Positions 1 to 64,000 of a stretch of 64,000 nt of DNA are shown here, piece by piece. Source of the DNA: Clostridia bacterium (GTDB lineage: Bacteria; Bacillota; DTU086); assembly GCA_012523575.1 (NCBI GenBank), contig JAAYIF010000052.1, forward strand, positions 14,635-78,634, written 5' to 3'. The translations under genes and the position numbers were made by a program. The notes below the pieces were generated by a model. It searched no databases, was not told where the DNA came from, and was given only the letters and a program-made list of their open reading frames with translations. Numbering within the stretch: position 1 is the stretch's first letter; every line of letters starts with the position of its first letter.

Positions 1-918
1 ATGAATAAAAAGAGGACTTGCCCTTCTTTTGTTTACAGAACCCGAAGGTTCAACTGAAGCACTTTTTCCAATATTCCTAAAATAATAATTGTGGGGGAGC
101 CCAAAAACGGCTCTGCTTGGATGTTCATTTATTTCTGCACCCCTTAAAAAATCCAAAACAAGAGCACCATCCCCCTCTTTTCTACCAACTTCCCGCCGAT
201 AATTTATAAATTCAATGCCAATTTTATTTAAGAGTCTAAGGGCGTTTTCACTGCTGCTTCCATCAACAACACTGACTCTCGTTTGGCTGCTGAAAGAGGT
301 ATACGGGGGAAAATCATCTTCTTCGGATAAATCCCTTATACTCAGTTCAGAAATAAAACTTCTAATGCGCTCCTCTAATTCCTCAAAAGAATTTGGTTTT
401 GACCAAACCCGCTTCCCGTCAATCTCAAGATTAGTTAAGGTAAGGGAGCCAAACCCCCTTCGAGAGCGTGAACCTGCACCCCCAAAAAGACCCAATGCTG
501 TAAGCGACTTTTTTAGATAGTCTATATCTTCATCAGTGACCTTCTTTTTACGATGTTCTCTAAACTTAAGCTCCAATGTAAATCTGTCCCCGGGCTGAAA
601 AAATTTGCGGGAGCCGTAAGTTCCATACCCGAGATATGAAAGGCCTATGGGCTTTTGGGAATCTGGAACTCCAATTTTTAAATCACTGCTTTGACTGGAA
701 AAAAGAAACTTTCCCTGACCATCTGCACTTCCAAAAAGCTCCTTTTCTTTTTCCCATATTTCTTCAACAGACCTCATAGAAGGCCAAGCCACCGCCCTAA
801 ACCAAAAACGTACCAAACCCTTAATACTCGGAACTCTGAGCTCGGGATCTGCACATTTGTCGTGCACCGCACCCCCCATAAAAAGCGGGGTCGTTATCAG
901 GTATTCAGCCCTTATCAT
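1..918 (-). CDS. cmr1: Type III-B CRISPR RAMP protein, likely Cmr1 (5' part; continues beyond window start)
   Basis: Reverse-strand translation from ATG at 916-918 (AAAGGAGG RBS upstream) gives MIRAEYLITTPLFMGGAVHDKCADPELRVPSIKGLVRFWFRAVAWPS...GLFGGAGSRSRRGFGSL. The 'SIKGxxRFWFRA' motif and the glycine-rich loop are RAMP/Cmr1 hallmarks. No in-window stop, which is why it is absent from the ORF track. Confidence 0.6.
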   Translation of the reverse strand, partial: MIRAEYLITTPLFMGGAVHDKCADPELRVPSIKGLVRFWFRAVAWPSMRSVEEIWEKEKELFGSADGQGKFLFSSQSSDLKIGVPDSQKPIGLSYLGYGTYGSRKFFQPGDRFTLELKFREHRKKKVTDEDIDYLKKSLTALGLFGGAGSRSRRGFGSLTLTNLEIDGKRVWSKPNSFEELEERIRSFISELSIRDLSEEDDFPPYTSFSSQTRVSVVDGSSSENALRLLNKIGIEFINYRREVGRKEGDGALVLDFLRGAEINEHPSRAVFGLPHNYYFRNIGKSASVEPSGSVNKRRASPLFIH

Positions 919-1211
919 TTGATAGAAGCTATCCTCCTTTAAAAAACTTAAAATTGTTCATTTCATAGTCCACTACAGAACTAAACGTTACCATAAATAG
1001 CCGTTATTTCCATCATAACTTCCTACTCTTTTATTTAGTAGGTAATTACTAAACAGCGGCATAAAAAATAAAACAGCGAAACTTGCAAGTCCTAGACTGC
1101 GTTTCCTGCGTTATTTTCTAATTTGACATATATTTCTATAATCCTCCTATTTTAATGCATTAAAGGAATATTTAAGCATTTCTGGGAAATATCCAAAAAA
1201 ATAAAGAAATA

Positions 1212-1258
1212 TCTAAAAAAACAACAAAAAAAGGAACCCCCGTTAAGGATGGTTCCTT
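1212..1258 (-). terminator. Rho-independent terminator after csx1
   Basis: Minus-strand hairpin AAGGAACC-ATCCTTAACGGG-GGTTCCTT followed by a T-run. Confidence 0.6.
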
Positions 1259-1279
1259 AAAAATTTCATGTTTTTTGTT

Positions 1280-2704
1280 TTAACTGCTATTTTCGGGCAA
1301 TTGCATACTGCCTGGCAACCTTTTTATTTCTTCAGGTAAATTACTTGTAAAAAGCAGTTTGCGAATTTCTTTTATATGGTTTCCAAGATTCCATTCTTTT
1401 ACATTCCTAACCTCTGCAAATCCCGCGTGGGCAATTAAATTCCTAATGGAGTTTATTTCAGAAAACTCGCAATGGAGTTTCTTCAGCGGCGAACCATCGG
1501 GTTCATTAGCAAAATTTTTAAAAAGTTTTTTCGCCTTTTCACGATCATCCTTATTTGTAATAGATACATCTACTCCTGAACTTTTATATAATTCCAAGAT
1601 CTTTGTAATTATAGCTTCTGCTAGGCAGATATAGGAGCTGGAATATCGTTTGTTTTCATAGTACCATTCAGCCAGTCTAAATTGAAATTCTGAATTGGAA
1701 CTTAAGCCGTGGAATCTTTTAGCAAAATCCTCTACGTAAGGCAGCAAATACCTGAAAGCCAGATATTCCGGTGTATCAATTTTCGCCTTTTTACTTTCCA
1801 GCAGATTATTTAGTTTGTCTACGTTGCTTCTTAAATTTTTCAAAGAATTTAGGTTAATTAAATCGGAAATGTTTTTTATTATTTCACTTGTTTCTTCGTC
1901 ATTAATTAATTCGGATATAAGGTAACCGTTGCCGTAATTAATGAAATCATAAGTTGCTTTAATCCATTTGGATATGGTAAAAAGCAGCTTCAAATCCACT
2001 ATTTTTGAATAACCAATTTCTCTGCGAACCTCAAGCATTCCGTAATACACGCTTTTAAGTTTTATATTTTTATATTTCAAAGTCTCAAGGAAATCAAGCA
2101 TTACAAACATAAAAATAGGAATGGACCGGAAAGAGTGAGTGATGTCCAGGTAAACTTCATCACCTTCTTTTAAATTATCTGCTATGTTCATGAAAGTTTT
2201 AAAATTCTTAATTAACTCTTCATCTTTCATTCCGTAATCCATTAAAAAACATCTGCTTCCACCCTCAGCATCAGAACGAAGTTTTTTCAAGTAAGCATCT
2301 ATAACCTCACTAACCTTTTTAAGATCATTCTCACTCACTTTGTTAGGCATACCATGTTTATAATTTTCTACTTTCGTGCCTAGATCTGTATAAAAATTAT
2401 CGTCAATATATACATCTGCATTCTGAGCAAAATAAAGATAAACCTCTTCCCACATGGATTTTTCTGTGCCCACTAGAATAACTTTATCAATCTTTAAATG
2501 AGTGGCCAGCGCTGCAGCAACAAAAGAAGTCACGTAACCTTTACCATTTTCCGAAAATCTATATTCAGTTTTTTGGTATTCCCTTATCTGAAATGGAACA
2601 TTATCCTGCATAACTGCATCGATCGACCGCTCATTTATGCCATTTGGTACTTTTTTGATAATGGGCTGACCTGCACCAATGGCAGATATAAGCACCTTAG
2701 ACAT
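1280..2704 (-). CDS. csx1: CRISPR-associated CARF–HEPN protein Csx1 (cyclic-oligoadenylate sensor/RNase family)
   Basis: 474 aa. N-terminal CARF-type 'DITHSFRSIP' loop (DxTHGFR-like). C-terminal HEPN Rx4-6H motif 'RNLIAH'. Adjacent to cmr1. Confidence 0.75.
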   Translation of the reverse strand: MSKVLISAIGAGQPIIKKVPNGINERSIDAVMQDNVPFQIREYQKTEYRFSENGKGYVTSFVAAALATHLKIDKVILVGTEKSMWEEVYLYFAQNADVYIDDNFYTDLGTKVENYKHGMPNKVSENDLKKVSEVIDAYLKKLRSDAEGGSRCFLMDYGMKDEELIKNFKTFMNIADNLKEGDEVYLDITHSFRSIPIFMFVMLDFLETLKYKNIKLKSVYYGMLEVRREIGYSKIVDLKLLFTISKWIKATYDFINYGNGYLISELINDEETSEIIKNISDLINLNSLKNLRSNVDKLNNLLESKKAKIDTPEYLAFRYLLPYVEDFAKRFHGLSSNSEFQFRLAEWYYENKRYSSSYICLAEAIITKILELYKSSGVDVSITNKDDREKAKKLFKNFANEPDGSPLKKLHCEFSEINSIRNLIAHAGFAEVRNVKEWNLGNHIKEIRKLLFTSNLPEEIKRLPGSMQLPENSS

Positions 2705-2888
2705 AACTCCAGCCTCCTATCCCTTCTTTTTTATTTTTTTATTCCTCATAGGTAGGCTGGAAACATAAAAGAATGAATTGATAACAGTTTTTTACGGCTT
2801 ATCTATATTCCAAAGTAAATCAGTTTCATTTAAAACTGCCTTTGCATATAGTGTATCAGCATAATGGTACAGCAAGGAGGTAATAAAT

Positions 2889-3455
2889 TTGACTGAGCAT
2901 ACACGTGAAGCGGTACCTGCCACTGCCGGGCGGGTTCCAAATCCACCAAAGGAGTGCAGCGGTCAGCTTTATACTGTCCAGGCTTCTGATTCCCTTTTCA
3001 AGATTGCCCGCAGATTTGGAGTTACCGTTGAAGCGATACTGGCAGCCAACCCTCAGATTGTAAACCGCGACGTCATTTTTATCGGCCAGGTTATCTGCAT
3101 ACCCTCCGGGGGACCACAACCTCCCGGTCAGTTTCGCGTTCTAACACTCAGATTTTTGACCGAGGAAGGCCAACCGCTGCCCACGGAGGGTGGAGCGGTT
3201 CAGCTCATAGAACGTGTTATTGTCCGAGCTACCTTTACTCGTCCGGTATCAAGAGCTTTCTTTTTCCTGGAACCAACTGGCACGGAAACCTGCGAATTAG
3301 CCAGCCTTATTGGAGTGGACTGCCCCAGCGCAACTACGGGAGTTGCTGAAATACTTTGGCAGGTGCAGCGGGGAACTCTTGGCCGGGTATATGTGGTTGC
3401 GTGCATTGACAGTGTATGTGCAAAATCTGATGATGTTCTTGTTGTTCGTGAGTAA
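2889..3455 (+). CDS. LysM domain protein
   Basis: TTG start with AAGGAGG RBS. LysM motif YTVQASDSLFKIARRFGVTVEAILAANP. Visibly more GC-rich than its neighbours. Confidence 0.7.
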   Translation: MTEHTREAVPATAGRVPNPPKECSGQLYTVQASDSLFKIARRFGVTVEAILAANPQIVNRDVIFIGQVICIPSGGPQPPGQFRVLTLRFLTEEGQPLPTEGGAVQLIERVIVRATFTRPVSRAFFFLEPTGTETCELASLIGVDCPSATTGVAEILWQVQRGTLGRVYVVACIDSVCAKSDDVLVVRE

Positions 3456-3480
3456 TAAGTGTTGTAGTCTAAAAACCATG

Positions 3481-3506
3481 CCGCCATCCAAGCGGTCTTT
3501 TTTGAG
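3481..3506 (+). terminator. Weak terminator after the LysM gene
   Basis: Short hairpin CCGC-CATCCAA-GCGG followed by TCTTTTTT. Confidence 0.35.
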
Positions 3507-3591
3507 TTTTCCGGCTTCTAATCCTAATAGGTAGGCTCATTATCCTTTTGGCACTGAATTTCCCCTTACCAAAATGTTACAAAATATACAA

Positions 3592-3990
3592 TCATTCTTC
3601 AATCTTTATTTCAACTTCTTTTACAGTTCCCCTTTCCCTGTCAATCCTAAACCCCCGAAGCTCCTGGGGCTCCTCCAGGGACAATATAAGATAGACTACC
3701 GGATAAAAAGCCATGTTCACGTCTTTCTGAGAAGGATATGCAGAACCATGGGGGTGGGAGTGGAAGATAGCAACCATTTTCATATTCCTTTTTCTTATAT
3801 CCTTCATCACGGAAATCTGTTCTTTGGGGTCCATGAAGTAGCTATTTGGGCTTTTATCCACATTGGTCATAGGATAAAATATCTCCGCCCTGCCTTCCAC
3901 TCCCCCTATTAGACCACACGCTTCATTGGGTTTTTCCTTATTGGAGAAATCAACCATCCCTTTGTACATCTTTTTCGGTATCACAAACAT
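3592..3990 (-). CDS. JAMM/MPN+ (Mov34) family metalloprotease
   Basis: 132 aa. JAMM motif E...HSHPHGSAYPSQKD (HxHx7Sx2D). Same strand as metX-metY and 62 nt downstream of metX. Confidence 0.8.
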   Translation of the reverse strand: MFVIPKKMYKGMVDFSNKEKPNEACGLIGGVEGRAEIFYPMTNVDKSPNSYFMDPKEQISVMKDIRKRNMKMVAIFHSHPHGSAYPSQKDVNMAFYPVVYLILSLEEPQELRGFRIDRERGTVKEVEIKIEE

Positions 3991-4052
3991 TTTTTACACC
4001 TCAGAATCACAATTTTATTCGAATGAATTGAAAGAATTGTGGATGGTCCAAT

Positions 4053-5195
4053 TTATACAGCAACGGCTTCAATGGCGAGGAAAAACTGACGCAGTATAGC
4101 CCCCAGCCTCTCAAACTCCACAAGAAAGGCATCGTGGCCGTGGGAAGATTTCAGCTCCACGTACTTTGCCCTCTTGCCCAGAAAAAGGAGATCTTCCACC
4201 AGCTGTCTCAGCAGGTAAGGAGGAAAGAGAATGTCCGAGCTTATACCTATGCAAATTACAATGGATCTAATTCTCCGCAGGGCTTCTTCAAGAGAATCGT
4301 ATCCCCGGGCAATGTCGTGGAGATCCATGGCCTTTGCAAGGTAGATGTAGCAGTTGGCATCAAACCTTTTTACCAGTTTATCCCCCTGATAATGAAGATA
4401 GTTTTCAATCTCGAATCTTCCACTAAAATCAAAGCATTTTTCATCAGGACCGCCGAAATCCCTTCCAAACCTGCGATTCCACAGCTCGTCGCTCTTATAG
4501 GTTATCATTCCAATCATCCTTGCCAGGGCAAGGCCGCGCACCGGGCCCGGCCCCGGGTAGTAATCACCGCCGCACCAGTCCGGGTCCTGCATAATGGCCT
4601 CCCTCTGCACCGCATTAAAGGCTATGCACTGGGGCGTAAGCTGGGCAGACGTCGCTATGGGAATAACACAGTCCATATACCCCGGATAGGTAACCGCCCA
4701 CTCCAGGGCCTGCATGCCTCCCATGGAGCCCCCTATTACCGCAATTAAATGCTTAACACCGAGATGGTCAAGAAGCCTTTTTTGAACCCTGACCATATCC
4801 CTTATGGTAACAGTGGGAAAATCCATGCCATAGGGTTTGCCGGTTCTGGGATTTATAGAGGCCGGGCCCGTGGTGCCATAGCAGCTTCCAAGGACGTTGG
4901 AACAAACTACAAAATATCTGTTTGTATCGATAACCTTTCCGGGTCCTATCAGAGGGTCCCACCAGCCCGGTTCCCTGTCACCGGGGGTATGGTATCCCGC
5001 AGCATGGGCGCTGCCCGTGAGAGCATGGAGAATCAGAACGGCATTATCCCCTCTTTGGTTCAGGGTGCCGTAGGTTTCGTAAGCTACGGTTATTGGACCT
5101 AACTTTTCCCCGCTTTCCAGAACGAATTCGTAAGGGGAAAAGGCAAAGGTATACTTTTGGGTTTTCACCAGCCGGTCCATTAGGTTTACCCCCAT
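4053..5195 (-). CDS. metX: Homoserine O-acetyltransferase
   Basis: 380 aa. Alpha/beta-hydrolase nucleophile motif GGSMGGMQALEW. Typical MetX length and composition. Confidence 0.9.
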   Translation of the reverse strand: MGVNLMDRLVKTQKYTFAFSPYEFVLESGEKLGPITVAYETYGTLNQRGDNAVLILHALTGSAHAAGYHTPGDREPGWWDPLIGPGKVIDTNRYFVVCSNVLGSCYGTTGPASINPRTGKPYGMDFPTVTIRDMVRVQKRLLDHLGVKHLIAVIGGSMGGMQALEWAVTYPGYMDCVIPIATSAQLTPQCIAFNAVQREAIMQDPDWCGGDYYPGPGPVRGLALARMIGMITYKSDELWNRRFGRDFGGPDEKCFDFSGRFEIENYLHYQGDKLVKRFDANCYIYLAKAMDLHDIARGYDSLEEALRRIRSIVICIGISSDILFPPYLLRQLVEDLLFLGKRAKYVELKSSHGHDAFLVEFERLGAILRQFFLAIEAVAV

Positions 5196-5197
5196 TT

Positions 5198-6697
<1,500 letters not shown>

Positions 6698-6784
6698 AAG
6701 CGTGATAATTATTAAGTTTTATAAGGGCAGATTTTTTATTGGGATAAATTATAAATACCCAACTCCCATTTGTCAACAAAAATT

Positions 6785-7609
6785 TTATGGTTCACCGATA
6801 ACTTCGTTAAGGCTGCCTGTGCGGTATCCATCCAGGTCCAGGGCAACGTAATTAAATCCGCAGGCCTTAACCTCCCGGGAAATCCGACGCAGCAGTTCCG
6901 GTTTCAATATCCCGGCCATCTCCTCGGGGGCAATTTCGATTCTGGCCACAGTCCCGTGGTATCTCACCCTCACGTTTTTAAAGCCCAGGTCAGCCAGCCT
7001 CTCTTCCGCCCGGTCAACCATTTCCAGTTTTTCCAGGGATAAGGGTTCCCCATAGGGAATCCTGGTGGCCAGGCAGGGTCTGGCGGGGCGGTTCCAGTTT
7101 TCCAAACCAAGAAACTTGGCTATTTGTCGCACATCATCTTTTTCTATACCGCAGTCAAGCAGAGGACTTCTAACCATTTCAAAGCTCCGGACAGCCTCAA
7201 GGCCGGGGCGGTAATCCCCGGTGTCCGAGCTGTTGGACCCCTCCAGCACATACCTGTAGCCTTCACGGCGGGCCACTTCCGTCAGCAGCTCAAAGGAACG
7301 CCGCTTGCAGTGGTAACAGCGTTGGGGGGTGTTTGCCACAATCTGCGCATCCTGCAGTTCATTGGTCTCAATGATTCGGTGAGGCACTTGCAATTCCCGG
7401 GCAATCCTTTGGGCGTCTTCCAGATCCCCGTGGGGTATGAGGGGAGAACGCAACGTCACGGCCAGAATGTTCCGTTTCCCAAGGCAGTCGGCGGAAACCT
7501 TTAGCACAAGGGAGCTGTCCACCCCGCCGGAAAAGGCAACCATAACCCTTTCCAGCTGTTTAATATAAAGGGAAAGGTTTGCTAGCTTTTCCTCCAGTTG
7601 TTTATCCAT
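6785..7609 (-). CDS. LarE-like PP-loop ATPase / sulfur transferase (TIGR00268 family)
   Basis: 274 aa. PP-loop SGGVDSS. Strong overall similarity to LarE, including the conserved Cys in 'PCLATRIPYG' (equivalent to the LarE catalytic Cys). Additional CxxC (RCYHCK). Confidence 0.8.
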   Translation of the reverse strand: MDKQLEEKLANLSLYIKQLERVMVAFSGGVDSSLVLKVSADCLGKRNILAVTLRSPLIPHGDLEDAQRIARELQVPHRIIETNELQDAQIVANTPQRCYHCKRRSFELLTEVARREGYRYVLEGSNSSDTGDYRPGLEAVRSFEMVRSPLLDCGIEKDDVRQIAKFLGLENWNRPARPCLATRIPYGEPLSLEKLEMVDRAEERLADLGFKNVRVRYHGTVARIEIAPEEMAGILKPELLRRISREVKACGFNYVALDLDGYRTGSLNEVIGEP

Positions 7610-7659
7610 ACAAAAACACCCTTTTCAATTGCCTTTCCTTACGCTTCTCTAAATACTTC

Positions 7660-8589
7660 TCATTCCTCTACCTGAAAAAGTTCGGTGCTCAAATAGCGCT
7701 CCCCGGAATCCGGAAGAATCACAACGATCACTTTACCGCTGCTCTCGGGCCTTTTCGCCACCTGCTGTGCAGCGTAAGCCGCCGCTCCCGCAGAGATCCC
7801 CACCAGTAGACCCAGTGTCCGGGCTAGAAGCCTGCTGGTATTGAAGGCATCCTCAGCGGAAACCGGGATAACCTCATCCACCAGTGACAGATTGAGAACT
7901 TCGGGAACAAAACCGGCGCCAATTCCCTGAATCTTATGTGGGCCCGGCTTGCCTCCTGACAATACCGGAGAGTCAGAGGGTTCCACAGCAATGATCTTCA
8001 AGGTGTCCTTGCGCTTCTTTAGTTCCTCGGCGATACCCGTAATGGTTCCCCCGGTGCCAACACCGCCAACTATGATGTCCACCTTGCCATCCGTATCATC
8101 CCAAATTTCCTGGGCCGTGGTAGCCCGGTGGGCAGCGGGGTTGGACGGGTTTTCGAACTGCTGGGGAATAAAGGAATTGGGTATCTCTTTAGCCAGTTCT
8201 TCAGCCTTTTCCACAGCACCCTTCATCCCTTCAGAGCCCGGCGTTAATACCAGCTCGGCACCGTAAGCCTGGAGGAGTTTGCGGCGCTCTATGCTCATGG
8301 TTTCCGGCATGGTCAATATCAGGCGGTATCCCCTGGCGGCGCAAACAAAGGCCAGGGCAATCCCTGTGTTTCCACTGGTGGGCTCAATGATGACGGTGTC
8401 TTTATTGATAAGCCCCTTTTCCTCAGCATCCCTGATCATGGCATAGCCGATCCTGTCTTTCACACTGCCGGCAGGATTGAAGTACTCCAGTTTCCCGAGG
8501 ACTTCAGCATCCGTCCCCTGGGCTAGAGGTTTTAAACGCAGCAGAGGAGTCCCCCCGATCAGTTCCGTAAGGTTATCATAAACCCGCAT
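7660..8589 (-). CDS. cysK: Cysteine synthase (O-acetylserine sulfhydrylase)
   Basis: 309 aa. PLP-binding motifs [10 protein letters not shown] and [10 protein letters not shown]. Confidence 0.9.
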
Positions 8590-8696
8590 AAATTAACCCT
8601 CCTATTGTTAATAAAGAATGAATAGTTCACCACTATACTTACTTATGTTTTGTTAATTATATTTCCCCGGGATCGGATATGTCAACAACTACAAAA

Positions 8697-8736
8697 AATA
8701 TTCCCCAGGCAGCAATTGCAGTCCGGGGAATATTGA
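8697..8736. promoter_or_regulatory. Palindrome in the cysK/hypothetical divergent intergenic region (candidate operator)
   Basis: AATATTCCCC-AGGCAGCAATTGCAGTCC-GGGGAATATT. Perfect 10-bp arms around a GCAATTGC core. About 108 nt upstream of the cysK start. Confidence 0.3.
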
Positions 8737-8808
8737 ATGGCAGTAACTCATTCCTCCTTTTTGCGCCTTCTGGAAAACAGAAAAAATTTTGCAAAAAAGT
8801 AAACAGCG

Positions 8809-8837
8809 TTGACAGGATAAAAGGTGAGTGTTATGTT
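8809..8837 (+). promoter_or_regulatory. Putative sigma-A-like promoter for the CorA-like gene
   Basis: TTGACA-17 nt-TATGTT. Confidence 0.3.
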
Positions 8838-8869
8838 ATGGTAAAAATATCTCAAGGGCAGGGTTTATT

Positions 8870-10234
8870 ATGGAAATTCCTAAGTTTACCTTTGCCATAA
8901 TTCCCTTCAAGTACAGCTACTCTTTTGATTCCATCGAAAAAATTGCTGCGGAAGGCGGCATATGGCAGGAAGAATGTTCTGATTACTCACGATTTTATAA
9001 ACATATTAATATCAACCTGGACAAAAGAAACCCCAACCGGAGTATTATTGAATATAAAGCTGTGCTGTCTCCGGAAAAAAGTTCTGAATTGGGTTTTTAT
9101 ATCTCTGATAAACACAAATATTTACTGACAGGCAGGAACGAAGCCGGGGAGTATTACCGTGGCACTGTATGGATTCCGGAAATAAAAATGTTTGTCTTTG
9201 ACACAAATATAGGATTTATCTCCTGTAACTTTATCTTTGAGGACAACATAGATTTTGAATCCATGTGTGAATTAATCTGTCTTATTAAAAAAATGAAGTT
9301 CCACCAGGACAATGAAAAAAATAAAACTCTTACCATGAGGCTCGAAGACCAAAGCAAGTGCATTAATCTTCTTGAAATAATTCAAAATACTCTATTGGGT
9401 GAAGGATTTAGTGTAGGTGCGGATTTGTTTTTCGACCGCAGCGATGTTAAACGCCGGGTTTCCGCAATGATGCTGAGCTCATTTCTGTTCGAGAAAGAAA
9501 TCAGTGAAAAGGAAGCTGTCATGTATCTAAGGCCGCTAAAAAGATCCCAGAACAAAACCCACGAAGTAGGTTTTTACAGGGAGGTAGATAAAGAGCGCGT
9601 TTTGCGGCCTTTTAAAAATATGTTCTGGGGATTTTCTCCCCAGGGTGTGGCCAATATCAACTATGTCGTAGAAAAAATCAGCAACGAAAAATTTATCAGA
9701 TCATTATACACCACTATTAAGAGGGAATACCTGTTCATGACCGTTTTTCTGCTAAATCAATCTTACACACTTATTGATTACTGTCACGCTTTCTCCACCG
9801 CTGCTGATAAGGCTGTTTCTCAAGAAGAGATACAGCGGATGCACAATTTTCGGCTTAAACATGTTTTTAACACCGTTTCGATCCTGGAGCATTATCGGGA
9901 ATACTATGAAAAGTTAAGGAATGCCTTGGCTATTGACAGCCTCCTTCATGAAGTGGATGAAAAGCTGGACTCCCTGTATAAGAAAAAGGAAGATCAAAGA
10001 GACGAATACCTCCGGAAAATCGAAAACAGAGTTGTAACACTTACCCTGGTTTTTACTATTCTCCTTGCAATTCTTGGAATAGTGTCCACAATGAATGCCG
10101 GGTATTATTTGTATGTGGATGTTGGCTTAAAAAATTTCCTGCTCTTATTTGTCGGCACCACTATAGCTTTAGCAGTAATTGTCTTTATAATTGTCATGAC
10201 AGTTAGAAAACTTCGCAAAACTCCTGATTTATAA
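8870..10234 (+). CDS. Hypothetical protein with CorA-like C-terminal two-TM module (divergent; 'TMN' in place of GMN)
   Basis: 455 aa from ATG 8870 (the ORF-track start at 8828 is GTG with no RBS spacing). Large soluble N-domain. C-terminus has coiled-coil–TM1(…LGIVSTMNAG)–short loop–TM2–basic tail (RKLRKTPDL), the same order as CorA (…GIYGMNF…KKKKWL). AT-rich. Confidence 0.5.
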   Translation: MEIPKFTFAIIPFKYSYSFDSIEKIAAEGGIWQEECSDYSRFYKHININLDKRNPNRSIIEYKAVLSPEKSSELGFYISDKHKYLLTGRNEAGEYYRGTVWIPEIKMFVFDTNIGFISCNFIFEDNIDFESMCELICLIKKMKFHQDNEKNKTLTMRLEDQSKCINLLEIIQNTLLGEGFSVGADLFFDRSDVKRRVSAMMLSSFLFEKEISEKEAVMYLRPLKRSQNKTHEVGFYREVDKERVLRPFKNMFWGFSPQGVANINYVVEKISNEKFIRSLYTTIKREYLFMTVFLLNQSYTLIDYCHAFSTAADKAVSQEEIQRMHNFRLKHVFNTVSILEHYREYYEKLRNALAIDSLLHEVDEKLDSLYKKKEDQRDEYLRKIENRVVTLTLVFTILLAILGIVSTMNAGYYLYVDVGLKNFLLLFVGTTIALAVIVFIIVMTVRKLRKTPDL

Positions 10235-10319
10235 AAAGAGACCCATTCCCGGTTTGGGAAAGGGTTTTTCTGAAATTGCGAAGTATTTCTTTCACTAAGA
10301 TGGTGAACAAATTTACTCT

Positions 10320-10647
10320 CCTGCTTATTTCTCCTTTTTCCCAAATAAGCAGCCTTAACATATTCTCTTTCCAGCATCTTCCACCCTTTTGTGCTTAAAA
10401 ATTTGTCCGTCTCCAGGATATGGCCACAATCTGCGTGCAGGGCCATATTGGCATTATGTTTTTTAAGAGAATAATTTCCCTTAACACGAATCTTTTCTAT
10501 TATTCCGAAAATATCCCTTACAAACAGGGGAATCATCCTCAGAGAGGCTCGTCCATCTTCAGAATCATAGGATAAAACCTCAGCGCCCTTTTCACTGCCG
10601 ATATTTGCTGCTCTCCACCCGGACAAAGTTCCCACCATCTGCCACAA
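10320..10647 (-). pseudogene. Decayed 3' fragment of a livF-like ABC ATPase gene
   Basis: Translation WQMVGTLSGW...ALHADCGHILETDKFLS...EYVKAAYLGKRRNKQ aligns with the C-terminal ~110 aa of intact LivF at 12312-13064 (WQLAGTLSGGEQQ...ALHIADWGYVLETGKIVLS...EVKAAYLGKKRQ). The Walker-B/LSGGQ region is degraded and the stop is lost. Confidence 0.55.
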
Positions 10648-10769
10648 GTACCCCTAAGCTTGTGGAAAAACACTTATATCCAAACGCTGTTTGATAGCAA
10701 AGATAGCAAAAGGCTTACATTCCTTATAGATAAGGTAAAAAAAATAGCCAGTAGCATTTTTTGAAACTG

Positions 10770-11891
10770 TCATTTTACGAATCCATATTTATTTTTTAAA
10801 TACTCTTTTCTGATATCATCTATGCTTTTTAATTTACCGTTACGAATAACGTACCAATAGTTATAACCATTAACCCTTTTAGCTCTGCCCCCTTTAGCTT
10901 TTGCTGCGCAAGAATGCATATCCATTTCTTCTCCCCTAAAAACAAGTTTTCCGTTAGCTTTCAGTCTAGCCTCCGCTGATTTATTCTTTAGAAAAAAGCT
11001 TTCTCCTTCAATGAAATAACCGTCTTGTATCATTTGTTGCATAGTTACCTTTGGAGGCTTTTCATCAAATTTTGCTTTTTCTATATCTCCTATGTGAGTG
11101 ACAGTTGATGCTAATCTTTTTTCTCCGTATTCACAATATTTTTTGTCTTTTTCAATCATAATATAGTTTCTTCCCATTCTTTTTGCGACTACACCCGTTG
11201 TCATGGTTCCAGCAAATGGATCTAAAACAAGATCTCCAACTTTTGAAGATATGGCAATAATTCTGTAAAGAAGTTCTTCCGGTTTCTGTGTGCTATGAAG
11301 TTTTTCTCCTTTATCATCTTTTAATCTCTCATTACCCTGACAAATACCTATTCTCCAAACAGAACCTAACTGCTTTCTAACACCATTTCTGTATTCTTCC
11401 TCGCTTACAGTATCCTTATTGAGTTCTTTTGCGGTTTTATAATTGAAGGTAAACTTTGATTTTTGCGACTTTGTTGCCCATATCAAGGTTTCATGACTGT
11501 TGTTTAATCTTACTCCTCTAAAGTTAGGGGTTGGATTTTTTTTATACCATATAACATCGTTAATAAGCCAAAAACCTATTCTTTGCATTATTGCTCCAAT
11601 GGTATATATACATTGCATACCTCCTATTACCCAGATAGAGCCATCCTTTTTCAAAACTCTTTTACATTCGCTGAGCCATTTTTCTGTAAAATTTTCATAA
11701 TCCTCTAATGTTGTAAACTGATTGTCCCACTCGTCAACGCAACCATCAAACTCTGTTCCTTCCACTCTATGCAAAACTCCTTCAACTCTCATCCAATAAG
11801 GAGGATCTGCGAAAATTAGATCAACACTGTCATCTGGTATTTTTTTTAATTCCACCAAAGCATCTCCATTAATAACTACATTTTTTTCCAT
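10770..11891 (-). CDS. N6-adenine DNA methyltransferase, beta class, CcrM/M.HinfI family (predicted GANTC); orphan
   Basis: 373 aa. Motif IV DLIFADPPY precedes motif I LDPFAGTMTTG. Near-colinear similarity to CcrM (KRVLKDDG(S/T)(I/L)WVIG…WxLNDIxWxKxNPxPNFxG…HETLIWA…HxTQKPE(E/A)LLYR…LDPFxGxGTTG…) including a C-terminal extension. No adjacent restriction endonuclease. Confidence 0.85.
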   Translation of the reverse strand: MEKNVVINGDALVELKKIPDDSVDLIFADPPYWMRVEGVLHRVEGTEFDGCVDEWDNQFTTLEDYENFTEKWLSECKRVLKKDGSIWVIGGMQCIYTIGAIMQRIGFWLINDVIWYKKNPTPNFRGVRLNNSHETLIWATKSQKSKFTFNYKTAKELNKDTVSEEEYRNGVRKQLGSVWRIGICQGNERLKDDKGEKLHSTQKPEELLYRIIAISSKVGDLVLDPFAGTMTTGVVAKRMGRNYIMIEKDKKYCEYGEKRLASTVTHIGDIEKAKFDEKPPKVTMQQMIQDGYFIEGESFFLKNKSAEARLKANGKLVFRGEEMDMHSCAAKAKGGRAKRVNGYNYWYVIRNGKLKSIDDIRKEYLKNKYGFVK

Positions 11892-12168
11892 ATAATATAT
11901 CTCTCTCCTTCTCTTGCTTTTCTAATAAGGTCTATTAAATTTTAATAGCAGAAACCGCCACCATAAATTTCTGTGAATTCTAGACATCTTTTGATGTTTA
12001 CAATCCTCCGCCGGGAAAGCCACTCTTTCATGGGTGGAATGAAGAGGTGGAGGATCGTAAACTGATCATGTAACGTCCCATCTCGTTTGTTGGTTTTGAC
12101 AACTACAAACATACGGAAAAAACGTGACTACGGGAAGGGCTTTTTTTGGCTCTTCCCATAGTTTTTGA

Positions 12169-12206
12169 TTTTTGCCACGAAATTTTATTTTTGCCACGAA
12201 ATTTTA
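12169..12206. repeat. Perfect 19-bp tandem direct repeat (TTTTTGCCACGAAATTTTA x2)
   Basis: Two identical adjacent copies at 12169-12187 and 12188-12206, between the livF terminator and the methyltransferase gene. Confidence 0.9.
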
Positions 12207-12221
12207 CTTAAAGAAATTCAT

Positions 12222-12290
12222 AAAAAAAACCGTCGAACCCCAAGGTTTTTGCTATACCTGAGGTCGACGACATTATTTGCAATCCAATTT
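12222..12290 (-). terminator. Terminator of the liv operon
   Basis: Minus-strand imperfect hairpin (CGTCGACC…GGTTCGACGG) followed by TTTTTTTT, immediately after the livF stop. Confidence 0.5.
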
Positions 12291-12311
12291 CGATTCAAAG
12301 GGCAACTGCTG

Positions 12312-13064
12312 CTAAATAGCTGAGGCCTGTCTTTTCTTACCCAAATATGCAGCCTTAACTTCTTCGTTCTCCAGCAGTTCCTTCCCTGTTCCGCTCAAAA
12401 CTATTTTCCCCGTTTCCAATACGTAACCCCAATCCGCTATGTGCAGGGCAGCATTGGCATTCTGTTCTATAAGCAGTATGGTTACTCCGTTGTTGTAGAT
12501 TTGCTGAATAATGGAAAATATGCTTTTAACAATTAACGGTGCCAGTCCAAGGGAAGGTTCGTCCATCATCAGAATCTTTGGTCGGGACATCAGGGCTCTT
12601 CCCACCGCCAGCATTTGCTGTTCTCCTCCGGACAAGGTTCCCGCCAGCTGCCACGACCGTTCCTTAAGTCTGGGGAATAGCTCGTATACCCACGCCAGGT
12701 CTTTTTTTATTTGCTCTTTATTGTTTCTCAAATACGCCCCGATCAGCAGGTTTTCGTAAACCGTCAGGTTTGGAAAAACCCGGCGCCCTTCAGGTACCAG
12801 AGTAATTCCCCTGGCAACGATCTCCGAGGTTTTTAACCCGGTGATGTCTTCTCCCTGGTAGGTTATTTTCCCTGATTTTACCTTCACTAATCCCATAATG
12901 GAACGAAGGGTGGTGGATTTCCCAGCCCCGTTAGCTCCAATCAAAGTGACAATGCTGCCCTCGGGCACCTCAATGGTTATCCCCTTAAGGGCTTCAATAC
13001 CGCCATAGCTCACCGTAAGGTTTTCAACTTTAAGCACCTTCTTCCACCCCCAGATAGGCCTCAA
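12312..13064 (-). CDS. livF: Branched-chain amino acid ABC transporter ATP-binding protein LivF
   Basis: 250 aa. Walker A GANGAGKST, signature LSGGEQQ. Last gene of livJHMGF. Confidence 0.9.
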   Translation of the reverse strand: MRPIWGWKKVLKVENLTVSYGGIEALKGITIEVPEGSIVTLIGANGAGKSTTLRSIMGLVKVKSGKITYQGEDITGLKTSEIVARGITLVPEGRRVFPNLTVYENLLIGAYLRNNKEQIKKDLAWVYELFPRLKERSWQLAGTLSGGEQQMLAVGRALMSRPKILMMDEPSLGLAPLIVKSIFSIIQQIYNNGVTILLIEQNANAALHIADWGYVLETGKIVLSGTGKELLENEEVKAAYLGKKRQASAI

Positions 13065-13815
13065 TAACCTTTGGATCGTTTTGAACTTCTTCGGCGGTTC
13101 CTTTGGCTATGGTTTCACCAAAGTCTAGAACGTATATCCGCTGGGAAATCTCCATCACCAGATCCATGTGGTGCTCTATCAACAGCACCGTGAGATCGTA
13201 TTTATCCTTAATCTCTCTGATAAAGTGTGTCAGCTCTTCCGTTTCCTTTGGGTTCATCCCCGCCGCGGGTTCGTCCAGAAGGAGGAGTTTGGGTTCCGTG
13301 GCAAGGGCCCGAGCAATTTCCAGTCTCCTCTGAACTCCGTAGGGCAGGGAAGAAGCCTGATCATCTTGGTATCTGGACAAACCAAATTCTTCGATGAGCC
13401 TGTGGACCTTTTCCCGCATTCTTTTTTCTTCGGCTCTATACTTGGGAAATCTTAATGCAGCACCGGCAAAATTGGACTGCAGGCGAAGGTGACAAGCAAT
13501 CATAATGTTCTCCCATACGGAAAGTTTTTTAAAGAGCCTGATGTTTTGAAAGGTTCTGGCCACACCCATTCTGGTAATCTGGTCAGGTTTAAGTCCCGTA
13601 ATGTCCTTTCCATCGTAAATAACTTTGCCCTTGGTGGGAGCATAGACCCCCGTAATTATGTTAAAGGCGGTGGTTTTCCCTGCTCCGTTGGGTCCGATGA
13701 GGGCCACAATTTCCCCTTTATTTACCTCTATGGAAAGATTGTTAACAGCGGTAAGTCCCCCAAACTTTATGGTAACTTCCTGGGTCTCAAGCAGAGGGTT
13801 TGAGTTTGTTGTCAT
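13030..13815 (-). CDS. livG: Branched-chain amino acid ABC transporter ATP-binding protein LivG
   Basis: 261 aa. Walker A GPNGAGKTT. LivG-type insertion. Confidence 0.9.
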   Translation of the reverse strand: MTTNSNPLLETQEVTIKFGGLTAVNNLSIEVNKGEIVALIGPNGAGKTTAFNIITGVYAPTKGKVIYDGKDITGLKPDQITRMGVARTFQNIRLFKKLSVWENIMIACHLRLQSNFAGAALRFPKYRAEEKRMREKVHRLIEEFGLSRYQDDQASSLPYGVQRRLEIARALATEPKLLLLDEPAAGMNPKETEELTHFIREIKDKYDLTVLLIEHHMDLVMEISQRIYVLDFGETIAKGTAEEVQNDPKVIEAYLGVEEGA

Positions 13816-14885
13816 TGCACTTCACCACTCTTTACACGACGCAGTTTAAAGCGTTTGCCGAAGTTTTTTATCATTTCCCAATTTATTTCCCTGGTTCCCA
13901 TTAAACCGTCACGGTAGAACAGAACAATGATCATCAGGAGCAGGGAAAAGATAACCATTCTGAACCCGGGCCTGAACAACGGGATGGCAATGCCTCCTAT
14001 GGACAGCGGTTCGTCCAGGAAGCGAAGCCACTCCTGCCCGGCGGTGACGACGTAAGCGGAAATGATGGTGCCGGAAACACTTCCCATTCCGCCCAAGACA
14101 ATAATGAGCAGGAAGTTGTAGGTTAGTACAAACAGGAAGTTTTTGGGGTCCACGGTACCCAGCAAAGCTGCATAAAGTCCCCCTCCAATGCCTGCAAAGA
14201 AAGCGCCTATCATAAAGGACATCATTTTATGTTTGAAGAGATTTATACCCATTGCTTCGGCGGCAATTTCATCTTCCCTTATGGCCTTAAAGGCTCTGCC
14301 GTAGCTGGAATTGATGAGCAGCACAATAAAAGCAATGGAAATGATCATGGTAATATAAATCCACCAGATATTTGCCACCGGGGGAATGTTTTTAATACCC
14401 AGTGACCCGTTGGTTATGCTCTGGGCATTGGTAATAACAATTCGAATAATTTCTGAAAAGCCCAATGTAGCAATGGCCAGGTAGTCGTCCCTTAACCTCA
14501 GAACCGGTGCACCGATTAAAAAGGCAATAAAAGCGGATAAAAGCCCCCCTAAAATTAGGGCCACTATAAAGGGCATTTCAATGTCCGCAATAGCTGGATG
14601 CATGGGTTTCATGAAATACACCATGGGCCTGATCTCCACGGGAACGGTAAAAATACCCACCATGTAAGCCCCAATGGCCATAAACCCCGCATGGCCCAGG
14701 GAAAACAATCCCGTAAAACCGTTAATGAGGTTCATGGACAGGGCCAAGATGGTGTAGATGGCACACAGGTTAAGCACCCGCTGGACGTACAGGTTAAAAA
14801 ACTTGTCAGCAACTGCAATAAAAACAAAAAGTCCTGCAATGAGAATTATGGAAAGTATTTTATCTTCCTTTTTCATACTGGTCAC
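13812..14885 (-). CDS. livM: Branched-chain amino acid ABC transporter permease LivM
   Basis: 357 aa, polytopic. Overlaps livH/livG by 4 nt. Confidence 0.85.
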   Translation of the reverse strand: MTSMKKEDKILSIILIAGLFVFIAVADKFFNLYVQRVLNLCAIYTILALSMNLINGFTGLFSLGHAGFMAIGAYMVGIFTVPVEIRPMVYFMKPMHPAIADIEMPFIVALILGGLLSAFIAFLIGAPVLRLRDDYLAIATLGFSEIIRIVITNAQSITNGSLGIKNIPPVANIWWIYITMIISIAFIVLLINSSYGRAFKAIREDEIAAEAMGINLFKHKMMSFMIGAFFAGIGGGLYAALLGTVDPKNFLFVLTYNFLLIIVLGGMGSVSGTIISAYVVTAGQEWLRFLDEPLSIGGIAIPLFRPGFRMVIFSLLLMIIVLFYRDGLMGTREINWEMIKNFGKRFKLRRVKSGEVQ

Positions 14886-15829
14886 ACCTTTTCTGCAATC
14901 TTTTCACCAAGTATTCCCGTCGGTCTGAACAGTAAAATAAGAATTAAAAGGATAAAAGCAAAGGCATCACGATACCCCGTCAGGGAAGGAAGCAGGGCAA
15001 TGAGCATAATTTCACCAAAACCCAATATAAAGCCTCCCAGCACCGCTCCTGGAATATTTCCAATACCTCCCACCACCGCCGCTATGAAGCACTTAAGACC
15101 GGGCATAACGCCCATCATGGGCTGTACCTGGGGATACCTGGTTCCCCACATAATGGCACCCACGGCTGCCAGAGCGGAACCAATGGCAAAGGTAAAGGTA
15201 ATTACCCGGTTTATGTCCACACCCATAACCATGGCCGTTTCATAATCCCTGGAAACCGCCCTCATGGCCATACCCACTTTGGTTTTATTAACGATGTAAA
15301 GGAGGACGGCCAGAAAAATCAGCGTAACAACGGGTATAAAAAAGGTAACTATCTGAATGGAAACACCGCCTATTACCACGGTATCGGCAAAAAAAGCTAT
15401 TTCCGGAAAAGCCTTGGGCTTACCGGAAAATAAGTAAGTGGCCAGGTTTTCCAGAAAAAACGATGCGCCGATGGCAGAAATAAGTATAGAATTCTTGGGA
15501 GCATCCCTTAGGGGCCTGTAGGCTACACGTTCCAGAGTAATACCCAAAAGGGCAGTTGCCACAATAACCAGTATAAATGAAATGGGCCATGGCAGATGGA
15601 AAACAGCAATGCCGAAAAAGGCAAAATATGCAGCCATCATAAAAATATCTCCGTGGGCGAAGTTGATCAATCTGAGAATTCCGTAAACCATGGTGTAGCC
15701 AATGGCAATCAAAGCATACAGGCTGCCCAGGGAAACCCCGTTAGCAAAGTACTGCCATAAACTACTGCTTGAAACGGCATCAGCAGTTGCCGGAATAAAT
15801 AAAGCGTTTATAAATATATCACTTACCAC
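14882..15829 (-). CDS. livH: Branched-chain amino acid ABC transporter permease LivH
   Basis: 315 aa, polytopic permease. Confidence 0.85.
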   Translation of the reverse strand: MVSDIFINALFIPATADAVSSSSLWQYFANGVSLGSLYALIAIGYTMVYGILRLINFAHGDIFMMAAYFAFFGIAVFHLPWPISFILVIVATALLGITLERVAYRPLRDAPKNSILISAIGASFFLENLATYLFSGKPKAFPEIAFFADTVVIGGVSIQIVTFFIPVVTLIFLAVLLYIVNKTKVGMAMRAVSRDYETAMVMGVDINRVITFTFAIGSALAAVGAIMWGTRYPQVQPMMGVMPGLKCFIAAVVGGIGNIPGAVLGGFILGFGEIMLIALLPSLTGYRDAFAFILLILILLFRPTGILGEKIAEKV

Positions 15830-15841
15830 TTTTATTCACCA

Positions 15842-15885
15842 CCGTTTATCAAAACATCTTCGGCAAGCAGAAAGCTTGCCGAAGA
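15842..15885 (-). terminator. Intercistronic hairpin/attenuating terminator between livJ and livH
   Basis: Perfect 15-bp stem ACATCTTCGGCAAGC/GCTTGCCGAAGATGT followed by TTTTGAT. Confidence 0.55.
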
Positions 15886-15917
15886 TGTTTTTTTATACTC
15901 TCTTACTTACAAAACCT

Positions 15918-17087
15918 TTAATTGGCTTTAACGATGTCAAGGTAGACAAATTTTCCGTTCTTAACTGTCTTGATAACTGCGTCTTTAATGGCGTCGCCGT
16001 TTTCATCAAGGGTGATCATACCGGCTGCTCCCTCGAAGTCTTTTGTTTCGGCTAAAGCATCGCGGATAGCCTGGGGATCAGCAGAGTTTGCCCTCTTAAT
16101 GGCGTCAAGGATCAAGATGTATGCGTCGTAACCCAGAGCGGTAACGGCAGCAGGTTCCTTGTCGGGATATTCCTCTGCATAAGCTTCGAGGAATTTCTTG
16201 GATTCGGGGGTAAAGGTTACCGATGGATCAAAGAACGTTGAGAAAACTATCCCTTCTACTTCTTTTCCGCCCACTTTCAGGAATTCATCGGTTTCCCAGG
16301 TATCGCCGCCGATAATCGGGGTCTCAATACCAAGCTTTCTTGCCTGCTTGATTATAAGGGCGGATTCAGTAAAGTTGCCGGGAGCAAAGATTACGTCGGG
16401 ATTTTTGGACTTAATGCTGGTAAGCTGTGCAGAAAAGTCGTTGTCCCCGGTTTGATAATTGGAAACCTCAACCACTGCATTGGGGTCCCCTGTGAGTCTC
16501 ACAAATTCTTCCTTGAAGAAATTGGCAAGGCCTACGGCATAGTCATTGGAAACCTCTTGAATTATGGCAGCCTTTCTGGCATTGAGTTTTTCAAAGGCAT
16601 ATTTGGCCATAACGGTTCCCTGGAATGGGTCGATGAAGCAGACCCTGAAGTAGTAATCATTGCCCTGGGTAACCAGAGGGTTAGTACAGGAAGCTCCCAC
16701 CGCGGGAACCTGCTTTTCCTTTACAATGTTACCGGCAGCAATGGAAAAAGCAGAACCCCATGAACCGATAATGGCTGATACATTTTCCTTCTCAATTAAA
16801 CGGGCAACGGCGGATGCTGCCTCGGCTTTGTCCGATTTGTTGTCAACAATAACAAGCTCCACTTTTTTACCCAGCACTTCCGGATAAAGCTTATTGGCGA
16901 GCTTTACCCCTTCCAGTTCCAGCTCACCGCCGGCAGCATTGGCCCCGGTCAAAGGCTGGAACACACCTATTTTAATAACGTCTTCAGATCCCGATGTGCT
17001 TTCTCCTTGGCCTCCACAGCCTGCAACGCTAGCTATTAGCAAAAAACACAAAAAAATAGAAATGGCCTTTTTCATTTTTAAGTTCAT
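15918..17087 (-). CDS. livJ: Branched-chain amino acid ABC transporter substrate-binding lipoprotein
   Basis: 389 aa. Signal peptide plus lipobox LIASVAGCGG. Type I periplasmic-binding fold. Confidence 0.85.
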   Translation of the reverse strand: MNLKMKKAISIFLCFLLIASVAGCGGQGESTSGSEDVIKIGVFQPLTGANAAGGELELEGVKLANKLYPEVLGKKVELVIVDNKSDKAEAASAVARLIEKENVSAIIGSWGSAFSIAAGNIVKEKQVPAVGASCTNPLVTQGNDYYFRVCFIDPFQGTVMAKYAFEKLNARKAAIIQEVSNDYAVGLANFFKEEFVRLTGDPNAVVEVSNYQTGDNDFSAQLTSIKSKNPDVIFAPGNFTESALIIKQARKLGIETPIIGGDTWETDEFLKVGGKEVEGIVFSTFFDPSVTFTPESKKFLEAYAEEYPDKEPAAVTALGYDAYILILDAIKRANSADPQAIRDALAETKDFEGAAGMITLDENGDAIKDAVIKTVKNGKFVYLDIVKAN

Positions 17088-17386
17088 ATTCCCAACCCCT
17101 TTACAAAAATTTAAATAATTAAAAGCAGTTTAATCTTAATTAACTTACAACATACAGTCCGCCCCCCTTCTACAAAACCTTAGTAAATGTACGCCTCTCA
17201 TGGACAAAGATTTTATAGTATTATGTATAAGACATAATAATTGTTCGATTTCCTTCGTTTACGACTGAAAATCCCTTTTTTTTCTATTTACCAACCAAAC
17301 TTAATTGCCCAACAAAAAATTCTAGATTTTAAGCCGAACTCCTGCTTTATTACGTTCAAATAAAAAGACATAAATAAAAAAATTTA

Positions 17387-17986
17387 TCATCCCGTTCTTT
17401 TTACTTTCTCCGCCCCTTGTAAAAAGAGCTCTATTATAAAGGACGCCTTTTCCCTAGGGCCTTCGCCGTCTAAATTATAAACGCCGTACGCCTGAAACAT
17501 AAAAACCGCGCCCCGCAGGAAAACCGCGGCCCTATAAGTGTCCTTTACTGCAAAAATCCCTTTCCTGCACCCTTCTTCAAGGGCACTTTTAATGAAGCTT
17601 ACGTGCTTCTTCTGTATGTTCATGTACCAGTCGGGAAAGGAGGGGTCCACCATACCCACCACGTTTATGTTAAGCCTGGCAAAGGAAGCGTTTTCGTCGT
17701 AAAATCTAATTTCATTTTCTATGTATTCTCTTATTCTTTCTTTTGGACACTCAATGGAATTCAATTTTTCCGCGCTCTCCTCATGCCTTCTGGAAAGCCA
17801 TTTAAGTATGTTGTTCATCAGCTCTTTTTTGTCCTTGAAGTAGAGGTAAAAGGTGCCCTTGGCCACACGGGCCCTGCGGGTTATTTCCTCAACAGTAGCG
17901 GAATGATAGCCTTTTTGTGCAAAGAGCTCCGCCCCTGCCTTTAAAAGCCGCTCCTTTTTATCCCTTTTCTTTTCCGCAACGTCCAT
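17387..17986 (-). CDS. TetR family transcriptional regulator
   Basis: 199 aa. N-terminal HTH GYHSATVEEITRRARVAKGTFYLYFKDK. Confidence 0.85.
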   Translation of the reverse strand: MDVAEKKRDKKERLLKAGAELFAQKGYHSATVEEITRRARVAKGTFYLYFKDKKELMNNILKWLSRRHEESAEKLNSIECPKERIREYIENEIRFYDENASFARLNINVVGMVDPSFPDWYMNIQKKHVSFIKSALEEGCRKGIFAVKDTYRAAVFLRGAVFMFQAYGVYNLDGEGPREKASFIIELFLQGAEKVKRTG

Positions 17987-18054
17987 ATAACCTCACCCTT
18001 AAATGCAAAAATGCCCATGCCCATGGGGACATGGGGAATTAATTATTAATTATA

Positions 18055-19224
18055 TTAAATCCTTTCCATTTTGGGGGAAGATCCCGACTTTTCCCTTTTG
18101 GTAAATACTGCCCCAAGGATCACGGAAATGATCGCCATTAAAGAAAGAACCTTTAAGGTTTTTCCCAAAAATTCCATTCCCAGCCCCTTTATGGCTGCAA
18201 GCCTTATCCCTTCTGCCATCCAGGTGTAGGGTAGAACATCGGCAAAGGTTCTTACCCAGTTAGCCATGTAGGCCTTGGGCCATGTGAAACCGGAAATCAT
18301 AAATAGAGGTACCGACAGCAGAAGCATGTACCGGGTAACCTGAAGGGAAGTTTTTGCATGAACGGAAATGAAGAATCCTATGGAAGTCACTATGATAACA
18401 AATAAAATACCCAGCAGCACCAAAAGATAAGTACTGCCCTTTATGTTTATGTTCATAAATTCCGAGGAAAACCACAAAAGCAGGGCATAGTTAAATAAGT
18501 TTGAAATACAGTAGGGCAGGGTTTTGCCAATATATATTTTCCACGGCGGCACCGGGGAAGAAAGAAACTGCACCCACGAATTGTTGCTTTTTTCTCTGGT
18601 TACGGAAAGGGCGGCGGTATACATTCCTATCTGGTGAATGATCATCATTAAAATGCCGGGGAAGATAAAAACGGCATAGTTCAAAGTGGGATTATACCAG
18701 ATCTGATATTCGTAACTCACAGCATCTAGGGTGCTTTTGATCTCCCCCTCCGTCATGCCTGTCCCCGCAAGGTATGAAGCGGCACATCGGGCGTTCAGGG
18801 TATTGATCACCTGAAGGGCGTTTTTTCTTATGTTGTATGCGGAGATAAGGTTGGAGGCATCGTAGGCCACCAGGACTTCCGTTCCCCGGCTATTCGTGAC
18901 GTCCCTTTCAAAGTTTTCGGGAATCACCACACCGGCCTTTAGCCTGCCTTCTTTTACTTGCCTTTCAAGTTCGCCGAAGTTTTCCACCCCTTCCCTAACG
19001 CTGAACTGGGGAGAGTTTTTAAAATTTTCCACCAGCTCACGGCTAAGCCCGGAATGGTCCAGGTCAACGATGCCAATGGGTATGCTGTCAAAGATTCCTT
19101 CAACGTAGGCCAAACCGATAACAGCAGCATAAAAGAGGGGTACCACCAGCACCATAAGGGTCAGTATCCTGTTTCTAAATATGTGGAGGGTCTCGTAAAA
19201 GGCAATGTTCAAAATCTGCCGCAA
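18055..19224 (-). CDS. ABC-2 type transporter permease
   Basis: 389 aa. N-terminal TM, large extracytoplasmic loop, C-terminal TM bundle (YhgE/ABC-2 topology). Confidence 0.75.
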   Translation of the reverse strand: MRQILNIAFYETLHIFRNRILTLMVLVVPLFYAAVIGLAYVEGIFDSIPIGIVDLDHSGLSRELVENFKNSPQFSVREGVENFGELERQVKEGRLKAGVVIPENFERDVTNSRGTEVLVAYDASNLISAYNIRKNALQVINTLNARCAASYLAGTGMTEGEIKSTLDAVSYEYQIWYNPTLNYAVFIFPGILMMIIHQIGMYTAALSVTREKSNNSWVQFLSSPVPPWKIYIGKTLPYCISNLFNYALLLWFSSEFMNINIKGSTYLLVLLGILFVIIVTSIGFFISVHAKTSLQVTRYMLLLSVPLFMISGFTWPKAYMANWVRTFADVLPYTWMAEGIRLAAIKGLGMEFLGKTLKVLSLMAIISVILGAVFTKREKSGSSPKMERI

Positions 19225-19289
19225 AACCGTTCACCGTCCTTATAAGAAAGCTTTTTAAAAAGCCGTTATTTCATTCAGCCTTTTCATTT

Positions 19290-20462
19290 TCAGCTGCGCA
19301 CCGCTGCCGCCGCCAATGACAGCAGGTAGAAAAGGCACGCCATGCCCATGAGGACAAATACATAGGGTTGAAGAACTTCCCGGCCGGGATTTTTGAAAAC
19401 CAGGAGGTTGAAGCCCTGAAAAAACCACGTCTGGGGGAAAAACTTTGCCGCTTTCTGCACAAAAGCGGGCATAGCTTCCAAGGGCCACGTATATCCCGAA
19501 AGGATAAAGGAAGGCAGAGCAATTACCATCCCGAATCTCACAGCGTCAACGGGATCCCCGCACAGGGCAGAAATCATCGTTCCCAGGCCATGAATGGAAA
19601 CAGCAAAAACAAGGGTAAAGAGCAAAAGCTCCGCTGGGCTGCACCTAAGGGGCATTTTATATATTCCAAAAGCCATGATGTACAGGGGGATTACTGCCAG
19701 CATAAATCCGATAATATGAGCCAGGGATTTGCTGAAAAAGAAGAGGAATTTTGATACCCTCAGGGCTTTTATCTGGAGCCAGCTTCCTTTCCCCATTTCA
19801 CCGGTTATGTTATAGGTGGCGGTTATGGTGCAGCACTGCTGCCAGACGTTTAGGGCCATGGCCAGAACCACAAAAACGGCATAATTCAGGGTAGAATTGA
19901 ACCAGGGTTCGTCCCTGAAAACAACGCCCATAAGGGCATATTGGGCTTCGGTGTAGTGGACTCCCCTGGCAATGAGTTTTTTAACCCCCAGTTCAGCGCT
20001 GTGGGTTCGGGCCACGGTGAGCACCGCAGAAACGGCATTGTTTGCGTAAATCATATTGCTCCCGTCAATAACGCTCAATATCTTTGATCCCTTTCCTCCG
20101 GCAACGTCCCTGCCGAAGTTCTCAGGAATCACCACTCCCACCACGGCTTCCCCCTTTTCGATAACTTCGCACAGTTCTTTGTAGTCTGCGGAGTAAAGCA
20201 CCACGTTCAGATCTTCACAGTTTTCAATGCTCTGCAGCATTTCGAGACTTTGGGGTGTTCTGTCGAGATCCAGAACCACCGTGGGGATTTCCCTCAACAC
20301 CCGGGTGTAGTAAACGGCAAAAAAAAGAAGCAGGGACAGGATTGAAACAATAAACAATATTCTTCTTAAATCAGAATCCCGCCACAGGAGCTGAAATTCC
20401 CTTGCCACCACAGCAAAGCTTTTTTTAAGCACTTTCAGCATTTTCCCCATCCCTTTTTTCAT
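19290..20462 (-). CDS. ABC-2 type transporter permease
   Basis: 390 aa, paralogous to the preceding permease. Confidence 0.75.
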   Translation of the reverse strand: MKKGMGKMLKVLKKSFAVVAREFQLLWRDSDLRRILFIVSILSLLLFFAVYYTRVLREIPTVVLDLDRTPQSLEMLQSIENCEDLNVVLYSADYKELCEVIEKGEAVVGVVIPENFGRDVAGGKGSKILSVIDGSNMIYANNAVSAVLTVARTHSAELGVKKLIARGVHYTEAQYALMGVVFRDEPWFNSTLNYAVFVVLAMALNVWQQCCTITATYNITGEMGKGSWLQIKALRVSKFLFFFSKSLAHIIGFMLAVIPLYIMAFGIYKMPLRCSPAELLLFTLVFAVSIHGLGTMISALCGDPVDAVRFGMVIALPSFILSGYTWPLEAMPAFVQKAAKFFPQTWFFQGFNLLVFKNPGREVLQPYVFVLMGMACLFYLLSLAAAAVRS

Positions 20463-21159
20463 AAAGTTTCGTTACTTCTTCTTCCCATTTTTCCCGGAGA
20501 GCCGAAGGGTCCATGGGAGTAAAGGTGCCGTCTTTAAGCCATCCGCAGGAGCTTACGGCAGCGCAAACTTCTATACCGCTGAAGCACCCAATACAGGTGC
20601 CCCCACCGTCCACAAAATTCCTTACTTCTTTAAGCATGAGTCTTTGGGATTCTAGGTCTATTCCCGAAAAGGGTTCATCCAGAAGAAGTAGTTTGGGAGG
20701 ACCCAAAAGGGCACAGGCCAGGGAAAGCCTCTTATACACCCCGGCGTCCAGGGCACTGGTGCGCTCCTTAAGGTGCTCCTTTAAGCCCAACCTTTCCACA
20801 AGGTCCGCCGCCCCCTTCATATCTACGCCCTTTAAAGCTCCAATGAAGTCTATATTTTCCCCTGCCCGGAGTTCTCTAAAGAGGCTTGGCTGCTGCGTTA
20901 CAATCCCTTGATACTTTTTAAATTTTTCAGATTTTCTTACGTTAAAGCCCAGCACCTCCACCATTCCCCCAGTGAACCTTTCTATACCCGCAATGATGTG
21001 AAGAAGGGTTGTCTTTCCCGAACCCCCATGACCGAAAATTCCATAGAATTCCCCGGAGGCAACCTCAAAGGATATTCCCTTGAGAATTTCCTTTTTCCCA
21101 ATCCTCTGCACCAAATCCTTTACCTTAACCACAGGCTGTTCTTGGGTCACTTCCCCCAA
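20425..21159 (-). CDS. ABC transporter ATP-binding protein
   Basis: 244 aa. Walker A GHGGSGKTT, Walker B LLLLDEP. Overlaps flanking genes, consistent with translational coupling. Confidence 0.8.
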   Translation of the reverse strand: MGEVTQEQPVVKVKDLVQRIGKKEILKGISFEVASGEFYGIFGHGGSGKTTLLHIIAGIERFTGGMVEVLGFNVRKSEKFKKYQGIVTQQPSLFRELRAGENIDFIGALKGVDMKGAADLVERLGLKEHLKERTSALDAGVYKRLSLACALLGPPKLLLLDEPFSGIDLESQRLMLKEVRNFVDGGGTCIGCFSGIEVCAAVSSCGWLKDGTFTPMDPSALREKWEEEVTKLYEKRDGENAESA

Positions 21160-22226
21160 CCATCTTTCTTTTCTATAAACTTAACTTCCGCGGTCATGCC
21201 TACTTTAAGCTTCAGGTCAGGGTTGGGAACTTCTATCTTCACCTCAAAGCTTCGGATGTCATGGCTGTCCATTTCGCTCACAGCTTTTTTCACGGCAAAT
21301 TCCCCGGCACTGCTTATCCACGTAACCTTCCCTTTAAATTTTTTGTCGGCAAAGGCATCCACACTTATTTCCGCTTCCTGGTTCAAAAATATCCTTCCTA
21401 TTTTATCTTCGCTTATAAGTACTTTTACGTAGGTATTTTTTAGATCCGAAATTTCAAATACAGGGGTTCCAGCGTTCACCAGCTCACCCTCCTCCAAAAA
21501 TTTGCCCGTAACGTATCCGGACATGGGAGCCCTTAAATAGGTATTGTCAAGATAAGCCTCGGCTTCTTGGACAGCACCTTCCGCCTGGCGGCTCTGCCCC
21601 AGGGCGGCTTCGTATTTTGCCCTGGCCACCTCAATGTCTTTCCTTGCGGCGGTGGCTTCCTCCAGTGCCGCCCGGGCCTCCTCCAGGGTTTTTTCCGCAC
21701 CCTTTAAGTTGTTCACCGCTTCGTCGTACTGGGCATCGGATATAACCCCGGTTTCATGGAGTTGCTTTGCCCTTTCATGCTTCTGCTGAGCGTCGGAAAG
21801 CTTCACCTCCGCCTGGGCCACCTTGGCTTCGATCTGGGCAATTTTAGCCTCCAATTGGCTTTCCGCCGAGGTGACCGCCTTCTGGGCGGCTTCCACCTGT
21901 CCCTGGGCCGCCTTATGGGCTCCCTGGGCCTGGGTGATTTTAGCTCTTATTTCGCTGCTGTCAAGGACCGCCAGAACCTGCCCCTTTTCCACCCAGTCCC
22001 CTTCCTTTACGTACATCTTTTCAATTCTACCCGCTATTTTAAATGACGCATTGGCAGAAACCGCTTCCACGGTTCCTATGCTGGTAAGCTCATTTTTCTC
22101 CCGGGCTTGAACCAGTTCGTTTTTGTAAAAATAATTATTATAGATATAATAGCCACCAAAAAGTAAACCCAGAGCTAAAACAAGCACCGCCAGTTTTTTT
22201 AATTTTATTTTAGAAAATTCATCCAT
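21147..22226 (-). CDS. HlyD-family membrane-fusion (periplasmic adaptor) protein
   Basis: Start set at MDEFSKIK (GGGAGG RBS). N-terminal TM, long coiled-coil, beta-barrel C-terminal region. Confidence 0.8.
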   Translation of the reverse strand: MDEFSKIKLKKLAVLVLALGLLFGGYYIYNNYFYKNELVQAREKNELTSIGTVEAVSANASFKIAGRIEKMYVKEGDWVEKGQVLAVLDSSEIRAKITQAQGAHKAAQGQVEAAQKAVTSAESQLEAKIAQIEAKVAQAEVKLSDAQQKHERAKQLHETGVISDAQYDEAVNNLKGAEKTLEEARAALEEATAARKDIEVARAKYEAALGQSRQAEGAVQEAEAYLDNTYLRAPMSGYVTGKFLEEGELVNAGTPVFEISDLKNTYVKVLISEDKIGRIFLNQEAEISVDAFADKKFKGKVTWISSAGEFAVKKAVSEMDSHDIRSFEVKIEVPNPDLKLKVGMTAEVKFIEKKDGWGK

Positions 22227-22361
22227 ACGCCCGCCTCCCAACTGCATTATAAATAAATGACCGCCTGGTCATTTTTTCACCAAAAGAAATTATAACACCC
22301 TTTGGATAAACTATCCAGTAAAAAATTACATAAAAAAATAAAGGCAGCAATTTCTGCTGCC

Positions 22362-23891
22362 CTACTGCTGCCACGTTATTACACCCCTTCGGCTGCCAGC
22401 ATCCCAGTGAACGGAAAATCCTTGGACGTGGGACAACAGGCGAAGGGGAATAAAAACCCTACCGTTTACAATCCTGGGTCCTACCGCCGGTTTAATCTCC
22501 TTTGCGTCAACTCCTTCAATCCTTACAGTACCCTTTCTAAGCTCCATATAAATTTTTTGTCCACCCAGGCCCAGCACCGCTTCCTTTTTCTGGGGATCCC
22601 AATTCATGGTTCCCCCAAAGGCTTCAGCGATAAGCCGCGCCGGCACCATTATGTTTCCCTGGGAAATAAAAATTCCTCCTCCGTAAGCCACAAGCCTTCC
22701 GTTTAAGTAAGTGGCACCCACATCGGGTAGAACTATGAGACTGCTTCCATAAGTCCTCGAGCCCTGCCCTCGACTCAGCAGTATGGCTTCCGCCGCTTTC
22801 AGCTGGAGCTCGGGATCCATTATGACGTAATGGGGGCTTACCCCTATGCCGTCTATCCTCCTTCCCATGGAAGAAAGGTATTCCCCGGTGGTTATTTTAA
22901 GGACTGCCCCGGGTTCGCTGTCCAAAGGCATTACGGTCTGCACCGTCCCTTTGCCAAAGGTGGTGGTCCCCACCAAAATGCCGGCATGGTTTTCTTTAAC
23001 GGCGGCGGCCACAATTTCCGAAGCGCTTGCGCTTCCGTGGTCCACCAGCACCACCAGGGGCAGGGTGTTAACCAAAGGCCTTTTTGCCCATACCCTTACC
23101 GTTTCACTGCTGTTTCTCACATAGGTTATTGTTCTGCCCTGGGGAAGAAAGAGCTCCGCAACTTCCAGGGCAGAGGTAAGGTAGCCTCCGGGATTGTTCC
23201 TGAGATCAAGGATTATGCCTCTAGCACCCTGAGCCTTTAATTCCCTTAAAGCCTTTTCCGTTTTTTCTCCCACGTCGGAAGAGAAAGTGGTGATCCTGAT
23301 GTATCCCACCCCGCTGTCCAAAAGTTCATACTCCACAGTTTCCAGTACAATGTTTCTTCTGGTCAGGGTAACGTTAAAGCCCGTGTCTTCCCTAAGAACG
23401 GTAAGGGTGACTTTTGTGCCCGGCTCACCTCTTACCATGCCGGCAACACTGTCAATGCTTTTTCCATAGGTGCTTATGCCGTTAACAGCGGTGATTATAT
23501 CTCCCGGTTTAAGTCCCACGGCCTCCGCGGGGCTTCCCTTAAACACACTTATTATCACCACTGCGCCGTCTTTTACGCCCAGCTCCATTCCCACACCGCC
23601 GTAGGATCCATTGGTGTCATCCATGAATTCCCGGTATTCTTCGGGAGAAAAATACTGCGTATAGGGGTCCCCCAGTACTTCAATTAATTGTTCAACGTCC
23701 CCGGAGCTGTACAGAATCCATTCGCTTACGGGGTGATAATAGTAACTGCGTATTATGCTCCGCACTTCCTGAAGAAGTTGGTTATTATAGGCTGCTTCCG
23801 CAAAGGAGCAGATTGCAAAAATGAAAAGCAGTGCCAGCACCAAAGCGGCAGTAGCTGGCCTAAGGACATTCCTGGATATCCTTTTCCCCAT
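22362..23891 (-). CDS. S41 C-terminal processing peptidase with PDZ domain and C-terminal copper-amine-oxidase-N ('stalk') domain
   Basis: 509 aa. Signal peptide. PDZ region (GLKPGDIITAVNG). S41 catalytic region (…GSASASEI…TFGKG). C-terminal CuAO-N-like domain. Confidence 0.8.
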   Translation of the reverse strand: MGKRISRNVLRPATAALVLALLFIFAICSFAEAAYNNQLLQEVRSIIRSYYYHPVSEWILYSSGDVEQLIEVLGDPYTQYFSPEEYREFMDDTNGSYGGVGMELGVKDGAVVIISVFKGSPAEAVGLKPGDIITAVNGISTYGKSIDSVAGMVRGEPGTKVTLTVLREDTGFNVTLTRRNIVLETVEYELLDSGVGYIRITTFSSDVGEKTEKALRELKAQGARGIILDLRNNPGGYLTSALEVAELFLPQGRTITYVRNSSETVRVWAKRPLVNTLPLVVLVDHGSASASEIVAAAVKENHAGILVGTTTFGKGTVQTVMPLDSEPGAVLKITTGEYLSSMGRRIDGIGVSPHYVIMDPELQLKAAEAILLSRGQGSRTYGSSLIVLPDVGATYLNGRLVAYGGGIFISQGNIMVPARLIAEAFGGTMNWDPQKKEAVLGLGGQKIYMELRKGTVRIEGVDAKEIKPAVGPRIVNGRVFIPLRLLSHVQGFSVHWDAGSRRGVITWQQ

Positions 23892-24003
23892 AGCCTTTCC
23901 CCTCCTTATAATGCAGCCTTCTTGATTCAGATTTTACAGCACCTATTTTATGGAAATCAATTAATCAATTATAAATATTATAAAAAAAGAAAACTTTAAA
24001 ATT

Positions 24004-24624
24004 TTACTCTTTTTGCTCTCCACCCATTTTAATCATGGAATAATCTTTTAAACAGCAGTAAAGGTGGTACACCACCAGACCCCTTGGAGAATAAATCACT
24101 CCCTGGGGATCATCTGCCGCACCTTTTATATTACAGGGACTGTAGAAGCGGCAGTATTCTTCCTTTATCATCTGGGCGTCCCTGAGCCTGTTTCTTACGG
24201 TTTCTATCTTCTCCATGCACGGGAAAAGAGCTCCTCCCTTGAGCTTCAAGCTGCACCTCACCTCTCCCTCCCCTCCGGAAATGCATTCCACAACCTTATC
24301 CAGAACAACATATCCCAATGCTCCCTGATCTTTGGAAAAGGTTTTCCTCACTTTTAGGGGCACCATTACGTATTCTGCATGGAAGGGAAGGGGAACGCAG
24401 TTTTTCTTTCCCACCACTCACCCATACCGCCGCCTCAGAGAGACGAGGTCCACTGCGAAGATTTCCGCCAGCCCCCTTAAAATGCTTTTGGTTTTTCTCA
24501 CATATGAAAGTTCCCTTCCGTCGTCCAGAAGAATTCGGGTGCAGTTTCCTCCGTTTTCGTCGTAGTATGGATAGAAACCTGCCAAACTGCGCCATATCCC
24601 GCTCAGGTCTACTTTCTTCGGCAT
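24004..24624 (-). CDS. Cys-rich ORF interrupted by an in-frame TGA (candidate selenoprotein, or a disrupted/two-part gene)
   Basis: ORFs 24418..24660 and 24004..24417 are in the same frame, separated only by TGA (plus-strand TCA at 24418-24420), and GTG follows immediately. Likely start MPKKVDL at 24624 (GGGGTG RBS). The downstream half is Cys-rich (C…C…CC). Confidence 0.35.
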
Positions 24625-24683
24625 TGTATCACCCCTTTCCCATTCTATTATAGGGAACATATGTTCGATGTCAAGGGAGCTTT

Positions 24684-25211
24684 TTAGGGATCCACCACAA
24701 AACAGCTCATCCCCATTTTTCTAAGCCTTTGGGCAAACTGCTCCGCATTCTCCCGGGAGCTGAAGGCTCCGCACTGAACCTTCCAGTATTTTTCCTCTCC
24801 GTTAAGGCCTTTTAAAATCCGGGAAAGGGGAAAATGTTTTCCTGGACATAGGGTTTTTGCCCCGGGAACCCCGTTGTGGGGCAGAACATTTTTCTCCGGA
24901 ATATTAAATTCTTTCACGAGCTTTTTAAGAAGGGAAATAAGAGCCGCAATCTGCTCTTCCGTAGGACTTCGCACCTCGAAATTTCCGATTAAAGCGATTC
25001 CTACGGATTTATGGTTCATCCCCGAAGCGCTGCAGTGGGCACCGGGAATGTCAAGGGATCTCCCCTTTACAACGGTGCCGTCCCTCACGATTATATAGTT
25101 GTATCCCACGTCCCTCCATCCTTTACTGAGATGGTATTTACGCACCTGTTTGGCGTTTTTTTCCTCCGCTCCCGTATGATGCAGTATAATGTAACTTCTA
25201 GGATATTGCAC
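24684..25211 (-). CDS. N-acetylmuramoyl-L-alanine amidase (amidase_2/PGRP) with C-terminal SPOR domain (CwlC-like)
   Basis: 175 aa, GTG start. Amidase_2 core (ILHHTG…GYNYII…HNGVPGAKTLCPG) followed by a SPOR-like tail. Confidence 0.8.
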   Translation of the reverse strand: MQYPRSYIILHHTGAEEKNAKQVRKYHLSKGWRDVGYNYIIVRDGTVVKGRSLDIPGAHCSASGMNHKSVGIALIGNFEVRSPTEEQIAALISLLKKLVKEFNIPEKNVLPHNGVPGAKTLCPGKHFPLSRILKGLNGEEKYWKVQCGAFSSRENAEQFAQRLRKMGMSCFVVDP

Positions 25212-25348
25212 GGCTTACCACCTCCCCCAGCCTTGCTATGGCTAATGTAAGCTCATCAAGTTTTTTTTCCACCCGCACCAGAAGATAAATTGCTACCACC
25301 ATGGGAAATCCGTAGTTTCCCACCTGGAGCCATAAGTTTTCCATCACC
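25199..25348 (-). CDS. YvrJ-family small protein (49 aa)
   Basis: MENLWLQVGNYGFPMVVAIYLLVRVEKKLDELTLAIARLGGGGKPCNIL. Matches the YvrJ family pattern (M..LW…GFP..V..YLL.R.E.KLD.L). Not in the ORF track (<60 aa). Confidence 0.6.
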
Positions 25349-25414
25349 GGTACCCCCTTGATATTTATATATTATGAAGGGCGGCCTGCCTTTAGCGCCT
25401 GCCGCCCCATAGCT

Positions 25415-25642
25415 TTAAAAAACGTCAAATTCATGAACTTCAGTAGTTACCAGCTGGGCCGAAACCACGCCCACCAGGTTGCCGTCGCTGGTTTCAAAAA
25501 TGTTTTTGGATATGATGGTATCCATGGCAGACTGCACTTCCGCATCAGTTAAATTACTCCTGGGATTGTCAATGGAAATGGTTCTCCTTCTTCCCCCGGC
25601 GGTTCTGAAGGTGAGCTGCAGCCTTGCAGCCACTGTTATCAC
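25415..25642 (-). CDS. DUF2922-like small protein
   Basis: 75 aa, …LTFRTAGGRRRTISIDNPRSNLTDAEVQSAMDTIISKNIF… Usual partner of DUF1659 in Firmicutes. Confidence 0.55.
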   Translation of the reverse strand: MITVAARLQLTFRTAGGRRRTISIDNPRSNLTDAEVQSAMDTIISKNIFETSDGNLVGVVSAQLVTTEVHEFDVF

Positions 25643-25686
25643 CTCCCTTTAAACATGGTTTTTCTTTTCCTTAAAGTTTACTCTAC

Positions 25687-26016
25687 TTACTCCCAGGTTT
25701 CGGTTAGCTCAATATTGTTCACCCTTAAAACTTCCACCAGGGGAAGTTCCTGCAGGTCCGCCAGTACCATAGCCACATCGTACACATCCTGATCCGATGC
25801 CTCAGGTTTTACCCCTGAGTAAGATCTGGTGCGGTAAACAGGGTTTCCTATTTCATCGGTACCCACCTGCAGGATGAGGCATAGCCTTGAGCCCTGGGGC
25901 ACTGCATTAACAGCCATCTTTTTCACCTCCTTCAACCTTGCTGAGAACATTTTAAAATCCACCTTAAAAAAACCAAAAAGACGACCCATACGGAGGTCGT
26001 CCGGAAACAGCTGCAC
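25687..26016 (-). CDS. DUF1659-like small protein
   Basis: 109 aa. Paired upstream of the DUF2922 gene. Confidence 0.5.
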   Translation of the reverse strand: MQLFPDDLRMGRLFGFFKVDFKMFSARLKEVKKMAVNAVPQGSRLCLILQVGTDEIGNPVYRTRSYSGVKPEASDQDVYDVAMVLADLQELPLVEVLRVNNIELTETWE

Positions 26017-26254
26017 CAGGGATTAGATTTTTAAATACAGAAGGATTTTTAAACGTACCAAAGACTAAATAGGGTCTTTTTTCCCAGTGAACCTATTTTT
26101 TAAAAATTCGAAAAAACGCACATCAAAAGGAAGCGTATAATAATAATGTAGATAACATTCCCCTGGTATGATAGAATATATAGTCGCCAGTCCTACTGTA
26201 TCAAAGGACTTGAACTCAGCGGGCTTTTAGGCACCTGATTCTGGAGGGCTTTTT

Positions 26255-27244
26255 ATGTTTGGCCATAGAACGTCAAGCACAATACCCAATGTAAAGGTTG
26301 TGGGAATAGGTAGCGGGGGAAATCTGGTAATCAATCAAATGATCTCCCAGGGCATTAAGGGCCCAGATTATATTAACCTGGATACAAATCCCCATTTCTT
26401 AAGCCTGTGCAGAGCCCAGCAAAAGCTTAAAATGTTCCATGGCGGCCTCTCCCCAACGGAAATAAGTCAAATAATGGAAGAAACAGCCAGGGAAAATAAA
26501 GAGCACTTTTCAAAAATGTTTAAGGGGGCTGACGTGGTAATAATTGTGGCAGCTCTGGGGGGAAATGTGGGAAGTTCCATAGCTCCCATAGTGGCGGAGG
26601 CGGCCATGGAAGTAGATTCTGTAACCATAGCGGCTGTCACAAAACCCCTTACCTTTGGGCTTAAGGATAGGCTTATCATGGCTGAAGAGAGAGTGGCCCA
26701 GCTTAAGGAAAGGGTGCACACCCTAATGGTTGTGCAAAACGACGTGCTTCAAGAAAAGTTGGGCAAAACTGCGGTACCTGCGGATATATTCCGCTCGGGG
26801 GATGAAATGCTCATCAGGGGTATTCAATCTATTATCCTAACGCTGATCTTTGAAGAGCACCGGAGGAGAAAAAATGCCGCAGCCATAGGGGAAATTAAAC
26901 ACTTTACCCGAAACTACAGCCCCGCTGAATTAAAAAACTTTCTCAAACAAGGCGGCACCGCAGTTATAGGAACGGGCAGCGCTTCAGGTAAAAGAAAAAC
27001 CCTGGAAGCAGCTAAAACCGCTCTTTCCCACTGTTTAACGGAACAACAGAACAGAAATGCGGAGTACGTCATACTAAACGTTACCAGGGGAAAGGAATCC
27101 CACCTTTTGGACGTAAACACCCTGCTAAAAATGGCTAGGAGGGCCTTCAGCAAAGAAGTGAAAATATTCTTTACGGATACGATTTTGGACAAAGATATGG
27201 GGGGAGAAGTAAACGTCACAGCCATTGCAGGCAAAAGGGACTAA
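26255..27244 (+). CDS. Divergent FtsZ/tubulin-like protein (degenerate GTP-binding motifs)
   Basis: 329 aa. VKVVGIGSGGNLVINQM aligns to FtsZ IKVIGVGGGGNNAVNRM. ALGGNVGSSIAPIVA aligns to GGGTGTGAAPVIA with G→N and T→V. VVQNDVLQE aligns to IPNDRLLE. No recognisable T7 'NVDFAD' loop and no C-terminal tail. Confidence 0.7.
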   Translation: MFGHRTSSTIPNVKVVGIGSGGNLVINQMISQGIKGPDYINLDTNPHFLSLCRAQQKLKMFHGGLSPTEISQIMEETARENKEHFSKMFKGADVVIIVAALGGNVGSSIAPIVAEAAMEVDSVTIAAVTKPLTFGLKDRLIMAEERVAQLKERVHTLMVVQNDVLQEKLGKTAVPADIFRSGDEMLIRGIQSIILTLIFEEHRRRKNAAAIGEIKHFTRNYSPAELKNFLKQGGTAVIGTGSASGKRKTLEAAKTALSHCLTEQQNRNAEYVILNVTRGKESHLLDVNTLLKMARRAFSKEVKIFFTDTILDKDMGGEVNVTAIAGKRD

Positions 27245-27446
27245 AAGGGTAAAGCCCTAAACGCTGCTGCGTATCCCTTCCATAAATCCTCGGGATTCCC
27301 TATTTATAACTACATATTATTGTTTACTGGTGAACAAAAATCATGTAGACTCTAAGTAAGAAAAATGTTGGAACCCGAAAGTTCCAATGGAAAATTAAAG
27401 GAGAGGTTGCGTTAAGGGCAGGTTCTCTTGAAAAGGGGGATGTACC

Positions 27447-27884
27447 ATGCTGGAACTTGAAGTCAAAATGGTCTGCCTGGACGAAAACAATCAGCATGTG
27501 GTCGTGCTCACGGATAAGGAACAGAAAATTGCCTTTCCCATATGGATCGGACTCTTTGAAGCCCAAGCCATAGCCTTAAGGCTGAAAAATGAAAAATTTC
27601 CCCGTCCCCTGACCCACGATCTGTTTATCTCGTGGTGCAAGGCGACAAACAGCACCATTGATAAGGTAGTTATTACCGACATCACTCCGGACAGCACATA
27701 TGTCGCCCAGATCCACCTGATTCACCAAAATCAGGAAAAGATTATCGATTCCAGACCCAGCGACGCCATTGCCCTTGCTTTGAGAAGCAACGCTAAAATA
27801 TATATGACCACTAAGCTCATTGAGTTTACCCATAACTTTGAAGACCTTTTTCCCGAAGGGCTTGAGCGCGGAGAAACGCACTAG
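27447..27884 (+). CDS. Bifunctional nuclease (BFN/DUF151) family protein
   Basis: 145 aa. Conserved RPLTHDL motif. Confidence 0.75.
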   Translation: MLELEVKMVCLDENNQHVVVLTDKEQKIAFPIWIGLFEAQAIALRLKNEKFPRPLTHDLFISWCKATNSTIDKVVITDITPDSTYVAQIHLIHQNQEKIIDSRPSDAIALALRSNAKIYMTTKLIEFTHNFEDLFPEGLERGETH

Positions 27885-28101
27885 ATACGGATCCCGCCCC
27901 AAAAAAGTATTGAAACATTCCCTTGGAAAAGTCCCAGTATCCCTTACGAAAATGCCCATCTTTTGATCCCACTTTTTTCCCAACACGCTGATCGAAAGGA
28001 TTAATCATTAGCGCTTTTTTTGTATAAAATATAAAGGAATTTGCACCGCTCCTGTCTAAAGATGGAAATAATTAATATATATTCAGTGGAGGTGCGGCAT
28101 T

Positions 28102-28770
28102 TTGAAATTTACGGATGAAGCCCGGAAAAAGGCTGCTCCTATTTGGGACGCACAATTCAGCCATCCCTTCGTAAAGGGCATAGGGGACGGAAGCCTAGAC
28201 ATGGAAAAGTTTAAATACTGGGTCAGGCAGGATTACGTCTACCTGAAGAACTACTCAAGGGTCTTTGCCCTGGGGGCTGCCAAAGCCAAGGATCTGAAAA
28301 CCATGGGTACCTTTGCCAAGCTTCTGGACGGGACCCTGAATATGGAGATGGAGCTCCACCGGAATTATGCTGCAAAGTTTGGCATATCCGAAGAAGAGCT
28401 GGAAAATGAAACCCCAGCTCCTACCACCCAAGCTTACACTGACTATCTGGTGGTCTGTTCCTACAGCGGAGATCTGGCAGAGCTCATAGCGGCGCTGCTA
28501 CCCTGTGCATGGGGATTCTGGGAAATTGGAAAGTACCTTAAGGAGCACGGGGATACGTCGGAGAAAAACCCCTACAGAGACTGGATAGAGATGTATTCAT
28601 CCAAGGAATTTGAAGAATTATGCCTCTGGTGTATGGAGCTCATGGACAGGGAAGCAGAGCTGTGCCCGCCCCATAAAAAGGAGATTCTCCTGGATATTTT
28701 CATTACCAGCAGTAAGTATGAGTATATGTTCTGGGAAATGGCTTACAATCTTGAAAAGTGGCCGGTGTAA
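28102..28770 (+). CDS. tenA: Thiaminase II / aminopyrimidine aminohydrolase TenA
   Basis: 222 aa, TTG start with GGAGGTG RBS. TenA/THI-4 family signature (FVKGIGDGSLDMEKFKYWVRQDYVYL…). Confidence 0.8.
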   Translation: MKFTDEARKKAAPIWDAQFSHPFVKGIGDGSLDMEKFKYWVRQDYVYLKNYSRVFALGAAKAKDLKTMGTFAKLLDGTLNMEMELHRNYAAKFGISEEELENETPAPTTQAYTDYLVVCSYSGDLAELIAALLPCAWGFWEIGKYLKEHGDTSEKNPYRDWIEMYSSKEFEELCLWCMELMDREAELCPPHKKEILLDIFITSSKYEYMFWEMAYNLEKWPV

Positions 28771-28796
28771 AACGCCAATACTTAAAAAAGACACAA

Positions 28797-28840
28797 AGCC
28801 CTGTACTGAAGACAGTGCAGGGCTTATTTTTTTCAAAGGG
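28797..28840. terminator. Bidirectional terminator after tenA
   Basis: AGCCCTGTACTG-AAGA-CAGTGCAGGGCT with a T-run on the plus side and TTGTGTCTTTTTT on the minus side. Confidence 0.65.
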
Positions 28841-28867
28841 TCTCTGCTGCAGTTTTCTCTACTTGCG

Positions 28868-29035
28868 AACTCACGCCGGACGTCTCTAAGCAAAGCGTAA
28901 TGGGCAAAACCGGGCCGCCCCAAATTCGGCGTCCATGCCTCAGGTTGGGGGCTGGCGCGAACGTCCATGCTCGCGCCCCCCGGTTTTGCCTTACGCTTTG
29001 CCAGAGCTGTTAGCCGGCGTTCGTTAAGTCGTTTC
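28868..29035. other. GC-rich ~170-nt long imperfect inverted repeat (candidate structured ncRNA or MITE-like element)
   Basis: Arms …ACGCCGG…GCAAAGCGTAATGGGCAAAACCGGG… and …CCCGGTTTTGCCTTACGCTTTGC…CCGGCGT… pair over ~55 nt around a ~50-nt core that carries its own hairpin GGCGCGA-ACGTCCATGC-TCGCGCC. GC-rich in an AT-moderate intergenic region. The overlapping ORFs are judged spurious. Confidence 0.4.
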
Positions 29036-29184
29036 GCAAACCGCAGCAGACACCTATTGATATTTAAGAAGTTAACTTGTCTACAGGCCAGGCTTGTCCT
29101 GGAATCAGCACAGGGTTTTTCTTTGCACTATTTTGGAAATCCTTAAAAAATTTTTCATAATTATTTTTAAGCCCTCTACAGGAA

Positions 29185-29213
29185 TTGACAAAGGACAAAT
29201 ATAACTTATTAAT
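29185..29213 (+). promoter_or_regulatory. Putative promoter of the PBP1 gene
   Basis: TTGACA-17 nt-ATTAAT. Confidence 0.3.
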
Positions 29214-29265
29214 TTGAACATTTTTCAAAAAAATGATTCCGCTGGAATAACGGGAGGGAAAGCCC

Positions 29266-31983
29266 GTGCGCAACCGGAACAGCGGTGAAAGAGCAAAAAC
29301 CCCGGGGGTTAAAAAATACATAGCCCCGTTAATTATTTTTTTCCTTATTGCCGCCGTGGCACTGATGGGATTCGCAGCGAATATATTAAAAGACTTGCCC
29401 GAAATTTCCGAGGACAGCCTTAAACCGGAGATTCTCACCACCTTTATCTATGACAAAGACGGAAACAGAGTAACGGATCTCCACGGGATTCATAAATGCG
29501 TGCCCGTAAAACTTAAGGACGTTCCGGAGGAACTTATAAATGCCGTTATAGCCGTGGAAGACAGGGACTTCTTTAAGCATAGAGAGAACACCTGGACCTT
29601 AATTAAGGCCTTCCTATCCCCTTTAAAGGGAGAAAAAAGCCTTCAGGACAAAAACGGCATTACTATGCAGCTGGTGGAAAATATTTTTCATCCTGGGGAA
29701 AACAGTAAGGATTACAGGGAAAAAATCAAAAAAACATACCTGGCCTTGAAAATGGAGCAGAAATTCTCAAAGGAAGAAATCCTTGAGGCTTATCTCAACC
29801 AAATTTATTTCGGTCACGGCGCCTATGGAGTCCAGGCCGCTGCCCAAACCTATTTCGGTAAGGGCGTTGGAGACCTTACCCTGGGAGAATGCGCCCTCAT
29901 TGCCGGTATCGCTGACAATCCCGAGGCTTATTCACCCTTTAACAATCCGGAGGCAGCGAAAAAACGCAGGGATACGGTGCTGAACAGTATGGCGGAAGAG
30001 GGATATATTGGCCGGGAAGAAGCTGAAAAAACGGCAAGTGAGCCATTAAATCTCATTCACCCCGAAGAAAATGAATCCCATAAATATCCTTATTTTATTG
30101 ACGCCGTGGTTCAGGAAACCCAGGAGCTTTTGAAACAAGCGGGCCTGGATCATACGGAGATTTACCGTAAAGGATATAGAATCTACACCACCCTGGACCC
30201 TTCAGTTCAGGAAAAGATGCAGGACATATATAGTAACAGAAGGAAGTTCCCACCGGGTTCGGGAGGCGGTACCGTGGAAAGCACCATGGTGGTGCTGGAT
30301 CATCGCACTGGAGAAATAAGGGGGCTGGTGGGAGGAAGAAGCTACAGCAGCGGAAGCAGTTTCAACAGATCCCTTGAAGCCAAAAGACAACCGGGAACCA
30401 TATTAACTCCTTTTATTGTATACGCCCCTGCCCTTGAGATGGGCTATTCCCCGGCCTATGTAGTGGATGATGCGCCGGTGGTCTATAAAGCGCCGGACGG
30501 CTCCGTATATCGTCCCCAAAACAAAGACGGAAAATTTCGGGGCCTTATAACCATGAGGGAAGCCATGAGTCTTTCCCTCAATGTTCCTGCGGTTAAGTTA
30601 TTAAATGAAGTGGGTGTGGAAAAGGGAACAGACTTTGCGAAAAAAATGGGATTCTCGATTGCAACGGAAAACGAAGATTTAAAAGCTGCCCTGGGGGAAA
30701 CCGGCGGGAAAACAACCCTAATGAACCTTGCCGTCGCCTATGGCGCTTCCGCCAACGGCGGAGTTATAGTTGAGCCCCATACAATTACAAAAATAACTGA
30801 CTACCAGGGAAAGGTTATCGTTAAAGTTACCCCCAAAAAGAAAAGGGTAATGAGCCCCCAAACGGCTTATCTCCTTACCCACATGCTGAAAACGTCTCTG
30901 GGGGCCCAGGAGGGAAGAGCTCAAACTATCAAAGGCAATGCCGCAGCGGGTTACAGCGGACAAGCCCCTCTCCCAGATCTTAAAGAATTTAAAGGTCTTA
31001 GGGGCTATCAGGACCAGTGGTTTGTGGGGTTTACCCCAAAGCTGCTGGGTGCGGTGTGGTTGGGATACGATCAAACCTCCCCCAAGCAGTATTTGAAGGA
31101 TGATTATAGCAGGCTCTGCTTTTCCCTTTGGGAAGAAGTAATGGAAGAAGCCCATAGGGAAATGGGACCCGGGGACTTTATTCCACCCGATGGGATAACC
31201 GAGGTGCTGGTGGACAAAAAATCCGGCAAACTGCCTAGCAGGATCACGCCCAAGAATTATATAATAAAGGAGCTTTTTAGAGAGGACAAAGTGCCCGGGG
31301 AAGTTTCCGATGTTTGGATCGAAAAGGAAATCTGTACGGAAACCGGGCTTCTGGCTTCCCAGTTCTGCCCTGAAACAACTAAAGAAGTATTCCTCAAAAG
31401 GCCCGAAGTTTCAGGGAACGTAAAGCCCCTTGATGCAGCCCTGGAAGCACCAAAGGAAGTATGTTTCCTCCACACTACAACGGGAAGCTATATCACAGTA
31501 AACGTCTGTACGGACCCCGCACACAAGGGCAAATATTATCTTGCAAACATCCCTGTGGAAGGTTATTTGGGAGGATGTCCCTCCAAATATATTAAGAAGA
31601 TGAATTTCCCGGCGGGAAAGGAGCCCAGGGAGTACTGCCCCATACCGGCTCATCAGCTTAAATTGGACACGGGAAACAACTCAGGAACAGTACCCCCCAC
31701 GCCCATACTGAAAGGCTCCGTTTCCAGGGGAGAAGGGGGTAAGCCCTTGGTGCGCCTTCAGTGGAAAGTGCCCGATAATTCGGGAACCATACTTTACTCC
31801 ATAGAAAGGTGGACACCCCTTTACCCCATAAGGTTTGAAATTGCCATAACGTCCAAAAATATATGGACGGACGTTTATGTAAAACCGGGGAATACTTACT
31901 ATTACCGAGTGGTAGCCGTGGACGTTTACTCCAATTTAAAATCCCCGTCAAACCGCATTGAAGTTTCAGTTCCGGCAAATTAA
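29266..31983 (+). CDS. Class A penicillin-binding protein (PBP1A/1B: glycosyltransferase + transpeptidase) with C-terminal FN3-like domain
   Basis: 905 aa, GTG start. N-terminal TM. GT51 motifs (…AVIAVEDRDFFKH…). Transpeptidase SxxK/SxN-type regions. C-terminal beta-rich domain. Confidence 0.9.
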   Translation: MRNRNSGERAKTPGVKKYIAPLIIFFLIAAVALMGFAANILKDLPEISEDSLKPEILTTFIYDKDGNRVTDLHGIHKCVPVKLKDVPEELINAVIAVEDRDFFKHRENTWTLIKAFLSPLKGEKSLQDKNGITMQLVENIFHPGENSKDYREKIKKTYLALKMEQKFSKEEILEAYLNQIYFGHGAYGVQAAAQTYFGKGVGDLTLGECALIAGIADNPEAYSPFNNPEAAKKRRDTVLNSMAEEGYIGREEAEKTASEPLNLIHPEENESHKYPYFIDAVVQETQELLKQAGLDHTEIYRKGYRIYTTLDPSVQEKMQDIYSNRRKFPPGSGGGTVESTMVVLDHRTGEIRGLVGGRSYSSGSSFNRSLEAKRQPGTILTPFIVYAPALEMGYSPAYVVDDAPVVYKAPDGSVYRPQNKDGKFRGLITMREAMSLSLNVPAVKLLNEVGVEKGTDFAKKMGFSIATENEDLKAALGETGGKTTLMNLAVAYGASANGGVIVEPHTITKITDYQGKVIVKVTPKKKRVMSPQTAYLLTHMLKTSLGAQEGRAQTIKGNAAAGYSGQAPLPDLKEFKGLRGYQDQWFVGFTPKLLGAVWLGYDQTSPKQYLKDDYSRLCFSLWEEVMEEAHREMGPGDFIPPDGITEVLVDKKSGKLPSRITPKNYIIKELFREDKVPGEVSDVWIEKEICTETGLLASQFCPETTKEVFLKRPEVSGNVKPLDAALEAPKEVCFLHTTTGSYITVNVCTDPAHKGKYYLANIPVEGYLGGCPSKYIKKMNFPAGKEPREYCPIPAHQLKLDTGNNSGTVPPTPILKGSVSRGEGGKPLVRLQWKVPDNSGTILYSIERWTPLYPIRFEIAITSKNIWTDVYVKPGNTYYYRVVAVDVYSNLKSPSNRIEVSVPAN

Positions 31984-31987
31984 TTAA

Positions 31988-32015
31988 GGGAGCTTTGGTC
32001 AAGCTCCCTTTTTTG
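31988..32015 (+). terminator. Terminator after the PBP gene (overlaps 3' end of the convergent gene)
   Basis: GGGAGCTT-TGGTCA-AGCTCCC followed by TTTTTTG. Confidence 0.6.
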
Positions 32016-32817
32016 AATAAACCATATTCTTGTGGCCGGTTTTACCGTCCATGCCCACTTTAACGGCATAGACGGGTACCTCCACCCCTGACTGCTCCAC
32101 AGCTTTAAGGACAGCCCTTAGCAGAGCAGTGCAGCAGGCAAGATCCATATAGGCTACGGTAATGCCCTTGATGGAATTTTTCTTTATGATTTCCATTAAT
32201 TTGTTTATATAAAAAGTCTGATCTCCCTGTTTTGGACAGTTCATTATTAAAATCTTACCTTTGAGCATTTCCAGGTGGAAGAGGGGCAGAACCGCCGGCA
32301 CACAATCCGCTGCTAAAAGAAGATCTGCATTTTTCAGATAGCTCGCTTCCGGGTTGATTAAAAACATTTGAATGGGCCAGTTTTTAAGCTGGGACTTTAC
32401 GCTTATGGATACATCTCCGGATTCCACGGATACACCGGAAGCGTCAGAGTCACCGCCGCTGTCCAGGGTAATGGACCTGCTGGAAGGGCAGCCGGAAGAA
32501 GATTTTTGATCGTGGCCGCAGCAGGGACCCTTTTCTTCTCCTTCCCGTTTTTCAGCCCCTTCCTCCATACCTACAAAATCTTCCACTTCCTTTTCTATGA
32601 TAGCTATAGCTCCCCTGGGACAGCTGCCGATGCAGTTGCCCAATCCGTCACAGTGCCTTTCATCCACAAGCTTCGCCTTACCGTCAATTATTTGAAGGGC
32701 TCCTTCTTCACATGAGGGTATGCAGAGGCCGCAGCCGACGCATTTTTCCTCATCTATGTGAACTACCTTCCTTTTTGCCATTTTCCGTTCCTCCTTTAAG
32801 TCTTGTACTGTGTACAT
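31999..32817 (-). CDS. 4Fe-4S dicluster ferredoxin-domain protein with Gly/Ser/Asp-rich linker and Cys-containing C-terminal domain
   Basis: 272 aa. CVGCGLCIPSC…CDGLGNCIGSCP (two 4Fe-4S motifs). C-terminal domain with conserved Cys (NCPKQGD…DLACCTAL). Confidence 0.65.
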   Translation of the reverse strand: MYTVQDLKEERKMAKRKVVHIDEEKCVGCGLCIPSCEEGALQIIDGKAKLVDERHCDGLGNCIGSCPRGAIAIIEKEVEDFVGMEEGAEKREGEEKGPCCGHDQKSSSGCPSSRSITLDSGGDSDASGVSVESGDVSISVKSQLKNWPIQMFLINPEASYLKNADLLLAADCVPAVLPLFHLEMLKGKILIMNCPKQGDQTFYINKLMEIIKKNSIKGITVAYMDLACCTALLRAVLKAVEQSGVEVPVYAVKVGMDGKTGHKNMVYSKKGA

Positions 32818-32949
32818 TATAAAAAGAATTTTCCTTTATTTCTGTGCTTTTAATCACAAATAAACGTGATATTTTGGCAAATCCAAAACAAAAAAGGCCG
32901 CTAAAATGCGGCCTCCCTTTCAACAGTATATATTCTATATATTAATATA

Positions 32950-33717
32950 TCAACGATAGTCTTCATCAAAATAATCTACTTCGAGATCTTCGTCTTCCCC
33001 ATCTTTTTCAAACTCTACAAGTTTGTCACCGCTGTCATCATCGATGATAGTTCCTCTAACATAGCAGTCTTCATCCAGCTTGTCATGGATATACTGTATA
33101 AAATCTTCAAGCCAGTCTTTTATATCTCTATCTCTGAGTTCTTCCCATTCATCATCATCTTTTCCTAAATCCACTTTGATTTTCACTGTCAACTTTTTCT
33201 TATCGCCACTTAAGGTAAGACTTCTAATTTTTACATCTTCCAGTTTGCCAAATTTATCTAACAGCTTATCTTTCAAATCGGACAGATCGCTATCTTTATT
33301 CTTTTCTTTTTCTTTATCCAATTCAGCCTGCAAGGACGATATCTGATCCTTAAGCTCAGTTACCTGTCTTTCCAGCTCGTTAATCCTGGTCTGTCTTTCA
33401 ATAACCTGCTGTTGGAGGGCTTCAATTTCTGCCGCATTGGTGCTAATAATAACTTTGTTTTCGGCGCTGTCCCAGTGAACATTTGCACCAAGGGCTTCGC
33501 CTACCATACGCAGCGGGACAAAAACCCTATTGCCTACAATAAAGGGCTCGGGCTCGCCATCGGCGACTTTTGCTTCCGTGCCGTCAACTATTATTTTAAT
33601 GTTCTTAAACACTGCCTTCAGGGTGCTCGTGCCCGTGGCGGCAGAAACAGCCCCTGCACACAAAATAACAATGAGCACAGCCGCTAAAGATGCAAAAAGA
33701 AACTTCTTTCTCCTCAT
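32950..33717 (-). CDS. Secreted copper-amine-oxidase-N ('stalk') domain protein with coiled-coil and acidic C-terminus
   Basis: 255 aa. Signal peptide. CuAO-N-like domain (…NRVFVPLRMVGEALGANVHWD…). Coiled-coil, then D/E-rich tail. Confidence 0.7.
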   Translation of the reverse strand: MRRKKFLFASLAAVLIVILCAGAVSAATGTSTLKAVFKNIKIIVDGTEAKVADGEPEPFIVGNRVFVPLRMVGEALGANVHWDSAENKVIISTNAAEIEALQQQVIERQTRINELERQVTELKDQISSLQAELDKEKEKNKDSDLSDLKDKLLDKFGKLEDVKIRSLTLSGDKKKLTVKIKVDLGKDDDEWEELRDRDIKDWLEDFIQYIHDKLDEDCYVRGTIIDDDSGDKLVEFEKDGEDEDLEVDYFDEDYR

Positions 33718-33787
33718 TATACAGCCTCCCTTTTCTTTCCTTTACCTTTGGAAGTTTCTACATTTATTGTTTTTTCTCCTTCTTTAG

Positions 33788-33814
33788 TTGAAAAAATAAA
33801 CTTTATGTTATAAT
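33788..33814 (+). promoter_or_regulatory. Putative sigma-A promoter with extended -10 for fprA
   Basis: TTGAAA-15 nt-TGtTATAAT. Confidence 0.4.
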
Positions 33815-33842
33815 TTAAAATAATTAAATAGAAAGGGGTAGA

Positions 33843-35039
33843 GTGGTCTTGGGATATAAAGTTAAAGGCATTGTTGACTGGGTAGGAACGGTTGATTGGG
33901 AATTAAGAACTTTTCACGGTGAAGAGCTCTCAACCCACAGAGGTTCTTCCTACAATGCTTATCTAATCCGTGACGAAAAAACTGTCTTAATAGACACCAG
34001 CTGGACACCTTTTGCTGAAGAATTTGTGGAAAATTTAAAAAAGGAAATTGATCTCAAAAAAATCGACTATATCATTTGCCTGCACAGTGAAATAGATCAC
34101 AGCGGAGCCCTTCCCCTACTGATGAAAGAAATCCCTGACACCCCCATTTACTGCACCGCAAACGGCGCCAGGTTTATAAAACACCAGTTCCACCAGGATT
34201 GGAACTTTGTAACAGTAAAAACCGGGGACAAGCTCCCCATTGGTTCCCAGGAAATAATGTTTATTGAAGCTCCCATGCTTCACTGGCCGGACACCATGTT
34301 CTGCTATTTGACAGGGGAAAAGATTCTATTCAGCAGCGATGCATTTGGTCAGCATTATGCAACGCATCCTGCCTTTAACGATCTTGTAGATGAATGTGAA
34401 TTGTATCAAGAAGCCATAAAGTACTATGCCAACATCGTCAGCCCCTTCGGTGCCATGGTGGAAAGAAAAATTAATGAAATACTGGACCTCAACCTTCCCA
34501 TTGAGATGATATGTCCTGCCCACGGCGTTATCTGGAGGGATAATCCCACTCAGATAGTGGAAACCTATTTAAAGTGGGCAAAAAATTACGCTGAAAATCA
34601 GATTACCATTGTTTACGGAACCATGTGGGATGCCACAAAAATAATGGCTGAGGCCATAGCCCAGGGAATTGCGGAAGAAGATCCTTCCATCACATTAAAA
34701 ATTTACAACATAGGTGTTTCCGATAAAAATGATGTGATTACGGAAATCTTCAAATCAAAGGCGGTGCTGGTGGGCTCTTCAACGTTCTACAACGGCATGC
34801 TGTCTGAAGTGGCAGGACTGCTGGAAGAAGTTAAGAACCTGAAACTAGGAAGGGGCAAAAAAGCTGCAGCTTTCGGCGCCTATGGCTGGAGCGGTGAATC
34901 CGTAAAGCTGGTAAGTGAAGCCCTTAAGGCAGCGGGGTATGAATTAGTTAATGATGGTTTAAGGGAATTGTGGAAACCTGACGAAAAAGTGCTGGAAAAC
35001 TGCATCAATTTTGGTAAAAACTTTTTGAAAAGTATTTAA
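33843..35039 (+). CDS. fprA: A-type flavoprotein / flavodiiron protein (metallo-beta-lactamase + flavodoxin domains)
   Basis: 398 aa. Diiron-site motif HSEIDHSGA. C-terminal flavodoxin-like domain. Confidence 0.85.
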   Translation: MVLGYKVKGIVDWVGTVDWELRTFHGEELSTHRGSSYNAYLIRDEKTVLIDTSWTPFAEEFVENLKKEIDLKKIDYIICLHSEIDHSGALPLLMKEIPDTPIYCTANGARFIKHQFHQDWNFVTVKTGDKLPIGSQEIMFIEAPMLHWPDTMFCYLTGEKILFSSDAFGQHYATHPAFNDLVDECELYQEAIKYYANIVSPFGAMVERKINEILDLNLPIEMICPAHGVIWRDNPTQIVETYLKWAKNYAENQITIVYGTMWDATKIMAEAIAQGIAEEDPSITLKIYNIGVSDKNDVITEIFKSKAVLVGSSTFYNGMLSEVAGLLEEVKNLKLGRGKKAAAFGAYGWSGESVKLVSEALKAAGYELVNDGLRELWKPDEKVLENCINFGKNFLKSI

Positions 35040-35100
35040 ATTGGATTTTGGATAAAATATAATGAACATATGAAAATTTTAAATTTTAAAAGGAGGCCTG

Positions 35101-35415
35101 ATGATGCCTGAGTTTAGTCATGCCTTTCAGGGGAACAAGTTCGACCGTAATCTGACCAAAGAAGAACTTATCAGAGCCATTAGGTTAATGATTGCGGCAG
35201 AATATGAAGCGGTACAACTCTATGCTCAGCTTGCTGACAGCATTGATGATGAATTTGCAAAGGCCGTATTACTGGATATAGCCGACGAAGAGAAGGTTCA
35301 CGCCGGCGAGTTTCTAAAGCTTTTATTCTATCTTGATCCGGAAGAAGAAGAATTCTATAAGCAGGGATACGAAGAAGTAGATGAAATTCTTGAAGAACTG
35401 AAGAAAAAATCCTAA
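35101..35415 (+). CDS. Small ferritin-like/rubrerythrin-like diiron-motif protein
   Basis: 104 aa. Helix pair with E…EE..H pattern (AEYEAVQLY…DEEKVHAGEF). Followed by hairpin GCCTCCCTCGTAAGGGAGGC. Confidence 0.5.
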   Translation: MMPEFSHAFQGNKFDRNLTKEELIRAIRLMIAAEYEAVQLYAQLADSIDDEFAKAVLLDIADEEKVHAGEFLKLLFYLDPEEEEFYKQGYEEVDEILEELKKKS

Positions 35416-35537
35416 AGGCCCAGGAGCCTCCCTCGTAAGGGAGGCTTCGACATGTTAATGATAAAAAAATAGGTAAAGGTCTATTAAGTTAATAGTTTGT
35501 ATGGTATAATCTTCAAAAAAGGAAAGGGGTTTTGTCC

Positions 35538-35702
35538 ATGAGTAAATGGGAATGTACAATCTGCGGCTACATTTACGATCCCGAAGTTGGGGATCCTGAT
35601 AACGGAATTGAGCCCGGTACTGCCTTTGAAGACCTTCCCGATGATTGGGTTTGCCCTTTATGCAAAGTTGACAAAGGAAACTTTGTGGAACTTTCAGAAT
35701 AA
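35538..35702 (+). CDS. rd: Rubredoxin (54 aa)
   Basis: [54 protein letters not shown]. Classic CxxCG…CPxCG rubredoxin. Not in the ORF track (<60 aa). Followed by hairpin AGCCTCCCTTTTGAGGGAGGCTTT. Confidence 0.9.
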
Positions 35703-35828
35703 CCTCTTAATATAGACAAGCCAAACCCCTGAAGCCTCCCTTTTGAGGGAGGCTTTCAGCTTTTAGACAAAGGCTATCTACTACGGTTTGCCAACAACTT
35801 AATAAGCGTCGGGACATTTTGGCAAAGC

Positions 35829-36239
35829 CTAACTGCAGATTTCCTTAATGAAGACAACTATTTCTTCCGCCCATGAAACGGCTTGTTCTGCCGTTTCTGC
35901 CTCGACGAATTGATCGTCTTCGCTCTCAAAGTACTTCCCTTCCTCTGGAGAAATGTAATATTTATCAAGGTTCCTTGCGTATTCTTTTAATTTTAAGGAA
36001 AATTCAATTCCTTCTTTTCCGGCCCTGGTGATAAGCTGAAGGAGATAGGGTTCATTGCAACCATATATACCCATTCCCCTAAGCAGACCCTTTAATGCAT
36101 ATTCTGCAGCCCTTCTGGATTTATAATAGCTCCAGACATAAAAACTTTTAATTCTGTCATTTTCAGCCAATCTCAGCATTTCTTCCGCACTGCTCATCCA
36201 GCGGTCATATACATCCCTTTTAACTAAAGATATTTTCAA
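35829..36239 (-). CDS. HEPN domain protein (solitary; no adjacent nucleotidyltransferase partner)
   Basis: Start reassigned to TTG at 36239 (GGGGAGGG RBS 7 nt upstream). HEPN-like helices (…SSAEEMLRLAENDRI…RRAAEYALKGLL…). Confidence 0.6.
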   Translation of the reverse strand: MKISLVKRDVYDRWMSSAEEMLRLAENDRIKSFYVWSYYKSRRAAEYALKGLLRGMGIYGCNEPYLLQLITRAGKEGIEFSLKLKEYARNLDKYYISPEEGKYFESEDDQFVEAETAEQAVSWAEEIVVFIKEICS

Positions 36240-36552
36240 AAATTTAACCCTCCCCAATTTTTTTACAAAATTACTTCCTACGGGAAGCGAAACAGTCAAA
36301 ACACTTTTCTTACCTCAATAATACCACTAATTTTAAAAAATAAGAAATGCTTTTATAAATCGGCAAAAAAGTAAGAAAAAAAGAGAAAAAAGAGATCTGT
36401 CCCGGAAGTTTCTTGTCTAAAGCAATATATAAAACAATTCTTAATTTTGTGCTTACAGTAAATTTCTGTTAGCATATCAGCAATGATAATTATTTTCTTT
36501 TGGTATCCTGGAATACCAAAAATTTTCAAAATAAAAAAGGAGGTTTTGCTAA

Positions 36553-37218
36553 ATGGAACATGTCAATATTGAAGCTCAGGATATTCCCCGCATTCCCATG
36601 ATAGGGGAAAAGGCCCCCGATTTTGAAGCCATTACTACCCATGGAAAAATCAGTTTAAAGGATTACAAGGGTTCATGGTTGATATTATTCTCCCACCCCG
36701 CAGACTTCACCCCGGTCTGCACAACGGAGTTTGTAGCCTTCACAGACATTCACGATGAGCTGGAAAAAAGAGGAGTAAAACTACTGGGACTGAGCATTGA
36801 CAGCGTGCATTCTCACATTGCCTGGGTAAGAAATATTGAGGAAAAATTTGGTAAAAAGGTTCCTTTCCCCATTATTGCAGATCTAAGCATGGATGTAGCC
36901 AAAAAGTTCGGTATGATCCATCCAAAACAAAGCAGTACCTCTGCCGTAAGATGCGTATTTGTAATTGACCCCAATCAAATCGTCAGAGCCATTATCTATT
37001 ATCCACTCTCCACAGGAAGAAATATGGATGAAATTTTGAGACTTGTTGATTCCTTGCAAACCGTGGACAAGCATAGTGTTGCAACTCCTGCTAACTGGCG
37101 TCCCGGAGACAAAGTCATTGTGCCTGCTCCTATGACCCAAGAAGGAGCAGAAGAGAGAATGAAGCAAGAAGATTTGGAATGCATTGACTGGTATCTTTGC
37201 AAAAAGGAAATTAAATAA
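36553..37218 (+). CDS. Peroxiredoxin (Prx6-like, AhpC/TSA family)
   Basis: 221 aa. Peroxidatic Cys in FTPVCTTE. Confidence 0.9.
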   Translation: MEHVNIEAQDIPRIPMIGEKAPDFEAITTHGKISLKDYKGSWLILFSHPADFTPVCTTEFVAFTDIHDELEKRGVKLLGLSIDSVHSHIAWVRNIEEKFGKKVPFPIIADLSMDVAKKFGMIHPKQSSTSAVRCVFVIDPNQIVRAIIYYPLSTGRNMDEILRLVDSLQTVDKHSVATPANWRPGDKVIVPAPMTQEGAEERMKQEDLECIDWYLCKKEIK

Positions 37219-37352
37219 ATTTATATAATTAAAGCATCTTGAAACATCCTGGCTTCTCCGTTAATGGAGAAGCCTTTTTTGATACATTTCTAATAAACTT
37301 TCTTCATTGCGGAAATAATAAGTGAGAAAACAAAATCTTTTAAAGGGGGTTT

Positions 37353-37544
37353 TTGATTTTGCAGCATCTCAATCAGATGGAACTGCAGAATATCAGGCAT
37401 TTAATTTTTGACGAAATGGTATGTAACTCAAAATGCAGCGCATACGCTGAAGCCTGCAACCATCCCCAGCTGAAAGAATTTTTTCAAAGAGGGGCTCAGG
37501 AAGCAAAATCTAACGTAGAAAAATTAAAACAATTCCTGCATTAA
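37353..37544 (+). CDS. Spore coat protein F (CotF)-like small protein
   Basis: 63 aa, …NHPQLKEFFQRGAQEAKSNVEKLKQFL. Coat_F-like helix. Paired with the next gene. Confidence 0.5.
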   Translation: MILQHLNQMELQNIRHLIFDEMVCNSKCSAYAEACNHPQLKEFFQRGAQEAKSNVEKLKQFLH

Positions 37545-37558
37545 AAGGAGGAATTTGT

Positions 37559-37855
37559 ATGCTTTCGAACAAGGATATGGCCAATGATGTCTTAGAAATG
37601 TATAAGGTTTTCGCTACGGAACTTACTAAAGCCGCTGCAGAATGCAGCAATACGCAGCTCAAGCAGACCCTGCATCAAATGAGAAGCACCGTGGAGCAGC
37701 GCCAGGAAAGCCTGGCCCAAATGGCCATAAGAGAAGGATGGTATCTCCCTGCAGGTTCCGCAGACCAGCAGGAAATAAATCGCATAAGAAGCTTTGTGGA
37801 ACAAAGCCAGGCTGCAGCGCAGCATCACTATGCATCACCGGGTTTAAGGTTTTAG
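37559..37855 (+). CDS. Spore coat protein F (CotF)-like protein
   Basis: 98 aa. MLSNKDMANDVLEMYKVFATELTKAAAECSNTQLKQ matches the Coat_F domain pattern. Confidence 0.6.
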   Translation: MLSNKDMANDVLEMYKVFATELTKAAAECSNTQLKQTLHQMRSTVEQRQESLAQMAIREGWYLPAGSADQQEINRIRSFVEQSQAAAQHHYASPGLRF

Positions 37856-37933
37856 AAAAATAAAAGGGGAAAAGGGACGCCGACAAAGTCCCTATTCCCC
37901 TTTAATTTTTTGACTATCCTTCCTATTTATTTT

Positions 37934-39430
<1,497 letters not shown>

Positions 39431-39439
39431 TTAAATTAA

Positions 39440-39916
39440 TTATTTTTGAATTTCTAAGATTTTGTATATAATAATTCCCTCGGGCACCTGCACATCCACC
39501 ACCGAGCCCACCTTTTTCCCAAAAATGGCCTTTCCCACAGGGGACTCGTTGGAAATGCGGTTTTCGCTGGGATTTGCCTCCATTGATCCCACTATTTCAT
39601 ACTCAACTATTTCTCCCAGCTCCATATCCTCCAAAACCACCTTGGAACCCAGGGAAACTTCATCGGTCCTGATTTGGTCTACGTCAATAACTTCCGCATT
39701 CCTCAGCTGCTTCTCAAGGGTTAAAATACGCCCTTCAATAAAAGCCTGCTCCTTTTTGGCCTCATCATATTCGGAATTCTCGCTGATGTCCCCAAACTCT
39801 ATAGCCTGTTTTATTCTATCGGCCACTTCCCTCCTCTTAACGGTTCTTAAATAATTGAGTTCTTCCTCAAGCTTTTTTAAACCTGCGGGCGTCAATAAAA
39901 TTTTCTTCTCTGCCAT
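39440..39916 (-). CDS. greA: Transcription elongation factor GreA
   Basis: 158 aa. N-terminal coiled-coil plus C-terminal FKBP-like domain. Conserved acidic tip. Confidence 0.9.
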
Positions 39917-40007
39917 CCTCTTCTCCCCTTAAGCAAGCTTGTTGCTCGCCAAAGTATATGATGAAAAAAATCAAAAATACATACAGCTGAAAATTACGTG
40001 CACAATA

Positions 40008-40075
40008 AAAAGCCCTTCAAAAAGTTGGGCACTTCAATAACTAAAAATTTTATCTTTTAGGGCTTTTTTCCCACA
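40008..40075. terminator. Long bidirectional hairpin terminator between the cynS and greA regions
   Basis: AAAAGCCCT…AGGGCTTTTTT with a nested CTAAAA/TTTTAG stem. U-runs on both strands. Confidence 0.4.
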
Positions 40076-40231
40076 AACTTAAAAGCTATTATATAAACCT
40101 AAAATGTCCTTGTCAAGAACCAGCCAAAGAAAACTGCCAACCGTACCCGGGTTGACAGCCGCTGTCCATACATGTATTAATTAAGGGGGATGGCTCCGGG
40201 AAGAAGTTTAATTCCTAACTATCCATTAGAA

Positions 40232-40645
40232 CTAAAACACTTTATAGGGCAGGAACTTGGAATCTATTGTAATAACGGCTCTGTTGCCTTTTTTCTCAAA
40301 ACGAACTTCCAGATCGATGGCGCTCAAAATACCGTCTCCGAAATGCTCGTTAACCAGATCTCTTATGGAATCTGCGTATACTTCAACCATTTCGTGAAGT
40401 CTGTATTTCAAGGGATCCCAATTTCTTATGGGGGGCTTTTTCAATGGAGCTACTGTTTCCTGGTCAAGCTCCAAAATTTCGGCAAGCTTTGCTGCGGATT
40501 CCTCTGTTAACGGATGCTGGCCGTGAAGAACGCATCCCATATAAACGGGGTCATGTCCCACTTTAGCAGCGAGTTCTTCAATGGAAAGCCCTTTTTCTTC
40601 CTTCTTTTTCCTTACTATCTCCAGGGCCTTTTCCAGCTCCATCAA
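40232..40645 (-). CDS. cynS: Cyanase (cyanate hydratase)
   Basis: 137 aa. C-terminal domain …HFGDGILSAIDLEVRFEKKGNRAVITIDSKFLPYKVF is nearly colinear with E. coli CynS …KFGDGIISAINFKLDVKK…GERAVITLDGKYLPTKPF. Confidence 0.85.
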   Translation of the reverse strand: MMELEKALEIVRKKKEEKGLSIEELAAKVGHDPVYMGCVLHGQHPLTEESAAKLAEILELDQETVAPLKKPPIRNWDPLKYRLHEMVEVYADSIRDLVNEHFGDGILSAIDLEVRFEKKGNRAVITIDSKFLPYKVF

Positions 40646-40866
40646 TACACCTCCATTAACATTTAAAATTTTTTACCCGGAACCATCCCCTTATGTAATT
40701 TAAATTTTCACAATCTTCACTGTGATATTCTTCATATTATTCTTCATAAGAAAGATAATTCCTTCCAATTATAAAATAATTATTAATTTTTTATTTCATC
40801 ATTTTAAAAATCATTGCCGCTGTAACTCTATCCCTTTCTTAAAAGGGTTTAGTGCCTTCCGGACCG

Positions 40867-41619
40867 CTACAGCGGCACCACAACGGGTATATCCCCCAAC
40901 TTTTCCACAGTCACCGAAATACCATAAACAGCGGAAATGTTTTTCGGGGTCATAACCTCCAGGCCGCCACAGTCATATATGGTACCGTCCTTCAAAAACA
41001 AAAACCTGTCCGCAAAGCGCAGAGCCAAATTTAGGTCATGCATTACCAGAACCACTGCAATTTCCCGCTCCTTTGCGGCATCCTTTACTATTTTCATCAC
41101 TTCGTACCGGTTTTTTAAATCCAGGCTGCTGGTGGGCTCATCCAGCAGCAGCACCCCTGGCTCCTGGGCCAGGGCCCTTGCAATGATTACCCTCTGCAGC
41201 TCTCCCCCACTCAATTCATCGAGATAGCGCAGGGAAAAGTCCTCCAGATTTAGGGATGCCAGGATTTCCCGAACAATCTTCATATCCTTTTCCGAAGCCT
41301 CCCACCCTATGTGGGGTTTTCTCCCCAAAAGCACGGCATCAAAAACGGTAATCCTTCCCCCTTCATTTCTCTGGGCCGCATAACCCACCCTGCGGGCAAT
41401 TTCCCGGGAGCTTAAGGAAAAGAGGTCATCGCCGTCGATGAAAACCGTCCCCCTTTTGGGTTTAAGAATCCTGTTTATGCATCTTAAAAGGGTGGTTTTC
41501 CCCGCCCCGTTGTTTCCCAGTATGGAAAGGATCTCTCCCCTGTTAACGCTGAATTTAATATCCCTTAAAACGGGCCGTCCGTTGTAGCTGAATTCAATTC
41601 CGTCCACCGAAAGGATCAT
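40867..41619 (-). CDS. Iron-complex/cobalamin-type ABC transporter ATP-binding protein (FepC/FecE-like)
   Basis: 250 aa. Walker A GNNGAGKTT, signature LSGGELQR. Confidence 0.85.
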   Translation of the reverse strand: MILSVDGIEFSYNGRPVLRDIKFSVNRGEILSILGNNGAGKTTLLRCINRILKPKRGTVFIDGDDLFSLSSREIARRVGYAAQRNEGGRITVFDAVLLGRKPHIGWEASEKDMKIVREILASLNLEDFSLRYLDELSGGELQRVIIARALAQEPGVLLLDEPTSSLDLKNRYEVMKIVKDAAKEREIAVVLVMHDLNLALRFADRFLFLKDGTIYDCGGLEVMTPKNISAVYGISVTVEKLGDIPVVVPL

Positions 41620-42689
41620 CTTCCGCCGTTCCCCCTTGTCAAAAGGTATATAAAAAGGGGCGCTCCCATAAACGAAGTAACGGCTCCCACAGGCAGTACC
41701 ACAGGAGCTATGATGGTGCGGGCAATGGTATCCGAGGCTAAAAGGAGAAATCCCCCCATAACAGCCGAAGCGGGTATGAGAAAACGATGATCACCGCCCA
41801 GCACCCTCCGCATTATATGGGGTCCTAAAAGCCCGATAAAGCTGATTATTCCCAAAAAAGAAACTATAACCGCCGTAATCAACGAAGCTCCAAACATCAC
41901 CAGCATTCTTATTCTTTCAACATTGACACCCAGGCCCTTTGCCGTTTCCTCACCGCCGTCAATGGCATTATAGTTCCAGCGGTTTGCCATAAGGTACAGG
42001 AAAAATATTCCCACCACTAAAGTCATTATTTTAATTTCTCCCCAAGATGCCCTGCCGATGTCCCCAAAGGTCCAAAAAACCAGGGATGCCACCTGCACAT
42101 CACTGGCAAAATACTGAAGAACTACGGTGGCAGCAGAAAAAAGGGATCCCAGGGCAACACCGGCCAGGATCATGGCCTGGGGGGTTACCCCTCTTATGCG
42201 GGCCAGCATAAGTACAATTACGGTGGTCAGTATGGCCCCGATAAAGGCCGTGACGGAAACAATATAGGGGCTGTTAATAATGACGGCAGCGGCCCCGGTG
42301 CTATGCAGACTTCCCGCCCCCAAAGCAATAATTGCCACCGCAGCCCCAAAGGCCGCACCCTGGGAAACCCCTAGGGTTGAAGGAGAAGCCAGGGGATTCT
42401 GTAGCAAATTCTGCATAACGCATCCCGCCACGGAAAGGCCTATTCCGGCGATAAAAGCCGCCGCAATGCGGGGCAGCCTTATGTTCCAGACAATTACATT
42501 CAAGCGCCGGTCCCCTTTTCCCAAAAGCGCAGAAAAAACCTCCGCCGGGGAAAGGTCCGTTGACCCGGCATTAAGGGCATAGATACCCAGGACAACACTT
42601 AAAAGAAAAATAAGGAATATTATAAGAACCTTTCTGCCCGTATATTTAAGGTATCCTTGGTAAATATTTTCCGTTATTCCCTGTTCCAT
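41616..42689 (-). CDS. Iron-complex/cobalamin-type ABC transporter permease (FecCD family)
   Basis: 357 aa, ~9-10 TM. Confidence 0.85.
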   Translation of the reverse strand: MEQGITENIYQGYLKYTGRKVLIIFLIFLLSVVLGIYALNAGSTDLSPAEVFSALLGKGDRRLNVIVWNIRLPRIAAAFIAGIGLSVAGCVMQNLLQNPLASPSTLGVSQGAAFGAAVAIIALGAGSLHSTGAAAVIINSPYIVSVTAFIGAILTTVIVLMLARIRGVTPQAMILAGVALGSLFSAATVVLQYFASDVQVASLVFWTFGDIGRASWGEIKIMTLVVGIFFLYLMANRWNYNAIDGGEETAKGLGVNVERIRMLVMFGASLITAVIVSFLGIISFIGLLGPHIMRRVLGGDHRFLIPASAVMGGFLLLASDTIARTIIAPVVLPVGAVTSFMGAPLFIYLLTRGNGGR

Positions 42690-42708
42690 TGCTTACCACT
42701 CCGGTTAC

Positions 42709-43839
42709 TTATTCGAGATTCTTCAGGGTGATTTTTTTAAAACCTCCAAAATCCTCTGCCATCTGTTCATACAGGGGTTTCCCCAGCATAAATCCGTATA
42801 TCTCATCGGCTTTCTTTACGGGGTCCACGTCTTTGAACTGTTCAGGAAAAACAACCTTCCCCACGAAAAAGGCATCCGCCACGGCAGTATCAATGTTGGC
42901 GGTATAAAAAATGAAGGGAATCTGCCCGTAAACCCTCTCATTTTTAAAAGCCTTAAGGGACTGATAAAACTTCTTATTCTTTCTGTAGTCCTCCCTAACT
43001 AGGGGTAAGCCGCCTTCATCAATAAAAATTATGTCAGGATCCCAGGATAAAAGCTTTTCCTTCTCTATCATAATACTTCCGCTGCTTCCCGTTTCATCCG
43101 CCACATTGACCGCTCCCACGGCATCAAAGGGGCCGTACTCCGCAGCGGTGCTCTCTATGCCGTGAGAGCCCTTCATGCCCAGAGCACCCACATAAACCCT
43201 GGGCCTTTCATCCTTCGGAATATCCCCGGTCCTCTTCATCAGATCCTTCCGGCACTTCTCAAGATATTCTACAACCATTTCCGCCCTCTCTTCTTTTCCC
43301 GTTACCCGGCCGATGAGTTTAAGGGATTCATACACATCCTCATCAAAGGGAACCTTTTCTCCGTAGGAAAGAACAATCACCGGGATACCCGTTTTTGCCT
43401 GTAGCTCATCGGCCCTGGATTTGTCCAGGAGATAGGCGGCAAAAATAACATCGGGCTTCACTGCCACCAGCTTTTCCATATCGGGGGCGGAATCCGGACC
43501 TCCCTGTCCGATGGTGGGGAGGTTTTTAAGTTCAGGATGGGCTAAAATGTACGGTCTCCCAACGGAATGCTGTTTTTCGAAATTTTCAATACCCACAACC
43601 TTTTCCGCTCCCCCAGCGTAGCAGACCAGTCTCAGGGCACCGGGACCAATGGCAACCAATCTTTCGGCAGGAACGGAAACCTCCACCTTCCGGCCCAGCA
43701 TATCCGTAATTACGGCCTTATCACCGTTTTGTTCCGCAGCATCCTTTGTTGAGTCGGCAGAACCGCAGCCCCCTATAAAAGCAGCAAAAAGCAGAACAAG
43801 CGCCAAAGCCGCCACTGTTTTTCTTAAACCAAAGCCCAT
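42709..43839 (-). CDS. ABC transporter substrate-binding lipoprotein (class 8 PBP; siderophore/B12 type)
   Basis: 376 aa. Signal peptide plus lipobox FIGGCGS. GGGGAG RBS. Confidence 0.8.
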   Translation of the reverse strand: MGFGLRKTVAALALVLLFAAFIGGCGSADSTKDAAEQNGDKAVITDMLGRKVEVSVPAERLVAIGPGALRLVCYAGGAEKVVGIENFEKQHSVGRPYILAHPELKNLPTIGQGGPDSAPDMEKLVAVKPDVIFAAYLLDKSRADELQAKTGIPVIVLSYGEKVPFDEDVYESLKLIGRVTGKEERAEMVVEYLEKCRKDLMKRTGDIPKDERPRVYVGALGMKGSHGIESTAAEYGPFDAVGAVNVADETGSSGSIMIEKEKLLSWDPDIIFIDEGGLPLVREDYRKNKKFYQSLKAFKNERVYGQIPFIFYTANIDTAVADAFFVGKVVFPEQFKDVDPVKKADEIYGFMLGKPLYEQMAEDFGGFKKITLKNLE

Positions 43840-43860
43840 TTACCGCTCACTCCCCTTTTT

Positions 43861-43908
43861 ACGGAAAAAATAAGGTCCCCGCCTTATACCCAAGGCAACG
43901 GGGACCTT
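43861..43908 (-). promoter_or_regulatory. Terminator-like hairpin in the 5' leader immediately upstream of the transporter SBP gene (candidate attenuator)
   Basis: Minus strand: AAGGTCCCCG-…17 nt…-CGGGGACCTT followed by ATTTTTT, ending ~20 nt before the RBS. No room for a promoter between the hairpin and the ATG. Confidence 0.4.
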
Positions 43909-44145
43909 CATGGTCACATTCTTTGCAATATGAAAACTATAAATAAGGAGAATTTATTATGAGGACTGCGCTCCTTCATGAAGCGCTTTATCACATATTA
44001 CATTAGTATTCTACACACCCTTTCAAATTCCTTTTATCAACCAAATTTTTCATAAGTTTTTCCTTAATGTTTTGCTTATAGATGTCTGGTATGGGTTTCG
44101 GAGTAAGAAAACTGCAGCAGAAACCCTTTGTCAACAAACTGAAAA

Positions 44146-45237
44146 TCAGACAACCATGTGTTTTTCAGCCTTTTTGGCATTCTCCTTAACGGAAATAATC
44201 TCCTCCTCCGTAAGGGACTTTTCAAAACTCCTAAATCCTGCCAGTTTAAAGCCGTGTTTTTCCCCAAGCCTTCTGATCTCATCCACCTGCTCTATGGTTA
44301 TGTCCCTGCCCAAAGTGAAGTTCTCATATCTCCCTTCCAATGCAAGGATCATGGTTTCCGCCATGCAGGCAAGGGTAACGTTTTTGGGGTATCCGATACT
44401 AAGGTCGGTTTCCACAGCTCCGGGGATTTGCACCAATCCCCCTTCAATCACCAGAACATCCTTTCTTTTTTCCGCCACCCGGCGGGCCACATCTCTAGGC
44501 CTTGCCACATCGCAGACCACCGCTCCCGGGGAAAGGTGCTCCGGCTGTATAATGGCCTCTGCGGAAGAAGTGACTGTTATAACCACCTTTGCTCTTTTAA
44601 GGGCCCTTTCCAGGTCACTGGTTACGGAAACTGCCAGCCCCGTTTCGTGCATAATTATCCTGGAAAGGCGGTCCAGCTTTTCTCTGTTTCTGGCAATGAG
44701 AGTGAGATACTTGCATTCCCTTGCCATAAGCCTGGCGCATACCGCCCCAATGGAACCCGTCGCTCCCACTACCACAACCTCTTCCTCAGATATATCAATG
44801 CCCATGATTTCCGCTGCCTTTTTTGTTCCCTCCATGGCAGTGGCCACCGTATAGCTGTTTCCCGTGGTTACGGCAATATTTAAATTTTCTGCCACCGTTA
44901 TCCCGGCATCGGCCACCACGGAAGTCATGGCTCCAAGGCCCACAATTTTGGCATCGTATTTTTCCCCCAACTTTCCTGACTTTATTATCCGTTTCAACAC
45001 GTACCTTTCCGGAAGATACAGCATCTGCCTAGTAGTCAAGGGGCATACAATGAAAACCCCAGAAACTTCCTTTCCCGTGGCAGCGGATCGTATTCCCCTT
45101 ATGGAAGCAAGTTTAAAGGGCGGTGAAAGGCGGAAGCTTCCCTCCACTATTTTTCCGGGAACCTTGCGGGCAAAATGAAATTTTCGAAAGATGTCACTGA
45201 CGTCCAGTGGATGAACTATAAAGGCGAAATCAGCCAT
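44146..45237 (-). CDS. Acyl-ACP reductase (AAR)-like / shikimate-DH-fold NAD(P)-dependent dehydrogenase
   Basis: 363 aa. Colinear similarity to cyanobacterial AAR (…GYPKN…ETMILALEGRYENFTLGRDITIEQVDEI…HGFK vs …GGYPKN…[29 protein letters not shown]…HGFQ). Rossmann motif VVGATGSIG. Confidence 0.7.
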   Translation of the reverse strand: MADFAFIVHPLDVSDIFRKFHFARKVPGKIVEGSFRLSPPFKLASIRGIRSAATGKEVSGVFIVCPLTTRQMLYLPERYVLKRIIKSGKLGEKYDAKIVGLGAMTSVVADAGITVAENLNIAVTTGNSYTVATAMEGTKKAAEIMGIDISEEEVVVVGATGSIGAVCARLMARECKYLTLIARNREKLDRLSRIIMHETGLAVSVTSDLERALKRAKVVITVTSSAEAIIQPEHLSPGAVVCDVARPRDVARRVAEKRKDVLVIEGGLVQIPGAVETDLSIGYPKNVTLACMAETMILALEGRYENFTLGRDITIEQVDEIRRLGEKHGFKLAGFRSFEKSLTEEEIISVKENAKKAEKHMVV

Positions 45238-46204
45238 GAATAAGCCTCCTTTCGGGTTCCACCCCGGATTTTATCCCTTGGGAATTTGGAGTGTTTTGGT
45301 CCGTAAAATCCACTATTCTGGGTTTAAAGCCCATTTTATCAATCATTCGGGAATAATCCTGGGGCGTAATTTCTTCCTGGGGTTTTTCCAAAAAAGCAAC
45401 CATCAAAGCTTCCATGACGTTGGTTCCGAAGGATCGCCCGTTGAATTCTGGGGTTGTGGTTATTAGTTTTGCCACTCCCCTGTCCCTCAACATTTCCACG
45501 TCTTTGGGGGTAACGGTATTGGTTATTATTATCTTTCCCTTGAGGTTTTCGGGGATATGGCGTTTTATATAGTGAAAATCCCCGGCAATGATTTCAGCTT
45601 CGTAGTAGTACTTTGCCACCTTCCGGCTGGGCTTTTTGGTTTTTTTGTTTCCCGAAGGATACAACAATTTGATGGGAAGAAAAGTCACCGCCGGAGCCGC
45701 TATGCGCGCCAATTTGTCCATGGTTTCAAGGGAATAAAGGGGAATGGGAATACCCAAACCAAACATGAGATCTCCAATGGTCAAATTGGCATGGTGCTTT
45801 ATCATTTCCTCCGCCATTCCAAAGCGGTCAGCAGCGCACACCATCAAAACCTTTTTGCCCTCGAAGGAAACAATGGATTCTTTCTGAAGATAATCCACAA
45901 CCCTTCTTTCCAAAGTATTTTTGAGGCCGCTGCCGTCCACAATGGGCGTCTTTTTAACGGCTGAAACCATTTTTTTGCCGTCCCTTAAGGCATACCTCTT
46001 TTTCCCCACATAAATATAAAGGTCAGTGCCCCCTATTCCAAAGGCATCAACGGTTCCGTCCAGCTCCCTCAAAAGGGATAGAGCCCTGGCCAGGTTTCCG
46101 TCGGTTCCAATTCTTTCTATATGAACCTTTTCTCCGAAAATCTCCGTCTCCACTTTATGGTTCCTCTCCGAAGAGCCTAAACTTATGCTGACTACCTTCT
46201 TCAT
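45230..46204 (-). CDS. Conserved protein of unknown function (co-operonic with the AAR-like dehydrogenase)
   Basis: 324 aa, MKKVVSISLGSSERNH… Overlaps the downstream gene by 8 nt. Confidence 0.6.
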   Translation of the reverse strand: MKKVVSISLGSSERNHKVETEIFGEKVHIERIGTDGNLARALSLLRELDGTVDAFGIGGTDLYIYVGKKRYALRDGKKMVSAVKKTPIVDGSGLKNTLERRVVDYLQKESIVSFEGKKVLMVCAADRFGMAEEMIKHHANLTIGDLMFGLGIPIPLYSLETMDKLARIAAPAVTFLPIKLLYPSGNKKTKKPSRKVAKYYYEAEIIAGDFHYIKRHIPENLKGKIIITNTVTPKDVEMLRDRGVAKLITTTPEFNGRSFGTNVMEALMVAFLEKPQEEITPQDYSRMIDKMGFKPRIVDFTDQNTPNSQGIKSGVEPERRLIHG

Positions 46205-46223
46205 CAGACGGCCTCCCTTAATT

Positions 46224-46754
46224 TCATTTGTCCAACATCACCCTGTCAATGATCTTTTCTATTTCCTCAACGGGTACATATTTGTCGCCCTTTATGGGAG
46301 ATTTTCCGATTTCAATCCCAATCACTTCCTTGTCCAGAAGGGCTTCGCTCAGCTTTATCCTGTAGTTGGAGCCCAGCACAAGCACCACATCATAGCTCCT
46401 CAATTTGGTAATAATTTCCATAACAGTGTTGAAAAGCTCCATCCCGTTGGACTCCTGCACAAACCGCCAGCGCTCCTCATCGGTCATGATAAGCATGTAT
46501 TCAACGCCTCTGGAGGCCAAAGCATTTTGTAGCTCTTCCTTGTTTTCTATGGGAAAGCCAACAACGGCTATGCGCTTTCCCTTCCGGATCTCTCCCAAAC
46601 TTTCCAATCTGGAAATGAAGGTTCTGTCCACATTCATCTTTTCCCCCACTTCCTGCTGGGAAAGGCCCGAGGAACGCAGCTGCAGTATTTTGTCCACAGC
46701 ATTGTAAATTTTGTCCACACTTATTAACTTGCTGCCGATACGAATGATTTTCAT
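46224..46754 (-). CDS. HTH-domain putative regulator with C-terminal domain of unknown function
   Basis: Start set at MKIIRIG (AAAGG RBS). HTH-like LSQQEVGEKMNVDRTFISRLE. Confidence 0.55.
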   Translation of the reverse strand: MKIIRIGSKLISVDKIYNAVDKILQLRSSGLSQQEVGEKMNVDRTFISRLESLGEIRKGKRIAVVGFPIENKEELQNALASRGVEYMLIMTDEERWRFVQESNGMELFNTVMEIITKLRSYDVVLVLGSNYRIKLSEALLDKEVIGIEIGKSPIKGDKYVPVEEIEKIIDRVMLDK

Positions 46755-46856
46755 AACTATAACCTTTGTGCACAAAAATGTCTACATATAATTTTAGCAG
46801 AAACTAACTCTTTTATTCAATTTTGACATAAAAAAAAGAGGCCCAAGAAAAAACTT

Positions 46857-47828
46857 TCAGCCTCTTTTTTCCTTGATTTCCCCAAGGAACTCCTTCAAAG
46901 TTTCAATGTCCTTTATTCTGTTTATCTTTTCTCTGATTTGAGCCGATTTGGGCAACCCCCTGGTATACCAGGCTAGATGCTTCCTCATTTCCAGAAGGGC
47001 CCTTTTTTGCCCTTTAAACATAAGGGCAAGTTCCAGGTGCCGTTCCGCTGTTTCCAGCCTTTCCAGGTAATCCGGTTCGTGAAGCAATTCCCCGCAGGCT
47101 AAATAAACCGTAGTGCGTTTAAAAATCCAGGGGTTTCCCCTGGCTCCTCGCCCGATCATAACGGCGTCACAGCCGGTAAAGTCCATCATCTTCCGGGCAT
47201 CCTCGGGAGTCCAAATGTCGCCGTTTCCTATAACGGGTATATTTACGGAGCCTTTAACTTCCTTTATAATATTCCAATCTGCCTCACCGGAGTAAAACTG
47301 CTCCCTGGTGCGCCCGTGAACCGTTACCGCCGATACCCCCACCTGCTCCAAAGCCCTGGTCAACTCCACGGCATTTACCTCTGTCTTATCCCAGCCCTTT
47401 CTCATCTTAACGGTTACCGGAACCTTCACCGCTTTGACCACAGCTTCCGCTATCCTTACCGCCAGATCAAGATTCCTCATTAAAGCAGCGCCGTCCCCGT
47501 TTTTTACTATCTTGGGTGTAGGACAACCCATATTGATGTCAATGAGTGCAGCTCCCGCTTCTTCTGCCACCCTCGCCCCTTCCGCCATGGAAAGGGGTTC
47601 GGAACCGAATATCTGAACGGCCACTGGCCCAGATTCCCGGGACAGGTCGATGAGTTCAAGGGTTTTTTTATTTTTATGGCAGAGCCCTTTGGCGCTGACC
47701 ATTTCCGTATAGGTGAGGCCGCAGCCGAACTCCCAGGCTAAGATGCGGAAGGCTTTATCGCTTACCCCCGCCATTGGGGCTGAAAATACCGGGTTGTCCA
47801 GTTCAAGGGTTCCAATCCTCATCCCCAT
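46857..47828 (-). CDS. dusB: tRNA-dihydrouridine synthase
   Basis: 323 aa. TIM-barrel Dus motifs (APMAGVSD…GCP…). Confidence 0.9.
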   Translation of the reverse strand: MGMRIGTLELDNPVFSAPMAGVSDKAFRILAWEFGCGLTYTEMVSAKGLCHKNKKTLELIDLSRESGPVAVQIFGSEPLSMAEGARVAEEAGAALIDINMGCPTPKIVKNGDGAALMRNLDLAVRIAEAVVKAVKVPVTVKMRKGWDKTEVNAVELTRALEQVGVSAVTVHGRTREQFYSGEADWNIIKEVKGSVNIPVIGNGDIWTPEDARKMMDFTGCDAVMIGRGARGNPWIFKRTTVYLACGELLHEPDYLERLETAERHLELALMFKGQKRALLEMRKHLAWYTRGLPKSAQIREKINRIKDIETLKEFLGEIKEKRG

Positions 47829-47835
47829 GCCTCCG

Positions 47836-48603
47836 TTAACTACTGCGTTGGTAAATAATTCTCAGCCCCTTAAGGGTAAGATCGGGATCAATGTAATCTA
47901 TGCTCTGGGCGTATCTGCCCACCATGTCAGCCAATCCCCCAGTGGCCACCACTAGGGTGGGCGTTCCCAATTCCTTCTTGATGGCAGCCACAGTGTAGTC
48001 TATCCCTCCAATAAGGGAACACATGATTCCCGACTGCATGCTACTTATGGTATTTTTCCCGATAACCCTGTGGGGTTTTTTAAAGTCCACCCTGGGGAGC
48101 TTTGCGGTCCTGTGAAAAAGGGCTTCCATGGATATGAAAACCCCCGGGGAAATGGTTCCCCCAAGATACTCCCCTTTTTCGGAAACCACGTCAAAGGTGG
48201 TGGCAGTTCCAAAATCCGCCACGATAACGGGTCCACCATACAACTCATAGGCGGCAACGCCGTTGGCTATTCTATCCGCCCCCACTTCTCTGGGATTATC
48301 GGTCTTGATGGGCATTCCCGTTTTTACCCCCGGCCCCAGTATAAGGGGTTCAACTTTAAAGAGGGATCTGATGAGGGTTTCAAATATTCCAGTTACCGTG
48401 GGAACCACCGAAGCCAGAGCAGCTCCGGAAATTTTCTTCAAATCCATTCCCCGATAATGAAAAAAATTCCTTAATAGGACCTCATATTCGTCAGCGGTCT
48501 TGCTGTCATCGGTTTTTATGCGCCACGAGCTTAAAAGCTCACCTTCCCCGTCAAAAACTCCCAAAACAATATTGGTATTTCCCACATCCACAACAAACAA
48601 CAA
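47836..48603 (-). CDS. coaX: Type III pantothenate kinase
   Basis: 255 aa, MLFVVDVGNTNIVLGVF… ASKHA fold. Confidence 0.9.
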   Translation of the reverse strand: MLFVVDVGNTNIVLGVFDGEGELLSSWRIKTDDSKTADEYEVLLRNFFHYRGMDLKKISGAALASVVPTVTGIFETLIRSLFKVEPLILGPGVKTGMPIKTDNPREVGADRIANGVAAYELYGGPVIVADFGTATTFDVVSEKGEYLGGTISPGVFISMEALFHRTAKLPRVDFKKPHRVIGKNTISSMQSGIMCSLIGGIDYTVAAIKKELGTPTLVVATGGLADMVGRYAQSIDYIDPDLTLKGLRIIYQRSS

Positions 48604-48623
48604 TTTTGAACCCCTCCGCCTCG

Positions 48624-49589
48624 TTACTTTTCAACGGTAACCTCTCCGGAATAAAAAGTCTTCCTTTCCCCTGAAGGGGCTTCCAATATAAGGCCCCCCT
48701 CAGGGGTTACGTCCACGGCCAGGCCGTAATACTCCCTATCCCCCTGCTTAAGGGTTAGATGTTTTCCCAGGGTGCTGTTCCACTTCTTCCACTTTTTCAT
48801 AACTTCATGAAAATCTCCACGAAGATAAGCATGGTACATATTTTCCATGGAATATAGAATTTCCGACAAAAGCACTTTACGGTCAACGGGTCGGCCGAGC
48901 ATAAGCTTAAGGGAAGTGGCCGTTTCTGAAATTTTCCCAAGGTCTTTTTCATCCAGATTTACGTTTAAGCCCACACCCTGAATGATGTATTGGACCATAT
49001 CCGTTTCGGCCTTCATCTCCGTCAGAATTCCACATACCTTTTTGCCTTCAATGAGCAGGTCATTGGGCCATTTTACGGAAATCCCAAGGCCGGTAACTTT
49101 CATTACTGCCTCACAAACCGCCGCGGCACTGAGAAGGGTTGTGCCCATGGCCCGGTGGGGCTGTATCTTAGGCCTTAAAATAAGGGACATCCAGATTCCC
49201 CCTTTGGGGGAATGCCAGCCTCTCCCCAATCGGCCCCTGCCCTTCCTTTGCTCCTCAGCAATAACCACTGTCCCTTCTCCGACACCCTTTTCCGCCAGCT
49301 CCTTTGCTTCGGTGTTGGTGGAATCTACCACCGTAAAGTGTACCAGCTTTTTCCCGAAGATTTTGGTTTTAAGAAGGGGGCGCACCTCCCAGGGATACAG
49401 AATGTCCGGAGAAGAAATAATCCTGTAGCCCTTCCTGGTGGAAGCCTCTACAACATAACCCCTGCGCCTCAATTCGCTGATGTGCTTCCATACCGCTGTC
49501 CTAGAGATGCCAAGCCTTTCGCTTATTTCCTCACCGGAAACATATCCCCTTTCATTTTCCCGAAGCATGGCCAGTATTTTTTCCTTCAA
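48624..49589 (-). CDS. birA: Bifunctional biotin--[acetyl-CoA-carboxylase] ligase / biotin operon repressor
   Basis: 321 aa. N-terminal HTH plus BPL domain (GRGRLGRGWHSPKG). Confidence 0.9.
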   Translation of the reverse strand: MKEKILAMLRENERGYVSGEEISERLGISRTAVWKHISELRRRGYVVEASTRKGYRIISSPDILYPWEVRPLLKTKIFGKKLVHFTVVDSTNTEAKELAEKGVGEGTVVIAEEQRKGRGRLGRGWHSPKGGIWMSLILRPKIQPHRAMGTTLLSAAAVCEAVMKVTGLGISVKWPNDLLIEGKKVCGILTEMKAETDMVQYIIQGVGLNVNLDEKDLGKISETATSLKLMLGRPVDRKVLLSEILYSMENMYHAYLRGDFHEVMKKWKKWNSTLGKHLTLKQGDREYYGLAVDVTPEGGLILEAPSGERKTFYSGEVTVEK

Positions 49590-49774
49590 AGCAGATCCCA
49601 GCTCCTAACCCTGAATCTTTTTAACAAAATCCGCCCCTGCTTCCCCGGATCCTAAAAAGTACTATTTACTTAAAGAACCACCTGTTAAAGAAGGAGCAAA
49701 AGCGGTTTTTGCTCATCCTAAATTTTACCATAGGCTATTATTAAGAACCATAGCTATTTTTAATTCTTAATGTC

Positions 49775-50137
49775 TTAAGGGCCATCGTGCACCTCTACAA
49801 TTCCATTGTGCTCGTCCACCAGCACAATCCGGGGATGATGTTCCGCAAGCTCCTTATGATTAAAGAAGCCGTAGGCCATAATGATCAGCAAATCGCCGGG
49901 TTGAGCCAGGCGGGCGGCGGCTCCGTTGACGCAGATTTCCCCTTCTCTTTCCCCTTCCATAACATAGGTTTCAAAACGATTCCCGTTATTTATATTCACC
50001 ACCTGAACTTTTTCGTAGGGCAGGATGGAAGCCGCTTCAAGGAGTCTCCAGTCTATGGTAATGCTTCCCACATAATTGAGATTTACCTCCGTTACCCTTG
50101 CCCTGTGGATCTTGCTCCTCAGCATTTCCCGAAACAC
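49775..50137 (-). CDS. panD: Aspartate 1-decarboxylase
   Basis: Start set at GTG giving [29 protein letters not shown] (cf. B. subtilis [29 protein letters not shown]). Pyruvoyl-forming G-S site. Confidence 0.9.
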
Positions 50138-51003
50138 GGATAATCCCCCCAAACGAAGTTATCGATGAGCCGGGTTTTCCCTATCCAAACCGCCACCGCA
50201 ACAAGAACGGGACCGTTAATAGTTTCAACCTCCCTAAGGGTTTCTATGTCCCTCAGGTCAACATAATCAATTCTAGCAAGGGGTTCATTTTCTATCACCT
50301 TTTTAACGGCTTCGATAATCTTTGCTGCATTTCTTTCCCCTGATTGGAGAAGCTCCTTTCCCTTCCGGAGACTTTCAGGAACCACCAAAGCCGCTTTTCT
50401 TTCCTCATCATTTAAGTAAGTGTTGCGGGAACTCAGGGCCAGCCCGTCCTTTTCCCTTACGGTGGGCAGAATGACAATTTCCAAGGGGAAATTGAGATCC
50501 CGTACCATCCTCCTTACTACCAGGGCCTGCTGGGCGTCCTTCTGCCCAAAATATGCCCGGTCAGGCTGGGTTATGTTGAACAGCTTTGAAACCACTGTGG
50601 TTACGCCCCTGAAGTGCCCGGGCCTGGAAGCGCCGCACATTACTTCCGTAAGACCCAGAACCTCCACGTAGGTGCAGTAACCAATGGGATACATTTCCTC
50701 CGCCGACGGGGCGAAAACGGCGTCCACTCCTACTTCCTCCGCCAGCTTAATATCCCTATTTAGATCTCTGGGGTAGGTATCATAATCCTCATTTTCACCA
50801 AACTGGGTGGGATTCACAAATACACTGGCAACGGTAAAGTCATTCTCTTCAACGGACCTGCGCATCAAGCTCAGGTGCCCCTCATGGAGATAGCCCATGG
50901 TGGGAACCAAACCTATGGTTTTGCCCTGTAATTTAATTTTTCTGCAGAGCTTCTGCATTTCCGAAGCGTCGGTTACCACAATCATCCCAAGCTTCCCCTC
51001 CAC
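50119..51003 (-). CDS. panC: Pantoate--beta-alanine ligase
   Basis: 294 aa. [17 protein letters not shown]-type motif. Overlaps panD by 19 nt. Confidence 0.9.
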
Positions 51004-51023
51004 AGCCTAAATGGATTCATCCT

Positions 51024-51890
51024 TTATTTTTCCTTTAAAAGCTCGCCAATGGCCTTTGCCCTTTCCGGGCTGATATGCCCCTTTTCCCGGGACAGTTTTA
51101 AAGTTTCCAGGCCTAAAATCCGGTATGCTTCTAGATACTGGGGCAATTTATCCTCCAAGACCCTCAGATGCGCCTCCACCGTTTCAGCATCACCCCGGGC
51201 AATGGGTCCCGTCAGAGCCGCCGGGGGTTTAAGATGCTTCAAATTTTCAAGGGTTCCTTCCATTAAAGGTATGAGGGCCTGGGTAAGAAGGGATTCATCA
51301 ATTCCTGCGGCTAACAGCATTTGGGACCCCATGGAGAATAAAGACACAAGATAATTGGAAACCACACATAAAGCGGCATGATAAAGGGCCTTGTCCTCCC
51401 TGCTTATAATAAAATATCTGCCCCCTATTGCCTCTACAATCCTTTTACCCACTTCGATGCCTTCCTTATCCCCTTCAAGGCTGAAAACAGCCCGGGACAG
51501 GTTTTTTACCCCCTGCTCCACATCGGCACAGGACTGAAGGGGATGTATGGACAGCAAAAAGGCTCCATGATCCCGGGCCGGGGAAAGAACATCGGCCCCC
51601 AAGGAACCGCTCATGTGGGCCACCACCTGGCCTTTAAAAAAGGCACCTTTTTCCGCCAATTTTTCTGCGGTTTCCCCTATGGCGGAATCAGGGGTGGTTA
51701 TAAACAATAGCGGGCACTTTGAGGCCAGCTCTGCGGGATCCTCGTACCGTCTGGAGCCCGTAGCCTTTGCAGCCCTTTTGGCAGATTCAAGACTCCTGCT
51801 ACAGTAGCCTTCTATCTCAAAACCCTTTTCCTTTATAAGCTTTCCCATGGCCGTACCCACGACCCCTGCTCCGATAAATCCCGCGCGCAT
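51024..51890 (-). CDS. Rossmann-fold oxidoreductase with DUF2520 domain (putative ketopantoate reductase-type)
   Basis: 288 aa. GFIGAGVVG dinucleotide motif. C-terminal DUF2520-like domain. Adjacent to panCD. Confidence 0.65.
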   Translation of the reverse strand: MRAGFIGAGVVGTAMGKLIKEKGFEIEGYCSRSLESAKRAAKATGSRRYEDPAELASKCPLLFITTPDSAIGETAEKLAEKGAFFKGQVVAHMSGSLGADVLSPARDHGAFLLSIHPLQSCADVEQGVKNLSRAVFSLEGDKEGIEVGKRIVEAIGGRYFIISREDKALYHAALCVVSNYLVSLFSMGSQMLLAAGIDESLLTQALIPLMEGTLENLKHLKPPAALTGPIARGDAETVEAHLRVLEDKLPQYLEAYRILGLETLKLSREKGHISPERAKAIGELLKEK

Positions 51891-52071
51891 ATTAAACCCT
51901 CCATAAAAATTAAGCCTTCCGGACCAAAGGGTACGGAAGGCATAGCATCGACAGACCGTCTAACCTCCGTCTCGGTCCTCACAGGATCCAAGCGGAAAAA
52001 AATAGGATATTTAAATGTTAACACAGGAACGGTCCCCTGTCCATAAAAGCTCCTTTATATTTCACTCACTT

Positions 52072-52614
52072 TTATACCGGAGATTCCTTATAAAAAACAA
52101 CATCCTCCTGAGAAGGATTTAGCCTTTTAAGAATCTCCCTGAGAAGGATACCGTCGGGAAGACGGCAGTCGGGATAAATTTCAAGAAGGGGAATGAGCAC
52201 AAAGGCCCTCTCCTTAAGTCTGGGATGGGGAATTTCCAGCTCCTTTGTTTTAACGATTTCATTATCAAAAAGCAGGATATCCAGATCTATTTCCCTGGGG
52301 CCAAAGCGCACCCCGGGCTTCCTTCCCATTTCCTTCTCTATGGTTTTAAGTTCCTTTAACAGCTCGTAGGGCTGTAAGAAAGTTTTAATTTTTGCCACCA
52401 TATTAAGGAAAAGGGGCTGCCCCAGGGGGCCTCCCACAGGTTTGGTTTCGTAAATTGACGATGTGCTTTCCAAAGCAATTTTTTCATGGGCTCCAAGTTT
52501 TCTTAAAGCATCCCTAAGGTTTTTTTCCCTGTCTCCAAGGTTTGTTCCTAGACCCAAAAAGACCTCGTGCACCATTGACTTTTCATCCCCATTATTCACA
52601 TACACTATTATCAT
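52072..52614 (-). CDS. folK: 2-amino-4-hydroxy-6-hydroxymethyldihydropteridine diphosphokinase
   Basis: HPPK motifs (…FLGLGTNLGDR…GPREIDLDIL…). True start may be the internal MVHEVFLG. Confidence 0.85.
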   Translation of the reverse strand: MIIVYVNNGDEKSMVHEVFLGLGTNLGDREKNLRDALRKLGAHEKIALESTSSIYETKPVGGPLGQPLFLNMVAKIKTFLQPYELLKELKTIEKEMGRKPGVRFGPREIDLDILLFDNEIVKTKELEIPHPRLKERAFVLIPLLEIYPDCRLPDGILLREILKRLNPSQEDVVFYKESPV

Positions 52615-52988
52615 TAACTATCCTTTAAGTCCCCATACATCACAGCCCTAACCTCCGCATAATCCATGTGCCCCCCTACGGGAGCATTGGGTTTGCGAAC
52701 TCTAACCTCCGCTCTCTCCACGGGAAAATCCTCAACGATCCTTTCCGCTAAAGTGCAGGCAAGAGTTTCAATGAGATTATATCTTTTAGAATTAAAAACC
52801 TCCACAACAGTCCCGTAAATTTGGGAGTAGTCCACCGTTTCTTCCAAAGAATCCTTAATAATCCCCTTATCCCAGGTTAAGCTCACTTCCACATCAATTT
52901 CAAAAACCTGCCCTCTTTCCCTTTCGTGGGGCAGGACACCGTGGAAGCCATACAGCCTTATTCCTTTAAGGGTGATCCTACCATCCAT
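52614..52988 (-). CDS. folB: Dihydroneopterin aldolase
   Basis: Start set at MDGRITLKGIRLYGFHGV. FolB signature. Confidence 0.85.
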   Translation of the reverse strand: MDGRITLKGIRLYGFHGVLPHERERGQVFEIDVEVSLTWDKGIIKDSLEETVDYSQIYGTVVEVFNSKRYNLIETLACTLAERIVEDFPVERAEVRVRKPNAPVGGHMDYAEVRAVMYGDLKDS

Positions 52989-54177
52989 GGGCCTCACCCT
53001 TTCCCAGCAAGGCATCGGTCATCCGGACCACCCTAACCATTTCTTTTACATCATGCACCCTTACAATATCCGCTCCCCGGAGGATTCCCACGGTAACAGC
53101 GGCGGCGGTACCCTCCAGCCGCTCCTCCGGAGGAAGTTTCAGGACATTTCCTATTACCGATTTCCTGGACACCCCCAGGAGAATGGGCTGACCCAGCACC
53201 TTCAGGACATCAAGCCCATTTATCACCTCCAGATTCTGACGGGTATTCTTGGCAAAGCCTATACCGGGGTCCAGGATTATGTTTTCCCTTTTTACTCCTT
53301 TCTCTTCAGCAAGCTCCCTTTTCTTCCTTAAGGTCCTTATTACACCTTCAAGAATACTTTCTGTATTTTCCGGGACACCGTGCATAATGATTATGGGTGC
53401 GCCATATTTTGCCACTGTCTCTGCCATGTGGGGATCCGCCAGGCCGGAAACGTCGTTGATTATATGGGTTCCCCTTTCCAGGGCGAGGCGGGCCACTCTG
53501 CTTTTGTACGTATCAACGGAAATGGGAACCTTAACCTTATCCACCAGCTTTTCCAAAACAGGCATAAGCCTTGAAATTTCCTCCTCTTCGGATACGGGCT
53601 CAAATCCGGGGCGGGTTGATTCAGCCCCCACATCAATAATGTCAGCCCCCTGCTCTTCCATTTCCAGCGCCCTTTCAAGGGCAGCATCGGGGTTATTATA
53701 AAGGCCACCGTCAGAGAAGGAATCCGGGGTTACATTCAATATGCCCATTACGAGGGTTTTTCTTCCTAGCACCAGTTCCTTTCCCCGGCAGGAAATTTTC
53801 CTTACCCTGTTCCCCATAAGGTATTCCAATGCCGTTTCCAGTTCTTCCCCCAGTTCCTTTAACCCAAAGGGCTGCTGTTTCAGCTTTGGGATCAATTTTT
53901 TAAACTGGGCCAGCGTTCCCATAAGCAGGGCATAGGTGGAATCGGCACCGCAGATAACGCTGCCCTTTACAGCGGCTTCTCCGCCCTTGGTAAGCATCTC
54001 CTGCTTTAATATGTTGGCCGCCTGGTGTTTTAACGGCCCCACCTTTAAAGTAAAAAATTTTCCTTTGGGAGCCATTATGGAAATACCACCGGGGCACACA
54101 CCCATTTCTTGCATAATTTTTTCCGCTGTTCCTGGGGCGTCTATAGTAACGGGAAAAATGTCATAGCGCACCGGCAT
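52978..54177 (-). CDS. folP: Dihydropteroate synthase with ~120-aa N-terminal extension of unknown function
   Basis: 399 aa. DHPS core starts at …KTLVMGILNVTPDSFSDGG. The preceding ~120 residues have no DHPS counterpart. Confidence 0.8.
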   Translation of the reverse strand: MPVRYDIFPVTIDAPGTAEKIMQEMGVCPGGISIMAPKGKFFTLKVGPLKHQAANILKQEMLTKGGEAAVKGSVICGADSTYALLMGTLAQFKKLIPKLKQQPFGLKELGEELETALEYLMGNRVRKISCRGKELVLGRKTLVMGILNVTPDSFSDGGLYNNPDAALERALEMEEQGADIIDVGAESTRPGFEPVSEEEEISRLMPVLEKLVDKVKVPISVDTYKSRVARLALERGTHIINDVSGLADPHMAETVAKYGAPIIIMHGVPENTESILEGVIRTLRKKRELAEEKGVKRENIILDPGIGFAKNTRQNLEVINGLDVLKVLGQPILLGVSRKSVIGNVLKLPPEERLEGTAAAVTVGILRGADIVRVHDVKEMVRVVRMTDALLGKGEAHGW

Positions 54178-54184
54178 CCCCTCT

Positions 54185-54535
54185 TTACATTCTGATTTGA
54201 CTGGGCCTTATCTTCTCAACCATGAGGGCCTGCTCCGCCGTAGACAAAATTGCCCTAAAGGAAACTTCTCCCACAATATCCGCTTCCACCACATCCACAT
54301 TAAACCTTCTACCCACAGCCCTAACATGTTCAAGCACCTTAAGGGGAGGAACCTCCTCAACATCCTTTATACCTATTAAAATCCTGGCTTCATGGGCCTT
54401 AAAGGCTTCCCGCACAATTCCCCGGGCCCAAATTTTTTCCTCCCCCCAAAACTTCACCAGCCCTTTGGCAATGTAGCTAGCTTTCCGGGCATCATCGGTG
54501 GAAAGGGTAAGATTGTACCTCATTTCAAAATCCAA
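54185..54535 (-). CDS. Hypothetical protein (116 aa) upstream of folP
   Basis: Coding-like composition, same strand as and adjacent to the fol operon. No family recognised. Confidence 0.4.
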   Translation of the reverse strand: MDFEMRYNLTLSTDDARKASYIAKGLVKFWGEEKIWARGIVREAFKAHEARILIGIKDVEEVPPLKVLEHVRAVGRRFNVDVVEADIVGEVSFRAILSTAEQALMVEKIRPSQIRM

Positions 54536-54668
54536 TGGAATTTACCCCCATTTATACTTTTTATAAAAACATATGAGGGTACATTAAAATTTTTTCCAAT
54601 TTTTAAAAAAGTACCTGCACAGTGCAGGTACTTTTAGACAAAGGAAAGTGAATTTTTACGAAAAGCCT

Positions 54669-55124
54669 TTACTCATACAGCCAGACATCCACATTTTTGT
54701 CATAGCTTAAAATTTCATCATTGCTGAAATACAGGGAAATTTCCCTCTGGGCACTTTCTTTGGAATCAGCGCCATGGATAACATTGCGGCCGATTTCCAG
54801 ACCAAAATCTCCCCTTATGGTTCCCGGAAGGGCTTCCTGGGGATTGGTCTTGCCCATCATTTTTCTCACTTCATCCACTGCATTTTTCCCTTCCAGAACC
54901 ATGGCCACCACAGGCCCGGAAGTAATGTACTCCAAAAGTCCCGGGAAAAAGGGTTTGTCTACGTGCTCCTTATAATGCTCCCTTGCAGTTTTCTCATCCA
55001 GCCTCATGAGTTTGAGAGCCACAATTTTTAATCCCTTTTCCTCAATACGAGAAATAATTTTCCCGATAAGGTTCCTCTGCACCCCGTCGGGTTTGATCAT
55101 TACAAAGGTTTTCTCCAAAGACAC
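54669..55124 (-). CDS. ndk: Nucleoside diphosphate kinase
   Basis: 151 aa. Active-site NVIHGADS. Confidence 0.95.
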
Positions 55125-55132
55125 CGCCTCCC

Positions 55133-57100
55133 TTAAACCAAATCATGACAGTAATTATAGTTTAACATTATAAAGGGTTTGTTATCACTTACTGCAAAAT
55201 CTGCGGGGTGCGGATCCAACGGTTCTCCGGCACTTTCCCCTTTTTCCTTTTGTTCAGCCTCTTTTTCTTCCCCTTCGCCTTCAAGGGCTTTGGGTTTTTC
55301 CGCCCCCTCAAGAAGGGCAATAAACTCCTCTGCCTCTAAGGTTTCCTTTTCCATTAGTGTTTCCGCAATGAGGTGAAGCTTTTCAATATTATCGCTGATA
55401 AGCTCCTTGGCTCTGGCGTAGCACTCTTCTATTATTCTCCTTGCTTCCTTGTCAATGGAAAAGGCTACGGCTTCCGAATAGTTGCGCTCCCGGGCAATAT
55501 CCCTTCCCAAGAATACCTGCTCATGCCTGGTGCCGAAGGTCAGGGGCCCCAGTTCTTCGGACATTCCGTATTCCGTAATCATTTTTCTAACCAGTTCCGT
55601 TGCCCTTTCCAGGTCGTTTTGGGCACCGGTACTGATTTCTTTCAATATAAGCTCTTCAGCCACCCTGCCCCCCAAAAGCATGGTAACCTGGTCCAAAATC
55701 TGGGATTTGGTCATGTACCTTCTGTCTTCCCGGGGAAGCAGAAGGGTGTACCCACCGGCACGTCCCCGAGGAATGATGGATACCTTATGCAGAGGATCCG
55801 TATGGGGCAGAAGGTGCCCTACCAGAGCATGACCGGACTCGTGATAAGATACCAGTTTCTTTTCAAAATCGCTCATAACCCTGGACTTTTTCTCCGGACC
55901 GGCAATAACCCTTTCAATACTCTCCTCCAGGGCATCCATGGTGATCACTTTCTGGCCCCTTCTGGCGGATAAAAGGGCTGCCTCATTTACCAGGTTAGCC
56001 AAATCCGCTCCGGTGAATCCCGGTGTACGCCTTGCAAGGACGTTGATATCTACATCGGAGGCCAGGGGTTTTCCCTTCATGTGCACTTTGAGTATCTCTT
56101 CTCTTCCCTGAATATCGGGAACGTCCATGGTTATCTGGCGGTCGAAACGTCCGGGACGGAGAAGGGCTGGGTCCAAAATGTCCGGCCGGTTTGTGGCCGC
56201 AATGATAATTATTCCTTCATTTGCTTCAAAACCGTCCATTTCCACCAGAAGCTGGTTTAGGGTCTGTTCCCTTTCGTCGTGGCCGCCTCCCAAACCTGCG
56301 CCCCGCTGTCTTCCCACTGCATCAATTTCATCTATGAACACAATACACGGAGCATTCTTTTTAGCCTGGTCAAAAAGATCCCTAACTCTGGAGGCTCCCA
56401 CTCCCACAAACATTTCCACAAAATCGGAACCGCTTATGCTGAAAAAGGGAACGTCGGCTTCCCCGGCAACGGCTCTGGCTACCAATGTTTTACCCGTTCC
56501 CGGAGGGCCGTACAGCAGCACCCCTTTGGGAATGCGGGCTCCCAGCTCGCTGAATTTTTTTGGATTTTTAAGGTACTCAACAATTTCCTGAAGCTCTTCC
56601 TTTACTTCATCGGCACCGGCAACATCGGCAAAGGTCACCTTCCGCCTGTCGCCAGTATGCAGCCTTGCCCTGCTTTTACCGAACTGCATAACCCTACTGC
56701 CCCCGCCCTGGGTCTGCTGCATCATGAAAAACACAAGACCCACCAGCAGAAGTATGGGCAAAAAGGTACCTAAAAGATTGGTCCACCAGGGCGGCTCCGG
56801 GGGTGACTTAACGTCCACCACCACTCCTTTGGTCCTGAGAGTCTCTATCAACCCCGGTTCCACAGGGGCTTCCAGGGTAAATTCCCTGCCGTTTTTATAT
56901 TCACCCACCACCCTGTAGATGTTTTTTTCGCTCACCAATGTTACTTCACTTACCTGACCTGCTTCCACTTTCTGCATAAACGCAGTGTAATTTATCTTTT
57001 CCGTTTCGTTCTCCGTGGGGGTGGCCCACCGAACGATGGAAACCGCTATAAAAACAATAAGCAGGTATATGGCAAGATTTTTTAGAATTCTATTATGCAA
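55133..57100 (-). CDS. ftsH: ATP-dependent zinc metalloprotease FtsH
   Basis: 655 aa. AAA Walker [14 protein letters not shown] (HESGHAL). Confidence 0.95.
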
Positions 57101-57249
57101 AAATTACCCTCCTTTCAAAAAAACCCAGGCACTTCCCTCAGGATAAAAAATTTATTGTAAATTCAGTAAAATTCACTACATTTCATGAGATTTCATTTTA
57201 TCATAAGAAGACACAAAACTCAATCATAACATATGTTCATAACTACCTT

Positions 57250-58659
57250 TTAATTAGTTATATAATCAATGTGCAGGATTTTTTGGGTATTTTCCGTTAT
57301 TTTAACCCTTTCATCTATTCTAAACCCCGCAAACCACACAATACCTTTCTGATCCAGCACAACGGGTATCTTTTCCCTCTCTTCCCGGGGGACTTTGGCA
57401 TCTATCAGGATGTCCTTGATTTTCTTTCTGCCCTTTAACCCAAGGGGGTTGTATCCGTCCCCATCGGTCCTGGAGCGCACAAAGAGGGGCAGCTCAAGCT
57501 TGTTTAAATCCATATAGGCCGTTTCCGGTGGAGAAAAAAGATACTGTCTTCCCACTTCTCCGACATTTAAAATCTCTGCTTTTAAAAGGGCGCCGGTTTC
57601 AGGGATTAGCGTTGTTCCTGGAACCTTTATTTCCCTTTGATATCTTATCCCTTCTTTCTTTTTTTCAAAATCTTCCTTTATAAATGTAACAGCTTCATAG
57701 GTTTTATAAGCAGCGGCGCTACAGGGGAGTACAAGTTTTTTCCCGGTGGAACCTTTATAAATAAAATTTCTCACCCTTTCCACATGTTTATATTCCAGCC
57801 CCTCCTCAATTCCCGTAACCCATGTCCAGCAGTGCCGGATAATCCTTCTCTGGAGGGCTTTGTGAAGGGGGGTAAATTTTTTAATAGGAAGGATTAATTT
57901 ACCGCCGTCCTTTTCCGAAATTACTACTTCTTTAAAAACTTTACGGGTTTCCAAATCCATATATTCGTTTTCAAACAAAAGGATTTCCGCAGTCCTGTTT
58001 AAAGCTTTCACAATGTTGGGGTTGTAACCTTTCAGTACAGGCAGCAGATCATGCCTGATTTTATTCCGGGTATAAATAACTTCTTCATTGGTGCTGTCCC
58101 ATACAAAGGAAAGCCTATGTTCTGAGCAGTACCTTTCAATTTCTTCGCGGGTGACTTCGAGAAGGGGTCTGATGACATTTTTATACTTAGGTCTAATCCC
58201 TTCAAGGCCCTCAGGCCCCGTACCCCTTAACAGGTGAAGAAGCAGGGTTTCCGCCCTGTCATCGGCATTGTGACCCACAGCAATTTTTGCCGCTCCCACT
58301 TTTTCCGCCGTATTGGCTAAAAACTCATATCTAACTTTCCTGGCAGCTTCCTCCAGGGAAAGCTTTTCCTTTTCCGCCAGCTGAGCCGCATCAGCACGTC
58401 CCACGGTGCAGTGGATGCCCAGTTTTTGGGCAAAGGTGGATGCGAACCGGGCATCCCTTTCTGCTTCCTCACCCCGCAGCATATGATTAAGATGGGCTAT
58501 GTGAAGGGTTATCTCGTATTCTTCTTTAAGGCGGTGCATTACATGGGCCAGGGCAACAGAATCCGCGCCCCCCGAAACAGCCAAAAGGATTCTTTCCCCT
58601 TTTTTAAGGAGCCCAAATTTGTCAATGGTTTTTTTAACCTTTTCAATCAAAACTCTCAC
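57250..58659 (-). CDS. tilS: tRNA(Ile)-lysidine synthetase
   Basis: 469 aa. PP-loop SGGADS. Confidence 0.9.
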   Translation of the reverse strand: MRVLIEKVKKTIDKFGLLKKGERILLAVSGGADSVALAHVMHRLKEEYEITLHIAHLNHMLRGEEAERDARFASTFAQKLGIHCTVGRADAAQLAEKEKLSLEEAARKVRYEFLANTAEKVGAAKIAVGHNADDRAETLLLHLLRGTGPEGLEGIRPKYKNVIRPLLEVTREEIERYCSEHRLSFVWDSTNEEVIYTRNKIRHDLLPVLKGYNPNIVKALNRTAEILLFENEYMDLETRKVFKEVVISEKDGGKLILPIKKFTPLHKALQRRIIRHCWTWVTGIEEGLEYKHVERVRNFIYKGSTGKKLVLPCSAAAYKTYEAVTFIKEDFEKKKEGIRYQREIKVPGTTLIPETGALLKAEILNVGEVGRQYLFSPPETAYMDLNKLELPLFVRSRTDGDGYNPLGLKGRKKIKDILIDAKVPREEREKIPVVLDQKGIVWFAGFRIDERVKITENTQKILHIDYITN

Positions 58660-58857
58660 CTGCCTAAAGGCGAGGACGCTTTAAAACTTCGCCGGTTAAA
58701 CACCTTTTCCTGCCGTATGGTTAATTTTTCCTTCTATAGTTTTGTCCGTCCTTTTCTTCATTATACAGTAAAAAAGGCCCTAAGGCCCTTGGAGGAAATA
58801 CGGGGAAAAATACCCTGCACTTAATGCTTTTATAAGCTAAATACGGGCGGATTATAA

Positions 58858-59885
58858 CTACTTGCCTTTATAGAGTGGGTTGTCAATAATTATAACGTTA
58901 TCCCCTCCAGCTTCAAACACAAGCTGTTTAATTTCGGTAAAGTCCTTAAAGCCGTTTTCTCCCCCACGAAGGGTATTGCCTTTGTCATCAGCCGCAACGA
59001 AACTTTCGGGAACTTTCTTGTAAGTTTCTTTGCCATCAATGACAAAACGAGGATCAGCATGGTATCTTATTTTATCACCTGCTTCAACCAAATAATGATG
59101 CGGTCCAGCTCCCCTATTAGGTTGTTCAGCGGTAATTTCAATTTTATCTTTATAGAACTTTACACCGTAAACAGTAGTGTATTTGTTTACTTTTATCCCT
59201 TCAGCTGGGAATCCGTTTTCAGACACCTTAATTACATTCTTTCCTTCTAGTCTTTGCTTCCACTGCGGAACCACATAGCTGTAATCGCTTGCCTTGAAAG
59301 TTTCACCAGTTACAGGAGGAGTCGGCTGCGGTTTCTGTTCCCCCACATATTCCATAATGTTAGAGTAGTCAGGCTTTTCTTCTCCCTTGGGATAACACAC
59401 TACAACTTTATTTTCAGCATCCCATGCTACCTCGTAGCCCAGTGCCTCAGCCACATACCTTGCGGGTAAATAGGTTCTTCCGCTTTTCAGTATCGGTGCT
59501 ACGTCCATAGTCTTCGAAATCCCGTCACTCTTGATTTTTGAGCCTACAGATAGCTCCACAACCGGTAGCCCGGGTTCCTTGAAGGTTACCTTTGGGGAAT
59601 TCCAGTAAATATACTTGTTGGTTACCCAAAGGCGTTTCCAAGGTAGCGGATCGGAACAAAAGTCCTTCCGTCTTGAATGAATGGGGTAGCATCCATCTTT
59701 ATCCCCGGGGTTTCTCCGTTTACGAAGTATTCCTGTACTCCAATTACGAAAACTACGCTTTTTACCAGCTTGCCGTCTTCGTATACGTCCACCTGCTCCT
59801 GATCCTGCGCCATTGCAGGTACTGCCGTGCAGGTCAGGATAAAAGCCATCAAAAGAACCAGAGATACTTTTTTCTTAAAGTACAA
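58858..59885 (-). pseudogene. Secreted copper-amine-oxidase-N ('stalk') domain protein gene split by a frameshift at a G-run
   Basis: ORF 59622..59885 (signal peptide + CuAO-N domain …FVPIRYLGNAFG*) continues in the +1 frame as VTNKYIYWNSPKVTF…VELSVGSKIK… (ORF 58858..59559). One extra G in the GGG run near 59615-59617 restores a single ~340-aa reading frame. Confidence 0.6.
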
Positions 59886-60178
59886 ACACCTCCAGATTAT
59901 CTGTTGGTAATTGCTTAATTTACCCCTCCCATTCTACCATAATTTACTATTTTCCTGAAATTCATTCCCTTAAATAAAAAAGCCCGGGCAAAACACCCAG
60001 GCAGCTCGCAGCTCGCTCTCTATTAAAACCGCTTTGTGATATTTTATCACAATCCTTGTGAGTTTTTATCACAATTTATGTGATATCGCAGCGGATATTC
60101 TGCTTACCAAAAAGAGGAACGTGAGAGAAGCAAATCGTTCCAAAGAAAACCAGAAAACCGGTTTTTTCAATCCACCCT

Positions 60179-62635
60179 TTATACCACCCTTGAAAAGGTG
60201 GTCTTTCCCGACGCAAAATTGTTGTAATGAGGAATCAGCCGTGCCACCACAACAGCTGCGTCATCGGGGAGAGAGCCTCCTGCCAGTTCCTTTGCCCTAG
60301 CCAAAAGGGCGTCCGCTATTCTCTTGGGATCTTTGGAGTTTAATCTTTTCAGTTCTTTAACCAACCAGAATTCCTTTTTTGATGATTTTCTTTTCACTTC
60401 CAAAAAACCGTCGGAAATCATTACCACAATATCCCCCGGCTCCAGGCTTAAGCTCTTTAGCTCAAAATCAACGGTATCCAAAATTCCTATGGGCAGAGAG
60501 CTTGAGGTTATTATGTCCACGCTGTTTCTTCTTTTTATGAAAGTGGGAGCTGCAGCTATCTTTAAGAAATCCGCCTGCCCTGAATAGAGATCAATCATGG
60601 CTAAATCGACGGTGGAAAAGGTTTCCTCAGGGGACCGCTGGGCCAGGGCGGCATTAACGGCTTTTAACGCCAGTTCCTGCTCAAACCCCGTTTCCAGAAG
60701 CTTTTTAAGCTGGGTAACAGTGGCGCCGCTTTCCTGCCCGGCCCTTGCCCCCGTTCCCATTCCATCGCTTAAAATAAGCGCTACCTTACCGCTGTCCAAG
60801 TGAACGCATTCAACGCTGTCCCCGGATATGACGTTTCCTTCCTTAGCCTCCAGGGCCGTACCCAGTTCCACATCGTACTGTTTTTTGGAAGCAAAGACCA
60901 TTCCGCAGTCCGTCCCGTTATTCCTTAAAGCACAGTCCACCCGAAGGGGGGACAATCTGCATCCCAGGGCTTCTTCGCACAGCGGAAGAAGATGCCTTGT
61001 ACATTCCATGCTGCCCCGGCAGGATTCCTTTACGACCTGACACTTAAATCCGCCGGGCAACCTGTAAACCGCAGCATCCTTCACCTCTATTCCGCTTCTG
61101 GCAATCATTTTTAAAAGGTTGTTTTCAATGTCCTCTTCTCTCCTTTTATTAATATCAGCCTTTGATACCAGAGCGCCGATAATTTCGGAAACACCGTAAA
61201 GCTGCGAAGCCACCAGCCCCCTGCTCTCCTTGAGCTTTTTGCGCCAGTAGCTGTTCACCTGGCAAACTTCCAGAATGCAGCCTATAGTGGCCTTTAGTTC
61301 CGTAAATCTTCCGCACCTGCGGGTAAGGATCCCCCTATAATTACCCAGCTTTTCCTCTCCATCTTCAAAAAGGGAAAAGAGTTTTAGAATTTCCCCATAG
61401 GTTCTGTAAATATCCCGCTCCCAGCAGGTCTTATACAGTGAACAGCCGTGACAGACGTTGGAAGTAATAATTTTCAGCATCAAATGGGCGTTTTCCTTGC
61501 CAACGTCCTTGATGGGGCCCTCAAAACTGGTCCTTTCAAAGGCCCTGCCCAGCTCGTTAAAAATCTGCCCCAGATCCTTTAATTTATGGAGTATCATCTC
61601 CGTTTTTATGGCACTTCTTCCATATCCGCTGCCATAGGGCACCACCCTTTTTATGCTCTCCAACCATCCTTTGGGGAAAAGGATAAAAAGCAGTACCGCC
61701 AAAGCCATTTCCCCAATCGCCCCATAAATGGCCCTTTCATCACCAAAGTACATAAGAAGAATAAAATGGGCAGAGGCAAATCCCGCCGCAGCGCCCAATT
61801 TTCCCCAGCCCTTAAAAAGCCCCGATGCCAATCCGGAAAAAGCATACAGTCCCACCATGTTGGGAGTGCCGGTTACCGTAAGGAGAGGGGCCAAACCCGT
61901 TATAACCCCCGCTGAAGCCCCTAAACCGCTTCCTCCTATGAAGCCCGCACATAAAACCATAAATCCTCCTATTATCCCTACGACATCCAGTGTGCCAATT
62001 TTCAGCCCCATAAAGCTTCCCAGCAGGGAAACCGCCAGGATCATGGCACAGACCATTTCTTCCCATGACAAGGAAGATTTCTCCTTTAAAACCCTGCTTA
62101 GGGAAGTAAAAGCCCCATAATAAGCATGGGTTAAACCTGCAGCGAAGAGCCCTTCAAAGACCAAAAGCAGAAAACCGTCAAGATGAAAGCCCTTTAATAG
62201 AAGAAAAACCCCTTTAACAGCGGCGGTAACCAAAAAGACCACCGCCGGAAGGGTATAAGTTCCCCAAAAATTCCAGCAATTAACCCATTGAAATAGGATA
62301 AAAAGCACAAAGAGGATGGTTGTAAGCTGCCAAAGCTGTGGGCCCGTTAAAGGGGCGGTAATGTAGCCCAAAGATGTGGCTAAAATAAAAGGCCCCATAA
62401 GGTTCCTGCGGTGGAAGGCTGCAGCGGTGAAAAACGCCGTTCCAAAGGGGAAGAGTTCCTGCAAAATTGCCCCCCGGGAAAGGGAAAAGCCCATAAGGAT
62501 CAGTAGTATCCCCTCAACATCAGCCTCCCGGGCTAGAAGGTCCACAAACCTATTCCAAATACCTTCCATGCCCCTTCGGCTTTTCCTAAGGGGATATTTT
62601 TTGTTATAAGGATAAATATGAATGCCATTGTACAT
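60179..62635 (-). CDS. spoIIE: Stage II sporulation protein E (PP2C phosphatase)
   Basis: Start set at MYNGIH (AGGTG RBS). Alternative GTG at 62644. ~10 N-terminal TM segments plus C-terminal PP2C domain. Conserved position upstream of tilS–ftsH. Confidence 0.9.
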   Translation of the reverse strand: MYNGIHIYPYNKKYPLRKSRRGMEGIWNRFVDLLAREADVEGILLILMGFSLSRGAILQELFPFGTAFFTAAAFHRRNLMGPFILATSLGYITAPLTGPQLWQLTTILFVLFILFQWVNCWNFWGTYTLPAVVFLVTAAVKGVFLLLKGFHLDGFLLLVFEGLFAAGLTHAYYGAFTSLSRVLKEKSSLSWEEMVCAMILAVSLLGSFMGLKIGTLDVVGIIGGFMVLCAGFIGGSGLGASAGVITGLAPLLTVTGTPNMVGLYAFSGLASGLFKGWGKLGAAAGFASAHFILLMYFGDERAIYGAIGEMALAVLLFILFPKGWLESIKRVVPYGSGYGRSAIKTEMILHKLKDLGQIFNELGRAFERTSFEGPIKDVGKENAHLMLKIITSNVCHGCSLYKTCWERDIYRTYGEILKLFSLFEDGEEKLGNYRGILTRRCGRFTELKATIGCILEVCQVNSYWRKKLKESRGLVASQLYGVSEIIGALVSKADINKRREEDIENNLLKMIARSGIEVKDAAVYRLPGGFKCQVVKESCRGSMECTRHLLPLCEEALGCRLSPLRVDCALRNNGTDCGMVFASKKQYDVELGTALEAKEGNVISGDSVECVHLDSGKVALILSDGMGTGARAGQESGATVTQLKKLLETGFEQELALKAVNAALAQRSPEETFSTVDLAMIDLYSGQADFLKIAAAPTFIKRRNSVDIITSSSLPIGILDTVDFELKSLSLEPGDIVVMISDGFLEVKRKSSKKEFWLVKELKRLNSKDPKRIADALLARAKELAGGSLPDDAAVVVARLIPHYNNFASGKTTFSRVV

Positions 62636-62844
62636 CTCCAACACCTACCCTTTCTTGATTACCCCCATTTGATTACCCTCAATTATAGTACGGGGCACCA
62701 AGATAATTTGTCAGGTTCAGTGGGGTAGGGTGGTTTTTTTTTCGACAAAAGGATAAGTGTGGATGAAACCCCATGGGTTTTCCTTGGGGACGAAGAAGTC
62801 GGCTCCAAGACAAAAAGTTAAACTTAAGAAAATTTTTTTAATAA

Positions 62845-62878
62845 AAAATTAGGCTCCGCCTTAATCCGGCAGAGCCTG
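62845..62878 (-). terminator. Terminator of the tRNA operon
   Basis: AGGCTCTGCC-GGATTAA-GGCGGAGCCT followed by AATTTTTTATT on the minus strand. Confidence 0.7.
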
Positions 62879-62879
62879 A

Positions 62880-62954
62880 TGGTGACCCGTAGGGGATTCG
62901 AACCCCTGTTACCGGCGTGAAAGGCCGGTGTCTTAACCACTTGACCAACGGGCC
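62880..62954 (-). tRNA. tRNA-Glu (UUC)
   Basis: Minus strand: GGCCCGTTGGTCAAGTGGTTAAGACACCGGCCTTTCACGCCGGTAACAGGGGTTCGAATCCCCTACGGGTCACCA. Anticodon loop CTTTCAC. CCA encoded. Confidence 0.9.
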
Positions 62955-62966
62955 GGAAACAAAACT

Positions 62967-63043
62967 TGGTAGCGGTGGTAGGACTCGAACCTACGACACT
63001 ACGGGTATGAACCGTATGCTCTAACCACCTGAGCTACACCGCC
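62967..63043 (-). tRNA. tRNA-Met (CAU, elongator type)
   Basis: Minus strand: GGCGGTGTAGCTCAGGTGGTTAGAGCATACGGTTCATACCCGTAG…CCACCGCTACCA. Close to B. subtilis elongator tRNA-Met. Could alternatively be Ile2 (lysidine), but the acceptor and anticodon stems match Met. Confidence 0.8.
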
Positions 63044-63050
63044 ACTTAAT

Positions 63051-63125
<75 letters not shown>

Positions 63126-63250
63126 ATAAAAATATAAAGCTGTATTTACCCATACATGCAATATTCATTATACGAATTAAAGCTTAAATGTCAAGGGGTG
63201 AACAAAACTTTGGCGGGAACAATAATGCAGCTTTAATTAAAGAAAATTCC

Positions 63251-63691
63251 TTACCCCAGCATCAGCCTTGCCCCTGCCGCAAGGAGGATCAATCCCACAA
63301 GCTTAAGCCAGGTAAAGGGTATTTTCTCCAAACCGAAAAGCCCAAAGTGATCGATAAGCAGGGCCGTGGAAACTTGGCCGATAATTATGGCTGTGGTGGC
63401 AAGGGCAACTCCAACTTTAGGAATGCTCGCAATTACACCGTATATGATCAAAACGCTTATTATACCCCCAAGGAAGGAATACCAGGGGGCATTAACAAAG
63501 TTTCCTAAATTCCCTTTACCGAAACCCAGAAGCAGCACTGCTCCTATGGCCACCGAACCTATTACGTGCACAAAAAGTGTTGCTTCAATTTCGCCCACAT
63601 ATTTTCCCAGCACCGAATTTAAAGATCCCTGCACAGCCATCGAAATGCCGGATACAACGGCCAAAATCACAGCAAATAAAGTTTCGCTCAT
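63251..63691 (-). CDS. DMT-superfamily small transporter (DUF606/YdcZ-like)
   Basis: About 146 aa, 4-5 TM helices. Start ambiguous (ATG 63691 vs TTG 63703). Confidence 0.65.
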   Translation of the reverse strand: MSETLFAVILAVVSGISMAVQGSLNSVLGKYVGEIEATLFVHVIGSVAIGAVLLLGFGKGNLGNFVNAPWYSFLGGIISVLIIYGVIASIPKVGVALATTAIIIGQVSTALLIDHFGLFGLEKIPFTWLKLVGLILLAAGARLMLG

Positions 63692-63887
63692 GGCATCCTC
63701 CAAATTCTTATTTAATAAATTTTTACTGTTACTTTAAAATTTTGTACCAAAAACCCCTCCAATATTGTGGAAATTTTAACCTATGGCAGTTTCGTAAAAA
63801 ACAAGAATAACATTCCCTTTTAACTGCCAACATAAAAACGGGCGTAAAATTTCAAATAAACAGGAAAAACGATTAAACGGGGTTGAT

Positions 63888-64000
63888 GAATTTGAACCGC
63901 AGAACATTAACCTTGGTATTTTTTTTGACATTTTTATTCGTATTTTTTCTCTTAACCCCTTCCCTTATCGCCGGGGAACAACCCCAATGCAGCTGTATAA
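63888..64000 (+). CDS. 5' end of a gene encoding a signal-peptide protein (continues beyond window)
   Basis: MNLNRRTLTLVFFLTFLFVFFLLTPSLIAGEQPQCSC… Signal-peptide-like. Partial. Confidence 0.35.

What the first reader, a model, noticed from the sequence alone, without database searches (positions are those of the whole stretch)
24004..24660. In-frame TGA joins two ORFs into a ~207-aa Cys-rich protein: candidate selenoprotein or disrupted gene
ORFs 24418..24660 and 24004..24417 are in the same frame, separated only by TGA, and GTG follows immediately with no room for an RBS. The best upstream start is MPKKVDL (GGGGTG RBS). Selenoproteins are common in Clostridia. A weak hairpin (GGGAA…UUCCC) lies 6-35 nt downstream of the UGA, but I cannot call a convincing SECIS. 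Alternatives are a nonsense-mutated pseudogene or two translationally coupled genes. The locus sits in a sporulation-type cluster with the cwlC-like amidase, yvrJ, DUF2922 and DUF1659.
Basis: partly seen in the sequence, partly recalled or inferred. Interest (0 to 1): 0.55.

Follow-up and report, generated by a model that had tools for sequence, protein, structure and literature searches.

The report
ComK-like gene broken by stop codon
The in-frame TGA is real, but it is an ordinary premature stop at a spot where close relatives have serine, inside a divergent ComK-type regulator gene. It is a broken (or at best split) gene in one metagenome-assembled genome, not a selenoprotein.

Summary
On the minus strand a 207-codon frame runs from ATG 24624 to TAA 24004, and its only interruption is TGA at 24420..24418, followed directly by GTG.

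The selenoprotein reading fails:
- The two closest relatives (88% and 77% identical, seen on 10 contigs read here, some of them copies of one assembly) are single uninterrupted ORFs with Ser (AGC) at that codon.
- In a 60-member family alignment the position is variable (R/K/S/E/Q...) and never Cys.
- The RNA after the UGA folds no better than shuffled sequence, and no SECIS or tRNA-Sec was found in the window.
- TGA closes 14 of 47 long ORFs in the window, so it is a normal stop here.

The protein is a divergent ComK-family (PF06338) regulator. The stop falls inside its single compact domain. Both halves match the family profile with exactly one position missing, and there is no other lesion. 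The stop is therefore recent, tolerated, or an assembly or strain-variant artefact; this allele occurs in only one MAG.

One by-product is of moderate interest. The gene has a perfect sigma-A promoter with a LexA (SOS) box in the spacer, and this arrangement is kept in orthologues of only 37-39% identity.

The parts
24647..24674 (-). Sigma-A-type promoter: TTGACA (24674..24669), 16-nt spacer, TATAAT (24652..24647)
   Evidence: 12 of 12 consensus matches. The sequence is invariant in all 7 related contigs aligned. Orthologues L011 and L014 have the same architecture.
24654..24667 (-). Predicted LexA (SOS) operator CGAACATATGTTCC in the promoter spacer
   Evidence: Exact match to the Firmicute GAAC-N4-GTTC operator (consensus as cited in PMC4234289). 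It is kept in the same place in orthologues of 37-39% identity. LexA binding was not tested.
24629..24638 (-). Shine-Dalgarno sequence AAAGGGGTGA, ending 4 nt before the ATG
   Evidence: Read directly from the sequence; conserved in relatives.
24421..24624 (-). N-terminal 68 codons of the ComK-like gene (NCBI GX088_07390, NLO90130.1)
   Evidence: Translation. Family HMM positions 3-67, E 8.6e-26. dN/dS 0.06 against L005. The exact 68-aa protein is on record.
24418..24420 (-). Premature TGA stop, replacing AGC (Ser69) of the relatives
   Evidence: DNA alignment and protein alignment. Pattern scans of the genome and metagenome collections found only AGCATA alleles.
24412..24417 (-). GTG GTG directly after the stop: possible restart codons. 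The first is the start annotated for GX088_07385. The second is the conserved Val71 codon, 6 nt after a GG of GGGTGA.
   Evidence: Sequence. P0003 starts here. Whether a restart happens is inference only.
24007..24417 (-). C-terminal 137 codons of the ComK-like gene (NCBI GX088_07385, NLO90129.1)
   Evidence: Family HMM positions 69-189, E 8.5e-38. dN/dS 0.155 against L005.
24004..24006 (-). Natural TAA stop of the gene
   Evidence: it aligns with the stop of P0001.

Best explanation
Window 24624..24004 (minus strand) is one gene for a divergent ComK-family transcription regulator of about 206 aa. It has one compact domain (residues 1-160) and a disordered tail. In this genome, a Clostridia MAG (locus tags GX088_07385/07390), codon 69 has changed from AGC (Ser) to TGA. 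TGA is an ordinary stop in this organism. Translation therefore ends after 68 residues, in the middle of the domain, and the gene is most likely a recently inactivated pseudogene. The two-base path can pass through AGA (Arg) or TGC (Cys) at a position the family tolerates as almost anything. The next codon also changed, ATA to GTG (Ile to Val).

Shown: the gene is single and intact in relatives, has Ser at the site, belongs to the ComK family, and the stop lies inside the domain.

Inferred: loss of function, and recency. Recency is inferred because both halves still look selected and no second lesion exists.

When intact, the gene is predicted to be transcribed from a consensus sigma-A promoter that LexA represses, so it would be induced by DNA damage.
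For: 1. Single intact orthologues. P0001 (206 aa, 88% identical), P0177 (same protein called from an upstream ATG) and P0002 (211 aa, 77%) lie in the same gene order on 10 contigs read, some of them copies of one assembly. The codon is AGC in all.
2. Family size. 515 representatives of about 200 aa span the site in one chain. The column is R/K/S/E/Q/D/N/A with 0 Cys in 60 sequences.
3. Each half matches consecutive profile positions, 3-67 and 69-189.
4. ComK link. 16 of 60 relatives hit Pfam ComK, and three were seen above the gathering score (31.0, 29.2 and 23.6 against 22.3), covering 11-147 of 152 profile positions. One relative is named 'ComK protein' by UniRef.
5. AF2 model: pLDDT 87. Residue 69 sits at the end of helix 60-71 inside the 1-160 domain.
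6. TGA closes 14 of 47 long ORFs in the window.
7. Selection. dN/dS is 0.06 (N half) and 0.155 (C half) against L005, close to intact-versus-intact values of 0.014 and 0.12. The eight invariant or nearly invariant non-Met family residues are all intact in the window.
8. The window branch shows more non-synonymous change than the L005 branch (17 non-synonymous: 19 synonymous against 6: 19), but not significantly so (Fisher p = 0.11).
Against: - The TGA allele is known from a single MAG contig, and read-level support could not be checked.
- dN/dS stays low on both sides and there is no second lesion. That pattern is also what a still-functional gene would show.
- A GTG follows the stop directly, preceded by a weak SD-like GGGTGA, so the C-terminal part might still be made.
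- Loss of function was not demonstrated.
Confidence: 0.55

Rival explanations
1. Assembly-consensus error or strain variant. The organism's dominant genotype has an intact gene, and the TGA reflects a minority allele or a mis-called consensus in the MAG.
For: The allele is found in only one contig of one MAG. Scans of the genome and metagenome collections returned only AGCATA alleles. Otherwise the gene looks perfectly conserved.
Against: Turning AGCATA into TGAGTG takes four substitutions in six bases with no indel. That is not a typical sequencing or assembly error. Mismatch clusters of this density occur about six times in the 2.7 kb of well-aligned flanking synteny with L005, so it looks like ordinary divergence. 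The neighbouring genes are intact.
Confidence: 0.2
2. The gene is still functional despite the stop. Either ribosomes terminate at UGA and restart at the adjacent GUG, giving 68-aa and 137-aa pieces that reassemble, or low-level UGA read-through (near-cognate tRNA-Trp, as reported for Bacillus subtilis; from my own knowledge) yields some full-length protein from a very strong promoter.
For: The stop and GTG are adjacent (TGAGTG). GGGTGA resembles the gene's own SD (GGGGTGA), and its GG lies 6 nt before the second GTG. Both halves are under purifying selection with no further lesions. Position 69 tolerates many residues. The promoter matches the consensus at 12 of 12 positions.
Against: None of the 150 family representatives listed begins near position 70, and all close relatives are single chains. 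The cut falls within a helix of a single compact domain. The SD-like match is weak. Low dN/dS is equally expected for a very recent mutation.
Confidence: 0.2
3. UGA encodes selenocysteine, making a 206-aa selenoprotein.
For: There is an in-frame UGA in an otherwise intact, conserved frame. One two-step path from AGC to TGA passes through TGC (Cys). Selenoproteins are common in Clostridia (general knowledge).
Against: Relatives have Ser at this position, and the family never has Cys there. The protein is a ComK-type DNA-binding regulator, not a redox enzyme. The RNA downstream folds no better than shuffles (z +0.66). The small stem is weakened without compensation in the L001 lineage. Rfam gives no SECIS or any credible match. 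No tRNA-Sec lies in the window.
Confidence: 0.02

Closest known systems
ComK competence transcription factor family (Pfam PF06338; type member Bacillus subtilis ComK)
   Same: Similar size (about 200 aa) and one domain. Relatives of the window protein match nearly the whole ComK profile (11-147 of 152) above Pfam's cut-off. One relative, P0158, lies beside PilX_N-type pilin genes, which fits a competence link.
   Different: The window protein and its closest relatives do not hit the ComK model themselves, even at E <= 1. The link is transitive, through profile hits with E <= 1e-18. This subfamily sits after DUF1659-DUF2922-YvrJ and carries a LexA box, neither of which I know for B. subtilis comK. 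No function has been tested. No solved structure matched the model: Foldseek against PDB gave no hit below E 1e-3.
Nonsense-mutated pseudogene, or a split gene annotated as two ORFs
   Same: A single premature stop relative to intact orthologues in conserved gene order. NCBI annotates two adjacent 'hypothetical proteins' of 68 and 137 aa.
   Different: There are no accompanying lesions and no significant relaxation of selection. It is therefore very young, tolerated, or an artefact.
Bacterial selenoprotein genes (UGA plus a SECIS hairpin immediately downstream, decoded by SelB and tRNA-Sec)
   Same: Only the in-frame UGA.
   Different: No Cys/Sec homologues, no SECIS-like structure, and not a redox protein family.
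LexA-repressed SOS genes of Firmicutes (Cheo box, GAAC-N4-GTTC)
   Same: A perfect palindrome GAACATATGTTC overlaps the core promoter, the usual position for repression. It is conserved in diverged orthologues (consensus from PMC4234289).
   Different: A ComK-like regulator is not, to my knowledge, a described SOS regulon member. A literature search for ComK with LexA, SOS box and Clostridia listed no paper whose title or abstract reports this. Binding is untested.

Membership tests
Bacterial selenoprotein | In-frame UGA within a conserved reading frame | tested here: met
   TGA at 24420..24418 lies between two halves that match consecutive family profile positions.
Bacterial selenoprotein | Homologues carry Cys or Sec at the aligned position | tested here: not met
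   Ser (AGC) in all close relatives. 0 Cys in 60 family members; the column is R/K/S/E/Q/D/N/A.
Bacterial selenoprotein | SECIS stem-loop immediately downstream of the UGA | tested here: not met
   MFE -14.4 against a shuffle mean of -16.45 kcal/mol, z +0.66. No credible Rfam match. The 5-bp GGGAA/UUCCC stem loses a pair without compensation in L001. No dedicated bSECISearch tool was available.
Bacterial selenoprotein | selA, selB, selC (tRNA-Sec) and selD present in the genome | not testable with these tools
   Only 64 kb of the genome is held. No tRNA-Sec lies in the window.
ComK family (PF06338) | Direct significant match of the protein to the Pfam ComK model | tested here: not met
   No Pfam hit at E <= 1 for either half or for the joined protein. 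No NCBIfam hit at E <= 10.
ComK family (PF06338) | Homology to bona fide ComK-model members through intermediate sequences | tested here: met
   The P0001/P0002 profile finds P0052 (E 6.6e-19) and P0019 (E 6.9e-24). These score 29.2 and 23.6 bits on ComK against a cut-off of 22.3. P0158, found with the 60-member family profile (E 1.4e-47), scores 31.0 bits. 16 of 60 members hit ComK at E <= 0.1, best 5.1e-9.
ComK family (PF06338) | Binds K-boxes and activates competence genes | not testable with these tools
   Needs experiment.
Pseudogene by nonsense mutation | Premature stop relative to intact orthologues in conserved gene order | tested here: met
Pseudogene by nonsense mutation | Relaxed selection or further lesions | tested here: inconclusive
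   dN/dS 0.06 and 0.155. Window branch 17 non-synonymous: 19 synonymous against 6: 19 on the L005 branch, p = 0.11. No other stop or frameshift.
Translationally coupled gene pair | Stop and start codons adjacent or overlapping | tested here: met
   TGAGTG.
Translationally coupled gene pair | The two-gene arrangement is conserved in relatives | tested here: not met
   All relatives are single ORFs, and no listed family representative starts near position 70.
LexA (SOS) regulon, Firmicute type | GAAC-N4-GTTC/T operator overlapping the promoter | tested here: met
   CGAACATATGTTCC lies in the spacer of a 12/12 promoter. The consensus is as cited in PMC4234289.
LexA (SOS) regulon, Firmicute type | Operator conserved in orthologues | tested here: met
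   Invariant in 7 close contigs. L011 has CGAACACATGTTTG and L014 has AAACATATGTTC, in the same spacer position, at 37-39% protein identity. The motif background is 0.17 per kb.
LexA (SOS) regulon, Firmicute type | LexA binding and induction by DNA damage | not testable with these tools
   Needs EMSA or ChIP, and expression data.

The most novel reading that the evidence does not exclude
The subfamily this gene belongs to is a previously undescribed SOS-controlled branch of ComK-like regulators in Clostridia/Bacillota. Its members sit directly after a DUF1659-DUF2922-YvrJ cluster and carry a LexA operator inside a near-consensus sigma-A promoter. That would link DNA damage directly to a ComK-type transcription programme. 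In this particular genome the regulator may persist as a split or read-through form rather than being dead.
Probability: 0.35. Interest if true: 0.5.

Novelty: new member of a known kind. Interest (0 to 1): 0.2.

Why it matters
For the question asked, it matters mainly as a correction. This is not a new selenoprotein. The two 'hypothetical proteins' annotated in the MAG (NLO90130.1 and NLO90129.1) are halves of one ComK-like gene and should be annotated as a disrupted gene.

The by-product is of modest interest. A family of about 500 representative sequences, mostly labelled 'hypothetical', can be tied to ComK. One branch of it has a conserved LexA operator. This suggests a testable link between the SOS response and a ComK-type regulator in anaerobic Firmicutes, where ComK-like proteins are, as far as I know, little studied.

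Tried and rejected
- Pfam and NCBIfam on the halves and the joined protein gave nothing.
- The first AF2 run, with a 2-sequence alignment, was useless (pLDDT 35). It was redone with 60 sequences.
- Foldseek against PDB gave no hit below E 1e-3 (best: Rtt106 PH domains, TM 0.23), so there is no structural assignment. The afdb50 library was not available.
- An HMM search of PDB sequences gave only noise.
- An exact look-up of P0003 in the contig index found no record.
- Pattern scans of the genome and metagenome collections, meant to find a second TGA allele, returned only intact AGCATA alleles.
- A recoded genetic code (TGA as sense) is rejected, because TGA closes 14 of 47 long ORFs.
- The four changes in six bases were considered as a sign of error or of a templated event. 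Clusters of that density occur several times in the flanking synteny, so this was not pursued.
- No second ComK-like gene lies in the window.
- The sel genes could not be looked for in the rest of the genome.

Full report
**1. The observation**

On the minus strand, one reading frame opens at ATG 24624 (MPKKVDL...). An AAAGGGGTGA ribosome-binding site ends 4 nt upstream of it. The frame runs 68 codons to TGA (24420..24418), continues directly with GTG GTG, and ends 137 codons later at TAA (24006..24004).

Both halves are real coding sequence. Against an HMM of the protein family found below, the N half matches profile positions 3-67 (E 8.6e-26) and the C half positions 69-189 (E 8.5e-38). Exactly one position, the stop, is missing.

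**2. What the relatives show**

A search of 5.8 billion proteins gave two full-length relatives. P0001 is 206 aa and 88% identical. P0002 is 211 aa, 77% identical, and comes from Peptococcaceae / 'Clostridia bacterium 41_269' MAGs. The search also returned P0003, the 137-aa C-terminal half as annotated by NCBI in MAG GX088.

An exact look-up shows that NCBI annotates both halves as neighbouring genes on one 80,725-nt contig: GX088_07390 (68 aa) and GX088_07385 (137 aa). This contig is evidently the source of the window.

The relatives lie in the same gene order on 10 contigs read here, some of them copies of one assembly, and each is a single ORF. At the TGA position they have Ser. In DNA, the relatives read GGG AGC ATA GTG where the window reads GGG TGA GTG GTG.

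Pattern scans of the genome-representative and metagenome collections, with the six variable bases left open, returned only AGCATA alleles. The TGA allele is therefore known from one assembly only.

**3. What the protein is**

An exhaustive HMMER search with the P0001/P0002 profile found 515 representative proteins (201 at E <= 1e-10). Most of those listed are 160-240 aa, and most match across the TGA position in one stretch.

In a 60-member alignment the conserved residues are P19, Y21, D59, P78, R93, G101, G104 and Y105. All are intact in the window. Sixteen of the 60 members hit Pfam ComK (PF06338), the best at 5.1e-9. Three were seen above the curated cut-off (31.0, 29.2 and 23.6 bits against 22.3), covering 11-147 of 152 model positions. 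UniRef names one relative 'ComK protein'.

The window protein itself does not reach the ComK model, so its membership is transitive. It belongs to a divergent ComK-like branch.

With the 60-sequence alignment, AlphaFold gives a confident model (pLDDT 87). Residues 1-160 form one compact alpha/beta domain and the tail (161-206) is disordered. Residue 69 lies at the C-terminal end of helix 60-71, inside the domain. No solved structure resembles the model.

**4. Selenocysteine test**

- Column 69 in the family reads R 11, K 10, S 8, E 5, Q 4 and so on, with no Cys. None of the protein's nine Cys is conserved.
- The 76 nt from the UGA onwards fold at -14.4 kcal/mol, against -16.45 +/- 3.09 for shuffles (z +0.66).
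- The small GGGAA/UUCCC stem encodes the conserved GKKNC(V/I)P. It loses a pair without compensation in the P0002 lineage.
- Rfam finds nothing credible there.
- The window has no tRNA-Sec.
- TGA closes 14 of 47 long ORFs in the window, so the code is standard.

The sel genes in the rest of the genome could not be examined.

**5. Dead, split or artefact?**

dN/dS between the window and L005 is 0.06 (N half) and 0.155 (C half). Intact-versus-intact comparisons give 0.014 and 0.12.

With P0002 as outgroup, the window branch carries 19 synonymous and 17 non-synonymous changes, four of the latter in codons 69-70. The P0001 branch carries 19 and 6. The difference is not significant (Fisher p = 0.11, or 0.27 after correcting codons 69-70). 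There is no other stop or frameshift.

The stop is therefore young, tolerated, or not real. Four changes in six bases look odd. But mismatch clusters of that density occur about six times in the 2.7 kb of well-aligned synteny, and the site is a variable one, so ordinary divergence suffices. The path AGC to TGA passes through AGA or TGC.

A restart is conceivable. The stop is followed directly by GTG GTG, and GGGTGA resembles the gene's own SD. However, no family member is split there, and the cut is inside a helix of a single domain.

My weights are: recent inactivating mutation 0.55, MAG consensus or strain artefact 0.2, still functional by restart or read-through 0.2, Sec 0.02.

**6. How the intact gene probably works (partly inferred)**

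The promoter is TTGACA-16 nt-TATAAT, a 12 of 12 match. Its spacer holds CGAACATATGTTCC. This is a perfect match to the Firmicute LexA operator GAAC-N4-GTTC (B. subtilis; clostridia also use GTTT; PMC4234289).

The whole promoter is invariant in the seven close contigs. Two orthologues of only 37-39% protein identity have the same design: L011 (TTGACT-ACGAACACATGTTTGGTT-TAAAAT) and L014 (TTGACA-CAAACATATGTTCCCTA-TATAAT). Both also keep DUF1659-DUF2922-YvrJ directly upstream. More distant members (27-31% identity; L012, L013, L015) have neither feature. The motif background is 0.17 per kb.

I therefore infer that this branch of ComK-like regulators is repressed by LexA and induced by DNA damage. 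Binding and induction are untested. A literature search listed no paper whose title or abstract describes such a case.

**7. Verdict**

The locus is a ComK-like regulator gene carrying a plain premature stop in one MAG. That is ordinary for the question asked. The conserved SOS-type promoter is a modestly interesting side result.

Noticed in passing
window 24647..24674 (-); L011 about 4942..4971; L014 about 3957..3985: A consensus sigma-A promoter with a LexA-box palindrome (CGAACATATGTTCC) in its spacer lies upstream of the ComK-like gene. The same design appears in orthologues of 37-39% identity and is absent from relatives of 27-31% identity. This suggests an SOS-controlled ComK-like subfamily.
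   Followed up: partly
window 25198..26016 (-); L001 4655..5420; L011 4085..4916; L014 2850..3890: The DUF1659-DUF2922-YvrJ trio is kept directly upstream of the ComK-like gene across distant orthologues. The Amidase_2/SPOR gene is inserted between them only in the window's clade. The function of the trio is unknown.
   Followed up: partly
L011 2734..3586; L014 1721..2568; L012 1545..2458: A Polbeta/HepT (MNT-HEPN type) toxin-antitoxin pair lies shortly upstream of the cluster, or of the ComK-like gene, in three different genomes. This may be coincidence.
   Followed up: no
window 26255..27244 (+) and 27447..27884 (+): A short FtsZ-like paralogue (329 aa, Tubulin + FtsZ_C) is transcribed divergently from the cluster and is followed by a BFN (bifunctional nuclease) domain protein. 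Both are conserved in the relatives' loci.
   Followed up: no
window 28867..29026 (-): TwoAYGGAY RNA motif (Rfam RF01731, 67.8 bits against a gathering score of 43). This is an orphan structured RNA of unknown function.
   Followed up: no
window 6586..6697 (-); 51963..52043 (-); 62880..63125 (-): A SAM riboswitch (97 bits), a pan motif (40.6 bits), and a tRNA-Glu/Met/Met cluster.
   Followed up: no
L015 4001..4630 and 5274..8630: A family member that passes the Pfam ComK cut-off (P0158) lies beside several PilX_N-type pilin-like genes. This fits a competence or pseudopilus link for the wider family.
   Followed up: no
window 19899..19911: A second exact CGAAC-N4-GTTC palindrome (CGAACCCTGGTTC) is present in the window. 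Its count is within chance expectation (6 found against 8.1 expected at up to 1 mismatch), so it is probably not an operator.
   Followed up: no

What the first reader, a model, noticed from the sequence alone, without database searches (positions are those of the whole stretch)
26255..27244. Degenerate FtsZ/tubulin-like paralog
The protein is clearly homologous to the FtsZ GTPase domain, but the tubulin signature GGGTGTG is ALGGNVGSS, the T7 synergy loop (NVDFAD) is unrecognisable, and there is no C-terminal linker or tail. The canonical ftsZ would lie in a dcw cluster elsewhere. This extra copy may be a non-hydrolysing or regulatory FtsZ-like protein, possibly sporulation-linked given the neighbouring genes and a BFN nuclease downstream.
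Basis: partly seen in the sequence, partly recalled or inferred. Interest (0 to 1): 0.55.

Follow-up and report, generated by a model that had tools for sequence, protein, structure and literature searches.

The report
Catalytically degenerate, tail-less FtsZ paralog
This gene encodes an extra copy of the bacterial cell-division protein FtsZ that keeps the fold but has lost almost every residue needed to hydrolyse GTP and to bind membrane anchors; it occurs only in a small clade of uncultured spore-forming Firmicutes and is probably a regulator, not a division motor.

Summary
ORF 26255-27244 (+), 329 aa, is a full-length FtsZ core: Pfam Tubulin + FtsZ_C, PDB FtsZ E~1e-43, AF2 model TM 0.80-0.87 to B. 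subtilis and M. tuberculosis FtsZ. It scores 157 bits against the ftsZ equivalog model, whose cut-off is 295.

Of 68 columns that are >=90% conserved in 157 canonical FtsZs, 34 are changed, mostly in loops T1-T5 and T7. GGGTGTG is GGNVGSS and NTDxQ is DTNxH. A 16-residue insertion precedes T7, where NxDFxD is NYSPAE. There is no linker or C-terminal peptide.

It is not a decaying pseudogene. dN/dS is 0.12-0.16, and ten replaced residues are fixed in four lineages that are only 52% identical.

The family is very small: one 50%-identity cluster among 1.84 billion representatives. The gene sits in a conserved block (DUF1659 operon | BFN-TenA-PBP1A), and more distant relatives have the same block without it. 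It has its own conserved sigma-A-like promoter. The proposed sporulation and BFN links are therefore only positional.

Best reading, which is inferred: a GTPase-dead pseudo-FtsZ that modulates or caps the host's canonical FtsZ. I could not check whether the same genome also holds a canonical ftsZ. This is a new variant of a known kind, of moderate interest.

The parts
26255..27244 (+). CDS of the FtsZ-like paralog (329 aa): FtsZ GTPase domain plus FtsZ C-terminal domain, with no linker or tail
26149..26177 (+). Promoter-like site TAGATA-17 nt-TAGAAT with TG at -15/-14 (extended -10). The block GTATGATAGAATATATA is invariant in lineages down to 73% protein identity
26243..26248 (+). Ribosome-binding site GGAGGG, 6 nt before the ATG
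26303..26329 (+). T1 loop and start of H1, residues 17-25: GIGSGGNLV where canonical FtsZ has G(V/I)GGGG(x)NA. G20S and N24L; S20 is fixed in the family
26381..26395 (+). T2 loop, residues 43-47: D-T-N-P-H where canonical FtsZ has N-T-D-x-Q (SaFtsZ N44, D46, Q48)
26435..26476 (+). T3 loop, residues 61-74: FHGGLSPTEISQIM where canonical FtsZ has G..GLGAG..P..G. It is not conserved even within the family
26552..26578 (+). T4 tubulin signature region, residues 100-108: A-L-G-G-N-V-G-S-S where canonical FtsZ has G-M-G-G-G-T-G-T-G. V105 and S108 are fixed in all four lineages
26645..26662 (+). T5 region, residues 131-136: P-L-T-F-G-L where canonical FtsZ has P-F-x-F-E-G
26861..26908 (+). Family-specific 16-residue insertion (residues 203-218) between helix H7 and the T7 loop. 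It has low model confidence and is the fastest-evolving segment
26912..26929 (+). T7 loop remnant, residues 220-225: N-Y-S-P-A-E where canonical FtsZ has N-x-D-F-x-D. The catalytic Asp (SaFtsZ D210) is Ser, Cys or Asn in the family, and D213 is Glu
27447..27884 (+). Downstream neighbour: bifunctional-nuclease (BFN) domain protein, adjacent in all four lineages. It is ancestral to the site and has its own promoter-like block (TTTACT 27323-27328, TAGACT 27346-27351). No functional link is shown

Best explanation
The gene encodes a lineage-restricted pseudo-FtsZ, and selection maintains it. Shown: it has the complete FtsZ core fold. It has lost the residues that bind the gamma-phosphate, Mg2+ and K+ and that position the catalytic water, both on its own nucleotide face (T1-T5) and on the T7 face it would present to a neighbouring subunit. 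It lacks the linker and the C-terminal peptide that tether FtsZ to FtsA, SepF and other partners. It is under purifying selection. It was inserted into an older gene block in a small clade of uncultured, SpoIIE-encoding Firmicutes, and it has its own housekeeping-type promoter. Inferred: it cannot run the GTP-driven head-to-tail assembly cycle by itself. It most likely acts through heterotypic contact with the host's canonical FtsZ, as a non-hydrolysing, non-anchorable subunit that caps, poisons or stabilises protofilaments. That would make it a built-in modulator of Z-ring assembly. The remodelled pocket loops T1, T2, T4 and T5 are the most invariant part of the family. The T7, H8, S9 and H10 face is variable and carries the insertion. 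This suggests that any docking uses the nucleotide-side face and that the opposite face is a dead end.
For: Fold and family. Motif loss was measured against 157 canonical FtsZ sequences. Of 68 columns that are >=90% conserved, 34 are changed, mostly in T1, T2, T3, T4, T5 and T7. Similarity to the canonical consensus is lowest in the longitudinal-interface elements: T3 0.16, H6-H7 loop 0.19, T7 0.21, H8 0.03, S9 0.19, H10 0.23. It is about 0.5 in the core strands. In SaFtsZ the single mutations D46A, D210N and D213N each abolish assembly, and Q48A cuts GTPase about six-fold (PMC8936486). Here the equivalent positions are N, S/C/N, E and H/Y. The gene is functional: dN/dS is 0.12-0.16 overall, and ten replaced residues (S20, V25, D43, N45, S66, A100, V105, S108, L132, E225) are identical in four lineages down to 52% identity. 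No tail. Narrow distribution: one 50%-identity cluster among 1.84 billion representatives, then a drop from 612 to 200 bits; only three relatives among 5.8 billion clusters; only two loci in JGI metagenome contigs. Insertion into an older block: L010 has DUF1659 and BFN adjacent, and L008/L009 also lack the gene. Own promoter. Precedent for a tail-less FtsZ paralog that cannot polymerise alone but co-polymerises with the main FtsZ: A. tumefaciens FtsZ1 (10.1101/412759).
Against: No interaction with canonical FtsZ was tested, and none could be tested here. Both longitudinal faces have diverged, so the protein may not bind FtsZ at all. In SaFtsZ, changes such as D46A abolish assembly outright; they do not produce a capper. 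I did not confirm that a canonical FtsZ exists in the same genome. The in-family conservation pattern rests on only four sequences. The strict conservation of the altered pocket could instead mean a new ligand and a function unrelated to division.
Confidence: 0.5

Rival explanations
1. It is an autonomous, non-dynamic scaffold or ligand sensor. The remodelled pocket binds a different ligand, or binds nucleotide without turnover. The protein works without touching canonical FtsZ, either as a stable filament or as a soluble adaptor, for a clade-specific task.
For: The altered T1, T2, T4 and T5 loops are the most invariant part of the family (in-family invariance 0.67-0.77), as expected for a pocket that is still used. 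The base-contacting residues N162, F179 and D183 are kept, as is R139. Both canonical longitudinal interfaces have diverged. The thaumarchaeal FtsZ homolog with a degenerate signature does not polymerise and is not the division protein (PMC3684127).
Against: No conserved partner genes point to a separate machine. The only invariant neighbour, BFN, predates the gene at this site. T3 and the T7 face vary within the family, which argues against a conserved homopolymer interface.
Confidence: 0.27
2. It is a decaying duplicate: a non-functional relic of an ftsZ duplication on its way to becoming a pseudogene.
For: It has lost nearly all catalytic motifs and the tail. It evolves as fast as an average protein: 52% identity where BFN is 88%. 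PGAP names the ortholog 'hypothetical protein'.
Against: The reading frame is intact and nearly the same length in four lineages. dN/dS is 0.12-0.16, with dS up to 1.4. Replaced residues are fixed across the family. The promoter and RBS are conserved. The AF2 fold is confident.
Confidence: 0.05
3. It is the organism's only, highly derived, division FtsZ.
For: No other ftsZ is in the 64-kb window, and the rest of the genome could not be searched.
Against: It has no C-terminal peptide for FtsA or SepF, no dcw context, and catalytic residues replaced. Relatives with the same gene block lack it at this locus. It evolves far faster than its BFN neighbour. The window encodes SpoIIE, and FtsZ is reported as universal in Firmicutes (PMC8136486).
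Confidence: 0.03
4. It is a mobile-element tubulin (TubZ- or PhuZ-like) used for plasmid or phage DNA positioning.
For: FtsZ/tubulin homologs on plasmids and phages are often very divergent. One relative (L002) has a type I restriction-modification system a few kb upstream.
Against: The context is chromosomal and syntenic, with no phage or plasmid genes. There are no relatives in IMG/VR. Phage records give only generic FtsZ-level hits of about 30%. The PDB sequence search returns only FtsZ chains. GC and GC3 match the neighbours. There are no PADLOC hits.
Confidence: 0.02

Closest known systems
Canonical bacterial FtsZ (TIGR00065; e.g. B. subtilis, M. tuberculosis and S. aureus FtsZ structures)
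   Same: It has the same two-domain core fold over residues 12-326, with 28-37% identity and TM 0.80-0.87. It keeps structural glycines and alanines, the base-contacting N162, F179 and D183, R139 (SaFtsZ R143) and the T7 Asn.
   Different: It scores half the equivalog cut-off. T1-T5 and T7 residues for phosphate, Mg2+, K+ and the catalytic water are replaced. It has a 16-residue insertion before T7, no linker or C-terminal peptide, and no dcw context, and it evolves fast.
Tail-less alphaproteobacterial FtsZ paralogs (A. tumefaciens FtsZ1, R. meliloti second FtsZ, M. gryphiswaldense FtsZm)
   Same: These are extra FtsZ copies truncated right after the core, found alongside a full-length FtsZ. 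A. tumefaciens FtsZ1 cannot polymerise alone but co-polymerises with the main FtsZ and is dispensable (10.1101/412759). This is the closest model for how the protein might work.
   Different: In that paper FtsZ1 and FtsZ_AT co-polymers hydrolyse GTP at rates similar to FtsZ_AT alone. The present family has lost the catalytic residues on both faces and carries a T7-proximal insertion. It is in a different phylum and arose independently.
Thaumarchaeal FtsZ homolog (Nitrosopumilus maritimus Nmar_1262)
   Same: It is an FtsZ-family protein whose GTP-binding signature is degenerate (AGKAGSA). It does not form polymers, and it is not the division protein (PMC3684127).
   Different: It is archaeal and the only FtsZ homolog in a Cdv-dividing organism. 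Its substitutions are different, and no T7 insertion is reported.
FtsZ-derived or FtsZ-targeting inhibitors: plant ARC3 (FtsZ-like domain without GTPase motifs), B. subtilis MciZ (FtsZ:MciZ complex 4U39), SulA
   Same: These are functional analogies only. They are proteins that bind FtsZ subunit interfaces and block or cap assembly. ARC3 is itself a degenerate FtsZ homolog (from my own knowledge). MciZ is a sporulation-specific capper, and its complex with FtsZ is among the fold matches.
   Different: There is no sequence relationship to MciZ or SulA. ARC3 is eukaryotic and fused to a MORN domain. Inhibitory activity is not shown for the present protein.
FtsZl1 / FtsZl2 (Makarova & Koonin 2010, PMC2875224)
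   Same: They are divergent members of the FtsZ-tubulin superfamily that coexist with a conventional FtsZ and are thought not to act directly in division.
   Different: FtsZl1 lacks recognisable T6-H7 elements and an FtsZ-type C-terminal domain, and it sits in vWA operons. FtsZl2 keeps all the motifs and has a C-terminal extension of about 300 aa. The present protein has clear T6-H7 and FtsZ_C, no extension and no vWA neighbours.

Membership tests
FtsZ/tubulin superfamily | Tubulin/FtsZ GTPase-domain fold followed by the FtsZ-type C-terminal domain | tested here: met
   Pfam PF00091 at 69 bits (cut-off 33) and PF12327 at 55 bits (cut-off 27). AF2 model TM 0.80-0.87 to FtsZ crystal structures.
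Canonical FtsZ (TIGR00065 equivalog) | Score at or above the curated equivalog cut-off | tested here: not met
   157.3 bits against a cut-off of 295.2. PGAP names the ortholog HBT20632.1 'hypothetical protein'.
Canonical FtsZ (TIGR00065 equivalog) | Tubulin signature GGGTG(T/S)G in loop T4 | tested here: not met
   The motif is GGNVGSS (GGSVGSS in two lineages). The canonical G, T and G at these columns are 99-100% conserved in 157 FtsZs.
Canonical FtsZ (TIGR00065 equivalog) | T7 synergy loop N-x-D-F-x-D with both catalytic Asp residues | tested here: not met
   The loop is N-Y-S-P-A-E. The first Asp is S, S, C or N in the four lineages, and the second is E in all four. A 16-residue insertion lies directly upstream.
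Canonical FtsZ (TIGR00065 equivalog) | Disordered linker plus conserved C-terminal peptide (D-I-P-x-F-L-R type) for FtsA, SepF and other partners | tested here: not met
   The protein ends at residue 329, three residues past the core. Aligned canonical FtsZs continue with a linker and the PAFLR motif.
Canonical FtsZ (TIGR00065 equivalog) | dcw-cluster context (ftsA-ftsZ) | tested here: not met
   Its neighbours are the DUF1659/DUF2922/YvrJ/amidase genes and BFN/TenA/PBP1A in all lineages. For contrast, the canonical FtsZ P0015 sits after murD-ftsQ-ftsA.
Paralog status (a second copy beside a canonical ftsZ) | A TIGR00065-level ftsZ elsewhere in the same genome | not testable with these tools
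   No other ftsZ is in the window or the fetched loci. Only indirect support is available.
FtsZl1 (Makarova & Koonin) | No recognisable T6-H7 or FtsZ-type C-terminal domain; coiled-coil C-terminus; vWA-domain operon partners | tested here: not met
   T6-H7 aligns (N162, F179, D183 kept), FtsZ_C is detected, and there is no vWA gene nearby.
FtsZl2 (Makarova & Koonin) | All GTPase motifs intact plus a C-terminal alpha/beta extension of about 300 aa; proteobacterial | tested here: not met
   The motifs are degenerate, there is no extension, and the context is Firmicute.
TubZ / PhuZ (plasmid and phage tubulins) | Closer to TubZ/PhuZ than to FtsZ; mobile-element context | tested here: not met
   All 49 PDB sequence hits at E<=1e-3 are FtsZ. 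The gene sits in a chromosomal syntenic block. There are no IMG/VR relatives.

The most novel reading that the evidence does not exclude
A bacterium uses a catalytically dead copy of its own division protein as a built-in regulator. The pseudo-FtsZ would dock on canonical FtsZ protofilaments through its conserved, remodelled nucleotide-side face. It would present a dead, insertion-blocked T7 face and so cap or poison Z-ring assembly. That would be a self-derived counterpart of MciZ, SulA or plant ARC3, in a spore-forming Firmicute clade that lacks MciZ.
Probability: 0.3. Interest if true: 0.65.

Novelty: new variant of a known kind. Interest (0 to 1): 0.42.

Why it matters
Extra FtsZ copies are known, and a few degenerate homologs are known in Thaumarchaeota and in plant ARC3. 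I found no description of a bacterial FtsZ paralog that keeps the whole fold under purifying selection while replacing nearly every catalytic and interface-metal residue on both faces. No curated family model covers it: NCBIfam gives only a sub-threshold ftsZ hit. If it binds canonical FtsZ, it would be a natural capper or poison subunit. That would be useful for studying filament polarity and treadmilling, and it would be an example of a pseudoenzyme evolving from a cytoskeletal GTPase. The limits are that the family is tiny and is known only from uncultured organisms, and that its function is inferred.

Tried and rejected
1. Finding the canonical ftsZ of the same organism.
- tblastn of a canonical FtsZ against the window and all loci found only the paralog.
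- The best canonical hit, P0015, is an unrelated organism's dcw-cluster FtsZ.
- The window's own protein is not on record as a called product.
- The window's NCBI contig could not be retrieved through its BFN protein; only short Logan contigs came back.

2. Origin of the paralog.
- In an NJ tree with 157 canonical FtsZs the family is one long branch with no sister group. Mean distance to canonical FtsZ is 0.71, against 0.47 among canonical sequences.
- The ten hits I looked up that carry a name come from scattered phyla: Patescibacteria, an actinobacterial family (Ilumatobacteraceae) and WOR-3.
- The origin is therefore unresolved.

3. More family members.
- The metagenome scan recovered only the two known variants.
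- The viral scan found none.
- Phage GenBank records gave only generic FtsZ hits of about 30%.

4. A defence-system role. There were no PADLOC hits for the protein, BFN or the conserved 211-aa neighbour.

5. Sporulation-sigma promoters. By eye, the conserved upstream block fits an extended -10 sigma-A promoter. It does not fit the sigma-E, -F, -G or -K consensus sequences as I recall them. This is weak evidence.

6. Literature.
- Searches for Firmicute FtsZ paralogs found no description of this family.
- The search for '41_269' was uninformative.

Full report
**1. Observation**

The ORF at 26255-27244 (+) is real. It is 329 aa with an ATG start, preceded by GGAGGG.
- It matches Pfam Tubulin (7.4e-19) and FtsZ_C (9.4e-15).
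- It matches the NCBIfam ftsZ equivalog TIGR00065 at 157.3 bits. That is about half the 295.2-bit cut-off.
- Forty-nine distinct PDB sequences match at E <= 1e-3, and all are FtsZ. The best E-value is 9e-44, and the alignment covers residues 12-326.
- An AlphaFold2 model built on a 13-sequence alignment has mean pLDDT 81 and pTM 0.84. Only residues 1-7 and 201-210 are poorly defined.
- Its best Foldseek matches are B. subtilis and M. tuberculosis FtsZ, with TM 0.80-0.87.

The protein is therefore a complete FtsZ core.

**2. Extent of the degeneracy**

I aligned the protein and its relatives with 157 canonical FtsZ representatives. Sixty-eight columns are >=90% conserved in canonical FtsZ. Thirty-four of them are kept in all four family members and 34 are changed. 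Most of the changes fall in the nucleotide and interface loops:

| Element | Canonical FtsZ | This protein |
|---|---|---|
| T1 / H1 | GGGG..N | G20S, N24L, A25V |
| T2 | N-T-D-x-Q | D-T-N-P-H |
| T3 | GLGAG | GLSPT |
| T4 | GGGTGTG | GGNVGSS |
| T5 | F..EG | F132L, E135G, G136L |
| T7 | N-x-D-F-x-D | N-Y-S-P-A-E, after a 16-residue insertion (residues 203-218) |

Ruiz et al. 2022 (PMC8936486) name N44, D46, Q48, G72, R143, N208, D210 and D213 of S. aureus FtsZ as the residues that hold Mg2+, K+ and the catalytic water.
- D46A, R143Q, N208L, D210N and D213N each abolish assembly.
- Q48A lowers GTPase activity about six-fold.
- Mapping by motif, only the R143 and N208 equivalents (R139 and N220) survive here.
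- N25, which hydrogen-bonds the nucleotide, is Leu or Val.

The protein stops three residues after the core, so the linker and the C-terminal peptide are absent. The one correction is that the T7 loop is displaced and mutated but still recognisable.

**3. The gene is not a relic**

I found four lineages:
- the window;
- an 87%-identical version (P0001; loci L002-L005);
- a 73%-identical version (P0002, the same sequence as KUK10440.1 of 'Clostridia bacterium 41_269' and HBT20632.1 of a 'Peptococcaceae bacterium'; locus L001);
- a 52%-identical, 341-aa version found only through its neighbour (L006:4761-5786).

Pairwise dN/dS among the three closest lineages is 0.12-0.16, with dS up to 1.4. Only the T7-proximal insertion region is relaxed.

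Ten of the replaced canonical residues are identical in all four lineages: S20, V25, D43, N45, S66, A100, V105, S108, L132 and E225. The pocket has been remodelled and then held, not eroded.

Region by region:
- Resemblance to the canonical consensus is lowest in the longitudinal-contact elements defined by Ruiz et al.: T3 0.16, H6-H7 loop 0.19, T7 0.21, H8 0.03, S9 0.19, H10 0.23. It is about 0.5 in the core strands.
- Within the family, T1, T2, T4 and T5 are the most invariant segments (0.67-0.77). T3, T7, H8 and H10 vary (0.19-0.35).

**4. Distribution and origin**

- A full HMMER pass over 1.84 billion cluster representatives found one cluster for this family (612 bits). The score then drops to 200 bits for a tandem canonical FtsZ and to 170 bits or less for ordinary FtsZs.
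- The scan of JGI metagenome contigs recovered only two known variants.
- The viral-contig scan found none.
- In an NJ tree the four sequences form one long branch with no sister group.
- The ten hits I looked up that carry a name come from unrelated phyla. I cannot say which FtsZ the paralog came from.
- GC and GC3 match the neighbouring genes.

**5. Context**

In the window, L001 and L002 the layout is: S41 protease, a conserved gene of about 211 aa, an Amidase_2-SPOR amidase, YvrJ, DUF2922 and DUF1659 on one strand; then FtsZ-like, BFN, TenA and PBP1A diverging on the other strand.
- L006 has two extra genes before the FtsZ-like gene.
- A relative whose BFN is 61% identical (L010) has the same block with DUF1659 and BFN adjacent and no FtsZ-like gene.
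- Relatives with BFN at 74% identity (L008, L009) also lack it.

The gene is therefore an insertion into an older neighbourhood, in a narrow clade. Its adjacency to BFN and to the DUF1659 operon is explained by a single insertion event. DUF1659 is statistically linked to endospore formers (PMC2955703), but this adjacency is not evidence of a functional link.

A block, GTATGATAGAATATATA, is invariant upstream in the window, L002-L005 and L001. It reads as TAGATA-17-TG-n-TAGAAT, a sigma-A-type extended -10 promoter. BFN has its own conserved promoter-like block.

The window is a typical Firmicute chromosomal region of housekeeping genes: spoIIE, tilS, ftsH, folP/folK, panC, birA, coaX, dusB, greA and lysS. 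The full-length SpoIIE marks the host as a likely spore former.

**6. Is it a paralog?**

I could not search the rest of the genome. No second ftsZ lies in the window or in the fetched loci. The case is indirect but strong:
- there is no C-terminal peptide and no dcw context;
- the protein is only 52% identical between lineages whose BFN is 88% identical, which is as low as PBP1A (53%);
- the gene is absent from syntenic relatives;
- the window encodes SpoIIE, which binds FtsZ in B. subtilis (from my own knowledge);
- FtsZ is reported as universal and single-copy in Firmicutes (PMC8136486).

**7. Mechanism**

Shown: the fold, the loss of catalytic and metal-binding residues on both faces, the loss of the tail, purifying selection, the gene's own promoter, and the narrow distribution.

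Inferred: the protein cannot run GTP-dependent head-to-tail assembly by itself. It most likely works by contacting canonical FtsZ as a non-hydrolysing, non-anchorable subunit.

The closest experimental precedent is A. tumefaciens FtsZ1. It is tail-less, cannot polymerise alone and co-polymerises with the main FtsZ (10.1101/412759).

The nucleotide-side loops are conserved and the T7 face is variable and carries the insertion. That pattern fits a subunit that can dock by one face and then end the filament. From my own knowledge, Du et al. 2018 reported that FtsZ mutants with a dead bottom face are potent cappers.

The main rival is an autonomous role with a new ligand in the remodelled pocket. 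The thaumarchaeal FtsZ homolog with a degenerate signature, which does not polymerise (PMC3684127), shows that such proteins need not act on a Z-ring. I give the FtsZ-modulator reading about 0.5, the autonomous reading about 0.27, and the relic, sole-FtsZ and mobile-element readings 0.05 or less each.

**8. Comparison and novelty**

[quoted passage not shown] It fails every defining test for a canonical FtsZ: score, signature, T7, tail and context. It is not FtsZl1 or FtsZl2 (PMC2875224), and it is not TubZ- or PhuZ-like. No NCBIfam model covers it, and literature searches found no description of it. I rate it a new variant of a known kind. Interest is moderate, because the family is tiny, uncultured and functionally untested.

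Noticed in passing
window 24004-24660 (-): A conserved gene with no Pfam or PADLOC hit (211-218 aa and intact in L001 and L002) is split in the window by an in-frame TGA at 24418-24420. The window reads GGG TGA GTG where the relatives read GG(G/A) AGC ATA (Ser-Ile). It could be a pseudogene, a split gene or an assembly error.
   Followed up: partly
window 28867-29026 (-): A TwoAYGGAY RNA (Rfam RF01731, 67.8 bits against a gathering score of 43) lies in the TenA-PBP1A spacer. No Rfam match was found anywhere in L001, L002, L006 or L010. The spacer is about 290 nt longer in the window than in L002. L001 and L006 carry a radical-SAM/SPASM gene at this position instead.
   Followed up: partly
window 26255-27244 versus public records: The window's BFN protein is identical to NCBI NLO90136.1, which is on an 80.7-kb MAG contig. 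The adjacent FtsZ-like product is not on record as a called protein; only a 232-aa partial from a JGI contig matches at 100%. The MAG annotation may have used another start, skipped the gene or flagged it as a pseudogene.
   Followed up: partly
window 60179-62644 (-), with 37934-59559: Full-length SpoIIE (SpoIIE_N plus a PP2C domain), three tRNAs (62883-63125) and a block of conserved housekeeping genes: tilS, ftsH, ndk, folP, folK, panC, birA, coaX, dusB, greA and lysS. This marks the host as a probable endospore-forming Firmicute.
   Followed up: partly
window 25198-25344 (-): A 48-aa YvrJ-like ORF (MENLWLQVGNYGFPMVVAIYLL...) overlaps the start of the amidase gene. It is too short for the ORF list. 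It completes the DUF1659-DUF2922-YvrJ-amidase operon seen in the relatives.
   Followed up: partly
L006:3122-4607: In the deepest-branching lineage, two extra genes sit between the DUF1659 operon and the FtsZ-like gene: a Cons_hypoth698 membrane protein and a 109-aa predicted membrane protein. The FtsZ-like protein there keeps a 13-residue tail (LVESSPAPKNRHLFP) that the other three lineages lack.
   Followed up: no
window 8828-11891: A low-GC segment (0.357 at 10-12 kb) holds an N6/N4 DNA methylase with a RAMA domain (10770-11891, -). Next to it is a 468-aa ORF (8828-10234, +) with no Pfam hit. This is possibly a restriction-modification or mobile island.
   Followed up: no
window 6586-6697 (-) and 51963-52043 (-): A SAM riboswitch (97 bits) lies 5' of a Cys/Met PLP-enzyme gene (5198-6481). 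A 'pan' motif (40.6 bits, just above its gathering score) lies 5' of the DUF2520/panC genes.
   Followed up: no
window 35829-36299 (-): A stand-alone HEPN-domain protein, possibly half of a HEPN-MNT toxin-antitoxin pair, lies between the flavodiiron-type gene and the peroxiredoxin gene.
   Followed up: no
window 27368-27387: A perfect 8-bp palindromic hairpin (TTGGAACccgaaaGTTCCAA) lies in the BFN 5' region, downstream of the conserved promoter-like block. It is partly conserved in L002 and degraded in L001. It has no T-run on the + strand, so it is probably not a terminator for the FtsZ-like gene.
   Followed up: no

Follow-up and report, generated by a model that had tools for sequence, protein, structure and literature searches.

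The question of an RNA or a mobile repeat

The 64,000-nucleotide stretch of DNA analyzed here (the window) carries a GC-rich imperfect hairpin in the spacer between a tenA gene and a gene for a class A PBP. A preliminary description of this hairpin had considered it a candidate structured non-coding RNA with the architecture of 6S RNA or, alternatively, a MITE, the latter to be preferred if multiple dispersed copies with target-site duplications were to be found, and had suggested a scan against Rfam and a search for additional copies. Thus, the locus raises the question as to whether the hairpin is an RNA, a mobile repeat or both. The window PBP is 100% identical to NLO90138.1 ('MAG: Clostridia bacterium'), and its nearest named relatives, from Moorella, Thermanaeromonas and Calderihabitans, show approximately 44% identity. 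The features of the immediate locus are as follows:

28102-28770, plus strand: TenA, upstream neighbour of the hairpin
29266-31983, plus strand: class A PBP, downstream neighbour of the hairpin
28867-29026, minus strand: match to RF01731, full model 1-168 (Rfam covariance-model scan)
28954-28977, minus strand: inner hairpin 1, GGCGCGAGC-AUGGAC-GUUCGCGCC, loop 28968-28963; first AYGGAY hairpin of the Rfam model (sequence)
28918-28950, minus strand: inner hairpin 2, tip GGC-AUGGAC-GCC at 28939-28928, loop 28937-28932; second AYGGAY hairpin of the Rfam model (sequence)

Inspection of the sequence recovered all the parts of the hairpin that had originally been named, i.e. the ACGCCGG/CCGGCGT pairing, the arms GCAAAGCGTAATGGGCAAAACCGGG / CCCGGTTTTGCCTTACGCTTTGC and the inner GGCGCGA...TCGCGCC hairpin (28954-28977), and the contrast in composition was likewise borne out, with a GC fraction of 0.60 at 28850-28999 as against 0.32-0.48 in the flanks. 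The minus strand of the region 28860-29035 folds with an MFE of -95.2 kcal/mol (z = -8.06), a value reached by none of 200 shuffled sequences (mean -63.0, sd 4), while the plus strand folds with -90.6 kcal/mol (z = -7.39 against shuffles). The length of about 170 nt originally given to the hairpin proved too short: 28839-28855 pairs with 29038-29054 to form an extra outer stem, and the complete repeat unit, as delineated below, spans approximately 263 nt (28826-29088). The outer stem is formed by a 17-nt motif, GGTNTCTGCTGCRGTTT, which brackets the palindrome at 28839-28855 and 29038-29054 and occurs three times in the window as against 0.08 expected. The center also differs from what had been envisaged, in that it is not a bubble of the 6S type but a junction with two hairpins, each bearing an AUGGAC loop on the minus strand. 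None of the three open reading frames overlapping the hairpin (28618-28968 and 29064-29441 on the minus strand, 28967-29146 on the plus strand) has a Pfam match, which agrees with the earlier view that two overlapping open reading frames look spurious, and a coding role for the region was rejected on this basis.

Membership in the TwoAYGGAY RNA family

The scan against Rfam 15 recovered the TwoAYGGAY family (RF01731) on the minus strand (29026..28867, model positions 1-168) with 67.8 bits and E = 3.3e-9 for the whole window; the cut-off for membership was the curated gathering score of 43 bits over the full model. The idea of a structured non-coding RNA thus stands, but only in the form of membership in this curated family. 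RF01731 is the sole Rfam family to reach threshold in the region 28700-29300, and the idea that tenA or the PBP gene is served by a riboswitch or leader was rejected for this reason. As had been judged by inspection, no TPP, ydaO or cobalamin model matched at E <= 10.

TwoAYGGAY was reported by Weinberg et al. (2010) from human gut samples, Clostridiales and gamma-Proteobacteria as a probable RNA that was judged not to be cis-regulatory (PMC2864571), with a closing P1 stem that is often very large, of about 24 bp or more (supplement of PMC2864571). It has been in Rfam since 2010, and the only functional idea in print is the sequestration of CsrA, which Gardner and Eldai proposed as a hypothesis from a motif match, with validation pending (PMC4333381); our literature search recovered no experimental characterization of the family. 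The window hairpin shares with the family the full-length model match, the two AYGGAY loops, a very long P1, a clostridial host and the lack of a consistent neighboring gene. The two adjacent AUGGAC loops (28968-28963 and 28937-28932) are each closed by a C-G pair, and approximately 60 pairs close the two hairpins, with the outer stem continuing beyond the model. Hence, the hairpin is a new copy of a known RNA family. Eight related copies, described below, also pass the gathering score (48.8-71.4 bits), while several sister copies fall below it. In most sisters the loops depart from the family description in being shortened to A(C/U)AGGA(G/U)G, whereas the window copy and the copy L199b keep the canonical CAUGGAYG.

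A dispersed repeat that duplicates terminator hairpins

A 20-mer from the element, TTTGCGAAACGACTTAACGA, used as query matched 18 metagenome loci. The search for further copies with blastn and nhmmer recovered about 20 in relatives (15 full and five truncated by contig ends), which are 82-89% identical to the window copy across the same 215-nt core, in addition to a remnant in the window itself. These copies lie on contigs of related uncultured Clostridia, with nine of them on seven contigs of a single assembly, LDZR01, and the blastn boundaries of the core are identical in every related copy. When 15 related copies were combined into an nhmmer profile, the window segment 29088..28826 matched its positions 3-261 of 263 (E = 1.9e-74). 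Alignment of the copies together with their flanks revealed a characteristic layout, namely a copy-specific hairpin, followed by CAGACTGTAGACAAACCCTCTTAAGTAAATCTTAGTAG, the 215-nt core, CCCTTTGTCAACAAGCTG, the same hairpin again and a T-run. Most copies possess terminal inverted repeats of about 15 nt, CAGACTGTAGACAAA ... TTTGTCAACAAGCTG, and CAGACTGTAGACAAA and CAGCTTGTTGACAAA match at 12 of 15 positions; beyond the ends of the element, no matches to these inverted repeats were found in the window or in the 206 fetched loci.

The flanks of the element are occupied by direct repeats of 20-31 nt in nine of 13 copies. These repeats themselves fold as hairpins (-8 to -17.5 kcal/mol), their limits coincide with the ends of the palindrome, and the hairpin differs at every site; wherever an empty site is available, the direct repeat equals its single hairpin. 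The majority of target hairpins are bordered by an A-tract at one end and a T-tract at the opposite end, so that both neighboring genes and any transcript of the element would keep a terminator. The insertions are found in mixed orientation relative to neighboring genes. Thus, the element is a non-coding, palindromic, MITE-like repeat of about 265 nt that integrates at the base of terminator hairpins and duplicates the whole palindrome. It agrees with MITEs in its small size (~263 nt), lack of coding capacity, dispersed multi-copy occurrence, inverted repeats, target duplication and presence/absence variation, although the length of the duplication is atypical for them. Accordingly, the alternative raised in the preliminary description is upheld by the very features that it had named, i.e. 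multiple dispersed copies with target-site duplications.

In the window, the parts of the element and its target are as follows:

28826-29088, minus strand: whole repeat unit, MITE-like, with the TwoAYGGAY RNA core (nhmmer profile; ~292 nt absent in L206)
28841-29055, minus strand: 215-nt core, long imperfect hairpin with the outermost stem 29054-29038 / 28855-28839 (blastn, consensus structure)
29056-29088, minus strand: 5' terminal inverted repeat and leader, sense CCTGTAGACAAGTTAACTTCTTAAATATCAATAG, aligning with the family consensus CAGACTGTAGACAAACCCTCTTAAGTAAATCTTAGTAG
28826-28840, minus strand: truncated 3' end, sense CCCTTTG followed by AAAAAAAT; the corresponding sequence of other copies is CCCTTTGTCAACAAGCTG (multiple alignment, L206 empty site)
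28796-28825, plus strand: intrinsic terminator hairpin of tenA, left and still intact copy of the target (terminator scan; single in the L206 empty site)
29089-29116, plus strand: decayed right copy of the tenA terminator hairpin, then the original TTTTTCTTTGCAC flank (L206 alignment resumes at TTTTCTTTGCAC)
44059-44140, plus strand: 3'-terminal remnant of a second copy with the 3' inverted repeat CCCTTTGTCAACAAACTG, beside a hairpin (nhmmer, blastn)

Comparison of filled and empty sites

Four comparisons of filled and empty sites show presence or absence of the element at orthologous positions, and at three of the sites it is the window that is empty and relatives that are filled. For the tenA-PBP locus, two contigs of related uncultured organisms, L183 and L206, are syntenic and informative, with L206 being the closest relative available (PBP 82% identical). 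Here the tenA-PBP spacer of L206 is 203 nt long and contains a single terminator, AAAGCCCTGTACTGCAGTCAGTGCAGGGCTTTTCTTTACAC, and no element, while the window has 292 extra nucleotides between GCAGGGCTT (which ends at 28825) and TTTTCTTTGCAC (from ~29117). Thus, the window copy entered the tenA terminator. In L183 (TenA 86%, PBP 74% identical) the tenA-PBP interval is occupied by a radical-SAM/SPASM gene and lacks TwoAYGGAY. Positions 7-217 of L183, just 3' of an S41 peptidase gene, are 83% identical to window 29055-28841, which indicates that the same element occupies a different place in that contig. At this second site the element lies between the stop codon of the S41 peptidase gene and its terminator in both L193 and L183, and the equivalent window position (~22342-22362) is empty. 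The contig L196, which is 88% identical to window 51586-55408, has the third site filled; the hairpin that is single in the window (54607-54634) is found in L196 on either side of the element. At the fourth site, the element of L206 immediately follows the PBP terminator stem, and both the window (hairpin 31988-32008, then TTTTTT) and L183 are empty. The PBP promoter region is conserved in L206, and the insertion in the window leaves it undisturbed.

The window copy retains only the 5' inverted repeat. Its truncated 3' end, read on the plus strand as ATTTTTTT, directly follows the stem of the tenA terminator, and the 3' inverted repeat has been replaced by a sense-strand A-run, which is the plus-strand T-run for that stem. 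The T-run follows the terminator-like hairpin at 28796-28825 on the plus strand. The right duplicate (29089-29116) shows ~68% identity to the left one (28796-28825), a figure counted by eye and not significant alone. Because the right duplicate has decayed and the 3' inverted repeat has been replaced, the window copy appears to be old and immobile: it lost its 3' inverted repeat subsequent to insertion and is probably no longer able to move.

The remnant at 44059-44140 was initially spotted as a 32-nt repeat. It corresponds to profile positions 183-263 (nhmmer E = 6.5e-14) and is 83% identical to the element of the contig L191 over 86 nt (blastn E = 5.7e-20). A 25-nt match at 44106-44137 was considered as an sRNA target or protein operator and rejected, as it is the 3' end of this truncated second copy including the inverted repeat. 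A candidate third fragment at 35755-35832 resembles a decayed 5' end by eye and in a weak local alignment, and nhmmer is silent on it at E <= 0.01. Neither the window nor the 206 fetched loci nor the plasmid and phage collections yielded a transposase or an autonomous element carrying these inverted repeats. A composite transposon was also rejected: between its two copies, L199 encodes a thioredoxin-like DUF255 protein and other ordinary products, but no transposase. Taken together, we hold it very likely that the element is mobile, and only marginally less so that the hairpin is at once a TwoAYGGAY member and a copy of a mobile, terminator-targeting repeat.

Strand asymmetry, structure and potential transcription

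The consensus structure of 15 copies has 72 pairs, with 96.7% of the cells paired on the sense strand, and shifting the 3' partners by 1-3 columns lowers this value to 32-44%. Compensatory change is seen in 17 cells as against a shuffle mean of 6.6 (reached by none of 500 shuffles, for copies that are ~90% identical), and seven pairs changed on both sides, a count that is not significant, being reached by 47 of the 500 shuffles. The GGA is invariant in both loops in all 15 copies, with variable neighboring loop bases; since the copies are approximately 90% identical, this invariance and the modest covariation constitute weak evidence of selection. G-U cells outnumber A-C cells (67 vs 16), the antisense strand pairs in 92.0% of the cells vs 96.7% for the sense strand, and the sense fold is the more stable one in 14 of the 15 copies, by a mean of 17 kcal/mol. 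This asymmetry, together with the folding energies, favors the minus strand as a single strand, and we consider it somewhat probable that selection acts on it in this form. RNA is the simplest reading of the asymmetry, though a single-stranded DNA intermediate of the same strand would give rise to it too.

The minus strand upstream of the element revealed no convincing sigma-70 promoter: TAGACA-15 nt-TATCAA (~29083-29057) comes closest, at whose -10 position the family consensus is CTTAGT, a poor match, and the sole minus-strand hit of a promoter scan in the vicinity is at 29191-29163. It had also been proposed that a bidirectional terminator at 28797-28840 ends a minus-strand transcript of the hairpin; this proposal is weak for the window copy, in which the minus-strand T-run lies 7 nt past the stem and the scan calls no terminator. 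In intact copies the downstream duplicated hairpin with its T-run could, from its sequence, terminate such a transcript. At the PBP 3' site of L206 the PBP gene and the sense strand of the element are co-oriented, and the PBP hairpin has lost its T-tract; the motif could potentially be produced there as a 3' UTR of the PBP transcript via read-through.

The minus strand might therefore be transcribed either from a promoter of its own or by read-through at other sites, and the RNA would be expected to fold as an imperfect hairpin of ~100 bp displaying two GGA loops about 30 nt apart. Such a pair of loops would suit a dimeric GGA-binding protein such as CsrA. A CsrA dimer can reportedly bridge sites, and a spacing of ~30 nt is said to lie within its range; likewise, CAGGAUG, which is carried by sister copies, is reportedly the repeat motif of CsrB. 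GGA is the sole invariant feature of the loops, and its presentation in loops at two sites is what is expected of a CsrA-sequestering sRNA and fits the published CsrA-binding hypothesis (PMC4333381). CsrA-sequestering decoys have been demonstrated in Gammaproteobacteria only (PMC4333381), and csrA was absent from the window and 154 kb of relatives, a sample too small to be informative. The identification of CsrA as the protein partner of the minus-strand RNA is best taken as a possible but doubtful prediction from the loop sequences.

Evaluation of alternative explanations

The 6S RNA (RF00013), which would mimic an open promoter and bind RNA polymerase, resembles the element in overall length and in having a long imperfect helix, and this general look of a long irregular hairpin of ~170-215 nt is the entire case for such an identity. 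RF00013 does not match even at E <= 10, the center is a junction of two stem-loops rather than a bubble, and the element is neither single-copy nor syntenic, in that multiple copies exist and the orthologous site is empty in relatives. Moreover, a relative encodes a canonical 6S RNA elsewhere (L191 7540-7725, 114.5 bits). The 6S identity was therefore rejected, and we assign it a negligible probability. An equally insignificant chance attaches to a fortuitous GC-rich palindrome or an assembly artefact: the source is indeed a metagenome-assembled genome (NLO90138.1), but the z-score of -8 against shuffles, the Rfam E-value of 3e-9 and the approximately 20 independent copies in other assemblies from several projects all speak against it. 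A more specific alternative is an ordinary sRNA gene of the chromosome, passed on vertically and equipped with a promoter and a terminator of its own, that acts as a two-site decoy of the CsrA/Rsm type without being mobile. It draws on the passing of the RF01731 gathering score, on the strand asymmetry that points to RNA, and on the CAUGGACG loops, which resemble the CsrA/RsmE site, a likeness published as a hypothesis (PMC4333381), and are the most canonical of the lineage in the window copy. The element is also reminiscent of the CsrB/RsmZ-type sRNAs in displaying GGA in hairpin loops; unlike them, it has only two sites, set within a ~100-bp duplex, and is multi-copy and mobile. The locus is empty in L206, the closest available relative, the same 215-nt sequence recurs at non-orthologous sites with duplicated targets and inverted repeats, nine copies occur in one assembly, and no promoter was identified. 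The insertion polymorphisms thus already contradict an sRNA gene as the exclusive explanation, leaving it very improbable, while a decoy function as such is compatible with a mobile element.

The strongest competitor retains mobility and dispenses with the RNA. If the element were a selfish palindrome operating purely at the level of DNA, its hairpin, GGA loops and strand asymmetry would serve recognition by a transposase or recombinase that works on one folded DNA strand, as modeled by integron attC sites and the ends of IS200/IS605, and any transcript would be incidental. The established mobility, the lack of a detectable promoter and the mixed orientation of the insertions relative to neighboring genes all accord with this, and the strand asymmetry does not discriminate between RNA and DNA because G-T wobble is also tolerated in folded single-stranded DNA. 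On the other hand, conservation of the two-hairpin core and its CAUGGAYG loops extends from Clostridia as far as Pseudomonas, amid unrelated outer sequences, and is more easily explained by a common function in RNA or in protein binding than by a single transposase. Further, the inverted repeats and the target duplication argue for double-strand cut-and-paste or copy-in chemistry, whereas a single-strand Y1/HUH mechanism leaves no duplication. We accordingly regard a purely DNA-level palindrome as unlikely, though well ahead of the other alternatives, and prefer a mobile repeat with a TwoAYGGAY RNA core.

Possible mechanism of integration and precedents

The coincidence of the direct repeats with entire palindromes suggests how such a mobile repeat could insert. 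An enzyme acting in trans might cleave both strands, at opposite ends of the target palindrome, which could be extruded as a cruciform or hairpin such that its ends become adjacent. Repair of the gaps after this staggered cleavage would duplicate the whole hairpin, and the duplication would leave a terminator on each side, serving the neighboring genes as well as the transcript of the element itself.

The nearest known precedent is EFAR of Enterococcus faecalis, the insertion target of which, as for the present element, is a stem-loop rather than a sequence. EFAR reportedly targets stem-loops of 24-37 bp, and its insertion deletes most of the target stem-loop rather than duplicating it. EFAR is listed among MITEs (PMC3733652). 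Bacterial MITEs including EFAR share with the element the small, non-coding form with inverted repeats, multi-copy intergenic occurrence, a long hairpin and presence/absence among strains. However, typical MITEs duplicate 2-10 bp, while this element duplicates an entire palindrome of 20-31 bp, and terminator duplication is not described in the reviews of bacterial MITEs consulted here. A mechanistic analogy, and no more than that, is offered by spacer integration by Cas1-Cas2, which likewise duplicates a palindromic repeat: in the Cas1-Cas2/casposon systems, insertion next to a sequence of 25-50 bp, which is often a palindrome, leads to duplication of the entire sequence, off-target events take place close to inverted repeats with the capacity for cruciform formation, and the duplications made by casposons are fixed at 14-15 bp (PMC5137440). 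Unlike these systems, the element has no linked Cas1-like gene and is an insert of ~263 bp with its own inverted repeats.

TwoAYGGAY beyond this lineage and general implications

Eighteen other clostridial members of the family align in the two-hairpin core, and their outer arms are complementary within each member and differ between members. In the gut Lachnospiraceae members no flanking direct repeats were found, and the claim of mobility is not extended to them; hairpin extents based on MFE over-extend in these members and were left out. Among the matches listed, which did not include the lineage of the window, those in Pseudomonas show several copies of the motif in each genome; the flanks are conserved, and the copies frequently form inverted pairs with simple-sequence tracts in between. 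In IMG/VR contigs the motif is found 0.7-0.9 kb from a C4 antisense RNA. A pattern search of viral contigs recovered mostly a coding false positive (MDEPVKLYDDAMDA) and prophage-like contigs of Pseudomonas, and one gut Firmicutes contig has two copies of the motif. These limited observations suggest that repeat behavior may be general in the TwoAYGGAY family. The family as described contains no mention of mobility, whereas here the motif sits within a repeat that has inverted repeats and a duplicated terminator hairpin; the mobile behavior of the motif is thus previously unreported.

For the window itself the outcome is modest: the spacer that separates tenA from the PBP gene contains an old insertion, probably no longer mobile. 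Duplication of a whole target palindrome is unusual for bacterial MITEs and suggests a 'safe-haven' strategy, in which the terminator that is interrupted is also preserved. As a tentative generalization, which we rate as possible rather than probable, TwoAYGGAY 'RNAs' might on the whole be the cores of widespread non-autonomous mobile elements, with the present lineage using an undescribed integration chemistry that recognizes a structure, the base of a terminator hairpin or cruciform, in preference to a sequence and duplicates the whole palindrome, in the manner of Cas1-Cas2 at a CRISPR repeat; if the GGA loops bind CsrA, the element would constitute a mobile CsrA-binding module. Transposable behavior of a whole lineage of TwoAYGGAY motifs changes the interpretation and annotation of the family, in that the copy number and location of the motif would reflect transposition and not the regulation of neighboring genes. 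Should the GGA loops indeed bind CsrA, decoy sites would be spread into 3' UTRs, and this could rewire post-transcriptional control.

Occupied and empty terminator sites in the window and in related Clostridia

Three terminator sites that are free of the element (the MITE-like repeat with a TwoAYGGAY RNA core) in the window are filled by it in contigs of related uncultured Clostridia:

22342-22362, terminator site, filled by the element in L193/L183
31988-32008, terminator site, filled by the element in L206
54607-54634, terminator site, filled by the element in L196

Separately, two copies of one hairpin, whose arms are 92% complementary, flank a gene in the window:

35425-35448, first hairpin copy
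35519-35702, rubredoxin-like gene
35731-35754, second hairpin copy

The second copy is followed by CAGCTTTTAGACAAA, which has 1 mismatch to the inverted repeat of the element, and the ~75 nt after this copy (region to 35832) bear a weak likeness to the 5' end of the element. An nhmmer profile of the element copies did not support an element-like stretch near 35755-35832.

The TwoAYGGAY motif in Pseudomonas, prophage-like contigs and gut Lachnospiraceae

Several TwoAYGGAY copies per genome, with ~200 nt of conserved flank, are present in Pseudomonas (L069, L102, L109, L111, L113, L124, L127, L180). Inverted pairs are frequent among them, spaced by 360-950 nt with di- or hexanucleotide simple repeats in between, and one genome (L124) has 4 copies within 1.1 kb. 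The motif also occurs, at 52-59 bits, in prophage-like Pseudomonas contigs from IMG/VR (L003, L004, L006, L016, L023, L032, L034, L036, L037, L058), where a C4 antisense RNA (RF01695) lies 0.7-0.9 kb away. The sole GenBank match is Pseudomonas phage DVM-2008 (EU982300.1), a record starting just inside the TwoAYGGAY motif, which places the motif either at the end of the prophage as deposited or beyond it. In viral contigs the DNA pattern for the family additionally matched MDEPVKLYDDAMDA, a conserved coding stretch found in ~35 contigs among L001-L062; as hits to the RNA motif, these are false positives.

In gut Lachnospiraceae (L093, L150, L166), the 5' arm around the TwoAYGGAY core is 160-178 nt long and has 138-159 nt paired in MFE folds, suggesting palindromes of ~370-410 nt, an extent to be read in light of the tendency of MFE folding to over-extend hairpins.

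Other RNAs and CRISPR

The window contains further Rfam matches:

6586-6697, minus strand, SAM riboswitch, 97.1 bits
51963-52043, minus strand, pan motif, 40.6 bits, barely over the 36.2 threshold
62883-63125, minus strand, three tRNAs

A 6S gene is absent from this 64-kb stretch; a canonical 6S RNA (114.5 bits) is found at 7540-7725 of the related contig L191, ~600 nt from an element copy. A large CRISPR array with RF01315 repeats of 30 nt (>40 units) occupies 10971-13908 of L193, ~6 kb from an element copy; its repeat resembles the duplicated hairpins of the element in length.

The tenA-PBP spacer

The intergenic spacer between tenA and the PBP gene contains the element in the window, a radical-SAM/SPASM gene in L183 (6727-8073, minus strand) and nothing in L206. 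This spacer is a hotspot for change.
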